From NCBI GenBank assembly GCA_963675745.2, contig CAXXWX010000019.1, forward strand, positions 32,001-96,000: a DNA stretch of 64,000 bases, given 5' to 3'. Shown here in pieces: positions 1 to 64,000 of the stretch. Position 1 is the stretch's first letter. Every line of letters starts with the position of its first letter. Source of the stretch: Phycisphaerae bacterium (lineage in GTDB: Bacteria > Planctomycetota > Phycisphaerae > UBA1845 > Fen-1342). The notes under the pieces are model-generated. The model did no database searches and had not been told where the DNA came from. It worked only from the letters and a program-made list of their open reading frames with translations. The translations under genes were made by a program, and so were the position numbers.

Positions 1-831
1 CGATGGCCCCCACGAGTTGCTCTTGATGTCGTTGAGATCGTTGCGGTACTCAAACGCGGATGCAGTTTGCGTAGTCGACCCGTAAATCTGTCCGGAGATC
101 TCGGCACCATACGCCAGCCCGACCCCACCCAGGCCATTGTTGGCAACGGCGCCAACGACACCGGCGCACGAGGTGGCGTGACTGGTCGTATAGCCGCCCG
201 GCTGCGTGGCGTCGACCGAGAAGTTGCCGGCCAGGTCCGGGTGGTCGTATTGCCAGCCACCCTCGACTATGCCGACGATCACGCCGCTACCCGTGTAACC
301 CAGGTCCCATGCGGGCTCCGCGTTTACGTCCGCGATCGGGAGCAGCGTGTTATTCAGGTGCCACTGGTTTGTGTAATGTGGGTCGGTTGGCGCGCGTAGC
401 ACCTTGGGCGCCGAGATGTCAACGTATGCTTCACGCACGTTCGGGTTGTCAGCCAGCGCCTCCGCCAGCAGAAGCGCATCGGCAACGCTGTCCGAGGTGA
501 TCACGTAATAGCCCGGAATCCCCTTGAGTGGACGGAATCCGCTGGTGGCACGGACGCCCTTCGGCAACGTGATGACCGACGGATCAGGCAACTGAACAAC
601 CACACGATTCAGCACTTCGTAACCATGGATCGGCCCCAGATTGCGGCCGTGCTTATCGACGCGCTCGGCGGCGTCAAGCGTGGCGGCGCTCCTGGCGGCA
701 TGCGGATTATCCAGCAGGAACACGCGCGCTCCGCGCGACGTTTTCACCGCCGCGGGCGTTCGGTCCGCCATGCCGGCGAAGACCACCATCGGAGTTGCCA
801 GAATCAACGCCAGTGCCAAGCCGCTACGCAT
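1..831 (-). CDS. Secreted S8 subtilase, kexin/furin-like (N-terminal part; runs off window start)
   Basis: Not in the ORF track; translated by hand. ATG at 831 follows AAAGGAG. Signal peptide MRSGLALALILATPMVVFAG, a propeptide, then PTDPHYTNQWHL, AWDLGYTGSGVIVGIVEGG, HPDL, HATSCAGVV, GVGLAYGA and DIKSNSWGP. Frame is open to position 1. Confidence 0.88.
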   Translation of the reverse strand, partial: MRSGLALALILATPMVVFAGMADRTPAAVKTSRGARVFLLDNPHAARSAATLDAAERVDKHGRNLGPIHGYEVLNRVVVQLPDPSVITLPKGVRATSGFRPLKGIPGYYVITSDSVADALLLAEALADNPNVREAYVDISAPKVLRAPTDPHYTNQWHLNNTLLPIADVNAEPAWDLGYTGSGVIVGIVEGGWQYDHPDLAGNFSVDATQPGGYTTSHATSCAGVVGAVANNGLGGVGLAYGAEISGQIYGSTTQTASAFEYRNDLNDIKSNSWGPS

Positions 832-1236
832 CTGCAATACTCCTTTGATACTTGAAGGCCGGCCACACGATTACATCGATGGAACTGCGACGGGGAGCCA
901 TCTTCAGCTCCCCTACAATATTAGCCCGCCCGGACGGGCAAAAGCAGGAAAAATAGAGGATTGCACTACATAAGTGCCCGCATAATAGCCCGATGCGATC
1001 CGATAAGGCCGGCGTTCCGATGCGTGCGGTGCGGCCGACCCGGACCTGCGTCTGAGGTCCGGATTACGCGTCACCGCCGGGATCAAGCAGTGGCCCCATA
1101 GCCCGCCTCATTGACCGGCTGTCATTGCGACACGGGCGCTAACAGGGTATCTTTATCGGCTTGTTGAATAACGATGGCGACGCGCTCCCCGCTGGCGAGC
1201 GTGACCTCCGGTGTCTTGCAAGCAGGAGACGATGAC

Positions 1237-2013
1237 ATGCGACGGGGAATCATAGTCGGTTTGGTGTTAATCACGGCTACGTTGCCGGCTCTTGGCCAGA
1301 TGCGCCGGGCGCCGCGACGCCCGGAAGGTCAGCAGTACAAGGCGCAGAAGCTCCAGGGCGAGGAGGAGCTGCGCTACATCGCCGGTACGCTGGCACTGGA
1401 CGAAAAACAGCAGCAACACGTCGAGGGCCTGATAGAGGAGTATGTGGCCTTCACAACCGCCCCGGCCGGTGAAGGCACGATGTCGCATATTGCCGACCTG
1501 CTCACGCAACTCGCCGAGGCGCGCAAGGCCGGTGACAAGGAGAAGGAAAAGCAGATCCAGCAACAGCTCGAGGACGCCCGGCCAGGCAAGAAGGCGCGAA
1601 CCGACTTCCTCGAGGGTCTGCGGCAGATCCTCAACGACCAGCAAAAGGCCAGTCTCGAAGTCACTCTGAAATTCCTGGAAACCAACCCGTCGGGCAAGGT
1701 CCGCCCGCTCGACGTTTACCTGATTGCGATCGACCTCAAGCTGTCGCCGGAGCAGAAGAAGGCTCTCGACGGCGTCCATCGCGACTTCCGCAAACGGGTC
1801 GAGTCGATCCCGGATAAGTCCACCGTTCCGGACATGGTCGGCGACGGGTTCATCCTCGCTGTGCATGATGTGCTGAACAAGCAGCAGCAGGGCGATTTCG
1901 TAAAGCGGCTGGCGGCCCTGGTGCCCAATTTCAAGATGCCGGAACCGAAGGCCGAAACGGCCAAGCCGGCCGTCGCCCCCGCCCCCGCCCCCGGTGGCAC
2001 GGAGAAACCCTGA
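1237..2013 (+). CDS. Exported helical protein, Spy/CpxP (LTXXQ)-like
   Basis: ATG at 1237 after AGGAG. Signal peptide MRRGIIVGLVLITATLPALG. Four LTXXQ-like motifs (LDEKQ, LNDQQ, LSPEQ, LNKQQ) and a Pro/Ala tail. Confidence 0.6.
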   Translation: MRRGIIVGLVLITATLPALGQMRRAPRRPEGQQYKAQKLQGEEELRYIAGTLALDEKQQQHVEGLIEEYVAFTTAPAGEGTMSHIADLLTQLAEARKAGDKEKEKQIQQQLEDARPGKKARTDFLEGLRQILNDQQKASLEVTLKFLETNPSGKVRPLDVYLIAIDLKLSPEQKKALDGVHRDFRKRVESIPDKSTVPDMVGDGFILAVHDVLNKQQQGDFVKRLAALVPNFKMPEPKAETAKPAVAPAPAPGGTEKP

Positions 2014-2073
2014 CGCACAACCGGACACGCCGGCGCGCATCGTGCCGCGCTGACATTCTCCGTTAAATACACA

Positions 2074-2102
2074 GCGGCGTGACACGTCCCGTGTCACGCC
2101 GC
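2074..2102. terminator. 13-bp perfect hairpin between convergent genes (terminator-like or REP-like)
   Basis: GCGGCGTGACACG-TCC-CGTGTCACGCCGC; no U-tract. Confidence 0.5.
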
Positions 2103-2181
2103 CGTCTTAGGCTCCCCCGCGTGGTAGCTATCCGCGCGGATTGCCTGCCGCCATGCGGCAGTCTCGGTCGCCCGGCGATAT

Positions 2182-2529
2182 TCAGGTGTCCACGAAGCGG
2201 TCCCTCAACTCCTGCCAGGCCTGGCAGTTCTCATGATCACCACAGCACAAATCGCGAATCTCTTCGAAGTAGATTTCCGGCGTCAGATTGATGTCCTTCC
2301 GTAACGGGCACTTCAGCGCGATGCGCGGCTTGGTTGTGCCCGAGCCGGTAAGGAGTGAGCGGATATATACCTGGTTGCGTCCCGCCGGACACTTCATCTC
2401 ATCGTTCAGACGGTTCTCCAGTACCGTCAAGTTAGTCGTCAACTCTTCCTCGGTCAGTGGCGGGCCAAACGCCTGCCCGACGCGGCCTGACCGGCTTCGA
2501 TATTGACGCAGAGCGTCTCTCATCGTCAT
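2182..2529 (-). CDS. Small hypothetical protein with Cys-rich C-terminal half
   Basis: GGAG upstream of ATG 2529; protein-like composition; CPAG, CPLR and CCGDHENC. Confidence 0.7.
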   Translation of the reverse strand: MTMRDALRQYRSRSGRVGQAFGPPLTEEELTTNLTVLENRLNDEMKCPAGRNQVYIRSLLTGSGTTKPRIALKCPLRKDINLTPEIYFEEIRDLCCGDHENCQAWQELRDRFVDT

Positions 2530-2890
2530 CGCGTACTCCACGAAACTGTGCTTACCGTGCCACCAAGAATGTGCATCGGCAACGTGCCCTCAGAGTGCTT
2601 AGTACGGGCGCCTGGCTCAAATTGCCGTGTTAAAACGCGATTTTCCGCTGCACGCCGCGAAAAAGCGATGTCCGCGGGTTGCCGGAGGGCGCAGACCAAC
2701 TTGGCGCACCCGCTCCAACCGGCACCACCAATAGTGTACTTTGTCGTGGTGTATCAGGAGTGGCTGGAATTGGATGAATTCAAGACGAGAACGGGTATCA
2801 AATGAGTTCGGGGATAATCACACTCCACACCTTTTGCCACGCCCCATCATAGCGGCCACCAAGTGTCGTAGCGCGGCTGGCGCGAGTGGT

Positions 2891-3877
2891 TTATCGGTCG
2901 CCGTAGCCGTCCGGATGGGCGGTATGCCAGTGCCAGGCGGTGCTGATTACGTCCTTGATATTCCGATAACGTGGCTCCCAGCCCAGCGCCTCGCCGATCT
3001 TGCTCGCGTTCGCATATAACGCCGGCGGGTCGCCCGGTCGCCGGGGGCTGAGCTCGACGGGGATCTCGTGCCCCGTTATCTCGCGCGCCGCGCTGATGAT
3101 CTCCTGCACGCTTTGTCCCTGCCCGGTGCCCACGTTGTACGCCTCGGCCTGTCCTTCCTTCAACGCTTCCAGCGCGCGCAGGTGCGCTTCGGCCAGGTCG
3201 TCAACGTGGATGTAATCCCGCACGCAGGTTCCGTCGGGCGTGGGGTAATCCGTCCCGAAGATGGCGATTTTCTGGCGTTGCCCAAGGGCCACTTCCAGCA
3301 CGACCGGGATCAGGTGGAGGGTGGGCCGATAATCCTGCCCGATTGAACCGTCGCCGGCCGCGCCCGAGGCGTTGAAGTAGCGCAGCGCCGTCGAACCAAG
3401 CCCCCACGCCGACGCCGAGGCGCGCAGCGCCCACTCCATCACCAGTTTGGTCTCGCCATAGGGGTTGATCGGCGCCTTGGGCAGATCTTCGGTGATCGGC
3501 AATTCCGCGGGCACGCCGTAGACGGCACAACTGCTGCTGAACACCAGTTTGCGGACACCCTTGTCACGCATTTGCTCCAGCAGGCCGATCGTGTTGGCGA
3601 CGTTGTTGCGGTAGTACATCAGCGGCTCATCCACCGACTCGCCGACATTCAGCGCGGCGGCGAAGTGCATGACCGCGTCGAACCCACCGCCGAGCAATTC
3701 GCCGATGCGCCCCGTGTCGGCCAGATCACCTTCAACAAGCGTGGCTTGGGGATCGACGGCGGCGCGATGTCCGGTGCTGAGGTTGTCAAACACGGTGACC
3801 GCATGTCCGCCGGCGACCAGCCGCTTGACGCAGTGGCTGCCAACGTATCCCGCTCCGCCAGTAACAAAGACCTTCAT
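2891..3877 (-). CDS. galE: UDP-glucose 4-epimerase
   Basis: VTGGAGYVGSH, HFAA, FSSS, YGETK (YxxxK), LRYFN, DGTCVRDYIHV. Confidence 0.96.
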   Translation of the reverse strand: MKVFVTGGAGYVGSHCVKRLVAGGHAVTVFDNLSTGHRAAVDPQATLVEGDLADTGRIGELLGGGFDAVMHFAAALNVGESVDEPLMYYRNNVANTIGLLEQMRDKGVRKLVFSSSCAVYGVPAELPITEDLPKAPINPYGETKLVMEWALRASASAWGLGSTALRYFNASGAAGDGSIGQDYRPTLHLIPVVLEVALGQRQKIAIFGTDYPTPDGTCVRDYIHVDDLAEAHLRALEALKEGQAEAYNVGTGQGQSVQEIISAAREITGHEIPVELSPRRPGDPPALYANASKIGEALGWEPRYRNIKDVISTAWHWHTAHPDGYGDR

Positions 3878-4048
3878 CTGCCGCTACTCCGCTGACACAA
3901 TGATCGAGGTGTGGCGAGTCACACCCGCCAGCCGTCCGCGGCATATTAACGCAGCGGACCACCGGCCGCACCTGTTATCCGTTTGACCAAGTCACGACGG
4001 TGGGTGAATTGTCTTCACGTCGTGCCGCTGGTCGGATACATTCGCGGC

Positions 4049-6766
<2,718 letters not shown>

Positions 6767-6892
6767 GCAAGCGGTTCCCGCCGAGCTTTGCCCATGGTGC
6801 TCGTGCCCGTAGACGGCGCTACACCTGCGATCACACCTGGACCGATAGTAATAGTTGGTCTCGTTACACCCTCAACACGGGAAGGAGCCGCT

Positions 6893-7555
6893 ATGCGCGC
6901 CGTCGGGATCGTGCAAGCCCGAGGTGGCTCGAAACGACTGCCGAACAAGAACATCCGCCTGCTCGACGGTAAGCCGATGGTTTTGTACTCCTGCGAAGCC
7001 GCCACTTCGAGCGGCGTTCTGGAGGCGGTCTACGTCAACACCGATTCGCCCGAGATCGCGCTCGTCGCGCGTCGCGCGGGTGTCGAGTGTCCGGCCTTGC
7101 GACCGGCGCAGCTTGCCACCGATGATGCCAGTTCCGAAGACGCCAACCGCTGGCTGCTCGGGTTTCTGGCCGAGCGCGGTGAGCGCTTTGACGCGCTCGC
7201 GGTGCTCCAGGCGACCTCGCCGTTGCGGACAGCCCAAGACATCCGCGATGCCATGAGTGTGTTCGAGGACAACGCGCCCTGCGCTCTTAAATCCGTCTGC
7301 CCGACCAAACCGGCCCGCTGGCATGGCCTGCTTGGGCGCGGCGGCGTTTGGGAGCCGATCGCGGGCGACGAGACGCTGTTTCGGTTGAACGGCGCTATTT
7401 ACATCCACACGTACGGCGACTACATGGACGGCCGCGCGCCGCGGAAGACCGTGGCGTTTCCGATGCCGGCCGGCCGTAGCGTGGACGTCGATACGCTCGA
7501 TGACTTTCGTCACGCGGAATTCCTGATGTCGCACCAACAGGCAATCGCGGTTTAG
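6893..7555 (+). CDS. Acylneuraminate (nonulosonate) cytidylyltransferase, NeuA/LegF family
   Basis: ARGGSKRLPNKN, LQATSPLR, NGAIY, SVDVDT. AAGGAG precedes ATG 6893. Confidence 0.93.
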   Translation: MRAVGIVQARGGSKRLPNKNIRLLDGKPMVLYSCEAATSSGVLEAVYVNTDSPEIALVARRAGVECPALRPAQLATDDASSEDANRWLLGFLAERGERFDALAVLQATSPLRTAQDIRDAMSVFEDNAPCALKSVCPTKPARWHGLLGRGGVWEPIAGDETLFRLNGAIYIHTYGDYMDGRAPRKTVAFPMPAGRSVDVDTLDDFRHAEFLMSHQQAIAV

Positions 7556-7634
7556 AGGCTTGGCCTTACAGTGTCGCGGCCGACACCCGAGTCGGCCGTG
7601 GAATCGTTGCCGCCTTGATCGGATCTTCAGACAA

Positions 7635-8714
7635 ATGGATGGCATGCCGCAGCCCGACACAGACAGATTCCCCGTTGTCCACGTAAACGGCCGCGCCATC
7701 GGTGCCGGACAGACCTGCTACGTGATCGCCGAAGCCGGCGTGAACCACGACGGAGACATTGACAGCGCCCTGGCACTGGTCGACGCGGCCGTGGCGACCG
7801 GCGCCGATGCGGTCAAGTTTCAGGCTTTTGATGCCCAGACGCTTGCGGCGGCGGCGGCTCCGGCTGCGGAGTATCAGCGGCAATCCGCCGGGCGGGACCA
7901 GCGCGGCATGCTCGCGGCGCTGGAGCTGGATGACAGCGCATTTGCAGCCATTCGCGCTCGCTGTCTTGGCCGGGGCATCGAGTTTCTCGCAACGCCCTTC
8001 AGCGTGCCTGATGTGGCGCGACTGATGTCCGTGGGCGTGTGCGCGATGAAAATCGCCTCAACCGATCTGAACAATCTGCCGCTGCTGCGCGAAGTGGTCG
8101 CCACCCGGCTGCCGCTGATAGTCTCGACCGGCGCCGCCACGCGCGATGAGATTCTCACAAACGTACAGCGGCTGCAATCGCTCGGCGCGCGTGAGCGTCT
8201 GGTCGTGATGCACTGCGTGAGCAGCTATCCTACGCCGCTGGATCACGCCAACCTGCGAGCGATCGGAACTTTGCGCCGCGCATTCAACATCCCGATCGGA
8301 TTCAGCGACCACACCACCTCGCTGCAAACGGGGGGTTGGGCGGTGGCGGCCGGCGCCTGTGTAATTGAAAAGCACCTGACGCTCGACTGTGCCGCCGCCG
8401 GGCCGGATCACGCCATGTCACTCGAGCCGGCCCAATTCAGCGAATATGTGACCGGCATCCGTCTGGCGGAAACGGCCCTGGGAGACGGGGGCCTCGGCAT
8501 GAGTGAGATTGAGCGCAACGTGCGGGCCGTGGCACGCAAGAGTGTTGTCACGGCGGTCGATGTGAACGCCGGCACGCCGCTAATGGCCACCATGCTCACG
8601 ACGAAGCGTCCGGCGGGAGGCATCGAACCGGACCGCGTGGATGAGCTGCTTGGCCGGATGCTCAACCGCGATGCCGCCGCTGACACGGTGCTCACTTGGG
8701 ATATGGTCGAATGA
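7635..8714 (+). CDS. N-acetylneuraminate synthase family protein (NeuB/LegI) with C-terminal SAF domain
   Basis: IAEAGVNHDGD, DAVKFQ, KIAS, STG, HCVSSYP, GFSDHT, IEKHLTLD, GPDH, KRPAGGI. Start 7635 or 7644. Confidence 0.94.
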   Translation: MDGMPQPDTDRFPVVHVNGRAIGAGQTCYVIAEAGVNHDGDIDSALALVDAAVATGADAVKFQAFDAQTLAAAAAPAAEYQRQSAGRDQRGMLAALELDDSAFAAIRARCLGRGIEFLATPFSVPDVARLMSVGVCAMKIASTDLNNLPLLREVVATRLPLIVSTGAATRDEILTNVQRLQSLGARERLVVMHCVSSYPTPLDHANLRAIGTLRRAFNIPIGFSDHTTSLQTGGWAVAAGACVIEKHLTLDCAAAGPDHAMSLEPAQFSEYVTGIRLAETALGDGGLGMSEIERNVRAVARKSVVTAVDVNAGTPLMATMLTTKRPAGGIEPDRVDELLGRMLNRDAAADTVLTWDMVE

Positions 8715-9865
8715 CAGCGGCGCTCAGCTCGCGACAACGCAAGCGCGTGGCCGTTGTCACCGGGACTCGCGCCGAATACGGTTTGCTCCGCTCCGTCATG
8801 ACAGCGCTTTGCGCGCAGCCCCGGATCGAGATGCAGCTTGTCGCGACCGGCATGCACCTGCTGCGAAAGTTCGGCCATACGGTCGACGACATCAAACGCG
8901 ACGGCTGGCACATCGACGCGCGCGTGCGCATGCAGGCCGGTGACGACTCCGCTATCGACCAGGCGGAGGGCCTGGCGCGCGGCGTGCGCGGGATGGCGCG
9001 CTTTTTCCAGTCGGCGGACACCGACATTGTCGTGGTCCTCGGCGATCGCATCGAAGCCATGGCGGGAGCACTCGCCGCCGTCACAACCGGTCGCGTCGTC
9101 GCGCATATCCACGGCGGCGATGTGGCGACCGGTGACTTTGATGACGCGCTACGCCATGCGATTACCAAGCTGGCGCACCTGCACTTCACGGCCACACGCG
9201 ATTCAACCCGCCGCGTGATCCGCCTGGGCGAAGCGCGGTCGCGTGTTTTTCAAGTCGGGGCTCCGGGCCTCGATCGAATGCGTGAGTTGCTCAACGGACA
9301 TCGCCGGAGAAAGCGGCGCTCGCATCTGGCGATCGTGGCCCAACACGCCTTTGGGCGCCCGGCCAAGACCGAAGAGCGGGCCGCAACCCAGGTGCTGCGG
9401 GCGGTCGGCGACGCGGGCCTGCGCCGTCTCATTCTGTGTCCGAACAGCGATCGCGGACATACGGGTGTGCTGCGTGCCATCGAGCGCCACAAGCGCGCCG
9501 CCAACCCGGGTGATGTCAGAGTGGTCACATCGCTGCCGCGCGATGACTTTCTGCGCGAGCTGCTGTCGGCGGACGTGCTTGTGGGCAACTCCTCCGCCGG
9601 CATCATCGAGGCGCCCTTTGCCGGCACGCCGTCCATAAATGTCGGCCCGCGCCAGGCCGGACGCCAACCGGGGGGGAAATCCGTGCTTCAGGCGGCCGAG
9701 TCGTATGCCAGTGTGCGCCAAGCGCTAGCGCTGGCGCTGAATCGCCGACGCACCCGGGGCAGGCGCGGCGTCTATGGCGATGGGACGGCCGGCCCGCGCA
9801 TCGCGCAGATCCTCGCTGACACGCGGCTCACTCGCGCGTTGGCTCAGAAGAGGATTACGTATTGA
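8711..9865 (+). CDS. neuC: NDP-N-acetylglucosamine 2-epimerase (hydrolysing), NeuC/LegG family
   Basis: VTGTRAEYG, GMHL, LGDRIE, HIHGG, RHAITKLAHLHF, GNSSAGIIEA. ATGA overlap with the upstream gene. Confidence 0.92.
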   Translation: MTAALSSRQRKRVAVVTGTRAEYGLLRSVMTALCAQPRIEMQLVATGMHLLRKFGHTVDDIKRDGWHIDARVRMQAGDDSAIDQAEGLARGVRGMARFFQSADTDIVVVLGDRIEAMAGALAAVTTGRVVAHIHGGDVATGDFDDALRHAITKLAHLHFTATRDSTRRVIRLGEARSRVFQVGAPGLDRMRELLNGHRRRKRRSHLAIVAQHAFGRPAKTEERAATQVLRAVGDAGLRRLILCPNSDRGHTGVLRAIERHKRAANPGDVRVVTSLPRDDFLRELLSADVLVGNSSAGIIEAPFAGTPSINVGPRQAGRQPGGKSVLQAAESYASVRQALALALNRRRTRGRRGVYGDGTAGPRIAQILADTRLTRALAQKRITY

Positions 9866-9923
9866 TAACGTACCGCCGGCGCTGGGCGCGTTGCGGGCAT
9901 CATCGATTGGGGACGAGGATGGC

Positions 9924-11357
9924 TCAGACCGCGATGCCCTGGGCCAGCACCTGCTTGGCGATGCCGACCAGGTATACCGATCCGGTCACGCAGACCAGAT
10001 CGTCGCGCGTGACGCAATTAGTGGCGATCCGGTAGGCCTCTTCCAGCGTGGGGGCGACCTGCGCCATTTTCTGCGTCTTTTCCTGGAAACGCGCCAGCAG
10101 ATCATTGGGGTCCGCCGAGCGCGGGTTGCCGATGCTCGTGAAGATCACCTTGTCGGCACCCAGACGCAACTGGTTCAGCATGCCGTCGATGTCCTTGTCG
10201 GCCGAGCAGCCGAATATCACGACCATCGAGTCGTAATTGAAGCTCTGGCCGATCGCGCGCATCAACGCCACAATGCTGGCGCCGTTGTGGGCGGCATCGA
10301 CGACCGTGAGGGGCTGCTCGCGAATGCTCTCGAGCCGGCCAAGCACGTTTACATTTGCGAGTCCGTCAATCGAATCCTGGATGCTGATGTCCAGGCCCGA
10401 TTCCCGCAGTGCATCCACAATCCCCAGAGCCACGCCGCAGTTATGCGCCTGGTGCTCACCCAGCAATGGAACCGGCAAATGGTCGAAGCGGGTGGTTCTG
10501 GTCGCCATGCACACGCGGTTCTGGGGTCCCTGCGCGCGGGACGACTCGAAGCGATAGCTGAACTCGATGTCATCGCCGATTATCCGCAGAGGGGCACCCA
10601 CACGCTCGGCCTCGGCACGCAGCACGCGCTTGACCGCCAACAATTGTGGTGCGCTGATCGCCGGCACTCCTGGCTTGAAGATGCCGGCCTTCTCCGCGGC
10701 GATGCGTTCGAGGCTCGACCCGAGCTGGGCCATGTGGTCGTAACTGATGCTCGTGATTCCACAAGCCAGCGGCTTGACGACGTTTGTCGAGTCGAGTCGG
10801 CCGCCGAGACCGGTCTCGAGCACGACGATGTCCACCTTCTGCTTCACAAAATACAGGAATGCAATCGCCGTGAGGATGTCGAAGTAGGTTGGTCCGTGTT
10901 TATCAAGACGGCGGACAATTGGTGCGAGTTTGGCGACGAGCTTGGTGAAGTCAGACTCGCTGATCATCTGCCCGTCGATCGCGATGCGCTCACGGATGTC
11001 GACAAAGTGTGGCGACGTGTAGAGCCCAACACGCAGACCCGACTGCTGCAGCATCGAGGCGACCATGCTGCATGTGGAGCCCTTACCCTTGGTGCCGGCC
11101 ACGTGGATGGCGCGCACCGCCTTATGGGGGTTGCCGATCTCGCCCAGAAGCCGTAACATCCTGGAGATGTTAAAGTTAGCGTGATTATAGGTCGGCCGCA
11201 GCATGCGTTCATAGTTGGTACGGCTGTTGAGGAACTGCTGGGCGGCGTGAAAGGTGCGGATGGCCGTGGAGCGCGCAGTGGTCTTGGCTGGCTTTCGGGC
11301 GACAGTCGATTTCTTGCGACTACGTTTTGGAGCTTGCTTAGTTACGGGCTTCGCCAT
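9924..11357 (-). CDS. folC: Folylpolyglutamate/dihydrofolate synthase
   Basis: IHVAGTKGKGST, YTSPH, ETGLGGRLDSTN, EKAGI, DAAHN, TGSVYLVG. Lys/Arg-rich N-terminal extension. Confidence 0.96.
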   Translation of the reverse strand: MAKPVTKQAPKRSRKKSTVARKPAKTTARSTAIRTFHAAQQFLNSRTNYERMLRPTYNHANFNISRMLRLLGEIGNPHKAVRAIHVAGTKGKGSTCSMVASMLQQSGLRVGLYTSPHFVDIRERIAIDGQMISESDFTKLVAKLAPIVRRLDKHGPTYFDILTAIAFLYFVKQKVDIVVLETGLGGRLDSTNVVKPLACGITSISYDHMAQLGSSLERIAAEKAGIFKPGVPAISAPQLLAVKRVLRAEAERVGAPLRIIGDDIEFSYRFESSRAQGPQNRVCMATRTTRFDHLPVPLLGEHQAHNCGVALGIVDALRESGLDISIQDSIDGLANVNVLGRLESIREQPLTVVDAAHNGASIVALMRAIGQSFNYDSMVVIFGCSADKDIDGMLNQLRLGADKVIFTSIGNPRSADPNDLLARFQEKTQKMAQVAPTLEEAYRIATNCVTRDDLVCVTGSVYLVGIAKQVLAQGIAV

Positions 11358-11598
11358 GGCCGGATAATACCAGATTGTGTGAAAACCGTCAAGGCGACGC
11401 CGTGCGCACGACGTGTGCCGTAAGCGGTTGCGGGACAGCGGTTTATCGAAGGCCGCTCACAACGGGAGGCGACATTTCGGACATCATGTGGCGTAAATGG
11501 CCATTGCCGATTCAGGCCTGCCCAGGCGGATTCATTATTAGTACATTACGGGCTATAACGTCGCCGGGTGCGGTAAAATCCGATATTGTGAGGGATCA

Positions 11599-12684
11599 AT
11601 GCAGACTGTTCAGGTGCCGTTAGCGGGCCGTTCATACTCAATCAACATCGGACCGCGCATTAGAAACGAACTTGGCGCGGTTATCGGGCAACTGCAACGC
11701 GTCGCCAAGCTGGTAGTCATTGCCGACCGGCACGTCGCCGACCTTCACCTGCCGGCACTGATCGAGGCATTGCCGCTCGAGCCGGCCGTGCTCACTTTCG
11801 AGCCGGGTGAGGCCAGCAAGTCGCTTGCGAGGTTTGCTGACCTCGTCGATGGTCTCGCCCGGGCGCGACTCGAACGCGGGGATCTCGTGGTGGCCTTTGG
11901 AGGGGGAGTCGCGGGCGACCTCGCCGGGTTCGTCGCGGCCACCTGGCTCAGGGGAATTCGCTTCATTCAGATCCCCACAACGATCGAGGCCGCCGTCGAT
12001 GCGTCCGTGGGCGGCAAAACCGGGCTAAACCACGCCTCGGGCAAGAACCTCATCGGGGCTTTCCACCAGCCTTCCGCCGTCCTGATCGACACGGACTTCC
12101 TCGAAACCCTGGAGCAGCGTGATTTCATCGCCGGCCTCGGTGAGAGCATCAAACACGCGGTCATTCGCGATGCGGACTTCCTCGACTGGCACGAACGCCA
12201 GGCAGACGCGATCCTCACCCGAGACACGCGCGCCGTTACCGAGCTGATCGCCCGCAACTGCACGATCAAGGCCGACGTTGTCGCCCGCGATGAGCGCGAA
12301 CAGAACCTGCGCGCGATTCTCAATTACGGCCACACCATCGGGCATGCGATTGAGCTGCTGGCCGGGTACGAACTGCGGCACGGCGAGTGTGTGGCCCTGG
12401 GTATGCTGGCCGAGAATGAGCTGGCCTGCACTAGAAAACTGCTCAAACGCCCAGTCGCCGACCGTATCAGGCGGGTGCTGGAACATCTGGGATTGCCCGC
12501 GCACCTGCCCAAACCCCTGGATTGCGACGCTATCGTCGAAGCGTGCCACATGGACAAGAAGAATCGCGGCGGACACATCAACGCGATTGTGGTAAGTGAT
12601 CTGGGGAGGCCCACCCGCCTCTCAGACGTCGGCGACAATGAGATTCGTGACGCTATGACGGTCCTCGCCGGACCGCAGGCCTGA
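11599..12684 (+). CDS. aroB: 3-dehydroquinate synthase
   Basis: GEASK, GGGVAGDLAGF, DASVGGKTG, KNLIGAF, LNYGHTIGHAIE, HGE, DKK. Confidence 0.97.
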   Translation: MQTVQVPLAGRSYSINIGPRIRNELGAVIGQLQRVAKLVVIADRHVADLHLPALIEALPLEPAVLTFEPGEASKSLARFADLVDGLARARLERGDLVVAFGGGVAGDLAGFVAATWLRGIRFIQIPTTIEAAVDASVGGKTGLNHASGKNLIGAFHQPSAVLIDTDFLETLEQRDFIAGLGESIKHAVIRDADFLDWHERQADAILTRDTRAVTELIARNCTIKADVVARDEREQNLRAILNYGHTIGHAIELLAGYELRHGECVALGMLAENELACTRKLLKRPVADRIRRVLEHLGLPAHLPKPLDCDAIVEACHMDKKNRGGHINAIVVSDLGRPTRLSDVGDNEIRDAMTVLAGPQA

Positions 12685-12885
12685 TTCTCGGCCCGTTAGC
12701 ACCGCTATTCGCCCGAGGTGCCGCCGGCCGTAAGTACGCGGCGTCAATCGGTCGATAGTTGTGGTCAGAGTAGCGGCGCATTGACTCGCATTATCGGTAC
12801 TCGTAGCATTCGTTGTACGCCCGCAAGCGGTATGCGCGCCGCCTGCGGTTGCCCCGTCGAGCCACACCGGCCATGGAGTGCTGTG

Positions 12886-14946
12886 ATGTCCAAGGCAGAC
12901 ACAATCCTATCGATCGTCAATAACCACCTCGACACCGAGCAATTCAAGCAGCGGCACTGGGAGGGCACGTTTCGGGAATACCTCGACATGGTTGCCCAGG
13001 ACCCGCGCATTGCCCGCAATGCGTTTCAACGCATCTATGACATGATCATGCACTTCGGCACCGACAAGTACAAGCTGATGAAGCAGGATCTGGTCCACTA
13101 CAAGTTCTTCGACGACCCCTTCGAAGAGGGCGCCGATGCTATCTACGGGCTTGACACCGCCATTATGCGCCTCGTCGAGTGCTTCAAGTCCGCCGCCCAC
13201 GGCTACGGCACCGATCACCGTATCCTGCTGTTGCACGGGCCGGTCGGCTCGAGCAAAAGCACCATCGCGCGGCTGTTGAAGAAAGGCCTCGAGTACTACT
13301 CGCGGATCGATGACGGCGCTCTCTACACGTTCGCCTGGAAGGTGGCCGGCGCTGACGGCAAAGTCGATGTCCAGCCCTGCCCGATGCACGAGGACCCGCT
13401 GCGTCTGATCCCGACGGCGGCGCGCAAGGACGTACTGGCTTCGATCAACGCCGACCTGCCCACCGACAAGCAGGTCCGCATCGAAGGCGAGCTCGATCCT
13501 TTCTGCCGCAGGATGTTTCAAGACCTGCTCGTCGAGTACGGCGGCGACTGGCACAAGGTGATGGAGCATATTACCGTTCGCCGCCTGGTGCTCTCGGAAA
13601 AGGACCGCATCGGCGTCGGGACGTTCCAGCCGAAGGACGAGAAAAACCAGGACTCGACCGAGCTGACCGGCGACATCAATTACCGCAAGATCGCCCAGTA
13701 TGGCTCTGACTCAGACCCGCGCGCGTTCAACTTCGATGGTGAGCTGAACATCGCCAACCGCGGGTTGTGCGAGTTCATCGAGGTGCTCAAGCTGGATGTG
13801 GCCTTCCTGTATGACCTGCTCGGCGCGTCGCAGGAGCACACCATCAAGCCGAAGAAGTTCGCGCAGACCGATATCGACGAAGTCATCATCGGCCACACCA
13901 ACGAACCCGAATACAAGAAGCTCCAGAGCAACGAGCTCATGGAGGCGTTCCGCGATCGCACGATCAAGATCGACATCCCGTACAACACGCGTCTGGATGA
14001 CGAAATCAAGATCTACGAGAAGGACTTCGGCAAGGACAAGGTGCGCGGTATCCACATCGCGCCGCACGCCGTCGAGATTGCCGCCATGTGGGCCGTGCTG
14101 ACGCGCCTGGCCGAGCCCAAGAAAGCCGGCCTGACGCTGATGCAGAAACTCAAGCTGTATGGCGGCAAGAGCGTGCCGGGCTTTACCGAGGATTCGGTCA
14201 AGGAGCTGCGCGACGAAGCCCCGCGCGAGGGTATGGACGGCGTCAGCCCGCGCTACATCCAGGACAAGCTATCCAACGCGCTGGTCAGCGAGCAGGCCCA
14301 GCTCGACCGCGGTATCAATCCCTTTATGGTCATGAACGAGCTCGAAAGCGGCCTCGACCACCACAGCCTGATCACCGACGAGGAGCAGAAGAAGCGCTAT
14401 CGCGAATTGCTCAGCGTTGTGCGCGAGGAATACGAGGAAATCCTCAAGACCGAGGTTCAGCGGGCCATCTCCGCCGACGAGGACGCCATCACGCGGCTGT
14501 GCGCGAACTACATCGACAACGTCCGGGCCTATACGCAGCACGAAAAGGTCCGCAACAAGTACACCGGCAAGGACGAGGAGCCGGACGAGCGCCTGATGCG
14601 GGCGATCGAGGAGAAGATCGAGATCGCCGATGCGCGCAAGGACGACTTCCGCCAGGAGATCATGAACTACATCGGCGCGTTGGCCCTCGACGGCAAGAAG
14701 TTCGAGTATCACACCAACGCCCGGCTGCACCGCGCGCTGGAACTCAAGTTGTTCGAAGACTCGCGCGATACGATCAAGTTAAAGAACATCGTTTCAGGCG
14801 TGGTCGACGACGAGACCCAAGCCAAGATCGACGTCGTCAAACAACGCCTGATCAAGTTCTTCGGCTACAACGAGACCAGCGCCACGGACGTGCTGAACTA
14901 CGTCGCCAGCATCTTCGCGCGCGGTGATACGAAGCAGGGGGAGTGA
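12886..14946 (+). CDS. prkA: PrkA/YeaG family serine protein kinase (AAA+)
   Basis: [65 protein letters not shown] precedes ATG 12886. Confidence 0.95.
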
Positions 14947-14950
14947 GGGG

Positions 14951-15022
14951 GGCAGAAGGCAACGAGGCAACCAGGCAACCAGGGAACAGAAGGGAACAAC
15001 AGGCGGCTCGGCAGCCAGGCGG
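14951..15022 (+). repeat. Degenerate 8-10-mer tandem tract (GGCAACNA), left arm of inverted repeat
   Basis: GGCAGAA GGCAACGA GGCAACCA GGCAACCA GGGAACAGAA GGGAACAACA GGCGGCTC GGCAGCCA GGCGG, directly after the prkA stop. Confidence 0.9.
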
Positions 15023-15044
15023 TGGGCTGAAAGGGGGTGTGGTT

Positions 15045-15428
15045 GTGAGCGCGGAGATTCGGTCGTTTCGGGATCTTGTGGTGTGGCAGAAGGCGATGGA
15101 GTTGTGCCAGGGCGTGTACGGCATATCGCAGCGGTTTCCGCCCGATGAACGGTTCGGCCTGACCTCCCAAGTCCGACGCGCGGCTGTGTCGGTGCCATCG
15201 AACATCGCGGAGGGCTATGGCCGCAAACGCAAGCAGGATTACCTGCGTTTCCTGCATATCGCGCTCGGATCGCTCTGCGAACTTGAGACACAAGTGCTGC
15301 TGGCCATTCGCCTGGAATTCACAGACGACGATTCGGCTGTGCCGATTACGGGTCTGATCCGAGATGTTGATCGCCTGCTGAGCGCGCTGATCCGCTCTCT
15401 GAGCCGAACATACAAGGAGCCCACCTGA
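15045..15428 (+). CDS. Four-helix bundle protein (23S rRNA IVS protein / Avd-like family)
   Basis: SFRDLVVWQKAMEL, FPPDERFGLTSQVRRAAVSVPSNIAEGYGR, FLHIALGSLCELETQ. Probable GTG start at 15045. Confidence 0.95.
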   Translation: MSAEIRSFRDLVVWQKAMELCQGVYGISQRFPPDERFGLTSQVRRAAVSVPSNIAEGYGRKRKQDYLRFLHIALGSLCELETQVLLAIRLEFTDDDSAVPITGLIRDVDRLLSALIRSLSRTYKEPT

Positions 15429-15507
15429 GAATGTGTGGCAGAGAACAGCCAATGCGATGGCTACCGCCGACCACTGCCCGAAACGAGCGCACCATGCCGC
15501 GTCGTTT

Positions 15508-15570
15508 TTCTGTTGCCTTGTTGCCTTGTTGCCTTGTTGCCTTCTGTTGCCTTCTGTCGCCTGAGCCGCC
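15508..15570 (-). repeat. Tandem (TTGTTGCC)n tract, right arm of inverted repeat
   Basis: TTCTGTTGCC TTGTTGCC TTGTTGCC TTGTTGCC TTCTGTTGCC TTCTGTCGCC TGAGCCGCC; reverse complement of the 14951-15022 tract. Confidence 0.9.
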
Positions 15571-15571
15571 C

Positions 15572-16669
15572 ATGATCGCCAAAATCGAAAAAGACCACCA
15601 ACGCTTTCGCCAGATCATAAAAGGCAAGATCCGGAAGGACTTGCGCAAGTTCCTTACGCGCGGCGAGCTCATCGGCAAGGAGGGCAAACATCTCGTCAGC
15701 ATCCCTTTGCCCGGTATTGATCTGCCGCACTTCCGCTACGGCGACAACAAAAACACCGGCGTCGGGCAGGGTGATGGCAAGGCCGGCGAAAAAGTCGATG
15801 GCGAGGGCGAAGGCGGCCTCGGCGGCGACGAGCCAGGAAAGCACATTCTCGAAGTCGATGTCAGCCTCGACGAACTCGCCGACATCCTCGGCGAAGAGCT
15901 CCAGCTCCCGCGCATCGAACCCAAGGGCCGGCACAACATCACCACCACGCGCGAACGCTACTCCAGCATTCGCCAGACCGGACCCGAGTCGCTGCGCCAC
16001 TTCAAACGCACCTTTCGCCGGGCACTGCGACGCATGATCATGACCGGCGCCTACGACCCCGACGACCCCGTCATCGTCTTCGAGCGCGGCGACAAGCAGT
16101 ACCGCAGTTGGAAGACGACCAAAAAGCCACAGTCCAACGCCGTCATCGTCTACATGATGGATGTATCCGGCTCGATGGGGCACGAGCAGAAGGAGCTGGT
16201 GCGGCTCGAAGCGTTCTGGATCGATGCCTGGCTGCGGCGCAATTATGAAGGCATCGAAAGCCGTTATATCGTCCACGACGTGAACGCCGCCGAGGTTGAT
16301 CGCGAGACGTTCTTCCGCATCCGCGAGGATGGCGGCACCAAGATCAGCAGCGCGTTCAAACACGCCCGCGCACTGCTCGACGAGCACTACGCCCCGGACG
16401 AGTGGAATGTCTACCTGTTCCACTTTTCCGACGGCGACAATTCGTCCGAAGCCGACTCGCGCGAGTGTTGCGCGATTCTCAAGGACCACCTGCTGCCGTT
16501 CAGCAACCAGTTCGGCTATTGCCAGGTGGCCAGTGCCTACGGCAGCGGCGCCTTCATCAACGTTCTCCGCGAGCACCTCGCCGACGCCGAAAACATGGTC
16601 ACGACGCGCGTGAACACCAAAGACGATATTCTGGACAGCATCAAGGCGTTTTTTGCGAAGGGGAGGTAG
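15572..16669 (+). CDS. DUF444 family (YeaH/YhbH) vWA-like protein
   Basis: DHQRFRQII, VSIPLPGIDLPHFRYG, EELQLPRIEPK, MMDVSGSM, GGTKISSA, WNVYLFHFSDGDN. Usual partner of prkA. Confidence 0.94.
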   Translation: MIAKIEKDHQRFRQIIKGKIRKDLRKFLTRGELIGKEGKHLVSIPLPGIDLPHFRYGDNKNTGVGQGDGKAGEKVDGEGEGGLGGDEPGKHILEVDVSLDELADILGEELQLPRIEPKGRHNITTTRERYSSIRQTGPESLRHFKRTFRRALRRMIMTGAYDPDDPVIVFERGDKQYRSWKTTKKPQSNAVIVYMMDVSGSMGHEQKELVRLEAFWIDAWLRRNYEGIESRYIVHDVNAAEVDRETFFRIREDGGTKISSAFKHARALLDEHYAPDEWNVYLFHFSDGDNSSEADSRECCAILKDHLLPFSNQFGYCQVASAYGSGAFINVLREHLADAENMVTTRVNTKDDILDSIKAFFAKGR

Positions 16670-16810
16670 ACAGCGACAGGAGCCAACGCCCGCTTGACGT
16701 CCAGCTAGGCGGAATGGCGTTCCCTCGTGACGCCGATGAGTTCCAGGAGGTGGCTTGTGAACCGGACGGATGATACGATCGTATAGGTGTGAGAGGAGGC
16801 GCCGATCCAG

Positions 16811-17599
16811 ATGAACGCACAGGCGGCACTAACGATCGATCCGACGCAGAAGTTCCCGCACCTGGACCGGGCGCCGATTGTCGAGGCGGTGATCCACTGG
16901 CGCGCCAGAAGCGAAAAAGCACATCCGCGCGACGAACTGCTGAGGCAACTAAAAGAGAGGCTACCGGGCTACCCCGCAGCGCGATCCCAGCAGGAGATAC
17001 AGTTCGAGACACAGATTGGCCCTGAGGGGGCCGCTCAAGCGCAACGCGCGCGATGGGATGGCTTCCGCTTCGAATCAACGGACCGGCGGCATATCGCGCA
17101 GTTCACGCACAACGGGTTTGTCTTCAGCCGGGTCACGCCTTACGAGGACTGGGACCGCTTCGCCGCTGAGGCCAAGCGGTTGTGGCAAATCCACGTCGAG
17201 TTGGCCCAGCCGTCAGAGATTGAACGACTGGGCGTGCGTTTCATCAATCGCATCGTTCCGATTGACTTGGCCAAGCTGGACGAGATACTCACGCTGCCGC
17301 CGCAATCGCCGAACGGGCTGTCGTTGCCGATCGGGGAATTCCTGCATCGCAATCTGTTCGATGTGCCTGGGCACGCGTATCGCGTTCATGTGATCCAGAC
17401 GAGCCAGCCGCCCGCGCCGCCAGAGACGGACGCGCTCAGCCTCATCCTGGACCTCGACGTGTTCACGACGAAGACCATTGAGTTGGATGATGCGACGTTG
17501 GACGCCCGTTTGTGCGAAATGCGCTGGTTGAAGAACATGGCTTTCTATTCGCTCCTCACCGAGCAGACAATCGAACGATTCAAGGAGGCCAGGCCATGA
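16811..17599 (+). CDS. TIGR04255-like protein
   Basis: 262 aa with APIVEAVIHWR, PYEDWDRF, RLGVRFINRI and LDLDVF, a pattern recognised from this sporadically distributed family. Confidence 0.82.
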   Translation: MNAQAALTIDPTQKFPHLDRAPIVEAVIHWRARSEKAHPRDELLRQLKERLPGYPAARSQQEIQFETQIGPEGAAQAQRARWDGFRFESTDRRHIAQFTHNGFVFSRVTPYEDWDRFAAEAKRLWQIHVELAQPSEIERLGVRFINRIVPIDLAKLDEILTLPPQSPNGLSLPIGEFLHRNLFDVPGHAYRVHVIQTSQPPAPPETDALSLILDLDVFTTKTIELDDATLDARLCEMRWLKNMAFYSLLTEQTIERFKEARP

Positions 17600-18054
17600 G
17601 GGAGGCAGTCATCATTCGCGGCGTCAGCGGTGTGGCCCAATACATCGAAGACGCAACGCGCCGTGACCGCCGCTACCTCCACAAGTCCTCGGCGTTCGGT
17701 ATTCAGAGTGTGCTGCGCGACGAACTTGCTGAGGCTTGGGAAGAGTGCCATCAACCCAATTGGGACGGCTATGATGCATTGCCCGTCTCACGGGATGCGC
17801 TGCGGAACATGTACACGTTCTTGGAGGCAATGCCGCTCGGATTCCCTCGTCCGACGATCGGGGCCGATCCGCATGGTCACCTCTCGGTCGAGTGGTATCG
17901 AAGCCCGCGACGCGTGCTGTCCGTGAGCGTCAGTGACGACGACCTGTTGCACTATGCCGCACTACTTGGCTCCAACAGCACGTGTGGAACTGAGACGTAC
18001 TTCGGCGAGGTTCCCGAGAGCATTCTCAACCTGGTGCGGCGGGTCTACTCATGA
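17596..18054 (+). CDS. Hypothetical protein with NWDGY motif
   Basis: ATG 17596 overlaps the upstream stop (ATGA) and has an AAGGAGG RBS. Motifs PNWDGYDALPVS and PTIGADPHGHLSVEW. Confidence 0.8.
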   Translation: MREAVIIRGVSGVAQYIEDATRRDRRYLHKSSAFGIQSVLRDELAEAWEECHQPNWDGYDALPVSRDALRNMYTFLEAMPLGFPRPTIGADPHGHLSVEWYRSPRRVLSVSVSDDDLLHYAALLGSNSTCGTETYFGEVPESILNLVRRVYS

Positions 18055-18482
18055 TCGACTCGCGTAGCGTGCCGGACGTTGAGTCGGACGAGGTACTCGC
18101 CCGGTTCATTCTCTTTAGCAGACACATCCGTAGCAGCGACGACACGATTAGACCCGACGCATTCGTCCCGCATCCCCATGACGAACTCTCTGTGACGCGC
18201 CATCGCGATGCGACGGAGGACGAAGTTTGGGGCGCGGGCAGGGCAGTTGCAGAAATACAGCAACGGACACTGCATGGGCGCGGCGATGTCATCGCTGACA
18301 CCTTCATGAGGCAGGGCCTGGCGACTCAGGCAGCGCCTGTCTTGGGGCATGCCGCCCTGCCGGACAACCCGAACCACGCCAACGTGATCGGCTGGCCAAA
18401 GGACGACAAGGGGCGGCAGAGGTTACTCGCGCTAAGAGTCGCGCAAGAAGCCAATCTGGTTCGACATTCCATTCTGTCGTAA
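18051..18482 (+). CDS. Hypothetical protein, possibly ADP-ribosyltransferase-like fold
   Basis: ATGA overlap with the upstream gene. 143 aa with EVLAR, AF, LSVTR and NPNHANVIGW. The fold call is an inference. Confidence 0.65.
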   Translation: MIDSRSVPDVESDEVLARFILFSRHIRSSDDTIRPDAFVPHPHDELSVTRHRDATEDEVWGAGRAVAEIQQRTLHGRGDVIADTFMRQGLATQAAPVLGHAALPDNPNHANVIGWPKDDKGRQRLLALRVAQEANLVRHSILS

Positions 18483-18751
18483 CGTACCAATGCCGAGGTG
18501 GGCTGAGCACGAAGTGGTTGACGCTCCAACCCTGGTGGGTGCCCCACACCGTGCGTGGCAGGCGTGCACGATTGGCCGGCGCCACCAGTTGCCCCACCGG
18601 CGCCTTGCTGGCCGCCGAACTTGAAGCACCCCAAACGCGACGGCTTGGCCGGTATTCTCCGTGGACAATCTCACCTGCCCATGCCAGAATAAACCGCAGT
18701 GTGGCAGCCGCGCGGGGTGGGTCTGCCAACGCGGGGTTCGGAGGATTACTC

Positions 18752-19885
18752 ATGTCAGAGGGGACGGCGGAGCGCATTGTCATCCAGTGCGAGGCGTGTT
18801 CAGCGCGCTACAAAGTGCCGGCGGCCACGATCGGGAAACGCACCAGGTGCAAGAAGTGCGGCACGGCCTTCACAATCGATCCACCCGACCAACCCAAGCC
18901 GGGCTTGGAGCAATCGGCGGCGCCCGAGCAGACGCCCGACGAGCCACCGATCAGCTTTGAGTGTGAGGTTTGCGGCGCAACCCTGAAAGCCCGCGCCGCG
19001 GCGATTGGGAAACGCGTCAGGTGCAAGTCCTGCGGCGGTATTCAGACCGTACCCGAGCCGCCCGAGCCCGGCGGCGTCGGTGACGACGACGTCTGGGGCG
19101 CCCTCGCCGAGGGACAGGCCGTTCAACTCGCACCCGCCGACGACAGCACAACCGGCCGGCCGTGCCCATCCTGCGGCGGAAGCATGCCCGGTGGGGGCAC
19201 GCTTTGCACCGCGTGCGGATACAACATCCAGACCGGCATCGCCGCAGCGCCGTCGGTGACACGCGACCCAACGACGGCGCAGCGATCCAGCGAGGGTTTC
19301 CTTAACAAGCTCGGCGTACGTGTGATCCTAGGTTGTGGCCTGAGCATTATCGCCGCCGGACTCGGCACGATCCTCTGGATCGTGGTGCTGGCGTTGACGG
19401 GCTACGAGAGCGGCTTTGTGGCCTGGGGCATCGGCGGGCTGGCCGGCCTGGGTATGGCGCTCGGCTTCCGTGGCGTACATCCATTGGCCGGCATCGGCGC
19501 CGCGCTGTTCGCCACCGGCGGCATCCTCATCGCCAAGATGATCATGGTGCTGGTGATTCTTGCTCCATCGCTGATGTACGCTGTCGATGAAACGCTGCCC
19601 CCGCGCCAGGCGCTGACCGAGCACCTGGCGAATCGGGCATTCTGGGATGACCCCGAGGATCGGCCCCCGGAAGCACACCAGGCCGAGGCCATGGCTCGCG
19701 TTGCTGAAATGACCGACGAGGAGGTCCTCGAGGAATTGGACGTGGCGCGCGATTACGCCAGCTCCCAAACAGGCGGTGCTACAATCGGCGATGTGTTCGG
19801 GCTCATCGATCTGCTGTTCTTTGGGCTGGCGATCATAACCGCGTACCGACTCGGAGCGCGCGGATTCTCATCGGCACCATCCTGA
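18752..19885 (+). CDS. Membrane protein with three N-terminal zinc ribbons
   Basis: CEAC/CKKC, CEVC/CKSC, CPSC/CTAC, then several hydrophobic helices. GGAGG precedes ATG 18752. Confidence 0.85.
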   Translation: MSEGTAERIVIQCEACSARYKVPAATIGKRTRCKKCGTAFTIDPPDQPKPGLEQSAAPEQTPDEPPISFECEVCGATLKARAAAIGKRVRCKSCGGIQTVPEPPEPGGVGDDDVWGALAEGQAVQLAPADDSTTGRPCPSCGGSMPGGGTLCTACGYNIQTGIAAAPSVTRDPTTAQRSSEGFLNKLGVRVILGCGLSIIAAGLGTILWIVVLALTGYESGFVAWGIGGLAGLGMALGFRGVHPLAGIGAALFATGGILIAKMIMVLVILAPSLMYAVDETLPPRQALTEHLANRAFWDDPEDRPPEAHQAEAMARVAEMTDEEVLEELDVARDYASSQTGGATIGDVFGLIDLLFFGLAIITAYRLGARGFSSAPS

Positions 19886-19982
19886 ACAGGCTTCGAGGGC
19901 GGATGCCGCGCCGATCGCCTTGGAGGTCTGCGTGTGCAAACGCGTCGGCTTAGCCGGTGCCACAGAGGGCGACACCACCCAC

Positions 19983-20015
19983 CCTGTGGCCTTGTGGCCC
20001 TGTGGCCTCGTGGCC
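19983..20015 (-). repeat. 8-mer tandem tract (GGCCACNR)x4
   Basis: Plus strand reads CCTGTGGC CTTGTGGC CCTGTGGC CTCGTGGC C, just downstream of the amylase stop. Confidence 0.8.
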
Positions 20016-20022
20016 TTTTCAC

Positions 20023-22593
20023 CTACCCACTCAGCAGCGCGACAAACGCATCAATGTCGCCGTTGTTGACGAAGCCGTCGGCGTTTACGTCGGCCAGCAT
20101 GATGTCGCAGTCGGGGAAGGCGGCGGCGTAGCCGGCCGCGTCGCTGATCGCCAGCACGAATGCGTCGATATCTCCGTTATTGATGGAGCCGTCGCAGTTC
20201 ATGTCGCCGACCTGGTGGAAAGTGACGGTCGCGAACTGGTCGCCGGGAACGGTGGTCATGTCGGGCGTCTCGCCGAGATTGGACCAGCCGCCGCCGAGGC
20301 CGGGCAGCCATTGGTTGCTGACGTCGCCGTTGGACTCGAAGATGAAGACGCACACGCGAATGGGATCGACGATCGGCGTGGCGAGGCCGATGTCAACCAG
20401 CGGGACGAGCAACTCCAGTCCGGTAGTCGCCGTGTCAGCTCCCGTGGCGCTGGTATCGGTGACGCCGGCGGTGTTGGTGTTATCAAACGCGCACTCCATC
20501 TGGTTGGGGTTTGAGCCGCCGGTGATCACACCATCGCCGTCGTTGACGGTGCCCTGGCCCCGATAGGTCTTGTCCACCCCGCCGCCGGTCAGCAACTCAT
20601 ATTGATCGACCCAGAACGTCGCGCTGTTGGCGTTGACGAAGTAAAGGTGATCCGGCGCAAAGCCCGCATCGAATTCGAGACCGGTGAGCAACGGCGGTTG
20701 CTCCGGCGGTGTGGAGGCGCCATCCAGGTCGAGCACGGTCTGCCCGCCGCTAACCGTGTCGAAAAACAAGGCCAGCCCCGTGCCATCGGTTGCGAGGTTG
20801 CCGGTGATACCCACGCTGAGCATCTCGCCGCTGACGTCGATAAAGAGCTGGTCTAATTCAGAGACGTTGTCGCCCAGGCCGGTGGCATTGTCCTGCGTGG
20901 CAACCAGGGCACCGGCGCCGAGGTCGGTCGGAATCTCGCGCCCGTCCACCGCGGAGCCGCCGCCGTCGGGCGGGTCAATCTGCACTTCCATGATGCGATA
21001 GGAGTATGCCGCCATCCCCATTGGATAGGAGTCTTTGTTCGCCTCGGTTAGCGCCGGCAGGCTCACCTCGTTGAGCACATCGTAGGGCGTCGTGGTGCCG
21101 CCGGGGATCGGGAAGTCGCTCAGATCGAGGCTGACCGACTCGCTGTAGCCGCTGAGGTTGATGACAACGAGCATTTGCTGGTCGTCATGGTGGCGGACGA
21201 ACGAGTAGACCGCTTCGTTGTTGTTGTAGACGGAGTAATACGCGCCACGGCGCAGGGCGATATGGGCCTTGCGGGCGGCGATCAGCAGCCGGTATTCCTC
21301 GAGCAGCGACCCGCTCACGCCGAGCTGCTCTTCGACGCTGCGCCCGTCGTTGTTCTGCGAGAAGCGGTTGTTGTAGGCCGGCGGGTAGAGCACGTCGTAG
21401 TTCGACATCGGTGCGCCGGCGATGGCTTTCCACTTGAACGGCTCGCGCATCGGGATGTCCTTGGCGTCGCCGGCGTAGCTGTCCTGTTTCCACCCGAGCA
21501 TGCCCAATTCGTCGCCGTAGTAGATGATCGGCGGGTGCGCAAGCGTCATCAGCACGGCGGCGGCAACCTTCCCCTTGGCCATGCTGCCGCCGATCGCCGT
21601 CGCCAGCCGGTCAACGTCATGGTCGCCGATAATGCCGACAAACAGCCGATCGGCGGGCTGCAACGCCGCCGCCGCCTCGGCCTGGCTGTAGAGCGAGGCG
21701 GCCAGCTCGTTTGCCAGCGCGTCACGCGCGCCGAACTCGAGCGGCTTGGTCATGGTCGCATCATGCGCCGGCATCAGCTCGACACCCCAACTGCCCCAGT
21801 CGGCCTGCTCGGCAAACGTGAACACGTCGGGATTGACCGATTGAAGGGCCTGTTTCCAGGGCACCCAAAAGCTGTCGATGTTATAGCCCCAGCCGTCCGG
21901 GCCCGAGGAGTAGTATTCCCACACGTGATCGAGCCGGTAGCCGTCCACACCGTCGGCGAAATTGCCGTCGTTGTCCGGGTCGAGCCAGTGTTGGGCCCAG
22001 GTCGTCACCAGATTGACCGGTGACGGGTGGCGCAGGTCCCAGTGGATGAAGCCGACCGTATCGCCGTTCCACGTCGTGTAGCTGCTGCCCAGGTACCACG
22101 TGTTGGCGGAGTTCTCGAAGGCGAGCCAGTCGTCGTACGGGCTACTCGGGTTGCCGTAGGCGCTCTGAAACCAGATCGAGTCGTGGCTGATGCCGTAGGC
22201 TACGTAGTCGATGAAGACCTTGATGCCGCGCGCATGGGCGGCTTCGACGAAGCTGATGAACTGGGCCTCGCTGCCGAACCGCGTGTTGAGCGTATCCGCC
22301 GCGCCGTGCTGATAACCGTGATACGCGGGTGAGGGGAAGATCGGGTTCATCCAGATAGCGGTGACGCCGAGGTATTCGAGATAGTCGAGCGAGGCGATCA
22401 TGCCGTCGAAGTCGCCATAGTGCGGGTCGCCGGCATCCCAGGGCTCATTCGGATCGAACCCGCTGTCGCGCCAGGCGATGGGCATGAAGTGATAGAAGAC
22501 GTCATCGACCGGCTCGCCGGCCGGGCCGGGCGTCACGAGCGCGCCCGCGCAACATATAACACAGATAGTCCTCAGGATTGCCGGCAGGCGCAT
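20023..22593 (-). CDS. Secreted GH13 alpha-amylase-family glycosidase with C-terminal dockerin-like repeat
   Basis: Signal peptide; GDFDGMIASLDYL, IWMNPI, YHGY, DGYRLD, AEQ, DHD, IYYGDELG. C-terminal GDMNCDG..DIDAFV and ADVNADG..DIDAFV. Confidence 0.93.
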   Translation of the reverse strand: MRLPAILRTICVICCAGALVTPGPAGEPVDDVFYHFMPIAWRDSGFDPNEPWDAGDPHYGDFDGMIASLDYLEYLGVTAIWMNPIFPSPAYHGYQHGAADTLNTRFGSEAQFISFVEAAHARGIKVFIDYVAYGISHDSIWFQSAYGNPSSPYDDWLAFENSANTWYLGSSYTTWNGDTVGFIHWDLRHPSPVNLVTTWAQHWLDPDNDGNFADGVDGYRLDHVWEYYSSGPDGWGYNIDSFWVPWKQALQSVNPDVFTFAEQADWGSWGVELMPAHDATMTKPLEFGARDALANELAASLYSQAEAAAALQPADRLFVGIIGDHDVDRLATAIGGSMAKGKVAAAVLMTLAHPPIIYYGDELGMLGWKQDSYAGDAKDIPMREPFKWKAIAGAPMSNYDVLYPPAYNNRFSQNNDGRSVEEQLGVSGSLLEEYRLLIAARKAHIALRRGAYYSVYNNNEAVYSFVRHHDDQQMLVVINLSGYSESVSLDLSDFPIPGGTTTPYDVLNEVSLPALTEANKDSYPMGMAAYSYRIMEVQIDPPDGGGSAVDGREIPTDLGAGALVATQDNATGLGDNVSELDQLFIDVSGEMLSVGITGNLATDGTGLALFFDTVSGGQTVLDLDGASTPPEQPPLLTGLEFDAGFAPDHLYFVNANSATFWVDQYELLTGGGVDKTYRGQGTVNDGDGVITGGSNPNQMECAFDNTNTAGVTDTSATGADTATTGLELLVPLVDIGLATPIVDPIRVCVFIFESNGDVSNQWLPGLGGGWSNLGETPDMTTVPGDQFATVTFHQVGDMNCDGSINNGDIDAFVLAISDAAGYAAAFPDCDIMLADVNADGFVNNGDIDAFVALLSG

Positions 22594-22732
22594 CGCGATC
22601 TCCGTAGGTGGTTACATTCGCTCATCTCCCATGCTAGCGAAGTGAGCGGCCACAGCAAAGGATAATGCCCCCGCTTGCCGGCGCCGTGACACTTCCGGCG
22701 GCAATCCCGCGTCCGTGGTTTCCGAGTTACTT

Positions 22733-22915
22733 GCCCCGTAGGGGCACCTGAATACAGCCCAGCACGCAGTGCTGGGTTTGGGTCGCGTAACCGGCCGCCA
22801 AGTCCCGCACGGGACGACTGAAAGCTCAGCCGTCCCGGTGGGACTCGGTTTTCACGTGGCCACGATTGCCCCAGCACTGCGTGCTGGGCTATGTTCATTG
22901 CGCCTCTGCGGGACG
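22733..22915. repeat. Composite palindromic REP/MITE-like element
   Basis: Nested inverted repeats AGCCCAGCACGCAGTGCTGGG / CCCAGCACTGCGTGCTGGGCT around AGTCCC..GGGACG..CGTCCC..GGGACT, with an outer GCCCCGTAGGGGC hairpin. Confidence 0.8.
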
Positions 22916-23054
22916 ACATCGCCACGATCCGCCGATTGTGTCACCGGACTCCCGCTTGCGCCCAATCGACCTCTCAAGCCATCGCGCTGGACACGGTGTG
23001 GCAGCGTGGCAGGGGTTCGCGGGGGCTCGATCCGGCCCTGCCGGATCTGTCTGA

Positions 23055-26000
23055 TCAGCGCACGTTGAAGTATCGCGCGTCGGGATGATAAGTGGCGATG
23101 GCGCTGGTTGTCTGTTCCGGCTCAAACTGGAACTCGTCGCTGAGGGTTACGCCGATGCGCTCCGGGTTGAGCAGAGCCATGAACGCCCGTTGGTCCTCCA
23201 GGTTGGGGCAGGCCGGGTAGCCGAAACTGTAACGACTACCCTGGTAGCCCTGCTGGAAGAGCTTGCGCAACTCGCGGGCGTCGCGTCCGGCCACGCCTAG
23301 TTCCATGCGAATCTGCCGGTGGATGTACTCGGCCAGCGCTTCGGCGAGCTCGACGCCCAGCCCGTGCAGGTACAGGTACTGCCGGTACTCGTCCGCAGCG
23401 AACCAGTCACGGGCGACTTCGCTCACGCGCGGTCCGGCCGTCACGATCGACAGGGCGCAAACATCCACCGTCCCGTCCTCCAGCGGGCGCCAGAAGTCGG
23501 ACAGGCACCAGAACGGCTTACGCATCTGGCGCGGGAACTTGAACCGCCAGACTTCGTTGCCATGCCACTCGGGGCGGTCGATGGTCCCGTGTGGCGGCTC
23601 GAAGATGACCAGGTCGTCGCCGTCGGAATTGCACGGCCAATAGCCATACACGGTCCGGGGCAGGAGAATCTCGTCGCGCTCGCACCGCGCGACAAGTTCG
23701 CGGTAAATCGGGCGCACTTCGCGGTCGATGTACTTCTTGAACTCGCCGGCGGATCGCCCCTTCTTGCGGAAGCCCCATTGCACCTGGAAGAGCATGACCT
23801 CGTTGATGTAACCCAGCGCCGCGCGCAGCGGCACATCCACCACACGCGCCCCCCAGAAAGGCGGCTTCGGCACCGGCCATGTGTGACCGATGTCCGAGCG
23901 CATCGGCCTGGCCTCGAATGCCGCGCGCGCGGCGGCGGCGGCTTCCTTGGCCTCACGCGCCAGCGGCGCCAGCTTCTCGTCCAGCGGCTTGAGCCCATAC
24001 CGCTTCTCCATCTCGTGGGCCAACTGCTCAATCGAGCTGACCTCGGTAGCGGCGGCTGTAACGATCGCCTCTTCGGCCAGTTCTTCTTCATCGGCCGCGA
24101 CTGATGTGCCGGCTGCGATCCGTTCCATGGCGCGCAGGCCGTCGAAGGCGTCCTTGGCGTAGTGCACCTCGCCGCGGTACACGCCGCGCAGTTCTTCTTC
24201 GACGTACTTACGGGTCAGCGCCGCGCCGCCGAGGATCACCGGGACGGTCACGCCGCGCTCGTTGAGCACTTCCAGATCCTCGCGCATCACGACGGTGGAC
24301 TTGACCAGCAGCCCGCTGAGGCCGATCGCGTCGGCCTGGTGCTCGTGCCAGGCCTGGATGATGTTGTTGATCGGTTGCTTGATGCCCAGGTTGTAGACGG
24401 TGTACCCGTTGTTGCTGAGGATGATATCCACCAGGTTTTTGCCGATGTCGTGTACGTCGCCGCGGACGGTGGCCAGCACTATTTTGGCGCGCGCGTCGGT
24501 GTCGGACTTCTCCATGTGTGGTTCGAGGTGCGCCACCGCCGCCTTCATCGTCTCGGCCGACCTGAGCACGAAAGGCAGTTGCATCTGCCCCGATCCAAAC
24601 AGCTCGCCGACCGTTTTCATGCCCGCCAGCAGAAACTCGTTGATGATGTAGAACGGCTGGTATTTCTCCATCGCCCGGTCGAGATCCTCGGCCAGGCCCT
24701 GTTTCTGGCCGTCGATGATTCGTTGGCTGAGTCGCTCTTCCAGCGGCAAGTCGGTGATGCGCGCCTTTTCGCCAAGCGTTTCGCCTTCGGAGAAGAGCGC
24801 CATGAAGCGTTCGAGTGGATCGCCGCTCTCGCGCCGGTCGTGAATCAGATCCAGCGCGGCCGTCCAGCGCTCATCGCCGATCTGGTGGCGCGGGAGGATC
24901 TTGCTGGCGTGAACGATGGCGGCGGTCAGGCCATGCCCGCGCGCCTCGTGCAGGAAGGCCGAGTTGAGCACGACCCGCGCCGCCGGCTGCAACCCGAAGC
25001 TCACGTTGCTGACACCCAGAATCGACTGGCAGTTGGGAAACGCGTCCATCACCCGCTTGATGCCTGCCAGTGTCTCCAGGGCCAGGCGGCGGTCGGCCTC
25101 GTTTCCGGTCGTGATCGGAAAGGTCAGGCAATCGAAGAAGATGTCTTCATCGCGCAGCCCGTGTTTCTCTGTCAGCAGACCGTGCAGTCGCCGGGCAACG
25201 GCCAGCTTCCGATCGGCTGTTTTCGCCATGGCCTCAGCCGGGTCATCATCGATCGTCAGGGCCACGACGGCCGCCCCGTATTGCAGGCACAAGCCGGCGA
25301 TCTTCGCCAGGCGCTCTTCGCCGTCTTCCAGGTTCACCGAATTGATGATGCACTTGCCGCCGGTGAGTTTCAGCCCGGCCTCCAGCACATCGGCCTGGGT
25401 GCTGTCGAGCATCAGGGGCAAGGTAATGTCGCTGGCGAAGCGGTCCGCCACCAGTTGCATGTCCGCCACCCCATCGCGCCCGACGTAATCGACACAAACG
25501 TCCAACACGTGTGACTCGGGGACTTGCTGCTGGGCCGTCTGCACCAGACCCTCGATGTCCCCCTCGGCCAGCAAGCGCTTGAACATGCGCGAGCCGTTTG
25601 TGTTGCAGCGCTCGCCGACAATCAGGAAGCTCTTGTCCTGACGCATGGTCACGGCTTGGTACAGGCTGCTGACCGACGGCTCATGGACCGGTTTGCGCGG
25701 CTTGGGTGTCAGGCCGCGGACCGCGGCCGCCACCGCCGCGATGTGCTCCGCGGTTGTGCCACAACATCCCCCCACGATATTCACGCCGTCTGATTCGACA
25801 AATTCCCGTAGCCAGCGGGCGAGTTCGTCGGGAGAGAGCGGGAAATGGGCGTGTCCATCCACGACCTGCGGCAGGCCGGCGTTGGGCTGCACGCTGATCG
25901 CGCGCGTGCAGTGGGCCGCCAGGTACCTCACGTGCTCCCCCATCTCCCGCGGTCCGGTTGCGCAGTTCATCCCGATCACGTCGACTTCGGGATACGCCTC

Positions 26001-26642
26001 GATCGCGGTCAGCGCCCCGGCGATCTCCGTGCCCAGCAGCATCGTGCCGGTCGTCTCCACCGTGACCTGCACGATCAGCGGCACGCGCACCCCGCAGGTG
26101 TCAAACCCGCTGCGCGCGGCCTGGATCGCCGCCTTGACTTGCAGGATGTCCTGGCAGGTTTCGATGATCAGTACGTCAACGCCGGCGTCGAGCAGAGCGC
26201 GGGCCTGCTCGGAGTAGCTGGCGACCAGCGCATCATAGGTCGTCTGGCGCAGCGAAGGCAGCTTGGTTCCCGGGCCGATTGAGCCGGCGACATAGCGAGG
26301 GTGGGCCGGCGTGCTGAAGGCCTCGGCGGCCCGCCGCGCGATCTCCACCGCCCGCCGATTCAAGTCGCAGACGCGCTCGGCCAGATCAAACTCCGCCAGA
26401 ACGATCCGGTTCGATCCGAAAGTGTTGGTTTCGACGATGTCGGCGCCGGCCTCGAAAAAACCGCTGTGAATCCGCTCAATCACGTCCGGGCGGGTTTCGC
26501 AGAGAATCTCCGAGCAGTTCTCCAGCCCACGATAATCGCTGAGCGGCAGATCAAACGCGTGAATCGACGTGCCCATCGCGCCATCAAAGACCATGACGCC
26601 ACCGGCAAGCTGTTCCAGAAATCGTCTTCCAGAGTCCCGCAA
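23055..26642 (-). CDS. metH: Cobalamin-dependent methionine synthase
   Basis: DGAMGT, ETNTF, GMNCATG, GGCCGT, GERCNTNGS, GDVHDIGKN, LSGLL, RYSFGYPACP. Probable TTG start at 26642 after AAAGGAG. Confidence 0.97.
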   Translation of the reverse strand: MRDSGRRFLEQLAGGVMVFDGAMGTSIHAFDLPLSDYRGLENCSEILCETRPDVIERIHSGFFEAGADIVETNTFGSNRIVLAEFDLAERVCDLNRRAVEIARRAAEAFSTPAHPRYVAGSIGPGTKLPSLRQTTYDALVASYSEQARALLDAGVDVLIIETCQDILQVKAAIQAARSGFDTCGVRVPLIVQVTVETTGTMLLGTEIAGALTAIEAYPEVDVIGMNCATGPREMGEHVRYLAAHCTRAISVQPNAGLPQVVDGHAHFPLSPDELARWLREFVESDGVNIVGGCCGTTAEHIAAVAAAVRGLTPKPRKPVHEPSVSSLYQAVTMRQDKSFLIVGERCNTNGSRMFKRLLAEGDIEGLVQTAQQQVPESHVLDVCVDYVGRDGVADMQLVADRFASDITLPLMLDSTQADVLEAGLKLTGGKCIINSVNLEDGEERLAKIAGLCLQYGAAVVALTIDDDPAEAMAKTADRKLAVARRLHGLLTEKHGLRDEDIFFDCLTFPITTGNEADRRLALETLAGIKRVMDAFPNCQSILGVSNVSFGLQPAARVVLNSAFLHEARGHGLTAAIVHASKILPRHQIGDERWTAALDLIHDRRESGDPLERFMALFSEGETLGEKARITDLPLEERLSQRIIDGQKQGLAEDLDRAMEKYQPFYIINEFLLAGMKTVGELFGSGQMQLPFVLRSAETMKAAVAHLEPHMEKSDTDARAKIVLATVRGDVHDIGKNLVDIILSNNGYTVYNLGIKQPINNIIQAWHEHQADAIGLSGLLVKSTVVMREDLEVLNERGVTVPVILGGAALTRKYVEEELRGVYRGEVHYAKDAFDGLRAMERIAAGTSVAADEEELAEEAIVTAAATEVSSIEQLAHEMEKRYGLKPLDEKLAPLAREAKEAAAAARAAFEARPMRSDIGHTWPVPKPPFWGARVVDVPLRAALGYINEVMLFQVQWGFRKKGRSAGEFKKYIDREVRPIYRELVARCERDEILLPRTVYGYWPCNSDGDDLVIFEPPHGTIDRPEWHGNEVWRFKFPRQMRKPFWCLSDFWRPLEDGTVDVCALSIVTAGPRVSEVARDWFAADEYRQYLYLHGLGVELAEALAEYIHRQIRMELGVAGRDARELRKLFQQGYQGSRYSFGYPACPNLEDQRAFMALLNPERIGVTLSDEFQFEPEQTTSAIATYHPDARYFNVR

Positions 26643-26860
26643 CTTGGCTCCTTTGTCGGATAGTATAGCGCGACGACCGACGCGCACCCCGGCCCGGACA
26701 TATCGGATGCTGTTCGGCGACCGCGGCCCCGGCGGATGCGGACCGGAATGGCGCGGCTCGGCGACCGCTTGCCACATTCTCGCAACGCGATATTATAACA
26801 GGTTACGAAACCGGGCGCCGCTAGCTACTATCGCCGCGATTTGCTGGAGATTTGACACCG

Positions 26861-28189
26861 ATGACAGATGTATTGCAGGATCTTGCCCCGTTCTTTGATC
26901 TGCCGGAACCGACGATCGAGGCGGTTAATGCCATGGCCGACACCGTTCACGAGTCGTCGGCAACCTGGGAGAAGTTTGAGGGGCTCCTGCGCGAGCGGGT
27001 CGACGCGGGCGACACGGGGCCACTCAAGCTGGCGACCGGTTTCTTCATGCTCGGCCGGTTCGGCGAGGCACTCGAGTGGTTTGGCAAGGCGGGGAACGAC
27101 AAGTACGGCCATTACTACGCGTCGTTGTCGGCGTTGGCGCTCGGGCGCACCGATGAGGCGCTGGCGCTGCTGGGCCAGGCACAATCCGCCGGTTGGGACG
27201 CGTTCGACGCCGATATGCGCGCGGTTGAGGTGCACGTCCGCGCCGGCGATATCGATGCCGCGCAAAAGCTCGTCGAGCGCCACGCGCGCGTCGGCGAGGA
27301 TCGTGCCGACTGGTATTACGCGCGCGCCTTGGTCACCGAAGCGCGTGACAATCGGGAAGAGGCTGTCACGCTCTATGACAAGGCACTCACGCTGAGTCCC
27401 GACCATGAGCGCGCGCTTTTCCGCTGCGCCTGGCTGTATGACATGCGCGGCGACGACGAGCTGGCCATAGAGCTGTACCGCAAACTGACCACCCGGCCGC
27501 GGGCACGCATCAACGCGCTCATGAACACCGCCGTGATCTACGAGGATCTGGGCCAGTACGCCGAGGCGATCTCATGTCTGCGGCGGGTGTTGCACGTCTG
27601 CCCCAACCACGCCCGAGCGCGACTGTTCCTGAAGGACGTGGAGAGCAGCCGCGAGATGATCATCGATGAGCACGCCGACAGTGAGGTCGACGCGCGCAGC
27701 CGGCTGCTGGACGCCCCGATCAGCGAGTTCGAGCTGTCGGTCCGGGCGCGCAACTGCCTTAAGAAGATGAACATCAATACCCTCGGCCAGCTCATCCAAC
27801 TGACCGAATCCGAATTGCTGGCCTACAAGAACTTCGGCGAGGCCTCGCTCAACGAGATCAAGCAGTTGTTGGCGCGCAAGGGGCTGCGCCTCGGCCAGCG
27901 GCCCGACGAGATCGACCCGACGACCATCTCCACCGATGATATCGGCGTGCGCGTGGTTGTCCCGCCCGGACGTGAGGCGATTCTCAACAAGTCGGTCGCC
28001 GAGCTGGAGTTGTCGGTTCGCTCGCGGCGCTGTCTCCAGCGGCTCAACATCGTCACGTTGGGCGACCTGATTCAGCACAACGAGCCGGAACTGCTCGCCA
28101 CCCGCAACTTCGGCGTGACCTCGCTCAACGAGATCAAGGCCCGACTGGCCGAGATCGGCATGACGCTCGCGCCCAAGCAGCCTGACTGA
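26861..28189 (+). CDS. TPR-repeat protein with two RNA polymerase alpha C-terminal domains
   Basis: Helical TPR-like N-terminal region, then ELSVRARNCL..KNFGEASLNEIK and ELSVRSRRCL..RNFGVTSLNEIK. No alpha-NTD, so this is not rpoA. Confidence 0.92.
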   Translation: MTDVLQDLAPFFDLPEPTIEAVNAMADTVHESSATWEKFEGLLRERVDAGDTGPLKLATGFFMLGRFGEALEWFGKAGNDKYGHYYASLSALALGRTDEALALLGQAQSAGWDAFDADMRAVEVHVRAGDIDAAQKLVERHARVGEDRADWYYARALVTEARDNREEAVTLYDKALTLSPDHERALFRCAWLYDMRGDDELAIELYRKLTTRPRARINALMNTAVIYEDLGQYAEAISCLRRVLHVCPNHARARLFLKDVESSREMIIDEHADSEVDARSRLLDAPISEFELSVRARNCLKKMNINTLGQLIQLTESELLAYKNFGEASLNEIKQLLARKGLRLGQRPDEIDPTTISTDDIGVRVVVPPGREAILNKSVAELELSVRSRRCLQRLNIVTLGDLIQHNEPELLATRNFGVTSLNEIKARLAEIGMTLAPKQPD

Positions 28190-29331
28190 TGGCTGACACC
28201 GGTGACGGTGGCTTTCGCTTCGTCGTTACACACTCCAGCGGCCGCGCGCGGCGCGGCCGACTGACCACCCCGCACGGCACCATCGAGACCCCCGCGTTCA
28301 TGCCCGTCGGCACGCGCGCCACGCTCAAAGGGCTCACGCCACGGCAAGTGCGCGAGACTGGCACCCAGATCGTGCTGGCCAACACCTACCACCTGATGTT
28401 GCGCCCCGGCAGCGACGTCGTCGCGCATTTTGGCGGCTTGCACAGCTTCATGGGCTGGGATGGACCGATTCTGACCGACAGTGGCGGCTTTCAGGTGTTC
28501 TCACTGGCCCAGTTGCGCAGGCTGGACGACGACGGCGTCGAGTTCCGTTCGCACATCGATGGCGCCCTCATCAGCCTGACGCCCGAGTCATCAATCCACG
28601 CTCAGAACCAACTCGGCGCGGACATCATCATGGCTTTCGACGAATGCCCGCCGCTGCCCGCCGAGCGCGCTGCCATCGCCGCGGCCGTGCGCCGAACCGT
28701 GGCCTGGGGACGCCGCAGCAAAGGTGCCCATACGCGCGCGGAGCAAGCGCTTTACGGCATTGTGCAGGGCGGGCTCGAGCTGGACCAGCGACGAGCGTGC
28801 CTTGCCCAGCTTGCCGAGATCGGTTTCGACGGCTACGCCATCGGCGGCCTGTCGGTGGGTGAGCCGCCCGCCGAGATGCACGCCCTGCTCGCGGAGTTCG
28901 CGCACGAACTGCCCTCGGATTGCCCACGCTATTTGATGGGGGTCGGGCGTCCGGTGGATATTGTCGAGGCGGTCGCGGCCGGGGTAGACCAGTTCGATTG
29001 CGTATTGCCGACCCGTAACGGTCGTAAGGCCTACGCGTTCACCAGCGCTGGTGTGCGGCGTCTGCGCAACGCCGAACACAAGCTGTCCGAGCAACCGCTG
29101 GATAGCGCCTGTGACTGCTACTGCTGCCGCCACTTCACGCGCGGCTACTTGCGACACCTGTTCATGTCGGCGGAGCTGCTTGGCCCCACGCTGGTTTCGC
29201 TCCATAATGTGCACTTCTATCAGGATCTGATGCGGCAAGCGCGGGACGCGATCGAGGCCGATCGTTTCGAAACCTGGCGGCAAGAGTTTCTCACCAGCCC
29301 GGCGGCCTGCTGCAACGAGGACAACGCATGA
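28189..29331 (+). CDS. tgt: tRNA-guanine transglycosylase
   Basis: TPAFMPVGT, LANTYHL, TDSGGFQV, GGLSVGE, YLMGVG, DCVLPTR, zinc motif CDCYC. Confidence 0.97.
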   Translation: MADTGDGGFRFVVTHSSGRARRGRLTTPHGTIETPAFMPVGTRATLKGLTPRQVRETGTQIVLANTYHLMLRPGSDVVAHFGGLHSFMGWDGPILTDSGGFQVFSLAQLRRLDDDGVEFRSHIDGALISLTPESSIHAQNQLGADIIMAFDECPPLPAERAAIAAAVRRTVAWGRRSKGAHTRAEQALYGIVQGGLELDQRRACLAQLAEIGFDGYAIGGLSVGEPPAEMHALLAEFAHELPSDCPRYLMGVGRPVDIVEAVAAGVDQFDCVLPTRNGRKAYAFTSAGVRRLRNAEHKLSEQPLDSACDCYCCRHFTRGYLRHLFMSAELLGPTLVSLHNVHFYQDLMRQARDAIEADRFETWRQEFLTSPAACCNEDNA

Positions 29332-29738
29332 ACGATCTTCTGGCACAAATCGCGGACGCAGCCGCCCAGGACGCCGCCCCGTCGGAAGCGGCCCCGGCGC
29401 AGACAACCACCAATCAGCCGGTCACACCATCCGGCACCCAGCCGCCCCCGACGCGCCCGCAAGGCAGCATCTACGACTTTCTCGTGCCCATGGGCCTGAT
29501 GCTGGCTGTGGTCTACTACATCATGTGGCGCGGCAGCCGCAAGGACCGCCAGAAACAGCAGGACATGCTTAACGCCATCAAGCGCAATGATCGTGTGCAA
29601 ACGATCGGCGGCGTTCTGGGCACTGTTGTCGATGCGCGCGACGATGAGGTAATCGTCAAAGTTGACGAAACCAATAACGTCAAGATCCGCTTCAGCCGCA
29701 GCGCAATAAAAGAGGTCATCAGCGCGGATGCGTCCTAG
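29328..29738 (+). CDS. yajC: Preprotein translocase subunit YajC
   Basis: One TM helix, then DRVQTIGGVLGTV and KIRFSRSAI; follows tgt. Confidence 0.93.
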   Translation: MNDLLAQIADAAAQDAAPSEAAPAQTTTNQPVTPSGTQPPPTRPQGSIYDFLVPMGLMLAVVYYIMWRGSRKDRQKQQDMLNAIKRNDRVQTIGGVLGTVVDARDDEVIVKVDETNNVKIRFSRSAIKEVISADAS

Positions 29739-29796
29739 CACTGTATCCGCCGGAGGCGTTTCGTGTTTCGCGCGACGCTTCAGTGCAACATAACGT

Positions 29797-29878
29797 GTAA
29801 CGGCCGGCGCCTCGCCGGCCGCCTGATATCGGAAACGCCGTTTAACCGCGACGGCCTGCGAGGCGCAGGCCGCTACAG
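29797..29878. repeat. REP doublet (REPIN-like), copy 1
   Basis: GTAA-CGGCCGGCG-CCT-CGCCGGCCG on the plus strand and an inverted GTAG-CGGCCTGCG-CCT-CGCAGGCCG; matches 43587-43668. Confidence 0.85.
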
Positions 29879-29975
29879 CGCCGCAGGCGCGGAACAATCG
29901 AACTGGACACGGCACTAGCGCACGTTGGCACATGCCCCTGAGCCTGGGTGGCACAGGCGGCCCGCCTGTTATGTT

Positions 29976-30962
29976 ATGAAATCGACCGCGCAGTATCTCG
30001 ACCCCGACGTGATCAGCCAGGTCACGCGCCTCGATCTGCGTGCCCGGTTCATTGTCGAGGGCTTTCTGGCCGGGCTGCACCGCTCTCCGTTCCACGGCTT
30101 CTCCGTCGAGTTTTCCGAGCACCGCAAGTACACGCCCGGCGATGATCTGCGCTCGATCGACTGGAACGTCTTTGCCCGCACCGATCGGCTGTACACGCGG
30201 CGCTACCAAGCCGAGACGCACCTCGCGTGCAACCTGCTGGTCGATACCTCGGCCAGCATGGGCTATGTGGGCGCGCTCAAAGACGGGCTGCCGGGGAACC
30301 CGACCGCCGAGAGCACGCCGGCATCAGCCAAGCTGAGCTACGCGATTCACCTGGCGGCAGCGCTTGGCTACCTGGTCGTACACCAGCAGGACGCCGTCGG
30401 TTTGGGAGTAATCAGCGACGGGCTGACACACCTGTTGCCCTCCCGCGCGCGGCGTGCCCATCTGGCCGAAATCCTCGGCGTGCTCAGCGCTATCGAGCCG
30501 AGCGGGGGAAGCCACACCGGCGAGCGGCCCGACGATACTCCCGCCGTACGCTTTGGCGCCGGGTTGATCAGCGGGATTCACGAGGCCGTGGCGCGCGTGC
30601 CCCAGCGCGGGTTGATCGTGCTGTTGAGTGACCTGATCGCCCCGCCCGACGCGCTGCTCGAGGCCCTGCACCACATTCGTTTCCGCGGACATGATCTGAT
30701 CGTGATGCACATTCTCGATGCGGCGGAAGTCCACTTCGACTTCGCCGGGAATGTCGAGCTTGAAGACCCCGAAACGCGCGGCCGGCTGCGCGCCGACGCG
30801 CCGGCCGTGCGCGAGCGCTACCGGGCCGAGCTGCAAAGCTGGCGCGAGAAGCTGGCCACAAACCTCGCCGAAGCGCGCATCGATTATGTCCCACTCGACA
30901 CATCCATGCCGTTCGACAGAGCGCTGACCGAATTCCTGGTCCAGCGCAGCCGCCGGCAGTAG
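29976..30962 (+). CDS. DUF58 (vWA-like, MoxR-associated) protein
   Basis: GLHRSPFHGFSVEFSEHRKYTPGDDLRSIDW, DTSASM, LSDL. Confidence 0.93.
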   Translation: MKSTAQYLDPDVISQVTRLDLRARFIVEGFLAGLHRSPFHGFSVEFSEHRKYTPGDDLRSIDWNVFARTDRLYTRRYQAETHLACNLLVDTSASMGYVGALKDGLPGNPTAESTPASAKLSYAIHLAAALGYLVVHQQDAVGLGVISDGLTHLLPSRARRAHLAEILGVLSAIEPSGGSHTGERPDDTPAVRFGAGLISGIHEAVARVPQRGLIVLLSDLIAPPDALLEALHHIRFRGHDLIVMHILDAAEVHFDFAGNVELEDPETRGRLRADAPAVRERYRAELQSWREKLATNLAEARIDYVPLDTSMPFDRALTEFLVQRSRRQ

Positions 30963-30986
30963 CGGCCGCTACGCTTGAAACGAATG

Positions 30987-33717
<2,731 letters not shown>

Positions 33718-33803
33718 TGAAATCTCTCCCAGGGAGCCTGTGGCACATTGAAGCACGCCGCCGCGCCAGTGGCAAGCGCCACGCGTTCGGCTGTGGACAA
33801 CCC

Positions 33804-33848
33804 TTCGCTTCTTAGCGCCTCGCTTCGCAGCGGCTCGCTTCGTAGCGG
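33804..33848. repeat. Three tandem 15-bp units, intergenic
   Basis: TTCGCTTCTTAGCGC CTCGCTTCGCAGCGG CTCGCTTCGTAGCGG. Confidence 0.75.
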
Positions 33849-33898
33849 CCGACCCCCGAGTCGGCTGTTGTCGCGATGAGCAACTTCGCGGCAGCGCA

Positions 33899-35230
33899 TC
33901 AGCCCGGCCATTCGATCAGCGTCAGGTGAAATGCCCACAGGCCCTGCATCACCAGCATCGCGCCCAACAGCATATGGCGCGTCAGCGGACGCCACTCGCG
34001 CGCCATCCATATGCCGAGCACCACCAAAGTCGGGACGGCCGTGGCCATGTAGCGCGCGATGGGCACAATCCCAAAAGCCGCGCCCCCGGAGGCCAGATAC
34101 GCCTGCGCAAAAGTCAGCGGACCCACAAGCAACAGCGGGCGAAACCGCGCCGGCACGCGCCACATGCCCGCGATGCTGACGAACAACATGAAGAAAGTCA
34201 GCGGCATGTTCCATGTGCGCGGATTGACCAGCTCCACCAACCCAAGCGGAAAACTGATGACCACCTGCGCCAGATGCTTGAACTGATACCACACGCGCGC
34301 CATCAGCAAATACTCAATCCAATCGCCGCGATCCTTGTCCGGCACCCAGCCATTGCGGAAGTTCTCGGCATACACAAAAGCCGAGCCGTACTCGTGGTGC
34401 AGGAACGCCGCATACAGCGCGATGCCCGCGCCGGCCACGAGGCCAAGCGGGATCAGCATGGCAAGTCTGCGCCGGATGGGCGTGGAATCGTCGAGCCCGT
34501 AGGCCAACAGGAAGACCGGCACCATCACCACGGCCGTGGGGCGCGTCGCCGTTGCGAACCCACACGCCAGCGCCGCGGCCCAGAACCACCGGCGGTCGAC
34601 ACACATGCACACGATGACAAATGTCAGCAACGTCATGCACTCGGCGTAGCCCAGCGCGAGATAGCATGACGACGGCAGGCACATCGTGCAGGCCGCCACG
34701 ACCAGGGCCGCGTGATGATCCACCTTGCCCCGGATCCAGACATAGAGCAGGATCACCGCGACCAGCGTGGCGAGATGCGCGACGAGGACCATGGCGACGT
34801 TTGTACCCAGCAGCGTGGCAAACGGTCGGCAGATGAGCGGATAAAGCGGAAAGAAAGCTATGTTCTGCTCCAGGCGCTCGCCCGGCTCCGGAGTCACGTA
34901 TTTGTAACCACCGGTGACAATGCTCTTGTAATGCTGGCCGTCGAAACGCAGCAGTGGATTGAGGTCCAGCATGTACGTGGCCAGCCAGCGTGATTGCTCG
35001 GACGACGGGTCGTCGAGCTGGGCCTGCATGTCACGCGCGTAGTATTCAAACGGGTGGTACATGGCGAACGTCATGCGGAAGCTGATGAAAGTCCCCGCGT
35101 ACGCGCCCGTCCAGATCACCAGCCGCGTCAGCAGGTAGACCGCCGCGACCCACGCCAGCCCGCGACGCAGACTCACCGCTGATGGTGCGGCGGTTGGAGA
35201 GTCAGAGAAGAGCAGTTTTGAGTGTGCCAT
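33899..35230 (-). CDS. GT-C membrane glycosyltransferase, PIG-V/mannosyltransferase-like
   Basis: RFDGQHYKSIVTGGY, AFFPLYP, YAE, ATATRPT; many TM helices. Confidence 0.82.
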   Translation of the reverse strand: MAHSKLLFSDSPTAAPSAVSLRRGLAWVAAVYLLTRLVIWTGAYAGTFISFRMTFAMYHPFEYYARDMQAQLDDPSSEQSRWLATYMLDLNPLLRFDGQHYKSIVTGGYKYVTPEPGERLEQNIAFFPLYPLICRPFATLLGTNVAMVLVAHLATLVAVILLYVWIRGKVDHHAALVVAACTMCLPSSCYLALGYAECMTLLTFVIVCMCVDRRWFWAAALACGFATATRPTAVVMVPVFLLAYGLDDSTPIRRRLAMLIPLGLVAGAGIALYAAFLHHEYGSAFVYAENFRNGWVPDKDRGDWIEYLLMARVWYQFKHLAQVVISFPLGLVELVNPRTWNMPLTFFMLFVSIAGMWRVPARFRPLLLVGPLTFAQAYLASGGAAFGIVPIARYMATAVPTLVVLGIWMAREWRPLTRHMLLGAMLVMQGLWAFHLTLIEWPG

Positions 35231-35259
35231 CAGTTATGCTACGTTTTGCATGCCACCGC

Positions 35260-36021
35260 TTAACCGTCGGGCATTCCCGCGAGCAGCACGAAGCGCCCGG
35301 TATCGGCGCCCTCCACGCGGTGTGAGTAAAACAAATCTGTTCGCTCCATCGTACACAGCCCGCTCACTTCGATGTTCTCGCTGCGCACGCCGGCACGTTC
35401 GAACTGCCTTTGGTTCGCCTGCCAAAGGTCGAAGTATATGCGGCCCGCGCGCGTGGCGAAAAGGTCATCATGGTCCGGCAGCGCGTTGGCGGCCGCCGCG
35501 CGAACATCCTCTTTGACCTCGTAACTGCGCGGTCCGGCGGAAGGGCCGATGCCGACCAGCAGATTGCCCGGCCGGCAGTCAAAGCGCGCCGCCATCAGCC
35601 CGACGACTTTCGCGCCGATACCGGCCACCGTACAGCGCCAACTCGCGTGTAACATCCCCACGACGCGTCGAACAGGGTCATAAGCGAGCACCAGCGGGCA
35701 GTCGGCCGAAAAGGACATAAGCGCCACGCCGCGCGCGGCCGTGATCAGCCCATCCACGCGTTGAACCGGTCCGGCGGGCCGCGTCGCATCCACGACGGCG
35801 ATCTCGGTGTCGTGTACCTGGCAAGAATAGCGAAGTTGCTCTGCATCAAGACCGAGATCGCAGGCCATGGTCGCGCGGGCGGACGCCGCGGCAGAACCAT
35901 GCTCGGAATCGCGCAGCCGGAAGTCCTGCGGCTTGGTTGAGTAGGCGTGTACCAGACCTGGCTGAGCATCCAGGTGTTCAAACCGGGCATATCGCCGACC
36001 GTTGCGCTCGAATAGCCGCAT
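35260..36021 (-). CDS. pgeF: YfiH/PgeF (laccase-domain) family protein
   Basis: QVH, DGL, SADC, HASWR, IGPS, FDL, CT, FYSHR. The real start is ATG 36021 (TGATG overlap); the longer track ORF runs through the ADH gene. Confidence 0.88.
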   Translation of the reverse strand: MRLFERNGRRYARFEHLDAQPGLVHAYSTKPQDFRLRDSEHGSAAASARATMACDLGLDAEQLRYSCQVHDTEIAVVDATRPAGPVQRVDGLITAARGVALMSFSADCPLVLAYDPVRRVVGMLHASWRCTVAGIGAKVVGLMAARFDCRPGNLLVGIGPSAGPRSYEVKEDVRAAAANALPDHDDLFATRAGRIYFDLWQANQRQFERAGVRSENIEVSGLCTMERTDLFYSHRVEGADTGRFVLLAGMPDG

Positions 36022-36992
36022 CAGTGGTCGCCCGGTTTGAGAAGCACCTTCGCCATGCCCGGTCGGGCGGCGGCCTCGAACGCCGCCGGCCCATCGGAAA
36101 GTGCGAATGCCGCACTGATCAACGGCTCGACATCCACAAAACCGCGCTCCAGCATCTGTAAGGCATCGCGAAACGGCCCGCAGCGGTTTCCCAGGAGACG
36201 AATCTCGTTGATCACGAGCGGCGCGAGGTCGATCGGCTCCGGCTGTGCATATGTGCTCTTGAGCACGATCGTGCCGCGCGGGCGAACCAGGCGAAGCGCT
36301 AGCGCGAGGCCGTCCGGCGCGCCCGAGCACTCCACGACCACGTCCTGATCCGCCGCCGGCTTTACGTTCTCCAGCGTGAGCGTGTCCAACTCGAACTTCT
36401 TGGCCAGGGCCAGTGATTTCGGGTTTCTGCCAACAAGCGTCAGACGGCAGTGGTAGCGCGCCAGCACCTGGCCGACGAGCAGCCCGAGCCGCCCCGATCC
36501 GATCACGGTCACACGCATGCGCGGATCGATCGGACAATGCCGCGGGATTTGCAACGCCGCGGCGAGCGGTTCGACAAAGACGGCCTGCTCGTCGCTGACA
36601 CCTGCCGGAACGATATGGCAGTTTCTTGCCGGCACGACCACATGCGTGGCAAACGCGCCGTCTCGACCACTGATGCCGACGACGGTGCGCATGCGGCAGT
36701 GTGTCTCCAGGCCGCGCCGGCACATGTCGCAGTCATGGCAGACGCAGTTGATCTCGGCCACGACGCGCTTGCCCAGTAGCTCCTCAGGCCCCTCGATAAC
36801 GGTCCCCGAAAACTCGTGCCCCGGCACGCCCGTGAAGTCCAGGTAGCCGCGCACGATTTCGAGATCCGTCGCACAGATGCCGGCCAGGTGAACTCGAATC
36901 AGCACATCGTCAGCGCCGCGCTGCGGGAGCGGGTGGTCGCGGACAAAGGTGACTTGCCCCGGCTGGTCCTGGTTGACGATAAGGGCTTCCAT
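36021..36992 (-). CDS. Zinc-dependent alcohol dehydrogenase-like (MDR) protein
   Basis: GICATD, GHE, structural zinc motif CHDCDMC..HC, EPLA, GSGRLG. Confidence 0.92.
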   Translation of the reverse strand: MEALIVNQDQPGQVTFVRDHPLPQRGADDVLIRVHLAGICATDLEIVRGYLDFTGVPGHEFSGTVIEGPEELLGKRVVAEINCVCHDCDMCRRGLETHCRMRTVVGISGRDGAFATHVVVPARNCHIVPAGVSDEQAVFVEPLAAALQIPRHCPIDPRMRVTVIGSGRLGLLVGQVLARYHCRLTLVGRNPKSLALAKKFELDTLTLENVKPAADQDVVVECSGAPDGLALALRLVRPRGTIVLKSTYAQPEPIDLAPLVINEIRLLGNRCGPFRDALQMLERGFVDVEPLISAAFALSDGPAAFEAAARPGMAKVLLKPGDH

Positions 36993-37054
36993 GAGAACCG
37001 GTACTCCAACCGTCTCTGATGCGGTGTGGATGTGTGTCGACGATCGGTGGCGGC

Positions 37055-37870
37055 CTATTGGCCGCGGAAGAAACGCTGGAGATCGACCCAGGTGCGCTTG
37101 GCGCGACTTGTGCGGCGCTCGCGCGACTCCGGCGTCTGGCCGGCGCGGGCGAATAGATCAGCGCTGTTGGCCGCCTGCCACGCCTGCCAGGCCTGTTGAT
37201 CGCAATCATGATCATAGCCCGTCAGCCGGACCAGTGATTCCTCGCACATCTGGACCACCGCAAACTCTAGGTCGCCCAATCCGTCGATCAGGGCAGTAAC
37301 CACGACCGGGTCGCCGTCAAACCCGCCCAATGCCCGTGCCGCCTCGATGCGCACCGGCCGGCTCGGATCGGAGCGCAACAGCCTGATGCACAACTGGCGC
37401 ACCGGCGGAAAGAATTCAACCGGCAGCCGCGCCGGGCAGCGGTCGGCCAGCGCACTCAGCGCCTCCCGGCGCGCGAACTCGTCCGGCGGCCGAATCTCAT
37501 CCGGCGGGCGCTTCTCGTATTCGAGAATGTTCACAAACGTCGAGACCACATTGTCACGCTCGCTCCGGGCCAGCGCCCGGATGGCGATGCAGCGAAGCTG
37601 CGAGTCCGCCTCGAGTCCGGCGATAGCCTTGAACCCCTCGATCGCCCAGTCGCGGTCGCGGTTGCGGCTCCGGGCGACATGGGTGATCGCCTCGCGGCGG
37701 GTGCCGGTATCCTGCTCCGACATCGCGACCAGCATGTATTCCTCGGTGCTGCCCAACCGGCCGAGGCCGCCGCGCGCGCACCCGAACAGCGGCGTGAGGC
37801 ACGCGCAAGCCAGCAGCAAGCCGGCCACATTGTGCCTGGCGGTGCCGTGGTAGGACACGCTCGGTCTCAT
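37055..37870 (-). CDS. HEAT-repeat lipoprotein
   Basis: LFGC lipobox; repeats RREAITHV, RCIAIRAL, RREALSAL, RIEAARAL; SLVRLTG. Confidence 0.78.
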   Translation of the reverse strand: MRPSVSYHGTARHNVAGLLLACACLTPLFGCARGGLGRLGSTEEYMLVAMSEQDTGTRREAITHVARSRNRDRDWAIEGFKAIAGLEADSQLRCIAIRALARSERDNVVSTFVNILEYEKRPPDEIRPPDEFARREALSALADRCPARLPVEFFPPVRQLCIRLLRSDPSRPVRIEAARALGGFDGDPVVVTALIDGLGDLEFAVVQMCEESLVRLTGYDHDCDQQAWQAWQAANSADLFARAGQTPESRERRTSRAKRTWVDLQRFFRGQ

Positions 37871-37871
37871 A

Positions 37872-38711
37872 TCAGCGGGTTTCTCCCGGTGCCACCGGCG
37901 ACGCGATATAGCGTTCGGGTTCGACATACTCAACGTGCTCGATCGCGCGATCGAGAAAGCGTGAGCCGACCTGCTTGAATCGCTCAGGGTTGTCGCTCAC
38001 GTAACACCGCATCGTACCCAGCCCCGTGGCGTGGCTCAAGCAGCCGTCCTCTTCGAGGACGCTGCGCACGGCGCGGGCAGTTTCCCGCCCGCTTTCGACG
38101 ATCGCCACCTGCGGGCCGAGCGCATCGGCAATGGCCGCGCGCAGCAGCGGATAATGCGTGCATCCCAAGACCACGACGCGCACGCCTCGGGGGCGCAGCC
38201 GGGAGAGATAATCTTCACACGCCAGCTTCACCAGTGGATCGTCGCACGCGCGGCCTTCCTCGACCAGCGGCACGAACAACGGACAGGCCAGCGGTACCAC
38301 TTCGGCATCGGGTGCCAGCGCGTGAATGGCGCGCGGGTAGGCGCCGCTGTTGGTGGTGGCCTCGGTGCCGATAACCGCAATCGCTCCCCCGCCGGCCAAC
38401 TCGACCGCGGCTCGCGCTCCGGGCTCGACGACTCCGATTATCGGAACCGGTAGCTCGGCCACCAGGTGGTCCATGGCCAGTGCGCTGGCCGTATTGCACG
38501 CCGCGACGATCAGTTTGGGGGCAAACCCCAACAGAAAGCCCGCCGTCTCGTGGGCGAAATGGGCCACCGTCTGTCGTGACTTCATGCCGTACGGCACGCG
38601 GGCCGTATCGCCGAAGTACACAACATCTTCATGCGGCAACAGACGTTGGATGTGCTGGACGACCGAAAGCCCCCCCAGCCCTGAGTCGAAGACACCGATC
38701 GGGTTGTTCAC
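37872..38711 (-). CDS. murI: Glutamate racemase
   Basis: IGVFDSGLGG, GDTARVPYG, ACNTAS, LGCTHYP. GTG start after GGAGG. Confidence 0.97.
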   Translation of the reverse strand: MNNPIGVFDSGLGGLSVVQHIQRLLPHEDVVYFGDTARVPYGMKSRQTVAHFAHETAGFLLGFAPKLIVAACNTASALAMDHLVAELPVPIIGVVEPGARAAVELAGGGAIAVIGTEATTNSGAYPRAIHALAPDAEVVPLACPLFVPLVEEGRACDDPLVKLACEDYLSRLRPRGVRVVVLGCTHYPLLRAAIADALGPQVAIVESGRETARAVRSVLEEDGCLSHATGLGTMRCYVSDNPERFKQVGSRFLDRAIEHVEYVEPERYIASPVAPGETR

Positions 38712-38786
38712 GCGGTCCTCCCTGACCAGTCGGCGTGTAGTGCTTGTCACGAGCGCAGCGTCACCGAGCCCGCCGGCGGGTTCGAG

Positions 38787-40278
38787 CTACCGCGGCTCGA
38801 CGAGCCGACGTACGAATTTCGCGATCACCACGGCGGCGACCGCTCCGACCAGCATTATACCGCCTGCCACCGCCAGCATTTGTGGATTCTGCTGCCAGGC
38901 CAATCGAACGCTGTCGGCATAAAAGTCATAGACGTCCAGCGCCGGCTTGTTGAGCCACAACGCGGCCACGAACCCCAGCGCTAGCCAGGGCCCGAATGGA
39001 ATCATCATGCTGCGCTTGAGCAGCAGGCCGAGCAGCCAGCCCGCCAGCGCCAACGCCACTGACAACGCCAGCCCCAGCAACGCAATGTCCCAGCCACCGA
39101 GCGCGCCGGCGGCGCCAAGAATGTATATGTCGCCCACGCCGAAGGCTTCGCGCCCGAACACGAGCGTAAAGCCGATGCGCAACACCCATCCCCGCCGATG
39201 CACCGACGACCGCGCCCAGAGCGGCGTACGCCACGCCTCCAATCGGAGCGATCCCACCCCCGGGTGACCAGGTGGCCAGATGACTCCACGTATTGCCTAT
39301 AACCGGGACCCAGGCGGCGAGAAGTCCGGCGGCCACGCCCGCGATGATGATCGGCGCCAGCCAGCCGGCTTCCGACAGGGCCAGTGCCCGCGCCTGCGCT
39401 TCCTCTTCATCGATGGCGGCCTCAAGCTCGTCATCAGCTTCGCGTTTCTGCCCGCCGATCAACACCGTCATGACGAAGATGACACCCAGAACAACGGGTA
39501 CCGGCAGCAAGACGAGCAACGGCGTGCTGTGTGGATCGAGCAGCGGCTTGACCAGCAGCCACGCGGACAGACCCGCGAGCGTCGCCGCCGCCAGCGATCC
39601 GAGCGCGACGTGCGGCGCCTGGGTGACATGCGGTCGCTCAGTGTCCGGCGTCTCGGGTTCGGCGTCGTCCTCCTGGCTATCAGGCCGCCACGCCGTCAAC
39701 CAGAGCATCACAGCGCTAACAACCAGGGCCGCGACCGCGGCAAGCCCCAACGGCTGGGCAGGCGTGGATGGCGGCAGCATCTGGTGCGGCCATACAGCAT
39801 GGATCAGCAGACCCGCCCAGACCGCCGCATTCGTCACACGCGTATCGATCATGTATGAAACCAGGTCAGTCGCCGAGCAGGCGATCATCGTCGCGATCAG
39901 CGCCAGCCACGCCAGCAACAGCGGACTGTCGGCCGGCCAGCTCAGCACTCCCAGCCCGGCTCGGCTGTCGGCACCGAACAGCAGGTGAAATACCAGGCAG
40001 TAAAGCAGCCCCGTGAGCGCTTCCACCAGCGGGTATTGCAGCGATATCGCCGACCCGCAAGCACGGCAACGCCCACGCAGCAGCACCCAACTGAAAACCG
40101 GGAGGTTGTCATACCACGAGATCGTCGCCGAACATGCCGGACAAAACGAACGCGCGGGTTTGTGTATCGACAGACCCCGCGGCATGCGGTAGATGACGAC
40201 GTTCAGAAAGCTGCCCACGCACAGGCCGAGCAGCCAGACGAAAACGCCTATGATGAGCATCGCGCCAGGTGTCATCAC
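38787..40278 (-). pseudogene. Prepilin peptidase (A24, PilD-like) split by a +1 frameshift at about 39190-39193 (real or sequencing error)
   Basis: The upstream frame has GSFLNVVIYRMP, CPAC/CRAC and YPLVE. The downstream frame has EAFGVGD and IPFGPWL. Removing one G from GCGGGGATGG joins them as ASAGWVLRIG. Confidence 0.85.
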
Positions 40279-40838
40279 TCCGGTTCCGCGGGTGGCGCGG
40301 TCTCGCCGACCGCCGTCAGCACCGCTTCGACAACCGCCTCCACCGACTTGCCATGCGTGTCGACCGTATGACTTGAGATGCTCTTATACAACGGAACCCG
40401 GGAATTGAGAATGCTGGCAACCTCAGCCAGGCCCCCCAGATCGGACAATGCTGGACGTTGTGTAACGCTGCGCGGGTCGGACTGTATGCGTTCATACAGC
40501 ACCTCGGCAGGCGCCGTCAGCCAGATGCAGCGGCCGGCCGCCTGAAGGCGCCGGCGATTATCCGCCGACAGCACTGCCCCACCGCCAACGCTCACAACCT
40601 GCCGTGCCCCGGCCGTCAGGCGCGCGATGACCCGCGTCTCGCGCTCACGAAAGGCCGGCTCGCCGTCGCCGGCGAATATGTCACAGATGCTGCGCCCCGC
40701 CTCGCGCTCGACCTCGTCATCCGTGTCCACAAAACGCCAACCCAGACGATCCGCCAGCAATTGGCCGACACTGGTCTTACCGCACGCGCGATACCCGATC
40801 AGGATGATGTTGCTGGCTGGATCGGCCCGGCAGGTCAC
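40275..40838 (-). CDS. aroK: Shikimate kinase
   Basis: LIGYRACGKT, FVDTD, GEPAFRERE, SVGGG, RP, R..LY. GTG start overlaps the upstream stop (GTGA). Confidence 0.93.
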   Translation of the reverse strand: MTCRADPASNIILIGYRACGKTSVGQLLADRLGWRFVDTDDEVEREAGRSICDIFAGDGEPAFRERETRVIARLTAGARQVVSVGGGAVLSADNRRRLQAAGRCIWLTAPAEVLYERIQSDPRSVTQRPALSDLGGLAEVASILNSRVPLYKSISSHTVDTHGKSVEAVVEAVLTAVGETAPPAEPE

Positions 40839-41689
40839 CTGTACACCGTGTGGCGCAAGGTGGCGGCCGGATTCTCGAGTTCGAACAGAACCGCGTGCAG
40901 CCGCTCGTGCCCCTGGCCGGGGTTCACGCACAACGACCGACCGACCAGATCGCGGTAACTCCCGGTCACCTCGACCGACTCGTGTACATGGCCGTGCAGC
41001 GCCAGCAAAGGCTGCCGTTGCTCGATAAATCGCCGAATCGCGCGAGAGCCGATGGGGGCCTCGACCTGCGGCAGACGGTCCAGCTTGCTGTCGTACGGCG
41101 GCGCGTGGCACACGAAGATCCACGGCGGCGGGATCTGCGGTGCGGAAGCCAACTCCTCCTCAATGGACGCGTGCCCGCCAAAGTGGGTCTCACCGCTCAC
41201 CTGTCGAACCACAGCCGCGTCATCGCATACCAGACCATCACCGTCGGGGGGTATCGGATCGCCCGGGAGGTCCAGACGCTCGAAGTCCTTTACATAATGC
41301 GGCGTCCACGGCGTGTGGTGATAGCCGGTTATGCTCGTGCCACCTACGCGCCACGCCGTCTCGAGCGACAGGGTCACGACGTGGCCGGCGGCAGCGTGCT
41401 GCTCAACGAGGCGCGCCGTTGCCGTCCAATCGTGATTGCCCAGCAAGACCGCAACTTCGAGGTTACGCAGTTCCTGGCGCCACCGTGTCACGCGCGGAAT
41501 GAACGTCTCATTGATATAGGCGGCCTGAGACCTGACCGGATCATCGACCTGCCCGTCGGCAAACAGATCTCCGCCCAGTATCAGTATCTCGGGACGCTCC
41601 CTGGTCAGCAGCTCGGTTAGTTGCTCGTAAAGGGGGGCACTGCCGTGAAGATCAGTCGTGAAACAAACCAGCATGAAAAGCCCAGACAT
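40835..41689 (-). CDS. Metallophosphoesterase (Icc-like)
   Basis: DLHG, GGDL, GNHD, HAPP, HGHVHE. Confidence 0.92.
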   Translation of the reverse strand: MSGLFMLVCFTTDLHGSAPLYEQLTELLTRERPEILILGGDLFADGQVDDPVRSQAAYINETFIPRVTRWRQELRNLEVAVLLGNHDWTATARLVEQHAAAGHVVTLSLETAWRVGGTSITGYHHTPWTPHYVKDFERLDLPGDPIPPDGDGLVCDDAAVVRQVSGETHFGGHASIEEELASAPQIPPPWIFVCHAPPYDSKLDRLPQVEAPIGSRAIRRFIEQRQPLLALHGHVHESVEVTGSYRDLVGRSLCVNPGQGHERLHAVLFELENPAATLRHTVYR

Positions 41690-41718
41690 TGCGTACGTGT
41701 TGGTGAAAAGCCGCGCTC

Positions 41719-42033
41719 TTAGTACGCGGCATTCTCTAGCCGTCGATCGAAGTTGTCTACGGCTTGTTGGGCCTGATTCACCACGTCGTCGAGCGTTTCC
41801 AGCGCGGTTCGCCCACCGGTGGCCGGGGCGAATGGGTTGAATGCCGGGTCGTCACGTGTCGAACAGCCGGCAGCCACGCACAGTCCGGCGGCGCAGAGTA
41901 CCGGCCCGACGACGCACCACAGGAGGGATCGTCGGGCCAGTATTAGATTCCCCGGTGGTTCGGGCGCAGCGGAGTTGGCAGAAGGTTTGAGCATGGGCGC
42001 TCCGTGCGTCACGCTGGCCGGGTTGTCTTGCAT
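41719..42033 (-). CDS. Small hypothetical lipoprotein
   Basis: Hydrophobic stretch ending VAAGC, then a short helical tail. Start is uncertain. Confidence 0.55.
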   Translation of the reverse strand: MQDNPASVTHGAPMLKPSANSAAPEPPGNLILARRSLLWCVVGPVLCAAGLCVAAGCSTRDDPAFNPFAPATGGRTALETLDDVVNQAQQAVDNFDRRLENAAY

Positions 42034-42236
42034 CGGGGACCGAGGTCACCTGGAATGCGCTTGGGTCCAGCTCGGCCCCGACTATATCCTCACTATCGAC
42101 CGAATATCATCCGTGGTGAAGGCAAAACCCGGCGCCCAAGCTGTTTATGGGACAAGCACTTACGTCCGCTATTGCGGATTCGGGCGCGGGTCGTATCATC
42201 CTCCGCACGGTGTTCGCGCGCCCGCTGGGAGAATCC

Positions 42237-42611
42237 ATGGCGATGTTCGAAGCGATCGTAACGGGGAGTTTCTCCGCCACGCACCAGCTACGCCTGGCTG
42301 ACGGCACGCTCGAACCGCTGCACACGCATGATTGGAATGTGCGGGTGACATTCGCGGGCGACGAGCTTGAAACCACCGGCTGGCTGGTGGACTTTACGAC
42401 GATCCGCGCTCGCCTGGCGGCGCTACTGACCACGCTGCGTGATCGCAACCTCGGCGAGTTGCCCGCCTTCGCACGGTGTAATCCCTCGGCCGAGCTGGTC
42501 GCCCGGCACATTGCCGAACAGCTTTCGACCGATCAGTCGCCACGGGCGTCTCTTACGTGCGTCGAGGTTGAGGAGGAACCGGGTTGTTTTGCCCGCTTTA
42601 TTCCGAGTTAG
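42237..42611 (+). CDS. 6-pyruvoyl-tetrahydropterin synthase/QueD family protein (PTPS-III-like motif)
   Basis: FSATH, EPLHTHDW, LVDF, NPSAELVA, VEVEE. Confidence 0.88.
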   Translation: MAMFEAIVTGSFSATHQLRLADGTLEPLHTHDWNVRVTFAGDELETTGWLVDFTTIRARLAALLTTLRDRNLGELPAFARCNPSAELVARHIAEQLSTDQSPRASLTCVEVEEEPGCFARFIPS

Positions 42612-42662
42612 CACCCGGCCCAGAAGCATTCGTGGTTTGACGCGAGCGCCATCGCCTCTAAC

Positions 42663-43427
42663 ATGCACGCCATGAACCGCTGCCTGGCTGCCATTCCGAT
42701 CGCACTGCTGGTCATCGCCAGCGGTTGCACGACGGCGGAGCGTCCGGCGCTGGGCCCCTTGCCCGACCCGATCCTGAGCACGCGTCCGCCGCGCGCGCTG
42801 CCCTCGCCGAGACAGGTTCCCCTGACGCCGCTCCCGAAACCCGTGCCGATTCGGCGCGCCCCCCAGATCGGGCCCAAGGCGATCGTCGTGGATCCGGGAC
42901 ACGGGGGCAAGGATCCCGGCGCGCCGGGTGTGGGCGCAATCCCGGAGAAGACCGTTAACCTCAAGATCGCGAATCAGGTCGCCGGTGAACTGAGGGCGCG
43001 CGGGGCGCATGTGACGCTCACGCGCAGCGACGACCGCTTTATCACGCTGAATGCGCGCGCACAGCAAGCCGAGCGGCACAACGCCGATTTGTTCGTCTCG
43101 ATCCACGCTGACGCGGCGCGGCGGGCCAGTGCCAGCGGCACAACGGTGTACATCGCGCGCAACGCCTCGCGCCAGAGCATCAGCGCCGCCGAGGCCATCA
43201 CCGCCGCCTTTGAGCGCGCCGGGATCAAATGCCGCGGTGTTCAGCGCGCCGGCTATCGCGTGCTCGTCGGCCACTCGCGGCCGGCGGTCCTGATCGAGTG
43301 CGGATTCCTCTCAAACCCGACCGAGGCCCGGCTGCTGGCCCAGGCACCGTATCAATCCAAGATCGCGGCGGCGATCGTCGATGGTATCAATGACCACTTC
43401 CGCGGCGCCAATATCGTCGGACGCTAG
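42663..43427 (+). CDS. N-acetylmuramoyl-L-alanine amidase (Amidase_3), lipoprotein
   Basis: ASGC lipobox, Pro-rich linker, VDPGHGGKDPGA, EK, FVSIHAD, PAVLIECGFLSN. Confidence 0.94.
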   Translation: MHAMNRCLAAIPIALLVIASGCTTAERPALGPLPDPILSTRPPRALPSPRQVPLTPLPKPVPIRRAPQIGPKAIVVDPGHGGKDPGAPGVGAIPEKTVNLKIANQVAGELRARGAHVTLTRSDDRFITLNARAQQAERHNADLFVSIHADAARRASASGTTVYIARNASRQSISAAEAITAAFERAGIKCRGVQRAGYRVLVGHSRPAVLIECGFLSNPTEARLLAQAPYQSKIAAAIVDGINDHFRGANIVGR

Positions 43428-43458
43428 CGCGGTTTCAGAAGAGACCGGTCACGTGGCT

Positions 43459-43523
43459 GTGTGCCACGGCTCTGTGAGCCGTGAGGTTGGCATCGAGACT
43501 GCACTGCTCAAGAGCGGTGGCAC
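43459..43523. repeat. REP doublet of the GTGCCAC-GCTC family
   Basis: GTGTGC-CACGGCTC-TGT-GAGCCGTG and an inverted GTGC-CACCGCTC-TT-GAGCAGTG; near-identical copy at 50036-50062. Confidence 0.8.
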
Positions 43524-43586
43524 GCTGGATCGTTTCCGAAAACGCCTTGGTTCTCTCTCGGGTTCCACCGCCTCGCTCACATAGCA

Positions 43587-43668
43587 CTGTAGCGGCCTGC
43601 GCCTCGCAGGCCGTCGATGTCAAACGGTGTTCGCGCTATACGGCGGCTGGCGGGGCGCGGGCCGTTAC
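43587..43668. repeat. REP doublet (REPIN-like), copy 2
   Basis: 43587-43616 is the exact reverse complement of 29849-29878; the spacer and the second GTAA REP are also similar. Confidence 0.85.
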
Positions 43669-43676
43669 GCGCTGTG

Positions 43677-44666
43677 TCACCAGGCCTCGAGGTCGCCGAC
43701 AATCTCCTCGACCAGATCCTTAATGGTCAGCACGCCCAGGCAGTCGCCGCGGCGGTTGCAGACGATCGCCATTGCCTCGTGGGCCCGTTGCAGCTTGCGC
43801 AGCGCGGCCGGCACCGTATGGCCGGCGTTCAGCCGAACCGCGTCGCGCGCGAGTTCGGCGATCGGACGCTCCGCCTCGTCGGTCAACACGTCGAAAACGT
43901 TTACCACGCCGATGATATGGCGTGGATTCCCGCGATACACGGGAAGGCGCGAGAAGTGGGCCATGCGCGCGATGCGCAGGAAGTCCGCGCGCGGCAGATC
44001 GGCGGAGACCATTGCCACCCGGGGGCGGGGGATCATCACGCGCGCCACCCGGGTGCGCGCCAGGCTCATCACGCGTTCGAAGGTCTCGCGCTGAAACGTG
44101 GAGAGACCGCCGCGCTCCGCCCCCTCGAGCAACAGCTTACGCATGCGTGCCCGCGGCAGCAGGTCGCGCTCAGCCTCGGCCTGGACGGGATCGATGAAAC
44201 GCAGCAATCCGCGCGTCAGGCGCATGAGCGCCGCCAGCAAGCCCGTCAGACGCACCACGCGCATCCACACCGCGAGCGGAATCGAGCAGGCATACATCAT
44301 GCGATTCGCGCGGCGCCGGAATCGTTCTTTCGGCAGAATGTTGCCGAAGACCAGTATCGCCGGCGTCACGATCGCAGTCGTGTAGAGTTCCGCCGTACTG
44401 GTACTGACCGCGGCGCGCAACCAGAGGGCAGTGATCAACGCCGCCGCCAGGTAGTCGGCGATGTTCGTCCCGACCAGTGCGGTGATAACCAGCCATTCAA
44501 AGCGTTCGGTCAGTGGTAACAGACGCCGGGCCGCGTGATTGCCGCGCGAGCTATCCACGCGCAAGCGCACGTTGTTCAGCGCATACACGCCCATTTCGGT
44601 GCCGGAGAAGAACCCGCTCAGCAACACCGCCAGCAGCGCCCCCGCCAACAGCAGCAACGAGACCAT
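43677..44666 (-). CDS. CNNM (DUF21) + CBS domain hemolysin-family protein
   Basis: SGFFSGTEMG, LVGTN, FGNILPK, VMIPR, FSRLPVY, DLVEEIVG. Confidence 0.92.
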   Translation of the reverse strand: MVSLLLLAGALLAVLLSGFFSGTEMGVYALNNVRLRVDSSRGNHAARRLLPLTERFEWLVITALVGTNIADYLAAALITALWLRAAVSTSTAELYTTAIVTPAILVFGNILPKERFRRRANRMMYACSIPLAVWMRVVRLTGLLAALMRLTRGLLRFIDPVQAEAERDLLPRARMRKLLLEGAERGGLSTFQRETFERVMSLARTRVARVMIPRPRVAMVSADLPRADFLRIARMAHFSRLPVYRGNPRHIIGVVNVFDVLTDEAERPIAELARDAVRLNAGHTVPAALRKLQRAHEAMAIVCNRRGDCLGVLTIKDLVEEIVGDLEAW

Positions 44667-46000
44667 CAAGGCGTGCCCCCCTCTTCATCGCCGTTCTCCG
44701 CGAGCAGGCGCAGGTCCAGCCGCTCTATCCGCCGCTGCGCCAGTTCCGTGACTTCCAGCTCGATGTTCGCAATCTGCACCCGATCACCGACCCGTGCCGG
44801 CCGCCCCAGCCGTGCGGTGACCAGTCCGCCGACGGTCGTGACCCGCTCCGGCAGTGCCGGCAGTTGAAAGGTCTCGGACCAGTAGTGCACGCTGAGTCGC
44901 CCGCTGATGTCATATTCGCGCTCACTGCGGCGCTCGATCTCGGGACGCTGCTTCTCCTCGTGAGGCCCGTAGATCTCGCCGACAATGTTCTCCAGCACAT
45001 CCTCCAACGCTACCAGTCCGGCCACGCCGCCGAACTCGTCGACCGCAATGGCGATTTGTGAATGCGTGTCGCGGAAGTGGTGCAGTACCTGCTCGCACGT
45101 GATCAGCTCCGGCACGAAGCGTACCGGCGTCACCAGGTCGCGCAGCGACTTGTCGCGCTCGAAGAAGAGCACTTTCGCGTATATCAGGCCGATGATCTGA
45201 TCGATCGCCCCGTCATAGACGGGAATCTTCTTCAGCCGAGTACGCCGCATCAGATCGAGCAGTCCGGCCAGGGGGGCGTTTACATCGTGGGCGGCGATCT
45301 CGACACGCGGGACCATGACTTCACGCACGCGAATCTGTCCGAGGTTGATGATCTCCCGCAGCATCTCATCCTCGGCCGCCTCAAGCAGTCCACCGTGCCG
45401 GTTGACCTCCAGGAGAGCCTTCAACTCATCGGGGCGGATACCGTGCGGCGACACGTGGGCCCCGCTCTTGTCGGCGAAAAGAACGCGGTTGATCGGTTCG
45501 ACCAGCAAGAGATCAATCAGACGTCCGATTGGGCCGCAGGGATAGCCGGCCACTTTCACCAACACTGCTGAATAGGGTGCCAGTCGGCCGGCGAGACTTA
45601 CGCCCAGCACCTTGGGTACGACCTCGCCAAAGACCACAACCAGCAGAATGCTGAGCAGACCCACAACCGGGACGATCCAATCGCCGACGCGCGCCGCCAG
45701 ATGGTGGTTGAGCACGAATGACACCGAAAACATCAGAATGTTGACGGCCGTATTGGCGACAAGAATCACCATCAGCGTGTGTTTGGGGTTCGCCATGCAC
45801 GAGGCGGCGAGCCGGCGGAAGCGGTTGGGACTGGTCGCGTCATGATGGATTTGCGTCGGGGAACGGGAGAACAGCACGGCCTCGCTGCCCGAGAACAGGC
45901 CCGACAACACCAGTAGGCCCAGAATCGTCAGACCGCTGAGCGCGCCACCCATCCAGGTTAACTCGCCGGCCGCAAGGAGCATTGAAGGGAAGCTGTTCAT
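44666..46000 (-). CDS. CNNM + CBS + CorC/HlyC hemolysin-family protein
   Basis: SGLFSGSEA, FGEVVPK, VMVPR, VDEFGGVAGLVALEDVLENIVG, TVGGL. Start is approximate. Confidence 0.92.
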   Translation of the reverse strand: MNSFPSMLLAAGELTWMGGALSGLTILGLLVLSGLFSGSEAVLFSRSPTQIHHDATSPNRFRRLAASCMANPKHTLMVILVANTAVNILMFSVSFVLNHHLAARVGDWIVPVVGLLSILLVVVFGEVVPKVLGVSLAGRLAPYSAVLVKVAGYPCGPIGRLIDLLLVEPINRVLFADKSGAHVSPHGIRPDELKALLEVNRHGGLLEAAEDEMLREIINLGQIRVREVMVPRVEIAAHDVNAPLAGLLDLMRRTRLKKIPVYDGAIDQIIGLIYAKVLFFERDKSLRDLVTPVRFVPELITCEQVLHHFRDTHSQIAIAVDEFGGVAGLVALEDVLENIVGEIYGPHEEKQRPEIERRSEREYDISGRLSVHYWSETFQLPALPERVTTVGGLVTARLGRPARVGDRVQIANIELEVTELAQRRIERLDLRLLAENGDEEGGTP

Positions 46001-46228
46001 GTTCGCTCGCGCGGAGGCAACGTCCGCGTGCGCACCGTAGCGGGCAGGCACGCGCGCGACAAGCCTGCCGGGGTCCTCCAACAATCATGCCCGCCGCGCT
46101 CGATACATATCCAGGACATGCGCGACAATCAGGCGGGCGACACTTATAATGGAAGCAGCGCCCGGCGCGCAGCGGGCAATACGCCAGTCGACGCCACGTT
46201 GAGCCTATCGAGGAGGCACCGGGAAGGA

Positions 46229-47728
46229 ATGGCCATGTTTTCCAGCCACCGTCGCCGCGGGCGACTGATCACGCTGGCGGTTTTCGCCCTGCTGGTGGCA
46301 GGTGTGGCGGGCCAGGAGCGTCTCAACATCTGGGGCACGCCGCCCCGCGAGGAGGCCCATCGCACCAAGGCCGCCGAGGGTTTCCCTCCGCTGCCACTGC
46401 CGGTTGTGCCGCAACGGCGTACCGAGAAGAAGCGCCCGCCGGCGCCGCCCAAGCTGGTGGCCAACGTTGGTGGATTCGGCCATGCCGGTTGGAAAGGCTC
46501 GCCCGGCGCCGTCGACCAGCTTCTGAAGAATGCGCGACGTCGTCTGAATGTCTGGTACGGCTGGGAGCAGCTCGGCTTGGGCGAGATCGTCCGCAAACAC
46601 GCCGCCGGTGTCGATCACCACACGCCGGTGTTGTACTTCTGCGCGTACTATCCTCTGGACCTGAGCGATGACGCGCGCGACGCCTTGCGCAGCTACGCGC
46701 TGGGCGGCGGCACGCTGGTCATCAACTGCTGCGGGCAGCGGTCGGCATTCGAGTCCGCCGCGGCTGAGCTGGGCAAGATGTTCCCGCAATACCCGCTGCG
46801 TCCCCTGCCGCCCGACCATCCGCTGTATCACGCGTACTACGCGATTGAGCAGGTGCGCTATCCACTGCCATCCGATAACCCGCTGGACACCGGTGCCGCC
46901 GGGACCGGTCCGCCCCGCCTGCGCGCCATCACGCTCGGCACGCGTGCGGCGGTAATCGTCAGCCTGGAGGATCTCGCCTGCGGCTGGAACGAGTGGAACA
47001 ATCCACGCGTCGCGCGCGTCAGCGCCGCCGACTCCACGCAACTCGGGCTGAATCTGATCACGTATGTTACGGCCGAGCAGCGTTATGCCCGTTTTCTTGC
47101 GGAGACGCGTGAGATCGCCGGTCCCAGCGTGCGCCCGCGCCAGCAGCTTACGCTGGTGCAGTTGATCCACGACGGGAATTGGAATCCGAACCCGTCAGCC
47201 GTGCCGTTCTTCCTGGCCGAGCTGGCGTCGAACACGTCAATCGCGGTCAACTTCAAGCGCCAGACGATGGAGATCAAGGACCCCAGCCTGTTCAGCCAGC
47301 CACTGCTCTACATGACCGGTTCGTGGGCGCCGAATCTGTCCAGCGAGGAGATCGCCCTGCTGCGGCGCTTTCTGACCAACGGCGGCGTGTTGATCGCCGA
47401 CAGCGCGGCGGGCCGCGCTGAGTTTGACCGCGGCTTTCGGGAGATGTGCGCCGCGCTGTTGCCGGATCATCCGCTCCGCAGATTACCCGCTGATCACGCT
47501 GTTTTCACGAGTTTCTATTCGATCACGCAACTGCGCGCAAACCACAAGCCGGACCCGATCGAGCCGGAGTTGGAAGGTGTGTTCGTTGGTGGTCGGCCAT
47601 TGATTATCTACAGTCCGCTGGGCCTGAGCGACGGCTGGGCCCGGCAATTCAGCGCCTATGCGCGGGCCTACGCCGCGCCGGATGCGGTTAAACTGGGCAC
47701 GAATCTGGTCGTGTACGCCATGCAGTGA
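46229..47728 (+). CDS. Exported protein with two tandem DUF4159-like domains
   Basis: Signal peptide. Two repeats: LRSYALGGGTL..LPPDHPLY..DLACGW..LGLNLITY and LRRFLTNGGVL..LPADHAVF..GLSDGW..LGTNLVVY. Confidence 0.82.
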   Translation: MAMFSSHRRRGRLITLAVFALLVAGVAGQERLNIWGTPPREEAHRTKAAEGFPPLPLPVVPQRRTEKKRPPAPPKLVANVGGFGHAGWKGSPGAVDQLLKNARRRLNVWYGWEQLGLGEIVRKHAAGVDHHTPVLYFCAYYPLDLSDDARDALRSYALGGGTLVINCCGQRSAFESAAAELGKMFPQYPLRPLPPDHPLYHAYYAIEQVRYPLPSDNPLDTGAAGTGPPRLRAITLGTRAAVIVSLEDLACGWNEWNNPRVARVSAADSTQLGLNLITYVTAEQRYARFLAETREIAGPSVRPRQQLTLVQLIHDGNWNPNPSAVPFFLAELASNTSIAVNFKRQTMEIKDPSLFSQPLLYMTGSWAPNLSSEEIALLRRFLTNGGVLIADSAAGRAEFDRGFREMCAALLPDHPLRRLPADHAVFTSFYSITQLRANHKPDPIEPELEGVFVGGRPLIIYSPLGLSDGWARQFSAYARAYAAPDAVKLGTNLVVYAMQ

Positions 47729-47764
47729 TCGACGAACAAGAAGCGGTGGCGCGGCCCGTCATCA

Positions 47765-47789
47765 TGACCGGTTGGAAACCGGTCCCACA
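47765..47789 (-). repeat. REP of the TGTGG + 8-bp stem + TCC loop family
   Basis: Minus strand TGTGG-GACCGGTT-TCC-AACCGGTC; relatives at 57966-57989 and 29947-29969. Confidence 0.75.
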
Positions 47790-47839
47790 ACGGCTGACGC
47801 CTGCGTCGGCCGCAGACCGCCAACAGCACCCGGAGCACC

Positions 47840-48867
<1,028 letters not shown>

Positions 48868-48871
<4 letters not shown>

Positions 48872-50001
48872 CCTCTGAGCTGGGAACCATGCCGCGCTCA
48901 CACGCCAACCCGTTGCTTGACCCCCAGACGCTCGAACGTGTACGCGGGCTCGCCCTCGTGGCTCGTCGAGTTGTCGAGGGTGCGCTGCACGGATTACACC
49001 GCTCGCCGCTGCACGGCTTGTCGATCGAGTTCGCACAGCACCGTGAGTATTCACCTGGCGATGAGCTCAAACACCTCGACTGGCGCGTCATTGCCCGCAG
49101 TGACCGTTACGTCATCAAGCAGTACCAGCAGGAGACCAATCTGCGCGCCGTGCTCTTTGTCGATTGCTCCAAGTCCATGGCCTACGGTGCCCACAAGCTC
49201 CCAGGCACAAGCGTCACAGCCGCGCCCCGTGGTGGTCGGGAACCGCCGGACCTCGCGGCATCGCCTGATCAGCTCGCCGGTCAGTCTGACCAGCTCGGAG
49301 CTGGTCCCGGCGACTTGGCGATCGACGTATCGGCGGCCAGTGATATTGAACGCGATGCCGGCTCATCCGAGCGCGTGGTGCCGGCTGATCCTCACGAGAA
49401 GCTGCATTACGCGAAGACGCTTGCCGCCGCCCTGACGCACCTGCTGCTTGGCCAGGGAGATTCGGTCGGGCTGGTGCTGACCAGCTACAAGACCGTCGCG
49501 CACGTGCCGCCGCGCGCCACCCCCGGACATCTGATGACCATCTGCCACACGCTCGAGCGCGCCCGGGCCCGGGGCTTTACCGATCTGTCGGGCGTCATGC
49601 GGCAGTTTGCCACTCGTCTCAAGCGCCGCAGCCTGGTCATCGTGATCAGCGACCTGCTCGACGACCCCGACCAGGTGCTCAGTGCCCTCGGCCAGCTCCA
49701 CCACCGCGGTCACGAGGTAATAGTCTTTCAGACGCTCGATCCGCGCGAGCTCACCTTTGACCTGGGCCTGGCGGCCGTTGGTGTGACAATCATCCGCGAT
49801 CTCGAGACCGGCGCCGAATTCGAAGCCGAGCCACAGCTCATCCACGACCTGGTCAGAAAGGAGATCAACACCTTCTTTGATCACCTCGACAACGGCGCTC
49901 GCCGCCACGGCGTACACCTGATCCGTTGCCAGACAACCGACCCCGCCGAACGCGTCCTTACCGACTACCTGCACTCGAGATTGAAACGGGGCCGACTATG
50001 A
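48868..50001 (+). CDS. DUF58 protein
   Basis: GLHRSPLHGLSIEFAQHREYSPGD, DW, DCSKSM, ISDL; low-complexity insert after SMAYG. Confidence 0.93.
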
Positions 50002-50035
50002 TCGTGGCTCGATCCTGTCAGACTCGCGGGTTCAC

Positions 50036-50062
50036 CTGTGCGCCACGGCTCTATGAGCCGTG
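50036..50062 (+). repeat. REP of the GTGCCAC-GCTC family
   Basis: CTGTGCGC-CACGGCTC-TAT-GAGCCGTG, nearly identical to 43459-43483. Confidence 0.8.
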
Positions 50063-50095
50063 CTTCGCGCCGCGTGCTTGCACCACCGATGCCCA

Positions 50096-52381
50096 ATGAC
50101 CCTGCTATCCCCCCTGGCTCTGCTTTTTGCTCTGACGGCCGCCGTGCCGTTGATTCTGCATTTGTACCAGCGCCGGCACCGCAGCGTGATTGTTTTCTCG
50201 ACCAACCGTTTCTTCACCGCCTCCGTAATTCGCTCGCAACGCCGGCTACAGCTTCAGCGACTGCTGCTGCTCGTGCTGCGCATGGCGGCCTGCGGGTTTT
50301 TGGCCCTGGCGCTGGCGCGCCCCGTGCTGACCTGGTCCGGCATCATCGGCGGCGAACCAGGCACACGCGACCTGGTGATCCTGCTTGATGACAGTCTCTC
50401 CATGCAGGCCGTGGACGCGGTGGCGGGCGTTGGTGTTCCATCAACCGGACGGCAGGGGCTCGTGGATAGAGAACGCCGCTCCGTTTCCACGCGCCGCCAG
50501 CAAACGCGATTTGACCGCGCGCGCGACCTCGCCCTTCAGACGCTGGATGAACTTGCCGCTCACGATCGGGCCGCGATCATCACTTTCACCGGGCGGGCGC
50601 TGGGTCACGAGTCGCGCGCCGGACTCACGCCGACCGACAACCTGCTGATGTTGACCGACGAATTGGAGCAAATGCGCCCGACCTTCGCGGCCGGCGACGC
50701 TTTCTCGGCCCTGCAAACAGCGGCCCGCGTGCTGGAGCACAGCGAACGGCGCACGCGTTTGATGGTCGTCCTCAGTGATTTCCAGGATTCGGATTGGCGG
50801 CGCGGCGGTTGGCCACAACCCTTGCACCCGGTGGCGACCGCGTACATCGACGTGGGCCCGCCGGCGTTCGCCAACGTGTCCGCCGATCAACTCCTGCTGA
50901 GCCAGGCCAGTGCCATCGTCGAACAACCCAACCTGCTTCGGTTGCGACTGATCAACCACGACCGGCAGACGCGCTCCGTCGAGCTGGCCTTGCGCGTCGA
51001 CGGCGTCGAGCAGTTGCGCCGGACGGTCGAGCTCGTCGCCCAGAGCCCGCGAATCGAACACCTGCCTGTTACCTTCGACACTCCCGGCCTGCACCGCCTG
51101 ACACTCGACATCCTCCACCGCGACGCATTGGCCGCCGACAACACGCTGCACGCCACCGTCTGCGTCAACGATCGCCTGCCCGTGTTGATCATCAGCGGTG
51201 ATTCGGACCGTCCGCGCGATCGCTCGGGGGCGTTTTATCTACGCGCCGCGGCGCGCGCAGTCAGCCCCGATGGCGAGAGCATCCAGACCGACCTCATTCG
51301 GCCCGACGCCCTGCCCGGCACAACCCTCGACAACAGCCGCGTCATCGTCCTCAGCAATGTCGCCAGCCTGCCGCTGCCCCAGCTCGAACGCCTCGAACGC
51401 TTCGTGATGGCCGGCGGCGGACTCGCCATCTTCCTCGGCAACAGCGCCGACACCGATTTCTACAACAACATCATGGGGGCCGAAACGCGGCCGCTCGGTG
51501 GGCTGATGCCCGGCCAGATTCGCGCGCTCGTCGGCGGCCGGGAAGGTGAGCTGCCGCTCAACGTGGTCGAGGCCGACCTGGACCACCCGATTCTGCAACG
51601 CTTCGAAGGCGCGCTGCGCGGCGCACTGGCCGCCGTCAATATCTACCGTGCCCACGTCGTCCAACCGCGCGCCGCATGGGTGCTGGCGCGACTTAACGAT
51701 CAGGCGCCGCTTATCCTCCAGCGAAACTACGGCGAAGGCCGCGTAGTGCTGTTCACCTGCCCGCCGCAACCCACCTGGACCGATCTACCGCTCAAGGGCA
51801 CGTTTATCCCGCTGGTCAGTCGCACTCTCAGCTACCTCGCCGGCGGTGTCGAATCGCAGCGTGGGGTTGAGGTCGGCCGTGAGCTGACGATAGGCCATGG
51901 GTCTTCCGCCACCGAGACACCAATCTATGTCACAAAGCCCGACGGTGTGCGCGTAACCGCGCGTATTGCGGTGGAACGCCAGCCCTCGGTGTCGGGGCCG
52001 CGCGTCTATCTACCGGCCGCGATGGTCGACCGACCCGGAATCTATGAGATCGACCGACCGCCGGCTTCCGACCCGCGCGCGATGATGTTGCGCGCGGTAA
52101 ACGCGCCGCGATGCGAGTCAAGTTCGACGCCGGTTGAGCGCACGGCTCATGCTGGTGCCGCCGGCGATTGGAATGTCACCGATGTGGCCCCGAGTGGGGA
52201 GGGTTCGCCGCAGCGTTCGATCATCGCCCCGCTGTCAGCCAGTGCCGCCGCCGGACGCGGCATATGGGATATGCTGCTCTGGGTAGCGCTGGCCATTGTG
52301 CTGCTCGAACCGCTCATCGCCAATCGCCGCACCCTCAAGCGCGTCGCACCGACGCGCGCGGTCAAGCGGAGGGCGGCGTGA
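50096..52381 (+). CDS. BatA N-terminal domain + vWA membrane protein
   Basis: PLILHL..F..LLLLVLR..LALARP, MIDAS DDSLS, SDFQ, GGGLAIFLG, WTDLP, C-terminal TM. Confidence 0.88.
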   Translation: MTLLSPLALLFALTAAVPLILHLYQRRHRSVIVFSTNRFFTASVIRSQRRLQLQRLLLLVLRMAACGFLALALARPVLTWSGIIGGEPGTRDLVILLDDSLSMQAVDAVAGVGVPSTGRQGLVDRERRSVSTRRQQTRFDRARDLALQTLDELAAHDRAAIITFTGRALGHESRAGLTPTDNLLMLTDELEQMRPTFAAGDAFSALQTAARVLEHSERRTRLMVVLSDFQDSDWRRGGWPQPLHPVATAYIDVGPPAFANVSADQLLLSQASAIVEQPNLLRLRLINHDRQTRSVELALRVDGVEQLRRTVELVAQSPRIEHLPVTFDTPGLHRLTLDILHRDALAADNTLHATVCVNDRLPVLIISGDSDRPRDRSGAFYLRAAARAVSPDGESIQTDLIRPDALPGTTLDNSRVIVLSNVASLPLPQLERLERFVMAGGGLAIFLGNSADTDFYNNIMGAETRPLGGLMPGQIRALVGGREGELPLNVVEADLDHPILQRFEGALRGALAAVNIYRAHVVQPRAAWVLARLNDQAPLILQRNYGEGRVVLFTCPPQPTWTDLPLKGTFIPLVSRTLSYLAGGVESQRGVEVGRELTIGHGSSATETPIYVTKPDGVRVTARIAVERQPSVSGPRVYLPAAMVDRPGIYEIDRPPASDPRAMMLRAVNAPRCESSSTPVERTAHAGAAGDWNVTDVAPSGEGSPQRSIIAPLSASAAAGRGIWDMLLWVALAIVLLEPLIANRRTLKRVAPTRAVKRRAA

Positions 52382-54699
52382 TGACAGCGACCGGTAACAC
52401 GCTTGCGGACCTGGTGCTTCGCTGGCCGGAGATCGGCGTCGTCGGCAGCCTGGCCATCGCGCTCGGCTTCGCGGTCGTCGTGTTTGCCTACACGACCGGA
52501 CTGAGGGCGCAACAACACGCGCCGCAAGCGCGCTTCGGGTTGCTGACGCTGCGCCTCATGGCCGGCGCATGCGCTGCGCTGGCGCTGGCCCACCCGGCGT
52601 GCATTCAGGAAACCGCCACCTTCGAAAAGCCGCATCTTGCCGTTGTTCTCGATGACAGCATTTCCATGTCCACGCCATCGCCAGATTCCTCAGGCGACCA
52701 TGAGAGCACGCGTTATACCCGGGCTACGACGATTCTGCGCGAGAAACTGTCGCCCCATCTGGCCGAGACTCATCAAGTCGCTGTCTTTGACGTCCAGGCC
52801 CGCGCGCTCGAACCCGACGCACTCCCCGCAGCACCGACGGCCGAACGCAGCCCGCTCTCCGATACGCTGACCCGCATCCAGCGCACATTCACCGGCCGCG
52901 CCCTGGCCGGCATAGTGATGCTCTCCGATGGCGCTGAAATCACCGACCAACCCGACGCCAATCGGCTCGACGACCTGCGCGTGCCCGTTCATGCGATCGA
53001 GCTTGTCGATCCCGCGGCTCGTGCAACCGGGCCGCCGGACCTGGCCATCGAAGCGATCAGCGCCAGCCAGCGGACGATTGTCGGCAACACGGTTCGCGCG
53101 ACCGTCGATCTGACGGCGACAGGCGATGTTGGCGATGCCGGCGTCCCGTTGACCATACTCACGGGCGATCGCACTGTCGCGAGCACGACGGTTCGTTGGC
53201 GCCCGGGCGCCGTCACCGCGCGCGCCGAACTGGAGTTTGTCCCACGGCGACCGGGTCAATACAGCTACACGGTTGAACTGGGCGGCCTGCCCGACGAGGT
53301 GGATCTGGCGAACAACCGCGACGTCTTTCCGCTCACGGTTCGCGCTCGGGCGCTGACCGTCTTCTACCTTGATGGCGTGCTCCGCTGGGAAGGCAAGTTC
53401 GTTCGTCAGGCGCTCAACGCCGACCCCGACCTGAACGTGGTCTCGACTGTCCGGACTGTCCCTCCCGGCACAGACCGTGGCTCGCAAGGCATCATCACCG
53501 CGCACCAGCTCGCCGACGTTGATGTCGTGATCCTTGGCGACATCGAGGCCGACTTCTTTTCAACCGACGAGCTCGACGCGTTGACGTCCTGGGTCACAGA
53601 TGGCGGCGGGGCGCTGGTCGTCACCGGCGGGTATCGCAGTTTCGGTCCCGCCGGGTTCGGCCGCTCGCCGCTGCGCCACATTCTGCCGGTCGAATTCAGC
53701 GCCGATCCCAACCCTCAGATCGAGCGGCCTTTCAGCCTGAAGCTGACGGAAGCCGGCCGCCAGCACTCCATTTTCAGCCTGACCCGCGACCGCGTTCGCG
53801 ACGCCGCCTTCTATCACGCGTTACCGCCACTCGACGGCTGTTCCCGGATTGCCGCGGTCAAGCCCGGCGCACAGGTTCTCGCGATCAACCCCACCGTGAC
53901 CGGCCCCGACGGAAGTCAAGGCTACCCGGTAATGGTCACCCAGCGCGTCGGTGCCGGGCAGACGCTGGTTTTCAGCGTGGACACAACCTGGCGCTGGCGC
54001 ACAATCGTCGGCGGCTTTACCGGCGAGGCCGCTTTCTACACAACTTTCTGGGGCCAACTGGTCCGCGCACTTGTCGGGGGTGATGAAGACACCACCAACC
54101 CCCTGCTCGTCTCCACCGACGCCACGCGTTACAAGCCGGGACAAACCATCGAACTGGCCATCCAGATGGCAACCGGCGCGGACGAACCGGTCGAGGAGCG
54201 CGGTACGGCTTCAGAGGTGCCGCCGATGAGCGCGGGGGTCTACAACCTCAGCGCGCGTGCGTTCACCGAGTCCGGGCGCCACCTGAAGATCCCGCTTACC
54301 GACCTGGGTAACGGTCGCCAGCGCGGATCGCTCTCGGCCCGTGCCGCCGGCCGCCTCGATATAAGTGTGATCGCCGAGCCGCCGGCGGTGGCTGAGGATG
54401 CCCTTCAAACAGGCGACGTCTACACGCGTACAATCACGGTCTTCGTTGATCACGCCGATCCGGAACGACGCAACCCCCGTCCCGATCCGCAGTGGCTGGC
54501 CCGCGTCGCGCAACTCACCGGCGGCCACGTCGTCACGCCTGACCAACTCGATGCCTGGATCACCGGGCTGCCGGCGGAACGTGTTGCCGTCGTGCAGACC
54601 GCTACCACCGGCTGGCGTGGCGACCATCTGCTTGGCGGCTTGTGCCTGCTGCTGCTCTGCACCGAGTGGGTCCTCCGGCGTTGGAGTCAACTGGTATGA
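52381..54699 (+). CDS. Membrane protein with vWA, Ig-like and GATase1-like domains
   Basis: N-terminal TMs, DDSISM, SDG, RWEGKF, GGALVVTGG, TWRW, FWGQLVR, C-terminal EWVLRR. TGATG overlap. Confidence 0.82.
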   Translation: MTATGNTLADLVLRWPEIGVVGSLAIALGFAVVVFAYTTGLRAQQHAPQARFGLLTLRLMAGACAALALAHPACIQETATFEKPHLAVVLDDSISMSTPSPDSSGDHESTRYTRATTILREKLSPHLAETHQVAVFDVQARALEPDALPAAPTAERSPLSDTLTRIQRTFTGRALAGIVMLSDGAEITDQPDANRLDDLRVPVHAIELVDPAARATGPPDLAIEAISASQRTIVGNTVRATVDLTATGDVGDAGVPLTILTGDRTVASTTVRWRPGAVTARAELEFVPRRPGQYSYTVELGGLPDEVDLANNRDVFPLTVRARALTVFYLDGVLRWEGKFVRQALNADPDLNVVSTVRTVPPGTDRGSQGIITAHQLADVDVVILGDIEADFFSTDELDALTSWVTDGGGALVVTGGYRSFGPAGFGRSPLRHILPVEFSADPNPQIERPFSLKLTEAGRQHSIFSLTRDRVRDAAFYHALPPLDGCSRIAAVKPGAQVLAINPTVTGPDGSQGYPVMVTQRVGAGQTLVFSVDTTWRWRTIVGGFTGEAAFYTTFWGQLVRALVGGDEDTTNPLLVSTDATRYKPGQTIELAIQMATGADEPVEERGTASEVPPMSAGVYNLSARAFTESGRHLKIPLTDLGNGRQRGSLSARAAGRLDISVIAEPPAVAEDALQTGDVYTRTITVFVDHADPERRNPRPDPQWLARVAQLTGGHVVTPDQLDAWITGLPAERVAVVQTATTGWRGDHLLGGLCLLLLCTEWVLRRWSQLV

Positions 54700-57600
54700 A
54701 CCCGTCCGAACAGAAAATCGCCACCATGCTCGGCGCCGTGTTCCGCCATTGGCGGCGCGAACAGCTCGGCTGGTTCACTACGACAACTGCCGCCGCGATT
54801 CTCGCCTGGCTGCTGACCCTGATTATTCTGGACAATCTGGCCATGCTACCGGCGGCTGTGCTGCTGATTGCCTGGGCAGCCCTCCTGCTGACCTTAACCG
54901 TCCGGTCCATTCTGCTGCTTCACCGGTTGACCAGCGGGCGACCTTCGGCGACCCGGTTGGCGCTGCTTTACGAACGCCGAGCGGACAATCATGACAACCG
55001 TCTGATCAACTCGGTGGAGTTTCTCGGATCGCGCCGGGCTCGGCGTAATGCGCTGGCCCAAGCCGCCGTCGTCGAAAACGCCGCCGCACTCGATCTGCGC
55101 ACGGCGCGCCTGGCGGGTGATCTGCGCGCGTCGCGTCGTTTGGCGAAGGCCGCCGTCGCTTTGCTGGTGGTGATGATTGCCTACTCGTCGGCTCGCCCGC
55201 TGTGGGTCGGTAATGCCATCGCCCGGCTCTTCACGCCGTTTGCCCCGGTCACTCACCTGCTGGCCACCGTCCCCATCGTATCGCCCGGCGACGCCGACCT
55301 GATCGAAGGCCAGCCGTTCAACATCAAGGCTGCCATCGAGGTAACGCGTTACAGCACGGTCCCGCGACGAGTCCTGCTCGAATACCGCGTCGCCGATCTC
55401 ACCTGGCAGGAATTCACCATGCGACCGCGCGGCGAGAGCGAATTCAGCTACGAATTCAGCGCGGTGCGGCGATCGTTCGCATACCGCGTACGCGCCGGCC
55501 GCTCACTCAGCCCCACATATCATGCCAGCGTGCAACCCCGACCGCGCGTTGAGGCTCTGCAACTCACCGTTACGCGGCCAGCCTATGCCGGCGCCCAGAC
55601 CAGACGGTTGCCGCCCAACATCGGCGACGCGACGGTGCTCGCCGGATCACAGGTCGGCATCGAGATTACGGCGTCGGCCCCGCTGTCCGCGGCACACGTG
55701 GAGTTCTCCAGCGGCCGCCGAGTGGCGATTCCAATCGCACCGGCCGACCTGCACCGGGGACAGGTGTCGTTGGCGGTGTCAAACACGGATGCGTACACAA
55801 TCCATGTCGCGGATACCGCCGGTCTTGCGAACATCAACCCGCCCCAGTACGCGCTGACCGTGACACCCGATCAGGTCCCGCTGGCCATCGTTACCCGGCC
55901 CGGGCGCGACCTGATCCTCCCTGGCAACGCGTCGCTGGAACTCACCATCGAAGCTCAGGATGACATCGGCCTGACGACCATCGAGCTGCAAACGCGCGCC
56001 CCCGACAGAGACTGGTCGACTGATCAGGAGTGGCCGGTGGAACCCAGCGGGGCGCGGCACTTCCTACAGAGAGCCGCGATCGACCTCGGCACGCTCGGAC
56101 TGAATGTCGGTGATACGCTGCTCTATCGCGTCGTGGCGCATGACAACTGCCGGCCGGCCCCCAACCTGGGGATCGGCCGCACCTGGGCGGTGACCATCGC
56201 CGAGCCGGATGATAGCGCCGCATTGCTGGCGGCCCAGACCAGGCGTCTGCTCGAAGCCCTGCACCGGATTCTCGCGCTGCAGCGCGAGAACCGCGCCGCC
56301 GTGGACATGGATCGCCCAACCGGGCCCGTACGCGGCCGACAGGAACAGATCCGCGATCTCACCGCCGCGCTCGTCGCCGAGCACGCTCAGGATCTGCGCC
56401 CGCGCGAGCACGTGATCGCCGAGCTTGTGGCGTTGGCGGATGGGCCGATGCTCGACGCGGTTCAGAAACTCGGGGACTACGCGGGCGACTACAAGCAGCG
56501 CTTCAAGCTCAAGCCCGCCCTGCTGGAGTTGATGGATCACATCATCGCCCGATTGGCGTCCCTCGTGGGGCAACTCGAACAGTCACTCGCCAGCGCCGCC
56601 CAGGCCCAGCGCGTGCTGGAGCAACTTCAGACCGAGCAGCGCGAGCAGGCGCTTCAGGATATCCGCGAACTGCTCACCAGGCTGCGCGACTTTCTGCCCG
56701 AGCAGGACAAGGTCATCGAGCAGACCGAGGAGTTGGCCCGCAAGGGCGACGACCTGACATCCGGGGATATCGAGACGATTGAACGCCTCAAAGGCATCGA
56801 AGACCGCTGGGCGGAGATTTTCCTGGACAGCGTTCGCGATATCACCAAGCTCACCGAACAGGGTTTTGCCGACGAAACGATCGCCAACGATTACAAGGAG
56901 ATGGTCGAACAGATCGAGGAAGCGAGTCTCAACCTAACGCCTGATCTCGTCGAGCTGGCCGTCCCGCGTGAACAGTCCGGACGCGAGTTAGCCGAATCCC
57001 TCGTCGAGGAAATGGAGATGTGGCTTCCAAACTCACCCGACTACATTCAGTGGGTCATGGAAGAGCCTCTCGATTTCCCGGAGATACCTATGGTTGACCT
57101 GCCCGACCAGCTCTGGGATTTCATCGGCGACTTGATCGAGGAGCAGGACGAGCTCAACGATGCCGCCGAAGACGTCACCAGCGCCTGGGCCGATTCACTG
57201 GCCGAAGGTGCCGGCTGGGAAGTAGCCGGCGGGCCGATCAGTAATTTCAGCGCGGTCGGGAAAACCGGGAACCAACTCCCCGACAACAACGAACTGTCCG
57301 GGCGCTCCGGCGACGGCCGTTCGGGTCGCAGCCAGGGCCAGCTCGTCGAGGACATTGCCAAGGGTCTCCAGGGGCGCAACACGCCGACTCGTATTACCAA
57401 CGACCCGTACGAGGAGGGTGTCGTCAAGGAACTACAGCAGTTGGCCACCAGCGGCGCGACCGGCGGTGGCAAGGCGCGCGGCGCCGGGCAGGAGGGTCTT
57501 CAGGGCGAGAGTCCGCCGCCGCTCTTGAAGGACATGAACTTCATGCGTGACTGGCAGCAGCGCATCCGCCAGAAGGCCGAACGCGTTGCCGGCCAGCTCA

Positions 57601-57899
57601 AGATGTTGCGCATCAACCTCCCCGACCTCGAACGGGCCCTCGAACTCATGCGTGAGGCTGAACAGGCGGGCGTGGAAGGCCGCTACGCCGAGATGTTTCG
57701 CAAACAGCAGATGGTCATGCAACGCCTGCGTCGCAGCGGGGAGCTGGCCGCCCGTGAAATCGCGCTGACGATAGAACGCGCGTACCACCTGCCCGCCGAG
57801 CAGCGCCGCAAAGTGCTCGACGGTCTGGAGGAACCCCTCCCCGAGGAGTATCAGCCGGCCGTCTACCGTTATTTTCAACAACTGAGTGAGTTGCCATGA
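54696..57899 (+). CDS. Large membrane-anchored DUF4175-like protein
   Basis: Three TMs, RLINS, Ig-like region (P.Y, DDIGL), long acidic coiled coil, C-terminal PEEYQPAVYRYF. ATGA overlap. Confidence 0.75.
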   Translation: MNPSEQKIATMLGAVFRHWRREQLGWFTTTTAAAILAWLLTLIILDNLAMLPAAVLLIAWAALLLTLTVRSILLLHRLTSGRPSATRLALLYERRADNHDNRLINSVEFLGSRRARRNALAQAAVVENAAALDLRTARLAGDLRASRRLAKAAVALLVVMIAYSSARPLWVGNAIARLFTPFAPVTHLLATVPIVSPGDADLIEGQPFNIKAAIEVTRYSTVPRRVLLEYRVADLTWQEFTMRPRGESEFSYEFSAVRRSFAYRVRAGRSLSPTYHASVQPRPRVEALQLTVTRPAYAGAQTRRLPPNIGDATVLAGSQVGIEITASAPLSAAHVEFSSGRRVAIPIAPADLHRGQVSLAVSNTDAYTIHVADTAGLANINPPQYALTVTPDQVPLAIVTRPGRDLILPGNASLELTIEAQDDIGLTTIELQTRAPDRDWSTDQEWPVEPSGARHFLQRAAIDLGTLGLNVGDTLLYRVVAHDNCRPAPNLGIGRTWAVTIAEPDDSAALLAAQTRRLLEALHRILALQRENRAAVDMDRPTGPVRGRQEQIRDLTAALVAEHAQDLRPREHVIAELVALADGPMLDAVQKLGDYAGDYKQRFKLKPALLELMDHIIARLASLVGQLEQSLASAAQAQRVLEQLQTEQREQALQDIRELLTRLRDFLPEQDKVIEQTEELARKGDDLTSGDIETIERLKGIEDRWAEIFLDSVRDITKLTEQGFADETIANDYKEMVEQIEEASLNLTPDLVELAVPREQSGRELAESLVEEMEMWLPNSPDYIQWVMEEPLDFPEIPMVDLPDQLWDFIGDLIEEQDELNDAAEDVTSAWADSLAEGAGWEVAGGPISNFSAVGKTGNQLPDNNELSGRSGDGRSGRSQGQLVEDIAKGLQGRNTPTRITNDPYEEGVVKELQQLATSGATGGGKARGAGQEGLQGESPPPLLKDMNFMRDWQQRIRQKAERVAGQLKMLRINLPDLERALELMREAEQAGVEGRYAEMFRKQQMVMQRLRRSGELAAREIALTIERAYHLPAEQRRKVLDGLEEPLPEEYQPAVYRYFQQLSELP

Positions 57900-60385
57900 C
57901 CAGGCGGCAGACAATCGCGCTCGCCGGCATGTCCCGGCTCCTGCGGTGCCGGTTACCAGGGCATATGTGGCACCGGCTTCCAGCCGGTGGATGTTGGCAA
58001 ACTAAGCACACCGTCTCGTGGGGCGCGGTCGCCCGCCACACGGCCGCCCTGCTGGCACTGCTCTTCGCCACAGCTCCCGGCATCGCAGACGATTGGTGGG
58101 ATGCCAAGTGGGACTATCGCGCGCGTCTCGATTGCCCCGCGGGCGCCGGTGACGTTGCCTACGCGACGATCAACACCGCCGGTCGCACGGCCGAAGACGG
58201 TTGTGATCTGCGTCTGGTGGATAGCGCCGGTCGCCTGCGTCCCTTCGAAATCCTCCACCACGATCCACAGCTTGCCACGCTGATCTGTTTTCAGGTTCCG
58301 CCGGGCGAGGCATCGAGCGTCTGGCTCTACTACGGCAACAGCCGCGCGCGCCCTATAGAGACCAACTATCCGACTCGCAAGTCACAGCATGAAGCACGTG
58401 AGCGCTGGGAACAGGTCGAACAGGAACGCCAGCGCATCATCGGCCTGCGTCGCCCACAGGAACGCCGCCTGCACGAACTGCGGCGCAAACTTGACGAGGC
58501 CGAAAGCGCCGGCCAGGAGCCAACCGCCCGCAGTTATCGTCAGCAGATCGCGCGCATCGAAGAGCAGCTTGCCGACATCGGCCCCGTGCCCGAGAACCCC
58601 CGGCCGACCACGACCGGTCCGTGGCAGCGTCATCGGGGTGTTCTGCTACGCACCTACCGCAAGGCCAAGGAGACCCACCCGGCCACGCTGCGCGAATTCA
58701 ACGCGCTCAAGCGACACAGCGAAGCTGAAGGCGCCGCATTTCGCGGCGCAATCTCCGACGGCTTCAATCCGTTCGGCACCAGCGACAACTATCTCAGCGA
58801 ATACGACGGCTTCCTGCAAATCCCCGATGATGGTGAATACGGCTTCTGTACCGTCAGCGATGACGGAAGCTGGCTCTACATCAATGATCGGCTGATCGTC
58901 GAGTGGCCGGGAAGCCACCGTTTCGAAGAAGGCGCGCACGGCGAGAAGAACGGCACGCTGCGCCTCAAGCAGGGCATCGCACACATACGGTATTACCACG
59001 AGGAAGGCACCGGTGGGCAGATGGCGTATGTGGCCTGGAAACCGCCCGGCGCCGAGCGCTTCGCGCCGATCCCCCGGCGTCAGTGGCTAAGTGTGCGCGA
59101 GGCGAGCGCCGGCGCGTACCAGCCCCGCCGGGCGCCCCTCATGGCCGTCCCGGATGTCCAGGTGCTCCACACGTTCTGGGCGCCCGACTCTGAAGGGCTT
59201 CAGGCGACCATGCTGCAATGCGAAGATCACAGTTATGTGGAGCGCGGCGAGATCGAATCGGTGCGCTGGTCATTCGCCGATGGGCTCGAAGCCGATGGGC
59301 CGTCCGTGCAACACGCGTTGTTTCGCACAGGTCGGCCGACCATCACGCTCACCGTCACCGATCGTCGCGGGCGCGAAGACAGCATCACCTGCGCGCCGCG
59401 TATCTTTCAGGTCGATGTGGTCGCCGCCTACTTCCGCTATGGCAGCCCGGAGGAGTATCAGCAGTCGGCGGCGGATTATGATGTCGAACACATGAACCGC
59501 GACGACCTGGACCAATACGCGCGCTTCTGGAACCTGGTGGAAGACTGGCCGCAGCATGCCCGCGCCGCTGATGCGTTTGTTCGTCGTTTCCCGGATCACG
59601 CCGACGCACCGAGTCTTGCGGCTACGGGTGCCAAGGCATACCTCGATCCGGGCATCTACGATGCGGCACGCGCCGACCAGCTCTTGCGGACGATCAGCGA
59701 GAGCACCGAGCGGACGAACGCCCGACGACGGGCGCGCCTTGACCGTGCGCATCTGCTCGCCTGGCATCTCGGTCAGCCGGCCGCGGCCAGGAGCGTCTAC
59801 GACGAGATATATGCGGCAGTTGAGGATGACCAGCGCAAAGGCCCACGCATCATGGCGCGCGAGTGTCTGATCGGGGTTGCCGACGTGGCGTTGCTGGAAG
59901 GTCAATACGAGCAGGCGGAACGCGGCTATCGTGACGTCCCGCCCGTCGAGCGGCGTACGATTGAGCTGCCGGAATTGCTGTCCAAGACCGGCGGCAACGC
60001 CTACGTGGTCGACGATCTCATCCGCCGCGGGGAATACGAGTGGGCCCGCCGCGCGCTTGACCGCTGGGAAGACGAGTTTCCCGTGCAGAAGCTGGAGGGC
60101 TATACGTTTTTTCTGCGCGGCAAGGTGCTGTTCATCGAGGCTCCCGGCGAACTGGCCCTGCGCTACCTCGAGCTGGCCGAAAGCGTTGCCCCGAAAGCGG
60201 TTCACGTGCCGGAGGCGGTTTGGCTGCGCGCCAACTGCTTGATGGCGCTGGGGCGCTATGAAGAGGCCGCCCTGCAATTCACGCGCATCGCGCACGAGTT
60301 TACCTACTCGGAGTTCTTCGGGCGCGTCGATGAAAAGCTCAGGGAATGTCGCGAGGCAATGGAAGATGCTCCCCCGCCCGAGTAA
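57896..60385 (+). CDS. Exported multidomain protein: DUF2341-like, PA14, PKD-like, TPR
   Basis: WWDAKWDYR..DLRLVD..WLYYGN; YDGFLQIP..SDDGSWLYIN (PA14); WSFADG..LTVTD..G (PKD-like); helical TPR C-terminus. Confidence 0.78.
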   Translation: MTRRQTIALAGMSRLLRCRLPGHMWHRLPAGGCWQTKHTVSWGAVARHTAALLALLFATAPGIADDWWDAKWDYRARLDCPAGAGDVAYATINTAGRTAEDGCDLRLVDSAGRLRPFEILHHDPQLATLICFQVPPGEASSVWLYYGNSRARPIETNYPTRKSQHEARERWEQVEQERQRIIGLRRPQERRLHELRRKLDEAESAGQEPTARSYRQQIARIEEQLADIGPVPENPRPTTTGPWQRHRGVLLRTYRKAKETHPATLREFNALKRHSEAEGAAFRGAISDGFNPFGTSDNYLSEYDGFLQIPDDGEYGFCTVSDDGSWLYINDRLIVEWPGSHRFEEGAHGEKNGTLRLKQGIAHIRYYHEEGTGGQMAYVAWKPPGAERFAPIPRRQWLSVREASAGAYQPRRAPLMAVPDVQVLHTFWAPDSEGLQATMLQCEDHSYVERGEIESVRWSFADGLEADGPSVQHALFRTGRPTITLTVTDRRGREDSITCAPRIFQVDVVAAYFRYGSPEEYQQSAADYDVEHMNRDDLDQYARFWNLVEDWPQHARAADAFVRRFPDHADAPSLAATGAKAYLDPGIYDAARADQLLRTISESTERTNARRRARLDRAHLLAWHLGQPAAARSVYDEIYAAVEDDQRKGPRIMARECLIGVADVALLEGQYEQAERGYRDVPPVERRTIELPELLSKTGGNAYVVDDLIRRGEYEWARRALDRWEDEFPVQKLEGYTFFLRGKVLFIEAPGELALRYLELAESVAPKAVHVPEAVWLRANCLMALGRYEEAALQFTRIAHEFTYSEFFGRVDEKLRECREAMEDAPPPE

Positions 60386-61505
60386 GCGCACCGTTGGCCA
60401 GGCCTTGTGCCTTTGGTCACTGCTGTGCTGCGCGTTCGCAATGCCCGGTACACCACCGCACGCCACAAGCCAACCGACAACCAGGCCCGGGGAACGCGCC
60501 AACCTGCCGGCCAATGGCAGATTCGAGCAGGTCAACGCCAAGACCGGCCTGCCGGTTGGCTGGACCAGCCAACGGCCGGACAACGTCAAGACCACACTCA
60601 GCGATGATCGCTTGCGCCGCCGCGTCGTCGAAATGACCGGCGACAAAAAACTGATGGGCGGCTATGGCGTTGATCTGCTTAGCGGTCGGATTCCCTGCAA
60701 GGCCAACACGTACTACCGTTGCACCGGCTACACGCGCTCCGACGGCCCGAACATGAAGGTTTTTGTGAAGGGCTATGCGCGCGTTACACGGCGCGTCGAG
60801 GGCAAGCTGGAAACGTTCGACGACCAGGTTTACCAGACACGCAAGGACATCGCGCCGACCGAGGAATGGACGCCCTTCTCGCTGGACTTCCACATCGTAC
60901 CGTCCGACGTTTTCAGCGATCATCAGCATGAAATCGAGTATGTGCGCATCAAGCTCTGGGCGTACTGGCCGGCGGGCACGTGTTGGTTCGACGACATCCG
61001 CTTCGTGGAGCTCGACCCGCTGGCGGCGTCGCAACAGCGCGACAAGCGTCCGGTGACCCATATGGACGTGCCGCCGCGACTGCTGCCCAGCGTGGAAGAC
61101 GACGGCGCGGTTGACGAAGCCGACCTGTGGCGTGCCGCGCTGAACGCTTTTAACGACGGGCGCGCGGCGGAGGCCTGGCCGGTGGTCGACGAACTGCTGT
61201 CGCGTGCGCCGGAGAACATCGACTACCACGTGCTGGCGGCCCGCTGTCTAGTAAAGCTAGAAAAACTGGATTTGGCGGAAAAGCAGGTGTCGTGGCTCTT
61301 GGCCGGCCAGCGCAAGCTCGAGCCGTGGCAGCGCGACTGGACGCTTGTGGTCCGCGGCAAACTGCTGTGGCTACGCGAACGCCGGGCCGACGCTGTCGCA
61401 TGTCTTGAAGACGTTGTCCGCTCTGCTGCGTCCGAGCACGCCCGGGCGGCCGCACGCCAATTGCTGCTCGACATGAGGCAGACGTCGCAGCCGTCCAAGC
61501 CGTAG
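60366..61505 (+). CDS. Exported protein with CBM4/9-like domain and TPR repeats
   Basis: Signal peptide; NLPANGRFE..PVGW..WFDDI, then TPR-like helices. Overlaps the upstream gene end. Confidence 0.72.
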   Translation: MLPRPSKRTVGQALCLWSLLCCAFAMPGTPPHATSQPTTRPGERANLPANGRFEQVNAKTGLPVGWTSQRPDNVKTTLSDDRLRRRVVEMTGDKKLMGGYGVDLLSGRIPCKANTYYRCTGYTRSDGPNMKVFVKGYARVTRRVEGKLETFDDQVYQTRKDIAPTEEWTPFSLDFHIVPSDVFSDHQHEIEYVRIKLWAYWPAGTCWFDDIRFVELDPLAASQQRDKRPVTHMDVPPRLLPSVEDDGAVDEADLWRAALNAFNDGRAAEAWPVVDELLSRAPENIDYHVLAARCLVKLEKLDLAEKQVSWLLAGQRKLEPWQRDWTLVVRGKLLWLRERRADAVACLEDVVRSAASEHARAAARQLLLDMRQTSQPSKP

Positions 61506-61532
61506 CGACGCCGGACGCACATCCCCCCCACC

Positions 61533-61548
61533 TGTTTCACGTGAAACA
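61533..61548. other. parS centromere-like site
   Basis: Perfect palindrome TGTTTCACGTGAAACA upstream of parB. Confidence 0.95.
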
Positions 61549-61589
61549 CAAATCGCACGCCGGCCAGCTCGGCAATGGCGGCGGTAGTA

Positions 61590-61618
61590 TTGACACTCGG
61601 GGCATCTGGCGCTCTACT
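61590..61618 (+). promoter_or_regulatory. Putative sigma70 promoter of parB
   Basis: TTGACA (61590-61595), 17-bp spacer, TCTACT (61613-61618); GGAGG RBS follows. Confidence 0.55.
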
Positions 61619-61645
61619 TCACACATACACCATATGGAGGACAGT

Positions 61646-62548
61646 ATGTCAAAACCAACGCAGCGTCTCGGCCGCGGCCTGAGCACCCTGGTGGGCAGCC
61701 GACCAACCGCAGCCATCCCACCAACGGACGTGACTGATAGCGATCGCGATGAACACACGGTGGACGTCCCCGTTGATGCCATTCGTGTGAACCCCAGACA
61801 GCCGCGGACCGTCTTCGACGATCAAGCGCTGGAAGGTCTCGCCGAGTCAATTAAAACTCACGGCCTCATGCAGCCGGTGGTCGTCCGGCCGTTGGGAAAT
61901 GGGCGGTACGAGCTCATCGCCGGCGAACGGCGTTGGCGCGCGTGTCGCCTGGCTGGTGTGACCTCCGTAGCCGCGGCTGTTCGCAAATGCTCGGACGCCG
62001 AGGCGCTTGAACTGGCCCTGGTGGAAAACCTCCAGCGGGAGGATCTGAATCCGATAGAGCGCGCCATGGCCTATCGCACGTATATCGACGAGATGCGCGT
62101 CACCGCCGAGGTGCTGGCGACGCGGACCGCCCAGAGTCGGGCTAATATCGCTAACTACTTGCGCCTACTTAATTTTGGCGATGAGATTCGCGCGATGGTC
62201 AATGATGGCCAACTGGGAATGGGGCAGGCGCGTGCAATTGCCGGCATTAGTGACGCACAGCGTCAGTTGGCTGTGGCACGCATGGCGGTACGGCGAAACC
62301 TGTCCGTACGCCAGGTGGAACGTTTGGCCACGGGAAGCCAGCCTGTGCGCGCCAAGGAAGACGGTGCAAGCGGTGCGGAGCGACACCAGAGTGAGGTTGA
62401 GGCGGCGCTGAGCAAGTCGCTGGGCATGGCGGTGAAGCTGCATTCCGGCCGCCGAAAGAACTCCGGGCGCGTTGTGATACACTACAAAGACCTCGAGGAG
62501 TTTGATCGCATCGCGCAGAGGCTTGGGGGAAAGAGGGAGTTGGAGTAA
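61646..62548 (+). CDS. parB: Chromosome partitioning protein ParB/Spo0J
   Basis: RLGRGL, NPRQPR, LIAGERRWRA, ENLQREDLNPIE, HTH, NYLRLL. Confidence 0.96.
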   Translation: MSKPTQRLGRGLSTLVGSRPTAAIPPTDVTDSDRDEHTVDVPVDAIRVNPRQPRTVFDDQALEGLAESIKTHGLMQPVVVRPLGNGRYELIAGERRWRACRLAGVTSVAAAVRKCSDAEALELALVENLQREDLNPIERAMAYRTYIDEMRVTAEVLATRTAQSRANIANYLRLLNFGDEIRAMVNDGQLGMGQARAIAGISDAQRQLAVARMAVRRNLSVRQVERLATGSQPVRAKEDGASGAERHQSEVEAALSKSLGMAVKLHSGRRKNSGRVVIHYKDLEEFDRIAQRLGGKRELE

Positions 62549-62553
62549 GACCG

Positions 62554-63414
62554 ATGTCCAATCCGCGCCCGGCCCAGCAGGCGGGCCGATTCTACCCGCA
62601 GGATGAGAACTCCTGTAGAGGGTTGCTCGGCAAGTGTTTTGAGGGTACGAGCGGCGTGCCGGCTGCTGTCGGGGCGGTCGTGCCGCACGCCGGGTGGGTG
62701 TATAGCGGCGCGACGGCCGCGCTGGGGATTGCGGGCGTGGTTGGCTCTAATCCGGACACGGTGGTGATCTTCGGGGCTGTTCACGTGATGTGCCGTGATA
62801 TCGCAAGCGTTTTTGATCTGGGTGCATGGGCGACGCCATTGGGGTCGCTCGAGGTGGATGAGGCCCTTGCGGCGGCGTTGGTCGGATCGGAACTCATGCG
62901 GGCGAATCGGCAGGCGCATGAGCGAGAGCATTCGATCGAGGTTCAGCTTCCGTTGCTGAAGTACGCCGGTGGGGATATGAAGATTGTACCGGTGATGGTC
63001 GCACCGTGTGTGGAGGCGGTGGAGGTGGGGCGAGAGGTGGGGCGTGTGGTACGCAACTGCGGCAAGCGGGTCGCTTTTCTGGCGTCAACGGACTTGACGC
63101 ACTATGGTCCGGCGTTTCAGTATGAGCCGGCGGGGCATGGTCGGGAGGGCATTCGGTGGGCGAAGGATGTGAACGACCGGCGTTTGATCGGGCTGATTGA
63201 GCAGGGGGATGGTGAGGGTGTTATTGCGGACGCCGAGGCGCATAGGAGCGCATGCGGTGCCGGGGCGGTGGCGGCGCTGCTGGGGGCGATGGAGGAACTG
63301 AGGTACTCGGGGTACGAGGAGTTGCGGCACACGACGAGTGCGGATGTTGAGCTGGCGCGCGGGGGGAGTGCGGTCAATTCTGTTGGCTATGAGGCGGGGA
63401 TATTCCGGGTTTGA
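62554..63414 (+). CDS. amrB: AmmeMemoRadiSam system protein B (MEMO1 family)
   Basis: AGRFYP, PHAGWVYSG, EHSIEVQLP, STDLTHYG, ACG, SVGY. Confidence 0.92.
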   Translation: MSNPRPAQQAGRFYPQDENSCRGLLGKCFEGTSGVPAAVGAVVPHAGWVYSGATAALGIAGVVGSNPDTVVIFGAVHVMCRDIASVFDLGAWATPLGSLEVDEALAAALVGSELMRANRQAHEREHSIEVQLPLLKYAGGDMKIVPVMVAPCVEAVEVGREVGRVVRNCGKRVAFLASTDLTHYGPAFQYEPAGHGREGIRWAKDVNDRRLIGLIEQGDGEGVIADAEAHRSACGAGAVAALLGAMEELRYSGYEELRHTTSADVELARGGSAVNSVGYEAGIFRV

Positions 63415-63420
63415 CAAATG

Positions 63421-63436
63421 TGTTTCACGTGAAACG
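63421..63436. other. parS site (one mismatch)
   Basis: TGTTTCACGTGAAACG directly after the amrB stop. Confidence 0.9.
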
Positions 63437-63734
63437 TTTATCACACGTGGACGGCGTGGATGTCATGGTTGATGACCTGGGCATAGATCGTGCCAGAGAT
63501 GCGCTGCGGATAAGCGCATCAAGCGTAAAGGTTTGCAATAGCAGAGCTTACAATCGAGGCTGCGAGCGGGAGCGCGCACGACCGCTCGCAAACGAACTGT
63601 GCATAGACAGCAACTTGTCCCCTCAATCCCTCCATTGACGGCCCGTCGTTTAGCATGTACCGCGCAGCAACTGCTGGCAAGCACCGCCGCTATCCGGGGC
63701 GATCGCCAGTCTCCGCGCGGGGCTCAGTTTGGTG

Positions 63735-63938
63735 CTAGTCGAGTGGCTTCACATTCTGGGCCTTGGGGCCCTTGTCTCCCTGGATTACCTCGAACTCCAC
63801 GCGCTGGCCTTCGTTGAGTGACCGGTGACCATCGGCGATGATCGCGGTCTGGTGCACAAACACGTCCGCACCGTCGTCAGAACTGATGAAGCCAAACCCT
63901 TTTGTGTCATTGAACCACTTGACCGTACCCGTTGCCAT
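63735..63938 (-). CDS. Cold-shock protein (CspA family)
   Basis: GTVKWFN, KGFGFI, DVFVH, GPKAQNV. Confidence 0.97.
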
Positions 63939-64000
63939 TGGACATCTACCTTGCTGCTGCGCCGAGGATCGGATCCGGTGGAAACAAACGTTGTTTCGTA

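Follow-up and report, generated by a model that had tools for sequence, protein, structure and literature searches.

A four-helix-bundle gene bound to the prkA–yeaH junction is flanked by arms of a repeat dispersed through its carrier genomes

A single lineage of genes encoding a four-helix-bundle (FHB) protein was bound to the junction between prkA and yeaH in six genomes, and the unit of the inverted repeat arms enclosing the gene predicted which repeat was dispersed through the carrier genome; both observations are new. The explanation favoured here, to which we give about an even chance, is a transposase-free gene-for-repeat pair resembling RAYT/REPIN, whose protein, a predicted pentamer, would read its own AG-phased repeat in RNA. 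The cassette was found in the window, the whole stretch of 64,000 nucleotides of Phycisphaerae DNA that was analysed (genome G000), with the following layout.

12886..14946, + strand: prkA/yeaG, upstream host gene, TGA at 14944-14946, above cut-off for PF08298 and PF06798
14947..14952, + strand: G6 leader from the prkA stop to the left arm, with 15547-15554 as its predicted pairing partner
14953..14999, + strand: left arm, AG-phased, tandem AGGCAACN octamers and degenerate AGGGAAC units
15002..15018, + strand: GC-rich stretch that could pair with 15554-15570 in an alternative fold (-26.5 kcal/mol)
15045..15428, + strand: FHB gene, PF05635/TIGR02436, 127 aa, GTG start at 15045, TGA end at 15428
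15429..15507, + strand: spacer where two orthologous cassettes hold an HNH nuclease gene, possibly the remnant of such a gene
15508..15563, + strand: right arm, CT-phased, tandem TGTTGCCT octamers and two 10-nt units
15572..16669, + strand: yeaH/DUF444, downstream host gene, above cut-off for PF04285 and NF003711
19982..20016, no strand assigned: second AGGC-type octamer array, without a gene

As the earlier note had described, the arms were made of 8-mer units (AGGCAACN and NGTTGCCT at a spacing of 8 in the core, longer units at the arm ends), and the left arm began 6 nt past the prkA stop (TGA end 14946, arm start 14953). The complementarity it reported was recovered in full, with 35 Watson-Crick pairs, one G:U pair (14964/15535) and three mismatches (14972, 14980, 14984) over the 39 positions of 14953-14991 and 15508-15546. 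The right tract had been said to run up to the yeaH ATG; this codon does lie at 15572, but the tract ended about 10 nt short of it and the arm as quoted 25 nt short. A Shine-Dalgarno sequence was indeed absent at yeaH, but this was not special, since relatives with an empty site, judged by eye, showed no obvious one either. A G-run like the leader preceded many AGGC-type arrays in G000, as judged from the upstream 14-mers inspected.

Folding returned the proposed stem with a z of -3.6, none of 20 shuffles being equally good, and the quoted register had a mean pairing probability of 0.91. The outer helix counted 19 pairs without interruption, and the arm duplex reached -73.9 kcal/mol against a mean of -41.7 and a best of -56.4 among 500 left-arm shuffles. 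A long-range stem was predicted in 6/6 orthologous cassettes, reaching into the last prkA codons and ending anywhere from 40 nt before the yeaH ATG to the ATG itself. The alternative fold through 15002-15018, which would hide the yeaH start, was rejected as far weaker than the main stem, with no conservation seen. Rfam gave no match at E<=1 in 14000-17000, the promoter scan no site, and the + strand showed no terminator.

The single RNA sequencing run, found by a search with this stretch, shared 0.06 of words with it and, at 95% likeness over 19.5 kb, had only one contig aligned in full, of 236 nt and inside the FHB gene (15065-15300, 4 differences); this contig was set aside as evidence because the run had been found through the stretch itself. 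Joints from 14944 to 15584 and from 15545 back to 14956 appeared at 85% likeness and not among the 95% matches; the runs concerned have no recorded library, and the joints most likely stem from different organisms or different arrays.

We know of no function for PF05635 proteins, for which structures have been solved. The FHB protein scored 121.4 bits against PF05635 (cut-off 33.8) and 118.4 bits against TIGR02436 (cut-off 24). Its structure model, an alignment-based prediction (single-sequence AlphaFold gave a pLDDT of 46), displayed four helices at a pLDDT of 94.7, with a TM of 0.87 and an rmsd of 0.7 Å to Xcc0516 and a TM of 0.75 to Avd. By analogy with Xcc0516, a five-chain entry described as a pentamer (PDB 2GSC), the protein is expected to assemble as a ring of five. 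The lineage was under purifying selection (dN 0.12-0.23 against dS 1.2-2.8, one pair being saturated), and its invariant polar residues (n=5; Q42, R45, N53, E56 and E79) would also fit an enzyme role.

The nearest FHB proteins (69-71% identity) were located at the same junction in G028, G031 and G081, as were two remoter ones (57-59%) whose arms consisted of the heptamer AGGCAAG, so that with G000 the lineage occupied one site in six genomes, with one copy per carrier and the AGGCAA unit kept in the arms of 6/6 cassettes. Relative to most kin the cassette was an insertion: an FHB gene occupied 3 of the 27 adjacent prkA-yeaH junctions, while 20 genomes had empty gaps of 9-149 nt and four junctions held 0.5-1 kb of other DNA. 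It was also transposase-free, as claimed, with no Y1/HUH family match at the locus. The idea of a mobile element stood only as far as this insertion, for the lineage was not hopping but tied to its junction and under purifying selection, and near-identical copies, a trait of insertion sequences and MITEs, were absent from G000, where other FHBs were at most 51% identical. The empty junctions, where a target-site duplication would be sought, had diverged widely. Arm relics at the empty junctions of G080 and G073, congeners of carriers, point to cassette loss, and other genes lay behind arm-like tracts at the junctions of G015 and G018. The distribution was patchy, with three changes on the yeaH tree and a single origin in 0/200 bootstrap trees. 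Synonymous divergence of the FHB gene was not below that of the flanking genes, and recent horizontal transfer among the four carriers, unsupported by dS, was dropped; the lineage was mostly vertical, and older transfers may have occurred.

Arrays of the arm unit were scattered in the genomes that carry the gene. Among 72 family genomes scanned for (AGGCAACN)x3 with at most one mismatch, the four carriers occupied ranks 1-5 (G081 98, G028 97, G000 87, G031 42); G080 had 42 matches, G073 14 and the rest at most 10, with zero in 57/72. Once the matches of the cassette itself were subtracted, 87 (G081), 89 (G028), 83 (G000) and 24 (G031) remained, 83/87 of those in G000 thus lying outside the locus. 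G081 belonged to 35 genomes added after the pattern had appeared, and the pattern held in this fresh sample. In a reciprocal test on five genomes picked by their FHB arms, (AGGCAAR)x3 was found 275, 28, 0, 1 and 0 times and (AGGCAYY)x3 0, 0, 60, 24 and 35 times, respectively; exact (AGGCAAR)x3 occurred in 0/151 genomes of the window's order. G000 contained 46 AGGC-type period-8 arrays. Placement there was polar by counts that rest on rough gene calls made for this analysis: up to 20 nt past a stop the mRNA carried the AG arm in 52 cases against 8 for the CT arm, and up to 40 nt ahead of a start the CT arm in 23 cases against 2 for the AG arm.

Agreement between protein and unit (Mantel rho 0.24) does not demonstrate recognition, because the unit is passed on jointly with the protein lineage and its site. 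Column 67 (Y/F) of the protein tracked unit position 3 but followed a deep split of the tree. Clades with a common unit were dropped as a sign of recognition because they proved site-bound.

Complementary flanks extended well beyond this locus. A flank stem score of at least 16 was reached by 93/150 scorable FHB genes (57/150 fell below), against 5/300 size-matched G000 genes and 2/300 swapped flanks, and the arms co-varied across loci, in line with the compensatory changes that the earlier note had proposed to look for. A sister group of cassettes was inserted in dnaE2 (531-834 nt between anchors), where a single FHB protein lineage bore several units, 7-mers and 8-mers alike. All 17 of these inserts had a length divisible by 3 and no stop in the host frame, so ribosomes likely read through them; they represent natural overlapping genes, held open across many genera. 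A Fisher test of open frames in nested against non-nested copies was circular and was discarded.

As the carrier genomes are those with the repeat scattered genome-wide, the FHB protein likely recognises this repeat. In the proposed gene-for-repeat pair, the cassette would be an old site-bound unit of FHB gene and repeat, whose ring would bind AG-phased units in RNA, in its own arms as well as in dozens of gene-less arrays across the genome; recognition of RNA is likely by analogy with Avd. Pairing of the arms would move the insert out of the way with no obligatory cut. The AG arm leaves the polymerase before the CT arm, so protein bound to it would hinder folding of the stem, a competition that could offer self-regulation. 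Recognition may seed or preserve arrays, as a single RAYT gene for its REPINs, the ring either helping a host enzyme to write new units or merely making arrays worth keeping. More tentatively, and as something possible rather than probable, FHB "IVS proteins" at large may read bacterial 7-8-nt tandem repeats and, aided by a polymerase or reverse transcriptase of the host, perhaps also write them, with one unit per paralogue and the repeat repertoire of a genome following its paralogue set. The gene-for-repeat match names a candidate ligand for each PF05635 protein, for which units of other paralogues in that genome are ready non-cognate controls. It predicts the repeat to be expected in a given genome, recasts ORF-bearing rRNA IVS as one case of a wider element, and offers a testable link between bacterial repeats of a class that has long lacked an explanation and a large protein family that lacks one too.

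The match could also arise if the arms were merely copies of the dominant repeat of the genome. Arrays would then sustain themselves through slippage and gene conversion, as REP-like stabilisers of mRNA, and the FHB gene would be long-term cargo in a safe loop, its arms converted to the dominant unit. We consider this rather unlikely. In its favour, G000 held 184 period-7/8 arrays against 4 PF05635 genes, and its inverted array pairs mostly enclosed short loops (at most 200 nt in 32/45). Other cargo existed, namely a RAYT-like gene that a GAATGCA pair enclosed along with REPs of its own, and the genes at the G015 and G018 junctions; in G032 and G012 the dnaE2 site held hairpins without a gene. 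Arrays were also present without a cognate FHB match: GGGAACR arrays where no FHB with such arms was found (G018 252, G036 39, G012 36, G026 30), AGSCACGR at 15 matches or more in seven genomes where no FHB with AGSCACGR arms was found, and the abundant AGGCAACN arrays of G080 without an FHB at the junction. The statement that G036 has arrays and no FHB was dropped, as the Pfam model gives FHB matches in that genome. However, passenger status fails to explain why arms accompany FHB genes in particular (93/150 against 5/300), why the AGGCAA unit was kept in all six genomes of the lineage, and why the lineage was kept only where this rare unit is abundant, a pattern in which contrasts with congeners or nearest kin numbered only four and the genomes were incomplete MAGs.

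The earlier note had offered excision or RNase III cleavage, as in an rRNA intervening sequence (IVS), with the stem being cut, the loop gene freed and the prkA-yeaH message processed. In the Coxiella 23S IVS, which holds a gene of the same family and 2-3 tandem heptamers, the first repeat is where RNase III cleaves (PMC4990558); RNase III (rnc) is encoded in G000, the uninterrupted outer helix would suit it, and cutting of intergenic copies would be harmless. At dnaE2, however, an obligatory cut without ligation would destroy a message that ribosomes likely read through, and the 17/17 open host frames, alongside an own premature stop in 2/17 of the nested FHB genes, mean that excision is not required there. 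This weakens cleavage as a required step, and as a general account it seems improbable.

A homing cassette, in which an ancestral FHB gene with an HNH nuclease was copied into empty prkA–yeaH alleles before most copies lost the nuclease, would fit the patchy distribution with its lack of a single origin. An HNH gene was present in 2/6 cassettes, the one in G031 (PF01844 above cut-off) being 42% identical to that of L125, and L121 contained the beginning of an HNH-type gene. The window's cassette has no nuclease gene. We consider homing very doubtful: FHB dS was not below that of the flanking genes, the relics of arms kept by congeners speak for loss, the HNH protein may instead serve in defence or as a toxin, and the dispersed arrays are left unexplained.

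That translation of prkA and yeaH stays coupled because the stem sets the stop of one beside the start of the other is hardly credible, even though this stem spans from the last prkA codons to near the yeaH ATG in 6/6 cassettes, for coupling was not conserved: besides the varying empty gaps and the four junctions with other DNA, the prkA end was missing upstream of yeaH in 20/47 loci (18 of them searched with at least 1.5 kb of upstream DNA), and arms were placed in the same way genome-wide, even after convergent genes.

Within the library searched, no paper connected the FHB family with dispersed repeats or with repeat-flanked cassettes outside rRNA. Avd and Xcc0516 (PDB 2GSC), both five-chain entries, share the fold of the window's protein (TM 0.75 and 0.87), and Avd of diversity-generating retroelements (DGR) holds flipped-out RNA bases between protomers (bioRxiv 10.1101/2023.10.23.563531). 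The FHB protein nevertheless scored below cut-off for bAvd (22.3 bits, cut-off 40) and NF033474 (25.9, cut-off 80), and a DGR or neighbouring reverse transcriptase was rejected, RVT_1 matches lying only on other contigs (C7, C16 and C26).

Several phyla are known to have intergenic heptamer repeats for which no protein partner has been described, such as GGGAATC in Xanthomonas and GGGGA(C/T)T in Nostoc (PMC4692102) and TAACTGA in Beggiatoaceae (PMC4679880), and the main texts of both papers draw no link to an FHB-family protein. Like the present arrays they are tandem, intergenic and found in inverted pairs, with the purine-rich strand right after stops and its complement ahead of starts (PMC4692102, PMC4679880), whereas the unit here is an octamer.

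With REPIN-RAYT (PMC5581495, PMC3116915, PMC3337134) the lineage shares a single-copy, site-bound, mostly vertical gene, inverted repeats frequent elsewhere in the genome and inverted doublets without a gene between genes. It differs in that no Y1/HUH transposase is encoded between its repeats, the Y1 genes of G000 (PF01797) lying elsewhere with their own ordinary REPs, and in that the repeats are tandem 7-8-mers rather than fixed-sequence palindromes. The gene-less doublets are not copies of one element, the loops of the 32 short hairpins sharing no more than short matches to units, a single duplicated locus aside.

The likeness to 23S rRNA IVS that had been suggested was borne out for the heptamer-bearing IVS of Coxiella burnetii, in which an S23p gene lies in a stem loop behind 5' tandem heptamers whose copy number varies by strain; it was acquired once, then inherited vertically, and its ORF is described as decaying (PMC4990558). 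A terminal stem encloses an S23p-family ORF in the window too, but it is flanked by prkA and yeaH, and the present cassettes are hosted by protein-coding operons or by coding genes themselves instead of rRNA. Furthermore, each arm here is a complete tandem array, purifying selection acts on the protein, intragenic copies leave the host frame open, and the unit is dispersed genome-wide. If the wider reading is true, these cassettes would match RAYT-REPIN in function at the level of mRNA, with no transposase involved, and the 23S IVS would be one insertion site among others.

The cassette between prkA and yeaH (DUF444) harbored a four-helix-bundle (FHB) gene enclosed by two complementary arms. 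The pairing described in the earlier note was recovered in full (39 positions, with 35 Watson-Crick pairs, one G:U pair and three mismatches), as was the start of the left arm 6 nt past the prkA stop. The long stem that the note had expected of the transcript was the dominant fold predicted by RNA folding (z -3.6, mean pair probability 0.91). The loop ORF (15045-15428, 127 aa) belonged to PF05635/TIGR02436 by profile search, and its structure model (pLDDT 94.7) resembled Xcc0516 (TM 0.87) and Avd (TM 0.75). Downstream of yeaH, window positions 16811-18482 encoded not spoVR but a TIGR04255-family member and two ORFs lacking any Pfam match.

Arms accompanied FHB genes well beyond this junction. 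The 153 sampled loci yielded 155 distinct genes, four loci contributing none (three duplicates and one distant copy missed by the query). Within this sample, skewed to the query's relatives (about 70 of 120 matches of one search plus the best 80 of 562), complementary-flank scores of at least 16 were found in 93 of the 150 genes with enough flank. Such scores were reached by 5 of 300 size-matched genes of the window's genome (G000), two of them Y1 transposase genes with ordinary REPs, and by 2 of 300 swapped flanks. From locus to locus the arm units differed, being 7-mers or 8-mers that can nearly all be written with AG in front, and the two arms changed in step. An FHB gene with short ATGCAGA/TCTGCAT arms (G000:C1:217529-217834) had atpG-like and atpD-like neighbours by eye; another, with other heptamer arms, lay at apparently the same junction in G081 (L259). 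A further heptamer-armed FHB gene (L243, G080:C332) was apparently nested in a methyltransferase-like gene, with another array downstream. GAATGCA heptamer arms also enclosed a RAYT-like gene and its own REP copies (L200, G000:C12:72007-72842; motifs by eye, no Pfam match at E 0.001).

Dispersed arrays of the cassette's octamer followed its distribution. G000 contained 184 period-7/8 arrays, including 46 AGGC-type octamer arrays. Counts of (AGGCAACN)x3, with at most one mismatch, were 87, 97 and 42 in the three genomes carrying the cassette among the first 61, and at most 8 in all others. Searching across the family brought in 35 more genomes, among them one further carrier, G081, whose count (98) was the highest; its congener G080 had 42, the carriers' congener G073 had 14, and 57 of 72 genomes had zero. 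Once the cassette's own matches were excluded, the carriers' counts (87, 89, 83 and 24) were still among the top five. The naive probability of this match, 5e-6, makes it look stronger than it is, since kin are not independent; there are only four near-kin contrasts. The test was also run reciprocally: in five other genomes, picked by their FHB arms, AGGCAAR gave 275, 28, 0, 1 and 0 matches and AGGCAYY 0, 0, 60, 24 and 35; exact (AGGCAAR)x3 was absent from all 151 genomes of the window's order. The reversed octamer control matched 13 times in G012, probably through its related AGGCACG arrays, and nowhere else.

Our preferred reading, about as likely as not, is a RAYT/REPIN-like gene-for-repeat pair that lacks a transposase. 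The FHB product, a predicted pentamer that may resemble TRAP, would read the AG-phased strand in competition with stem formation, and its recognition of the repeat would seed or preserve arrays. By analogy with Avd, for which a preprint describes flipped-out bases gripped between protomers (bioRxiv 10.1101/2023.10.23.563531), bases flipped out of that strand might be held in the same way. A residue-level code linking FHB to repeat unit was not demonstrable. Against this reading, other units matched one way only: genomes with a cognate FHB were mostly array-rich, and arrays were also plentiful where no such FHB was found. GGGAACR arrays were abundant in G018 (252), G036 (39) and G012 (36), and AGSCACGR reached at least 15 matches in seven genomes, with no cognate FHB found in either case. 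That the FHB gene is a passenger in a self-sustaining hairpin family is rather unlikely.

Arrays of G000 showed a consistent polarity, in counts resting on rough gene calls made for this analysis: among the 60 arrays lying no more than 20 nt past a stop, 52 put the AG arm on the mRNA, and of the 25 lying no more than 40 nt ahead of a start, 23 put the CT arm there. Xanthomonas and Nostoc heptamers have been described with this same polarity (PMC4692102), as has TAACTGA ahead of starts (PMC4679880); neither main text mentions the FHB family. The first AG of the arm was part of the TAG stop itself in the cassettes of three carriers and in one relic. Inverted array pairs numbered 45, with a loop of at most 200 nt in 32; these 32 loops, one duplicated locus apart, were not mutual copies, and the arrays therefore look made in place rather than pasted. 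Identical hairpins with identical loops at G000:C2:109635 and C22:3324 probably reflect a duplicated assembly stretch. Three reverse transcriptase matches (G000:C7:128376, C26:80903 and C26:611707), with identical scores and 469-aa frames, are probably copies of one mobile intron.

A second FHB gene of G000 (L199, G000:C21:30026-30607), with near-perfect inverted GGGAACR heptamer arms, lay in the +2 frame inside dnaE2, whose frame stayed open for 1337 codons, insert included. Both anchors were present in 26 of 34 dnaE2 loci, the eight without right anchor being left uncounted. FHB genes, two of them broken, occupied 17 of the 26, and each of the 17 inserts was 531-834 nt long, divisible by three, and free of stops in the host frame; seven loci had 72-114 nt between anchors and two had gene-less hairpins. 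At least 17 genomes had this site occupied, and G017 and G012 used another dnaE2 site. Although these copies share ancestry, their lengths vary widely without ever leaving the frame, which makes it probable that ribosomes translate the host frame across the stem. Towards the 3' end of that dnaE2 gene, a gene-less, in-frame AGGC-type octamer array (G000:C21:29200-29310) reads as an EATRQQG-like peptide repeat. Excision of the cassette by RNase III as an mRNA intervening sequence is improbable. G000 does encode RNase III, and in Coxiella the enzyme cuts the IVS at the first heptamer (PMC4990558); the in-frame, stop-free dnaE2 inserts speak against a required cut in nested copies, and RNase III may still cut at the intergenic prkA-yeaH site.

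Empty sites, which the note had proposed to seek, were common. A prkA end lay upstream of yeaH in 27 of 47 loci and was lacking in 20 (two at contig ends). Among the 27 junctions, three held FHB, 20, including all three congeners, had gaps of 9-149 nt, and four were filled with 0.5-1 kb of other DNA. One junction (L012, G008; 526 nt) was full of REP-like palindromes and had no FHB cassette. Among 61 genomes, later extended to 72, the closest FHB proteins were those of G031, G028 and G081 at the same site (69-71%; next 57%). Two more distant cassettes at prkA-yeaH (L121 and L125) had AGGCAAG heptamer arms. Two of the six cassettes at this junction had a homologous HNH gene in the loop. HNH homing is a rival that we consider highly unlikely, and coupling across the stem, also raised in the note, seems more doubtful still.

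HNH nuclease genes, 42% identical, in loops of orthologous cassettes
L015:844-1323, HNH nuclease gene
L125:1782-2246, HNH nuclease gene

Presence and absence of FHB required three changes on the yeaH tree, the gene was under purifying selection with an age not below that of its flanking genes, and arm relics persisted at the empty junctions of G073 and G080. The cassette reads as an old resident with repeated losses, and transfers of older date may belong to its history. Where yeaH stood apart from prkA (L013, L021, L022, L025, L027, L029), a -10-like hexamer (TATAAT/TACAAT/TAGAAT) was often seen by eye at 8-15 nt upstream of the ATG, which hints at leaderless yeaH messages.

The cassette was rejected as a DGR. 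With the Coxiella IVS it has the gene family, the stem and the repeats in common, but it differs from rRNA intervening sequences in lying outside rRNA, and from RAYT systems in that its protein is not a RAYT. No paper listed in the library searched made a link between the FHB family and dispersed repeats; it is this match in trans that would be new in kind.

Follow-up and report, generated by a model that had tools for sequence, protein, structure and literature searches.

Three overlapping genes in a Phycisphaerae bacterium form a conserved trio: a predicted toxin, its likely antidote, and a protein from the TIGR04255 family, which is reused beside many other effectors. Together these suggest that the cassette is likely a switch against viruses, controlled by something other than the usual SecB chaperone. 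The chances seem about even that it is a toxin-antitoxin pair gated by TIGR04255, similar in its working to a toxin-antitoxin-chaperone (TAC) system while lying outside the TAC family. In the proposed mechanism, gene 3 would be an NAD-using toxin with an ADP-ribosyltransferase (ART) fold, gene 2 would be its protein antitoxin, and gene 1 would keep the pair in check until gene 1 is engaged by a protein of a phage or by a signal of infection, and the toxin is freed.

The cassette and its locus

The window is a 64,000-nucleotide stretch of contig CAXXWX010000019.1, and the three reading frames lie on its forward strand:

16794..16799, + strand: AGGAGG ribosome-binding motif 5' of gene 1 (sequence)
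16811..17599, + strand: gene 1, 262 aa, TIGR04255-family protein and proposed controller/sensor (NCBIfam match; predicted two-repeat saddle beta-sheet fold)
17596..17599, + strand: ATGA stop/start overlap of genes 1 and 2 (sequence)
17596..18054, + strand: gene 2, 152 aa, proposed antitoxin with a tail and a 'WDGY' domain (alignment, PADLOC matches of distant relatives, iterative profile)
18051..18054, + strand: ATGA stop/start overlap of genes 2 and 3 (sequence)
18051..18482, + strand: gene 3, 143 aa, ART-fold protein and proposed NAD-dependent toxin (fold model, conservation, hhalign to PDC-M32B-type proteins)

An earlier note had described the three coupled frames and both overlaps, and they are present as it claimed. 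AGGAGG-type motifs precede genes 1 and 2, the first of them within the 141 bp gap between yhbH/DUF444 and gene 1. No flanking repeats, convincing promoter or terminator were found around the cassette. A Zn-ribbon gene lies downstream. Positions 16171-19158 are covered by overlapping assembled contigs from the probable source sample, with 0-1 differences, and these contigs are not independent of the assembly. The cassette is missing behind yhbH in 15 relatives with room there, and its GC3 is lower than that of prkA/yhbH (0.69-0.76 versus 0.81-0.87), which suggests that it arrived recently.

Conservation of the trio

The cassette is more than a chance arrangement, judging by its homologue numbers, its kept order and its substitution pattern. 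At E<=1e-3, gene 1 has 722 homologues, gene 2 has 146 and gene 3 has 714. Among the 74 loci with at least 700 bp upstream of the gene 3 relative, 72 have both gene 1 and gene 2 in unchanged order, the accessory gene coming first in all 72, so the co-occurrence that the earlier note had named as a check does exist elsewhere. Gene 2 lies immediately 5' of gene 3 in 77 of 80 loci, and the remaining three are contig edges. A separate sample of 301 same-phylum genomes yielded 14 gene 3 matches, with TIGR04255 upstream of 11 and gene 2 upstream of 13; gene 3 is patchy there, being present in 12 genomes. The trio occurs in the same order across several bacterial phyla, and dN<dS holds for genes 1, 2 and 3 in every close pair with computable dS (33 pairs listed, one with dS undefined).

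The second and third genes also occur as a pair without gene 1, at loci L025, L080, L214 and L219. In fusions elsewhere, what precedes the pair is an unrelated domain (PDC-M32A) or a set of TPR/PPR-like repeats (L175). At locus L182 a 242-aa gene precedes a gene 2/3-like pair, and its likeness to TIGR04255 reaches only E 0.03.

Scans of all three proteins with Pfam, PHROGs and PADLOC returned nothing, including the PADLOC check that the earlier note had proposed, and NCBIfam returned TIGR04255 only. The best E in PDB sequence searches with profiles A1-A4 and A8, plus A7, was 0.17. No RNA holder is listed.

The TIGR04255 protein and the tail of gene 2

Gene 1 matches TIGR04255 in NCBIfam over residues 18-258 (E 1.2e-34; 120.3 bits against a cut-off of 30), which upholds the family assignment made in the earlier note. 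Its structure model (pLDDT 90.9) aligns in VIA with McsB, arginine and taurocyamine kinases (Z 8.1-8.6, 172-185 residues aligned, rmsd 4.4-4.7, 8-11% identity) and with TBP (Z 7.0, 156 aligned, rmsd 4.9). The top Foldseek match (E 7e-4) is a chain of an RNA Pol III complex, followed mostly by TBP entries. Lower Z values were obtained for alignments of the model with 3c6k (4.8) and AdoMetDC (6.0-6.5). The predicted fold is a two-repeat saddle beta-sheet, like the guanido-kinase catalytic domain or TBP; an internal repeat was undetectable in gene 1 with hhalign.

Gene 2 consists of an N-terminal tail (consensus GxSxxA) and the conserved 'WDGY' domain. Its C-terminus falls inside the conserved domain, so the variable tail is the N-terminal one. 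Where gene 2 has no gene 1 partner its N-terminus differs; in a profile comparison of tails against linkage to gene 1, distant gene-1-linked tails likewise score near zero. Across TIGR04255 loci, Ser and Thr make up 19.8% of the first 45 residues of middle genes versus 11.6% in effectors, and the middle gene is higher in 52 of 71 loci, a statistic that counts related loci as independent. The commonest spacing between genes 1 and 2 is the -4 overlap, seen in 26 of 71 TIGR04255 loci. Gene 1 may grip gene 2 by its Ser/Thr-rich N-terminal tail and so stabilize or gate it, as a mirror of TAC chaperone addiction; we would give this step even chances. Complex prediction weighs neither way on binding: the trio scored 0.84, the trio with gene 1 replaced 0.87, and the trio with gene 2 replaced 0.00.

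The same fold and tails could be read differently, with gene 1 as an enzyme that modifies the Ser/Thr-rich antitoxin tail (kinase/ligase-like), or as a DNA/RNA-binding regulator using its saddle, rather than as a chaperone-like holder; the toxin-antitoxin pair would be unchanged. The top folds include a protein kinase, McsB, as well as TBP, and the charged residues E25, R139, R143, N/D146, D214 and D216 are conserved in 56-99% of 84 diverse TIGR04255 members (R139 in 64%, R143 in 75%), all on predicted central strands. Identity to kinases is however only 5-11%, with rmsd 4.0-5.3, and the near-invariant residues among the 84 members are Y111 and F245 only, with no invariant polar residue. Guanido kinases conserve several ATP-binding arginines and a NEED motif. 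No conserved counterpart of either was seen among the 84 sequences, in which R139 and R143 are the only arginines conserved. His238, present in 57% of members, is Arg in gene 1 here. We regard an enzyme or regulator as unlikely, though it is the best placed of the alternatives.

TIGR04255 with other effectors

A gated toxin-antitoxin pair is also suggested by the company that TIGR04255 keeps. In 78 of 86 sampled loci it comes first and is followed by a small gene and an effector. The effectors belong to at least eight families, including ART-like, PIN (4 loci), PemK (2), HEPN-like (2), HicA-like (1) and others. Many of the middle genes have Xre-like HTH domains, which together with toxin-family effectors makes the pattern of type II toxin-antitoxin pairs. 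The commonest effector family, 'QGD...TQxCD' (36 of 86 loci), is a candidate toxin with no match in Pfam, NCBIfam or PDB. By eye these effectors resemble MazF/PemK, a resemblance to which the searches gave no support.

TIGR04255 is carried by 8-17% of sampled genomes in three phyla (51/301, 32/401 and 20/201). DefensePredictor has at least eight TIGR04255 proteins among its predicted novel defense genes, and 26 TIGR04255 proteins had no match in PADLOC. The main texts searched do not mention the family, either as TIGR04255 or under its InterPro names, and no matching system is among the literature matches listed or in one NAR 2026 supplement.

Defense context

Restriction-modification (RM) genes lie within 3 kb of the cassette at 15 of 80 loci, versus 0.3 expected from this genome, a count that takes its seeds from the same loci, uses one background genome and amounts to about 10 independent cases. 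At 6 of 80 loci the cassette is enclosed by type I RM operons. The earlier note had named defense-island enrichment as a check, and these loci beside and inside RM operons speak for it. Embedding of this kind predicts defense, according to Payne et al (bioRxiv 10.1101/2024.01.29.577857). A phage infection that triggers abortive infection is the reading of trigger and outcome that we favor, by a modest preference.

A selfish or stress-response module, serving addiction or dormancy with no anti-phage role, would explain the same RM neighbors as shared insertion hot spots. It would fit the 65 of 80 loci, this one included, that have no RM neighbor and mostly lie between housekeeping genes, the several loci that adjoin other toxin-antitoxin genes (ParE, YoeB, DUF433), and the patchy spread of gene 3. 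The neighbors of the cassette differ from locus to locus. Typical addiction modules would be expected to have plasmid copies, but no gene 3 relatives were found in plasmid records, nor in viral contigs or phage records, at single-sequence or pattern sensitivity. This absence, like the 65 loci without RM neighbors, also weighs against the main reading. The cassettes inside type I RM operons, together with the homologous and likewise RM-embedded PDC-M32, also argue against it, and we consider a selfish or stress-response module with no anti-phage role unlikely, ranking it just behind an enzymatic or regulatory gene 1.

Gene 3 and its predicted active site

The model of gene 3 (pLDDT 95.6) has its nearest folds, as found with VIA, in KptA (Z 7.8, 93 aligned, rmsd 3.4), AvrPphF-ORF2 (Z 7.0) and Tse2 (Z 6.2). 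Almost all of the 50 listed matches are ART-superfamily proteins, and the top Z of 7.8 is at a level which, according to the tool, may stem from a common arrangement. Foldseek gave nothing at E<=1e-3; KptA/Tpt1 ranks high there too.

The motifs named in the earlier note, EVLAR (R18), LSVTR (S47) and NPNHANV (H109), all occur in the protein, where the predicted strands are 15-20, 45-50 and 109-113. Their key residues are the most conserved in the protein. Among 115 relatives of 32-51% identity, R18 and H109 are invariant and S47 is kept in at least 90%, while among 25 very divergent relatives S47 is invariant and R18 and H109 are kept in at least 90%. R-S-E clade ARTs have Arg in strand 1, Ser/Thr in strand 2 and a catalytic Glu in strand 5. 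The assignment of gene 3 to an R-S clade stands for the Arg and the Ser and fails for the Glu: broad alignments have no conserved Glu beyond S47, with the invariant His109 on a late strand instead. Gene 3 is predicted to have an ART-superfamily fold, as the earlier note had suspected, with an R-S-H triad.

Tse2 has an Arg-Ser-His triad as well. Gene 3 probably uses NAD+ and is probably toxic. Because its fold neighbors are of the KptA/DarT/Tse2 type, its target is perhaps most likely a nucleic acid or nucleotide. Gene 2 probably binds and neutralizes gene 3.

The top fold match, KptA/Tpt1, acts in RNA repair rather than as a toxin, which raises the reading that gene 3, too, is non-toxic: an enzyme of repair or modification like KptA/Tpt1, in a metabolic operon. 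The part of KptA that aligns to gene 3 is its NAD-binding half alone (chain residues 86-180), however, with the RNA-binding lobe absent, and PIN, PemK, HEPN or HicA-like proteins fill the same slot at other TIGR04255 loci, so a repair role appears improbable.

The toxin candidate belongs to an R-S-H ART-fold branch of small proteins, for which 2,588 cluster representatives were counted at E<=1e-3. Current Pfam, PHROGs and NCBIfam models miss this branch, and PADLOC misses this locus. The ESM Atlas matches were all unnamed clusters (0.94-0.96), apart from DUF6098 (0.92), which offers a lead on gene 3.

Comparison with known systems

The closest described relative is PDC-M32, a phage defense candidate that PADLOC lists from guilt-by-embedding (bioRxiv 10.1101/2024.01.29.577857) and whose literature trace is a PADLOC label in one paper. 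Its second protein, M32B, is a homologue of gene 3 in which R, S and H line up with the triad (hhalign 96.4%, E 1.3e-9 over 111 columns; iterative profile E 1e-11 to 1e-23). The C-terminal ~110 residues of M32A are related to gene 2: distant gene 2 relatives match M32A positions ~262-368 in PADLOC and the iterative profile agrees, and a direct profile comparison is weak (E 0.03). The gene order is the same, and PDC-M32 too sits inside type I RM operons (L168-L170, L172). Unlike the cassette, PDC-M32 has two genes; the full-length M32A of ~375 aa is absent here, and the window's three proteins do not match the PDC-M32 models. The ~250-aa N-terminal domain of M32A has no relation to TIGR04255 (E 0.45), and the possibility that M32A is a fusion of genes 1 and 2 was rejected. 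These sequence comparisons support the view that the gene 2-gene 3 pair is a swappable module homologous to PDC-M32.

The least probable of the alternatives makes the cassette a rearranged TAC, with gene 1 as a SecB-like chaperone that has diverged strongly and been duplicated internally. For it, one accessory family serves many toxin families, as the TAC chaperone does, and the C-terminal half of gene 1 has four strands and then a long helix, loosely like the SecB topology of strands followed by a long helix. Against it, gene 1 has no Pfam SecB match, the 84 TIGR04255 sequences compared by hhalign with 30 SecB sequences, at full length or in halves, reach no better than E 0.26 (0.26-0.52), and gene order and tail position are opposite to TAC. 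SecB is absent among the matches listed in the gene 1 fold searches, which does not exclude a SecB likeness. The earlier note had put gene 1, as a chaperone or sensor, where SecB stands in CmdTAC; by sequence gene 1 does not resemble SecB, and guanido kinases and TBP are its best fold matches.

CmdTAC, which the earlier note had named as a comparable system, is not the nearest relative. It shares with the cassette a tricistronic layout, an ART-fold effector and a low-complexity tail on the antitoxin. It differs in its H-Y-[EDQ] toxin triad, where gene 3 has R-S-H; in its SecB-like chaperone, which is the third gene, where the accessory gene here comes first; and in its aromatic C-terminal ChAD, where the Ser/Thr-rich tail here is N-terminal (PMC11618068; bioRxiv 10.1101/2024.02.24.581848). 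Its PADLOC models did not match.

Among the closest folds of gene 3, Tse2 is a P. aeruginosa T6SS toxin, described as NAD-dependent and ADP-ribosyltransferase-like, with an immunity protein. Tse2, KptA/Tpt1 and AvrPphF-ORF2 share 10-18% identity with gene 3 and no sequence-level match, and a secretion context is absent here.

Two validated systems resemble the cassette and were compared by description. DS-42 (PRO1), from DefensePredictor (PMC13092281), has a similar size pattern of three genes (238 aa, 190 aa and an effector), but its effector is an MBL hydrolase in contrast to the ART-fold gene 3, and its gene 1 is annotated as hypothetical. HEC-07 (bioRxiv 10.1101/2024.01.29.577857) joins an N-terminal domain described as AdoMetDC-like (PDB 3C6K) to a RelE toxin in one fused protein. 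No sequence link to it came from the 26 TIGR04255 proteins scanned with PADLOC, and its resemblance to gene 1 is a fold-level lead.

What the cassette would mean

A wider reading is more tentative, and we lean somewhat against it: TIGR04255 could be the hallmark of a class of immune systems with three genes, large and so far undescribed, whose origin was independent of SecB-based TAC. Throughout the class, a protein with the TBP/guanido-kinase fold would serve as phage sensor or gate, gripping or modifying a Ser/Thr-rich tag at the N-terminus of many unrelated antitoxins. The locus described here would be its R-S-H ADP-ribosyltransferase version.

If the gated toxin-antitoxin pair is correct, it would give a function to the orphan family TIGR04255, a mechanism to the uncharacterized candidate PDC-M32, and a second, non-SecB route to accessory-gated toxin-antitoxin immunity. 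The analysis also brings to light a branch of small R-S-H ART-fold proteins, and TIGR04255 may serve to fish for further toxin families, of which 'QGD...TQxCD' is a candidate.

The cassette and its genomic slot

The sequence confirms what the earlier note lists: three open reading frames of the stated lengths, an ATGA overlap at each of their two joins and the three motifs of gene 3.

16811-17599 (+): gene 1, 262 aa, family TIGR04255, proposed sensor
17596-18054 (+): gene 2, 152 aa, proposed antitoxin
18051-18482 (+): gene 3, 143 aa, proposed toxin

The gene joins are no assembly accident, since contigs of the probable source sample (not independent evidence) tile 16171-19158 with 0-1 differences. 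Upstream lie, in order, prkA, a 23S-IVP four-helix gene and yhbH/DUF444, and downstream a Zn-ribbon protein gene. Planctomycetota supply the closest labelled homologues of all three genes. The cassette was found 3' of yhbH in 0 of 15 relatives with room for it (of 16 inspected, one stops at the edge of its contig), that slot is variable among the relatives examined, with Cas9 there in one, and the cassette's GC3 is lower; together these sequence comparisons point to recent acquisition. Repeats were looked for at the cassette flanks and none were found.

The Cas9 gene (L192:1-1188 (-), Pfam Cas9_a E 5e-10) lies immediately 3' of yhbH in a same-family relative, and SpoVR-like genes, recognized by eye, are there only in more distant relatives (L198, L199, L201, L202). 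The 23S-rRNA-IVP gene (window 14943-15428) is missing between prkA and yhbH in most relatives. Short repeats flank it (~14950-14990 and 15510-15545, blastn self-match), and many loose read ends fall near 15511-15545.

Conservation of the trio

A genome-wide scan for gene 3 gave 171 relatives, and the best 80 were analysed. By record title these loci belong to Planctomycetota, cyanobacteria, Betaproteobacteria, Acidobacteriota, Desulfuromonadales, Verrucomicrobiales and others. The co-occurrence expected of the trio was found, in a conserved order: among the best 80 of 171, gene 2 is directly 5' of gene 3 in 77 (the three misses are contig edges), and genes 1 and 2 are both upstream in 72 of the 74 loci with at least 700 bp of upstream sequence, with the damaged copies L021, L068 and L078 included in the count. 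Between loci, sequence identity in any one of the genes tracks that in the other two (Spearman 0.52-0.61 over 64 loci, with related loci not independent). In close pairs dN is below dS wherever dS was computable (33 pairs listed, one dS undefined). Of 301 genomes of the same phylum sampled without bias, 12 carry gene 3, and its matches there have TIGR04255 upstream in 11/14 and gene 2 in 13/14.

Several copies are damaged, some possibly through assembly error: gene 3 is split by an insertion in L068:6155-9472 and frameshifted in L130:2712-3097, gene 2 is truncated upstream in L209:1217-1893 and frameshifted in L021:2447-2859, and L078:1707-2379 has a deletion across genes 1-2 and a shortened gene 3. 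A single acidobacterial contig holds two TIGR04255/gene 2/R-S-H cassettes that differ from each other, with 4 kb between them (L039:6552-8292 and 12690-14515), R-S-H being the R18/S47/H109 pattern of gene 3.

Gene 3 and its partner

Gene 3 was assigned to no named family by Pfam, PHROGs, PADLOC or NCBIfam. A search with its profile reached 2,588 cluster representatives at E<=1e-3. For the AlphaFold2 model (pLDDT 95.6, built from 119 sequences) Foldseek gave 0 matches at E<=1e-3. In an exhaustive VIA search the top match was the KptA/Tpt1 NAD-binding domain (Z 7.8, rmsd 3.4, 93 aligned), then AvrPphF-ORF2 (7.0) and Tse2 (6.2), with DarT, scabin, Tne2, TreX, CC0527 and RES toxins further on. Single Z values are moderate, but nearly all of the 50 VIA rows listed are ART-superfamily proteins, and because the whole list agrees, the model supports the ART-like fold proposed earlier.

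The 115 relatives at 32-51% identity share just two invariant residues, R18 and H109, and S47 is kept in at least 90%; in 25 far more divergent proteins it is S47 that never varies, and R18, P96 and H109 are at least 90% conserved. The model places R18, S47 and H109 at strands 15-20, 45-50 and 109-113. Tse2 also has an R-S-H triad. The conserved R18 and S47 agree with the R-S clade features named in the earlier note. The third position, here His109, is Glu in R-S-E ARTs (10.1101/2020.07.21.169896), and the CmdT triad is H-Y-[EDQ] (PMC11618068). With its R-S-H triad, gene 3 is therefore of neither type.

Sequence comparison relates the gene 2 + gene 3 pair, as a module, to PDC-M32 (M32A + M32B), one of PADLOC's PDCs, which Payne et al. 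(bioRxiv 10.1101/2024.01.29.577857) present as candidate defence systems. Distant gene 2 relatives match the C-terminal third of M32A and one gene 3 relative matches M32B. In hhalign, M32B proteins of PDC-M32 loci score 96.4% (E 1.3e-9) against gene 3, and their R, S and H line up with its triad. It takes profile iteration to bring the M32A C-terminal domain into the gene 2 family (E 1e-6 to 1e-15; direct E 0.03), and this gene-2-like domain is nearly always immediately 5' of an M32B-like gene. The predicted toxin/antitoxin core is common to both. The M32A N-terminal domain was unrelated to gene 1 in profile comparison.

In L025, L080, L214 and L219 the pair is present but gene 1 is not, and gene 2 has another N-terminus there; three of these four proteins share, by eye, a short helical leader. 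In a profile comparison, distant tails from loci that do have gene 1 scored near zero as well. The pair has yet another, third type of partner in L175:1477-2790 (-), where TPR/PPR-like repeats are fused ahead of a gene-2-like domain and an M32B-type ART comes next. In L182:425-2373 the protein encoded ahead of a gene 2/3-like pair has 242 aa and falls outside TIGR04255 (E 0.03 against the broad profile); it may represent a more remote head-gene family.

TIGR04255 as a head gene

TIGR04255 is a general head gene. It occurs in 51/301 sampled genomes of its own phylum, 32/401 of the phylum of a Thiobacillus record, 20/201 of the phylum of a cyanobacterial record and 0/14 control genomes. The 86 loci examined are the best-scoring of the matches, after removal of the duplicate L162. 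In 78 of them TIGR04255 is followed by a small gene, in most cases with an overlap, and then an effector; one of the rest is masked and 7 have no clear partner.

Effectors at the 86 TIGR04255 loci examined
'QGD...TQxCD' family, unassigned: 36 (35 from clustering, one by eye)
Other R-S-H-pattern: 15 (11 aligned, 4 clustered with them)
Gene-3 family: 12 (3 are starting genomes)
'HLAWH' family, unassigned: 5
PIN: 4
PemK: 2
HEPN-like: 2, and HicA-like: 1 (weak Pfam, E 0.006)
DUF7689: 1

The 'QGD...TQxCD' effectors, a candidate new toxin family, had no match in Pfam, NCBIfam, PADLOC or PDB. They conserve Q-G-D, T-Q-x-C-D and a late Arg (e.g. L085:1-786, L100:2513-3040, L128:544-1137). H-L-A-W-H effectors are the third genes of L113, L114, L115, L117 and L166, four of which share a middle-gene family. 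This build recurs once more in the source genome, in a distant cassette (G000:C15:405129-406865, equal to L082:1501-3237) made up of a TIGR04255-like gene (broad profile E 7e-22, below cut-off), a middle gene of 199 aa and an R-S-H-pattern protein of 145 aa.

Among middle genes, 19 form an HTH cluster with weak Xre-like matches. Ser+Thr make up 19.8% of the first 45 residues, versus 11.6% in the effector and 13.6% in the rest of the same protein (71 loci; 13 whose middle gene was missing, mis-called or a duplicate had been set aside in advance, and filters removed 2 more). A loose G/T/S-x-S-x motif, picked after the sequences had been viewed, occurs in 33 versus 20.9 in shuffles.

A predicted mechanism and its rivals

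In the simplest reading, gene 3 would be the toxin and gene 2 the antitoxin of a type II TA pair. In the alignment of gene 2 a conserved 'WDGY' domain starts at about residue 40; ahead of it the sequence is variable, with consensus GxSxxA. In toxin-antitoxin-chaperone (TAC) systems a phage protein out-competes the antitoxin's chaperone-addiction tail (ChAD) for the chaperone (PMC11618068 and 10.1101/2024.02.24.581848). By analogy, the N-terminal tail of gene 2 would make the pair dependent on gene 1, which is the best mechanism we can offer and about evenly poised between right and wrong. The analogy is functional only: gene order, tail position and tail chemistry all differ from TAC/CmdTAC as defined, and so, judging by its best matches, does the predicted accessory fold; the triad differs from that of CmdT.

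The gene 1 model (pLDDT 90.9) has two beta-alpha-beta(n)-alpha repeats. The closest folds are those of guanido-kinase catalytic domains, McsB among them (Z 8.1-8.6, rmsd 4.4-4.7, 8-11% identity), and TBP (Z 7.0), RepDE and AdoMetDC are also among the best matches. Profile comparison of 84 diverse TIGR04255 members with 30 SecB proteins found no likeness. Y111 and F245 are near-invariant across the 84, and E25, R139, R143, N/D146, D214 and D216 are moderately conserved; the conserved charged residues alternate along the central strands, which suggests that these share one charged face. The main rival would keep the TA pair and make gene 1 an enzyme or a nucleic-acid sensor, which we consider unlikely.

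Another rival, rated slightly lower, gives the module no phage role. Cassette neighbours are mostly unrelated housekeeping genes (239 deduplicated nearest ORFs scanned, out of 721 called). An enrichment beside restriction-modification genes was seen: they lie within 3 kb in 15/80 loci (about 10 after relatedness, with seeds from the same loci) versus 0.3 expected from random positions in one background genome, the source genome. The cassette sits between type I hsd genes in 6/80 loci, and 3 further loci adjoin SIR2-HerA, DUF499 or a large helicase. In L014:35-10484 the cassette is within a defence island, with a DNA methylase, SIR2-like and HerA upstream and a RelE-UvrD helicase fusion downstream.

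Literature searches, with most subscription papers outside their coverage, found no main-text mention of TIGR04255 or its aliases. The three-gene operon is real, widespread and undescribed, and by analogy is predicted to be a variant of accessory-gated toxin-antitoxin modules that lies outside TAC/CmdTAC as defined.
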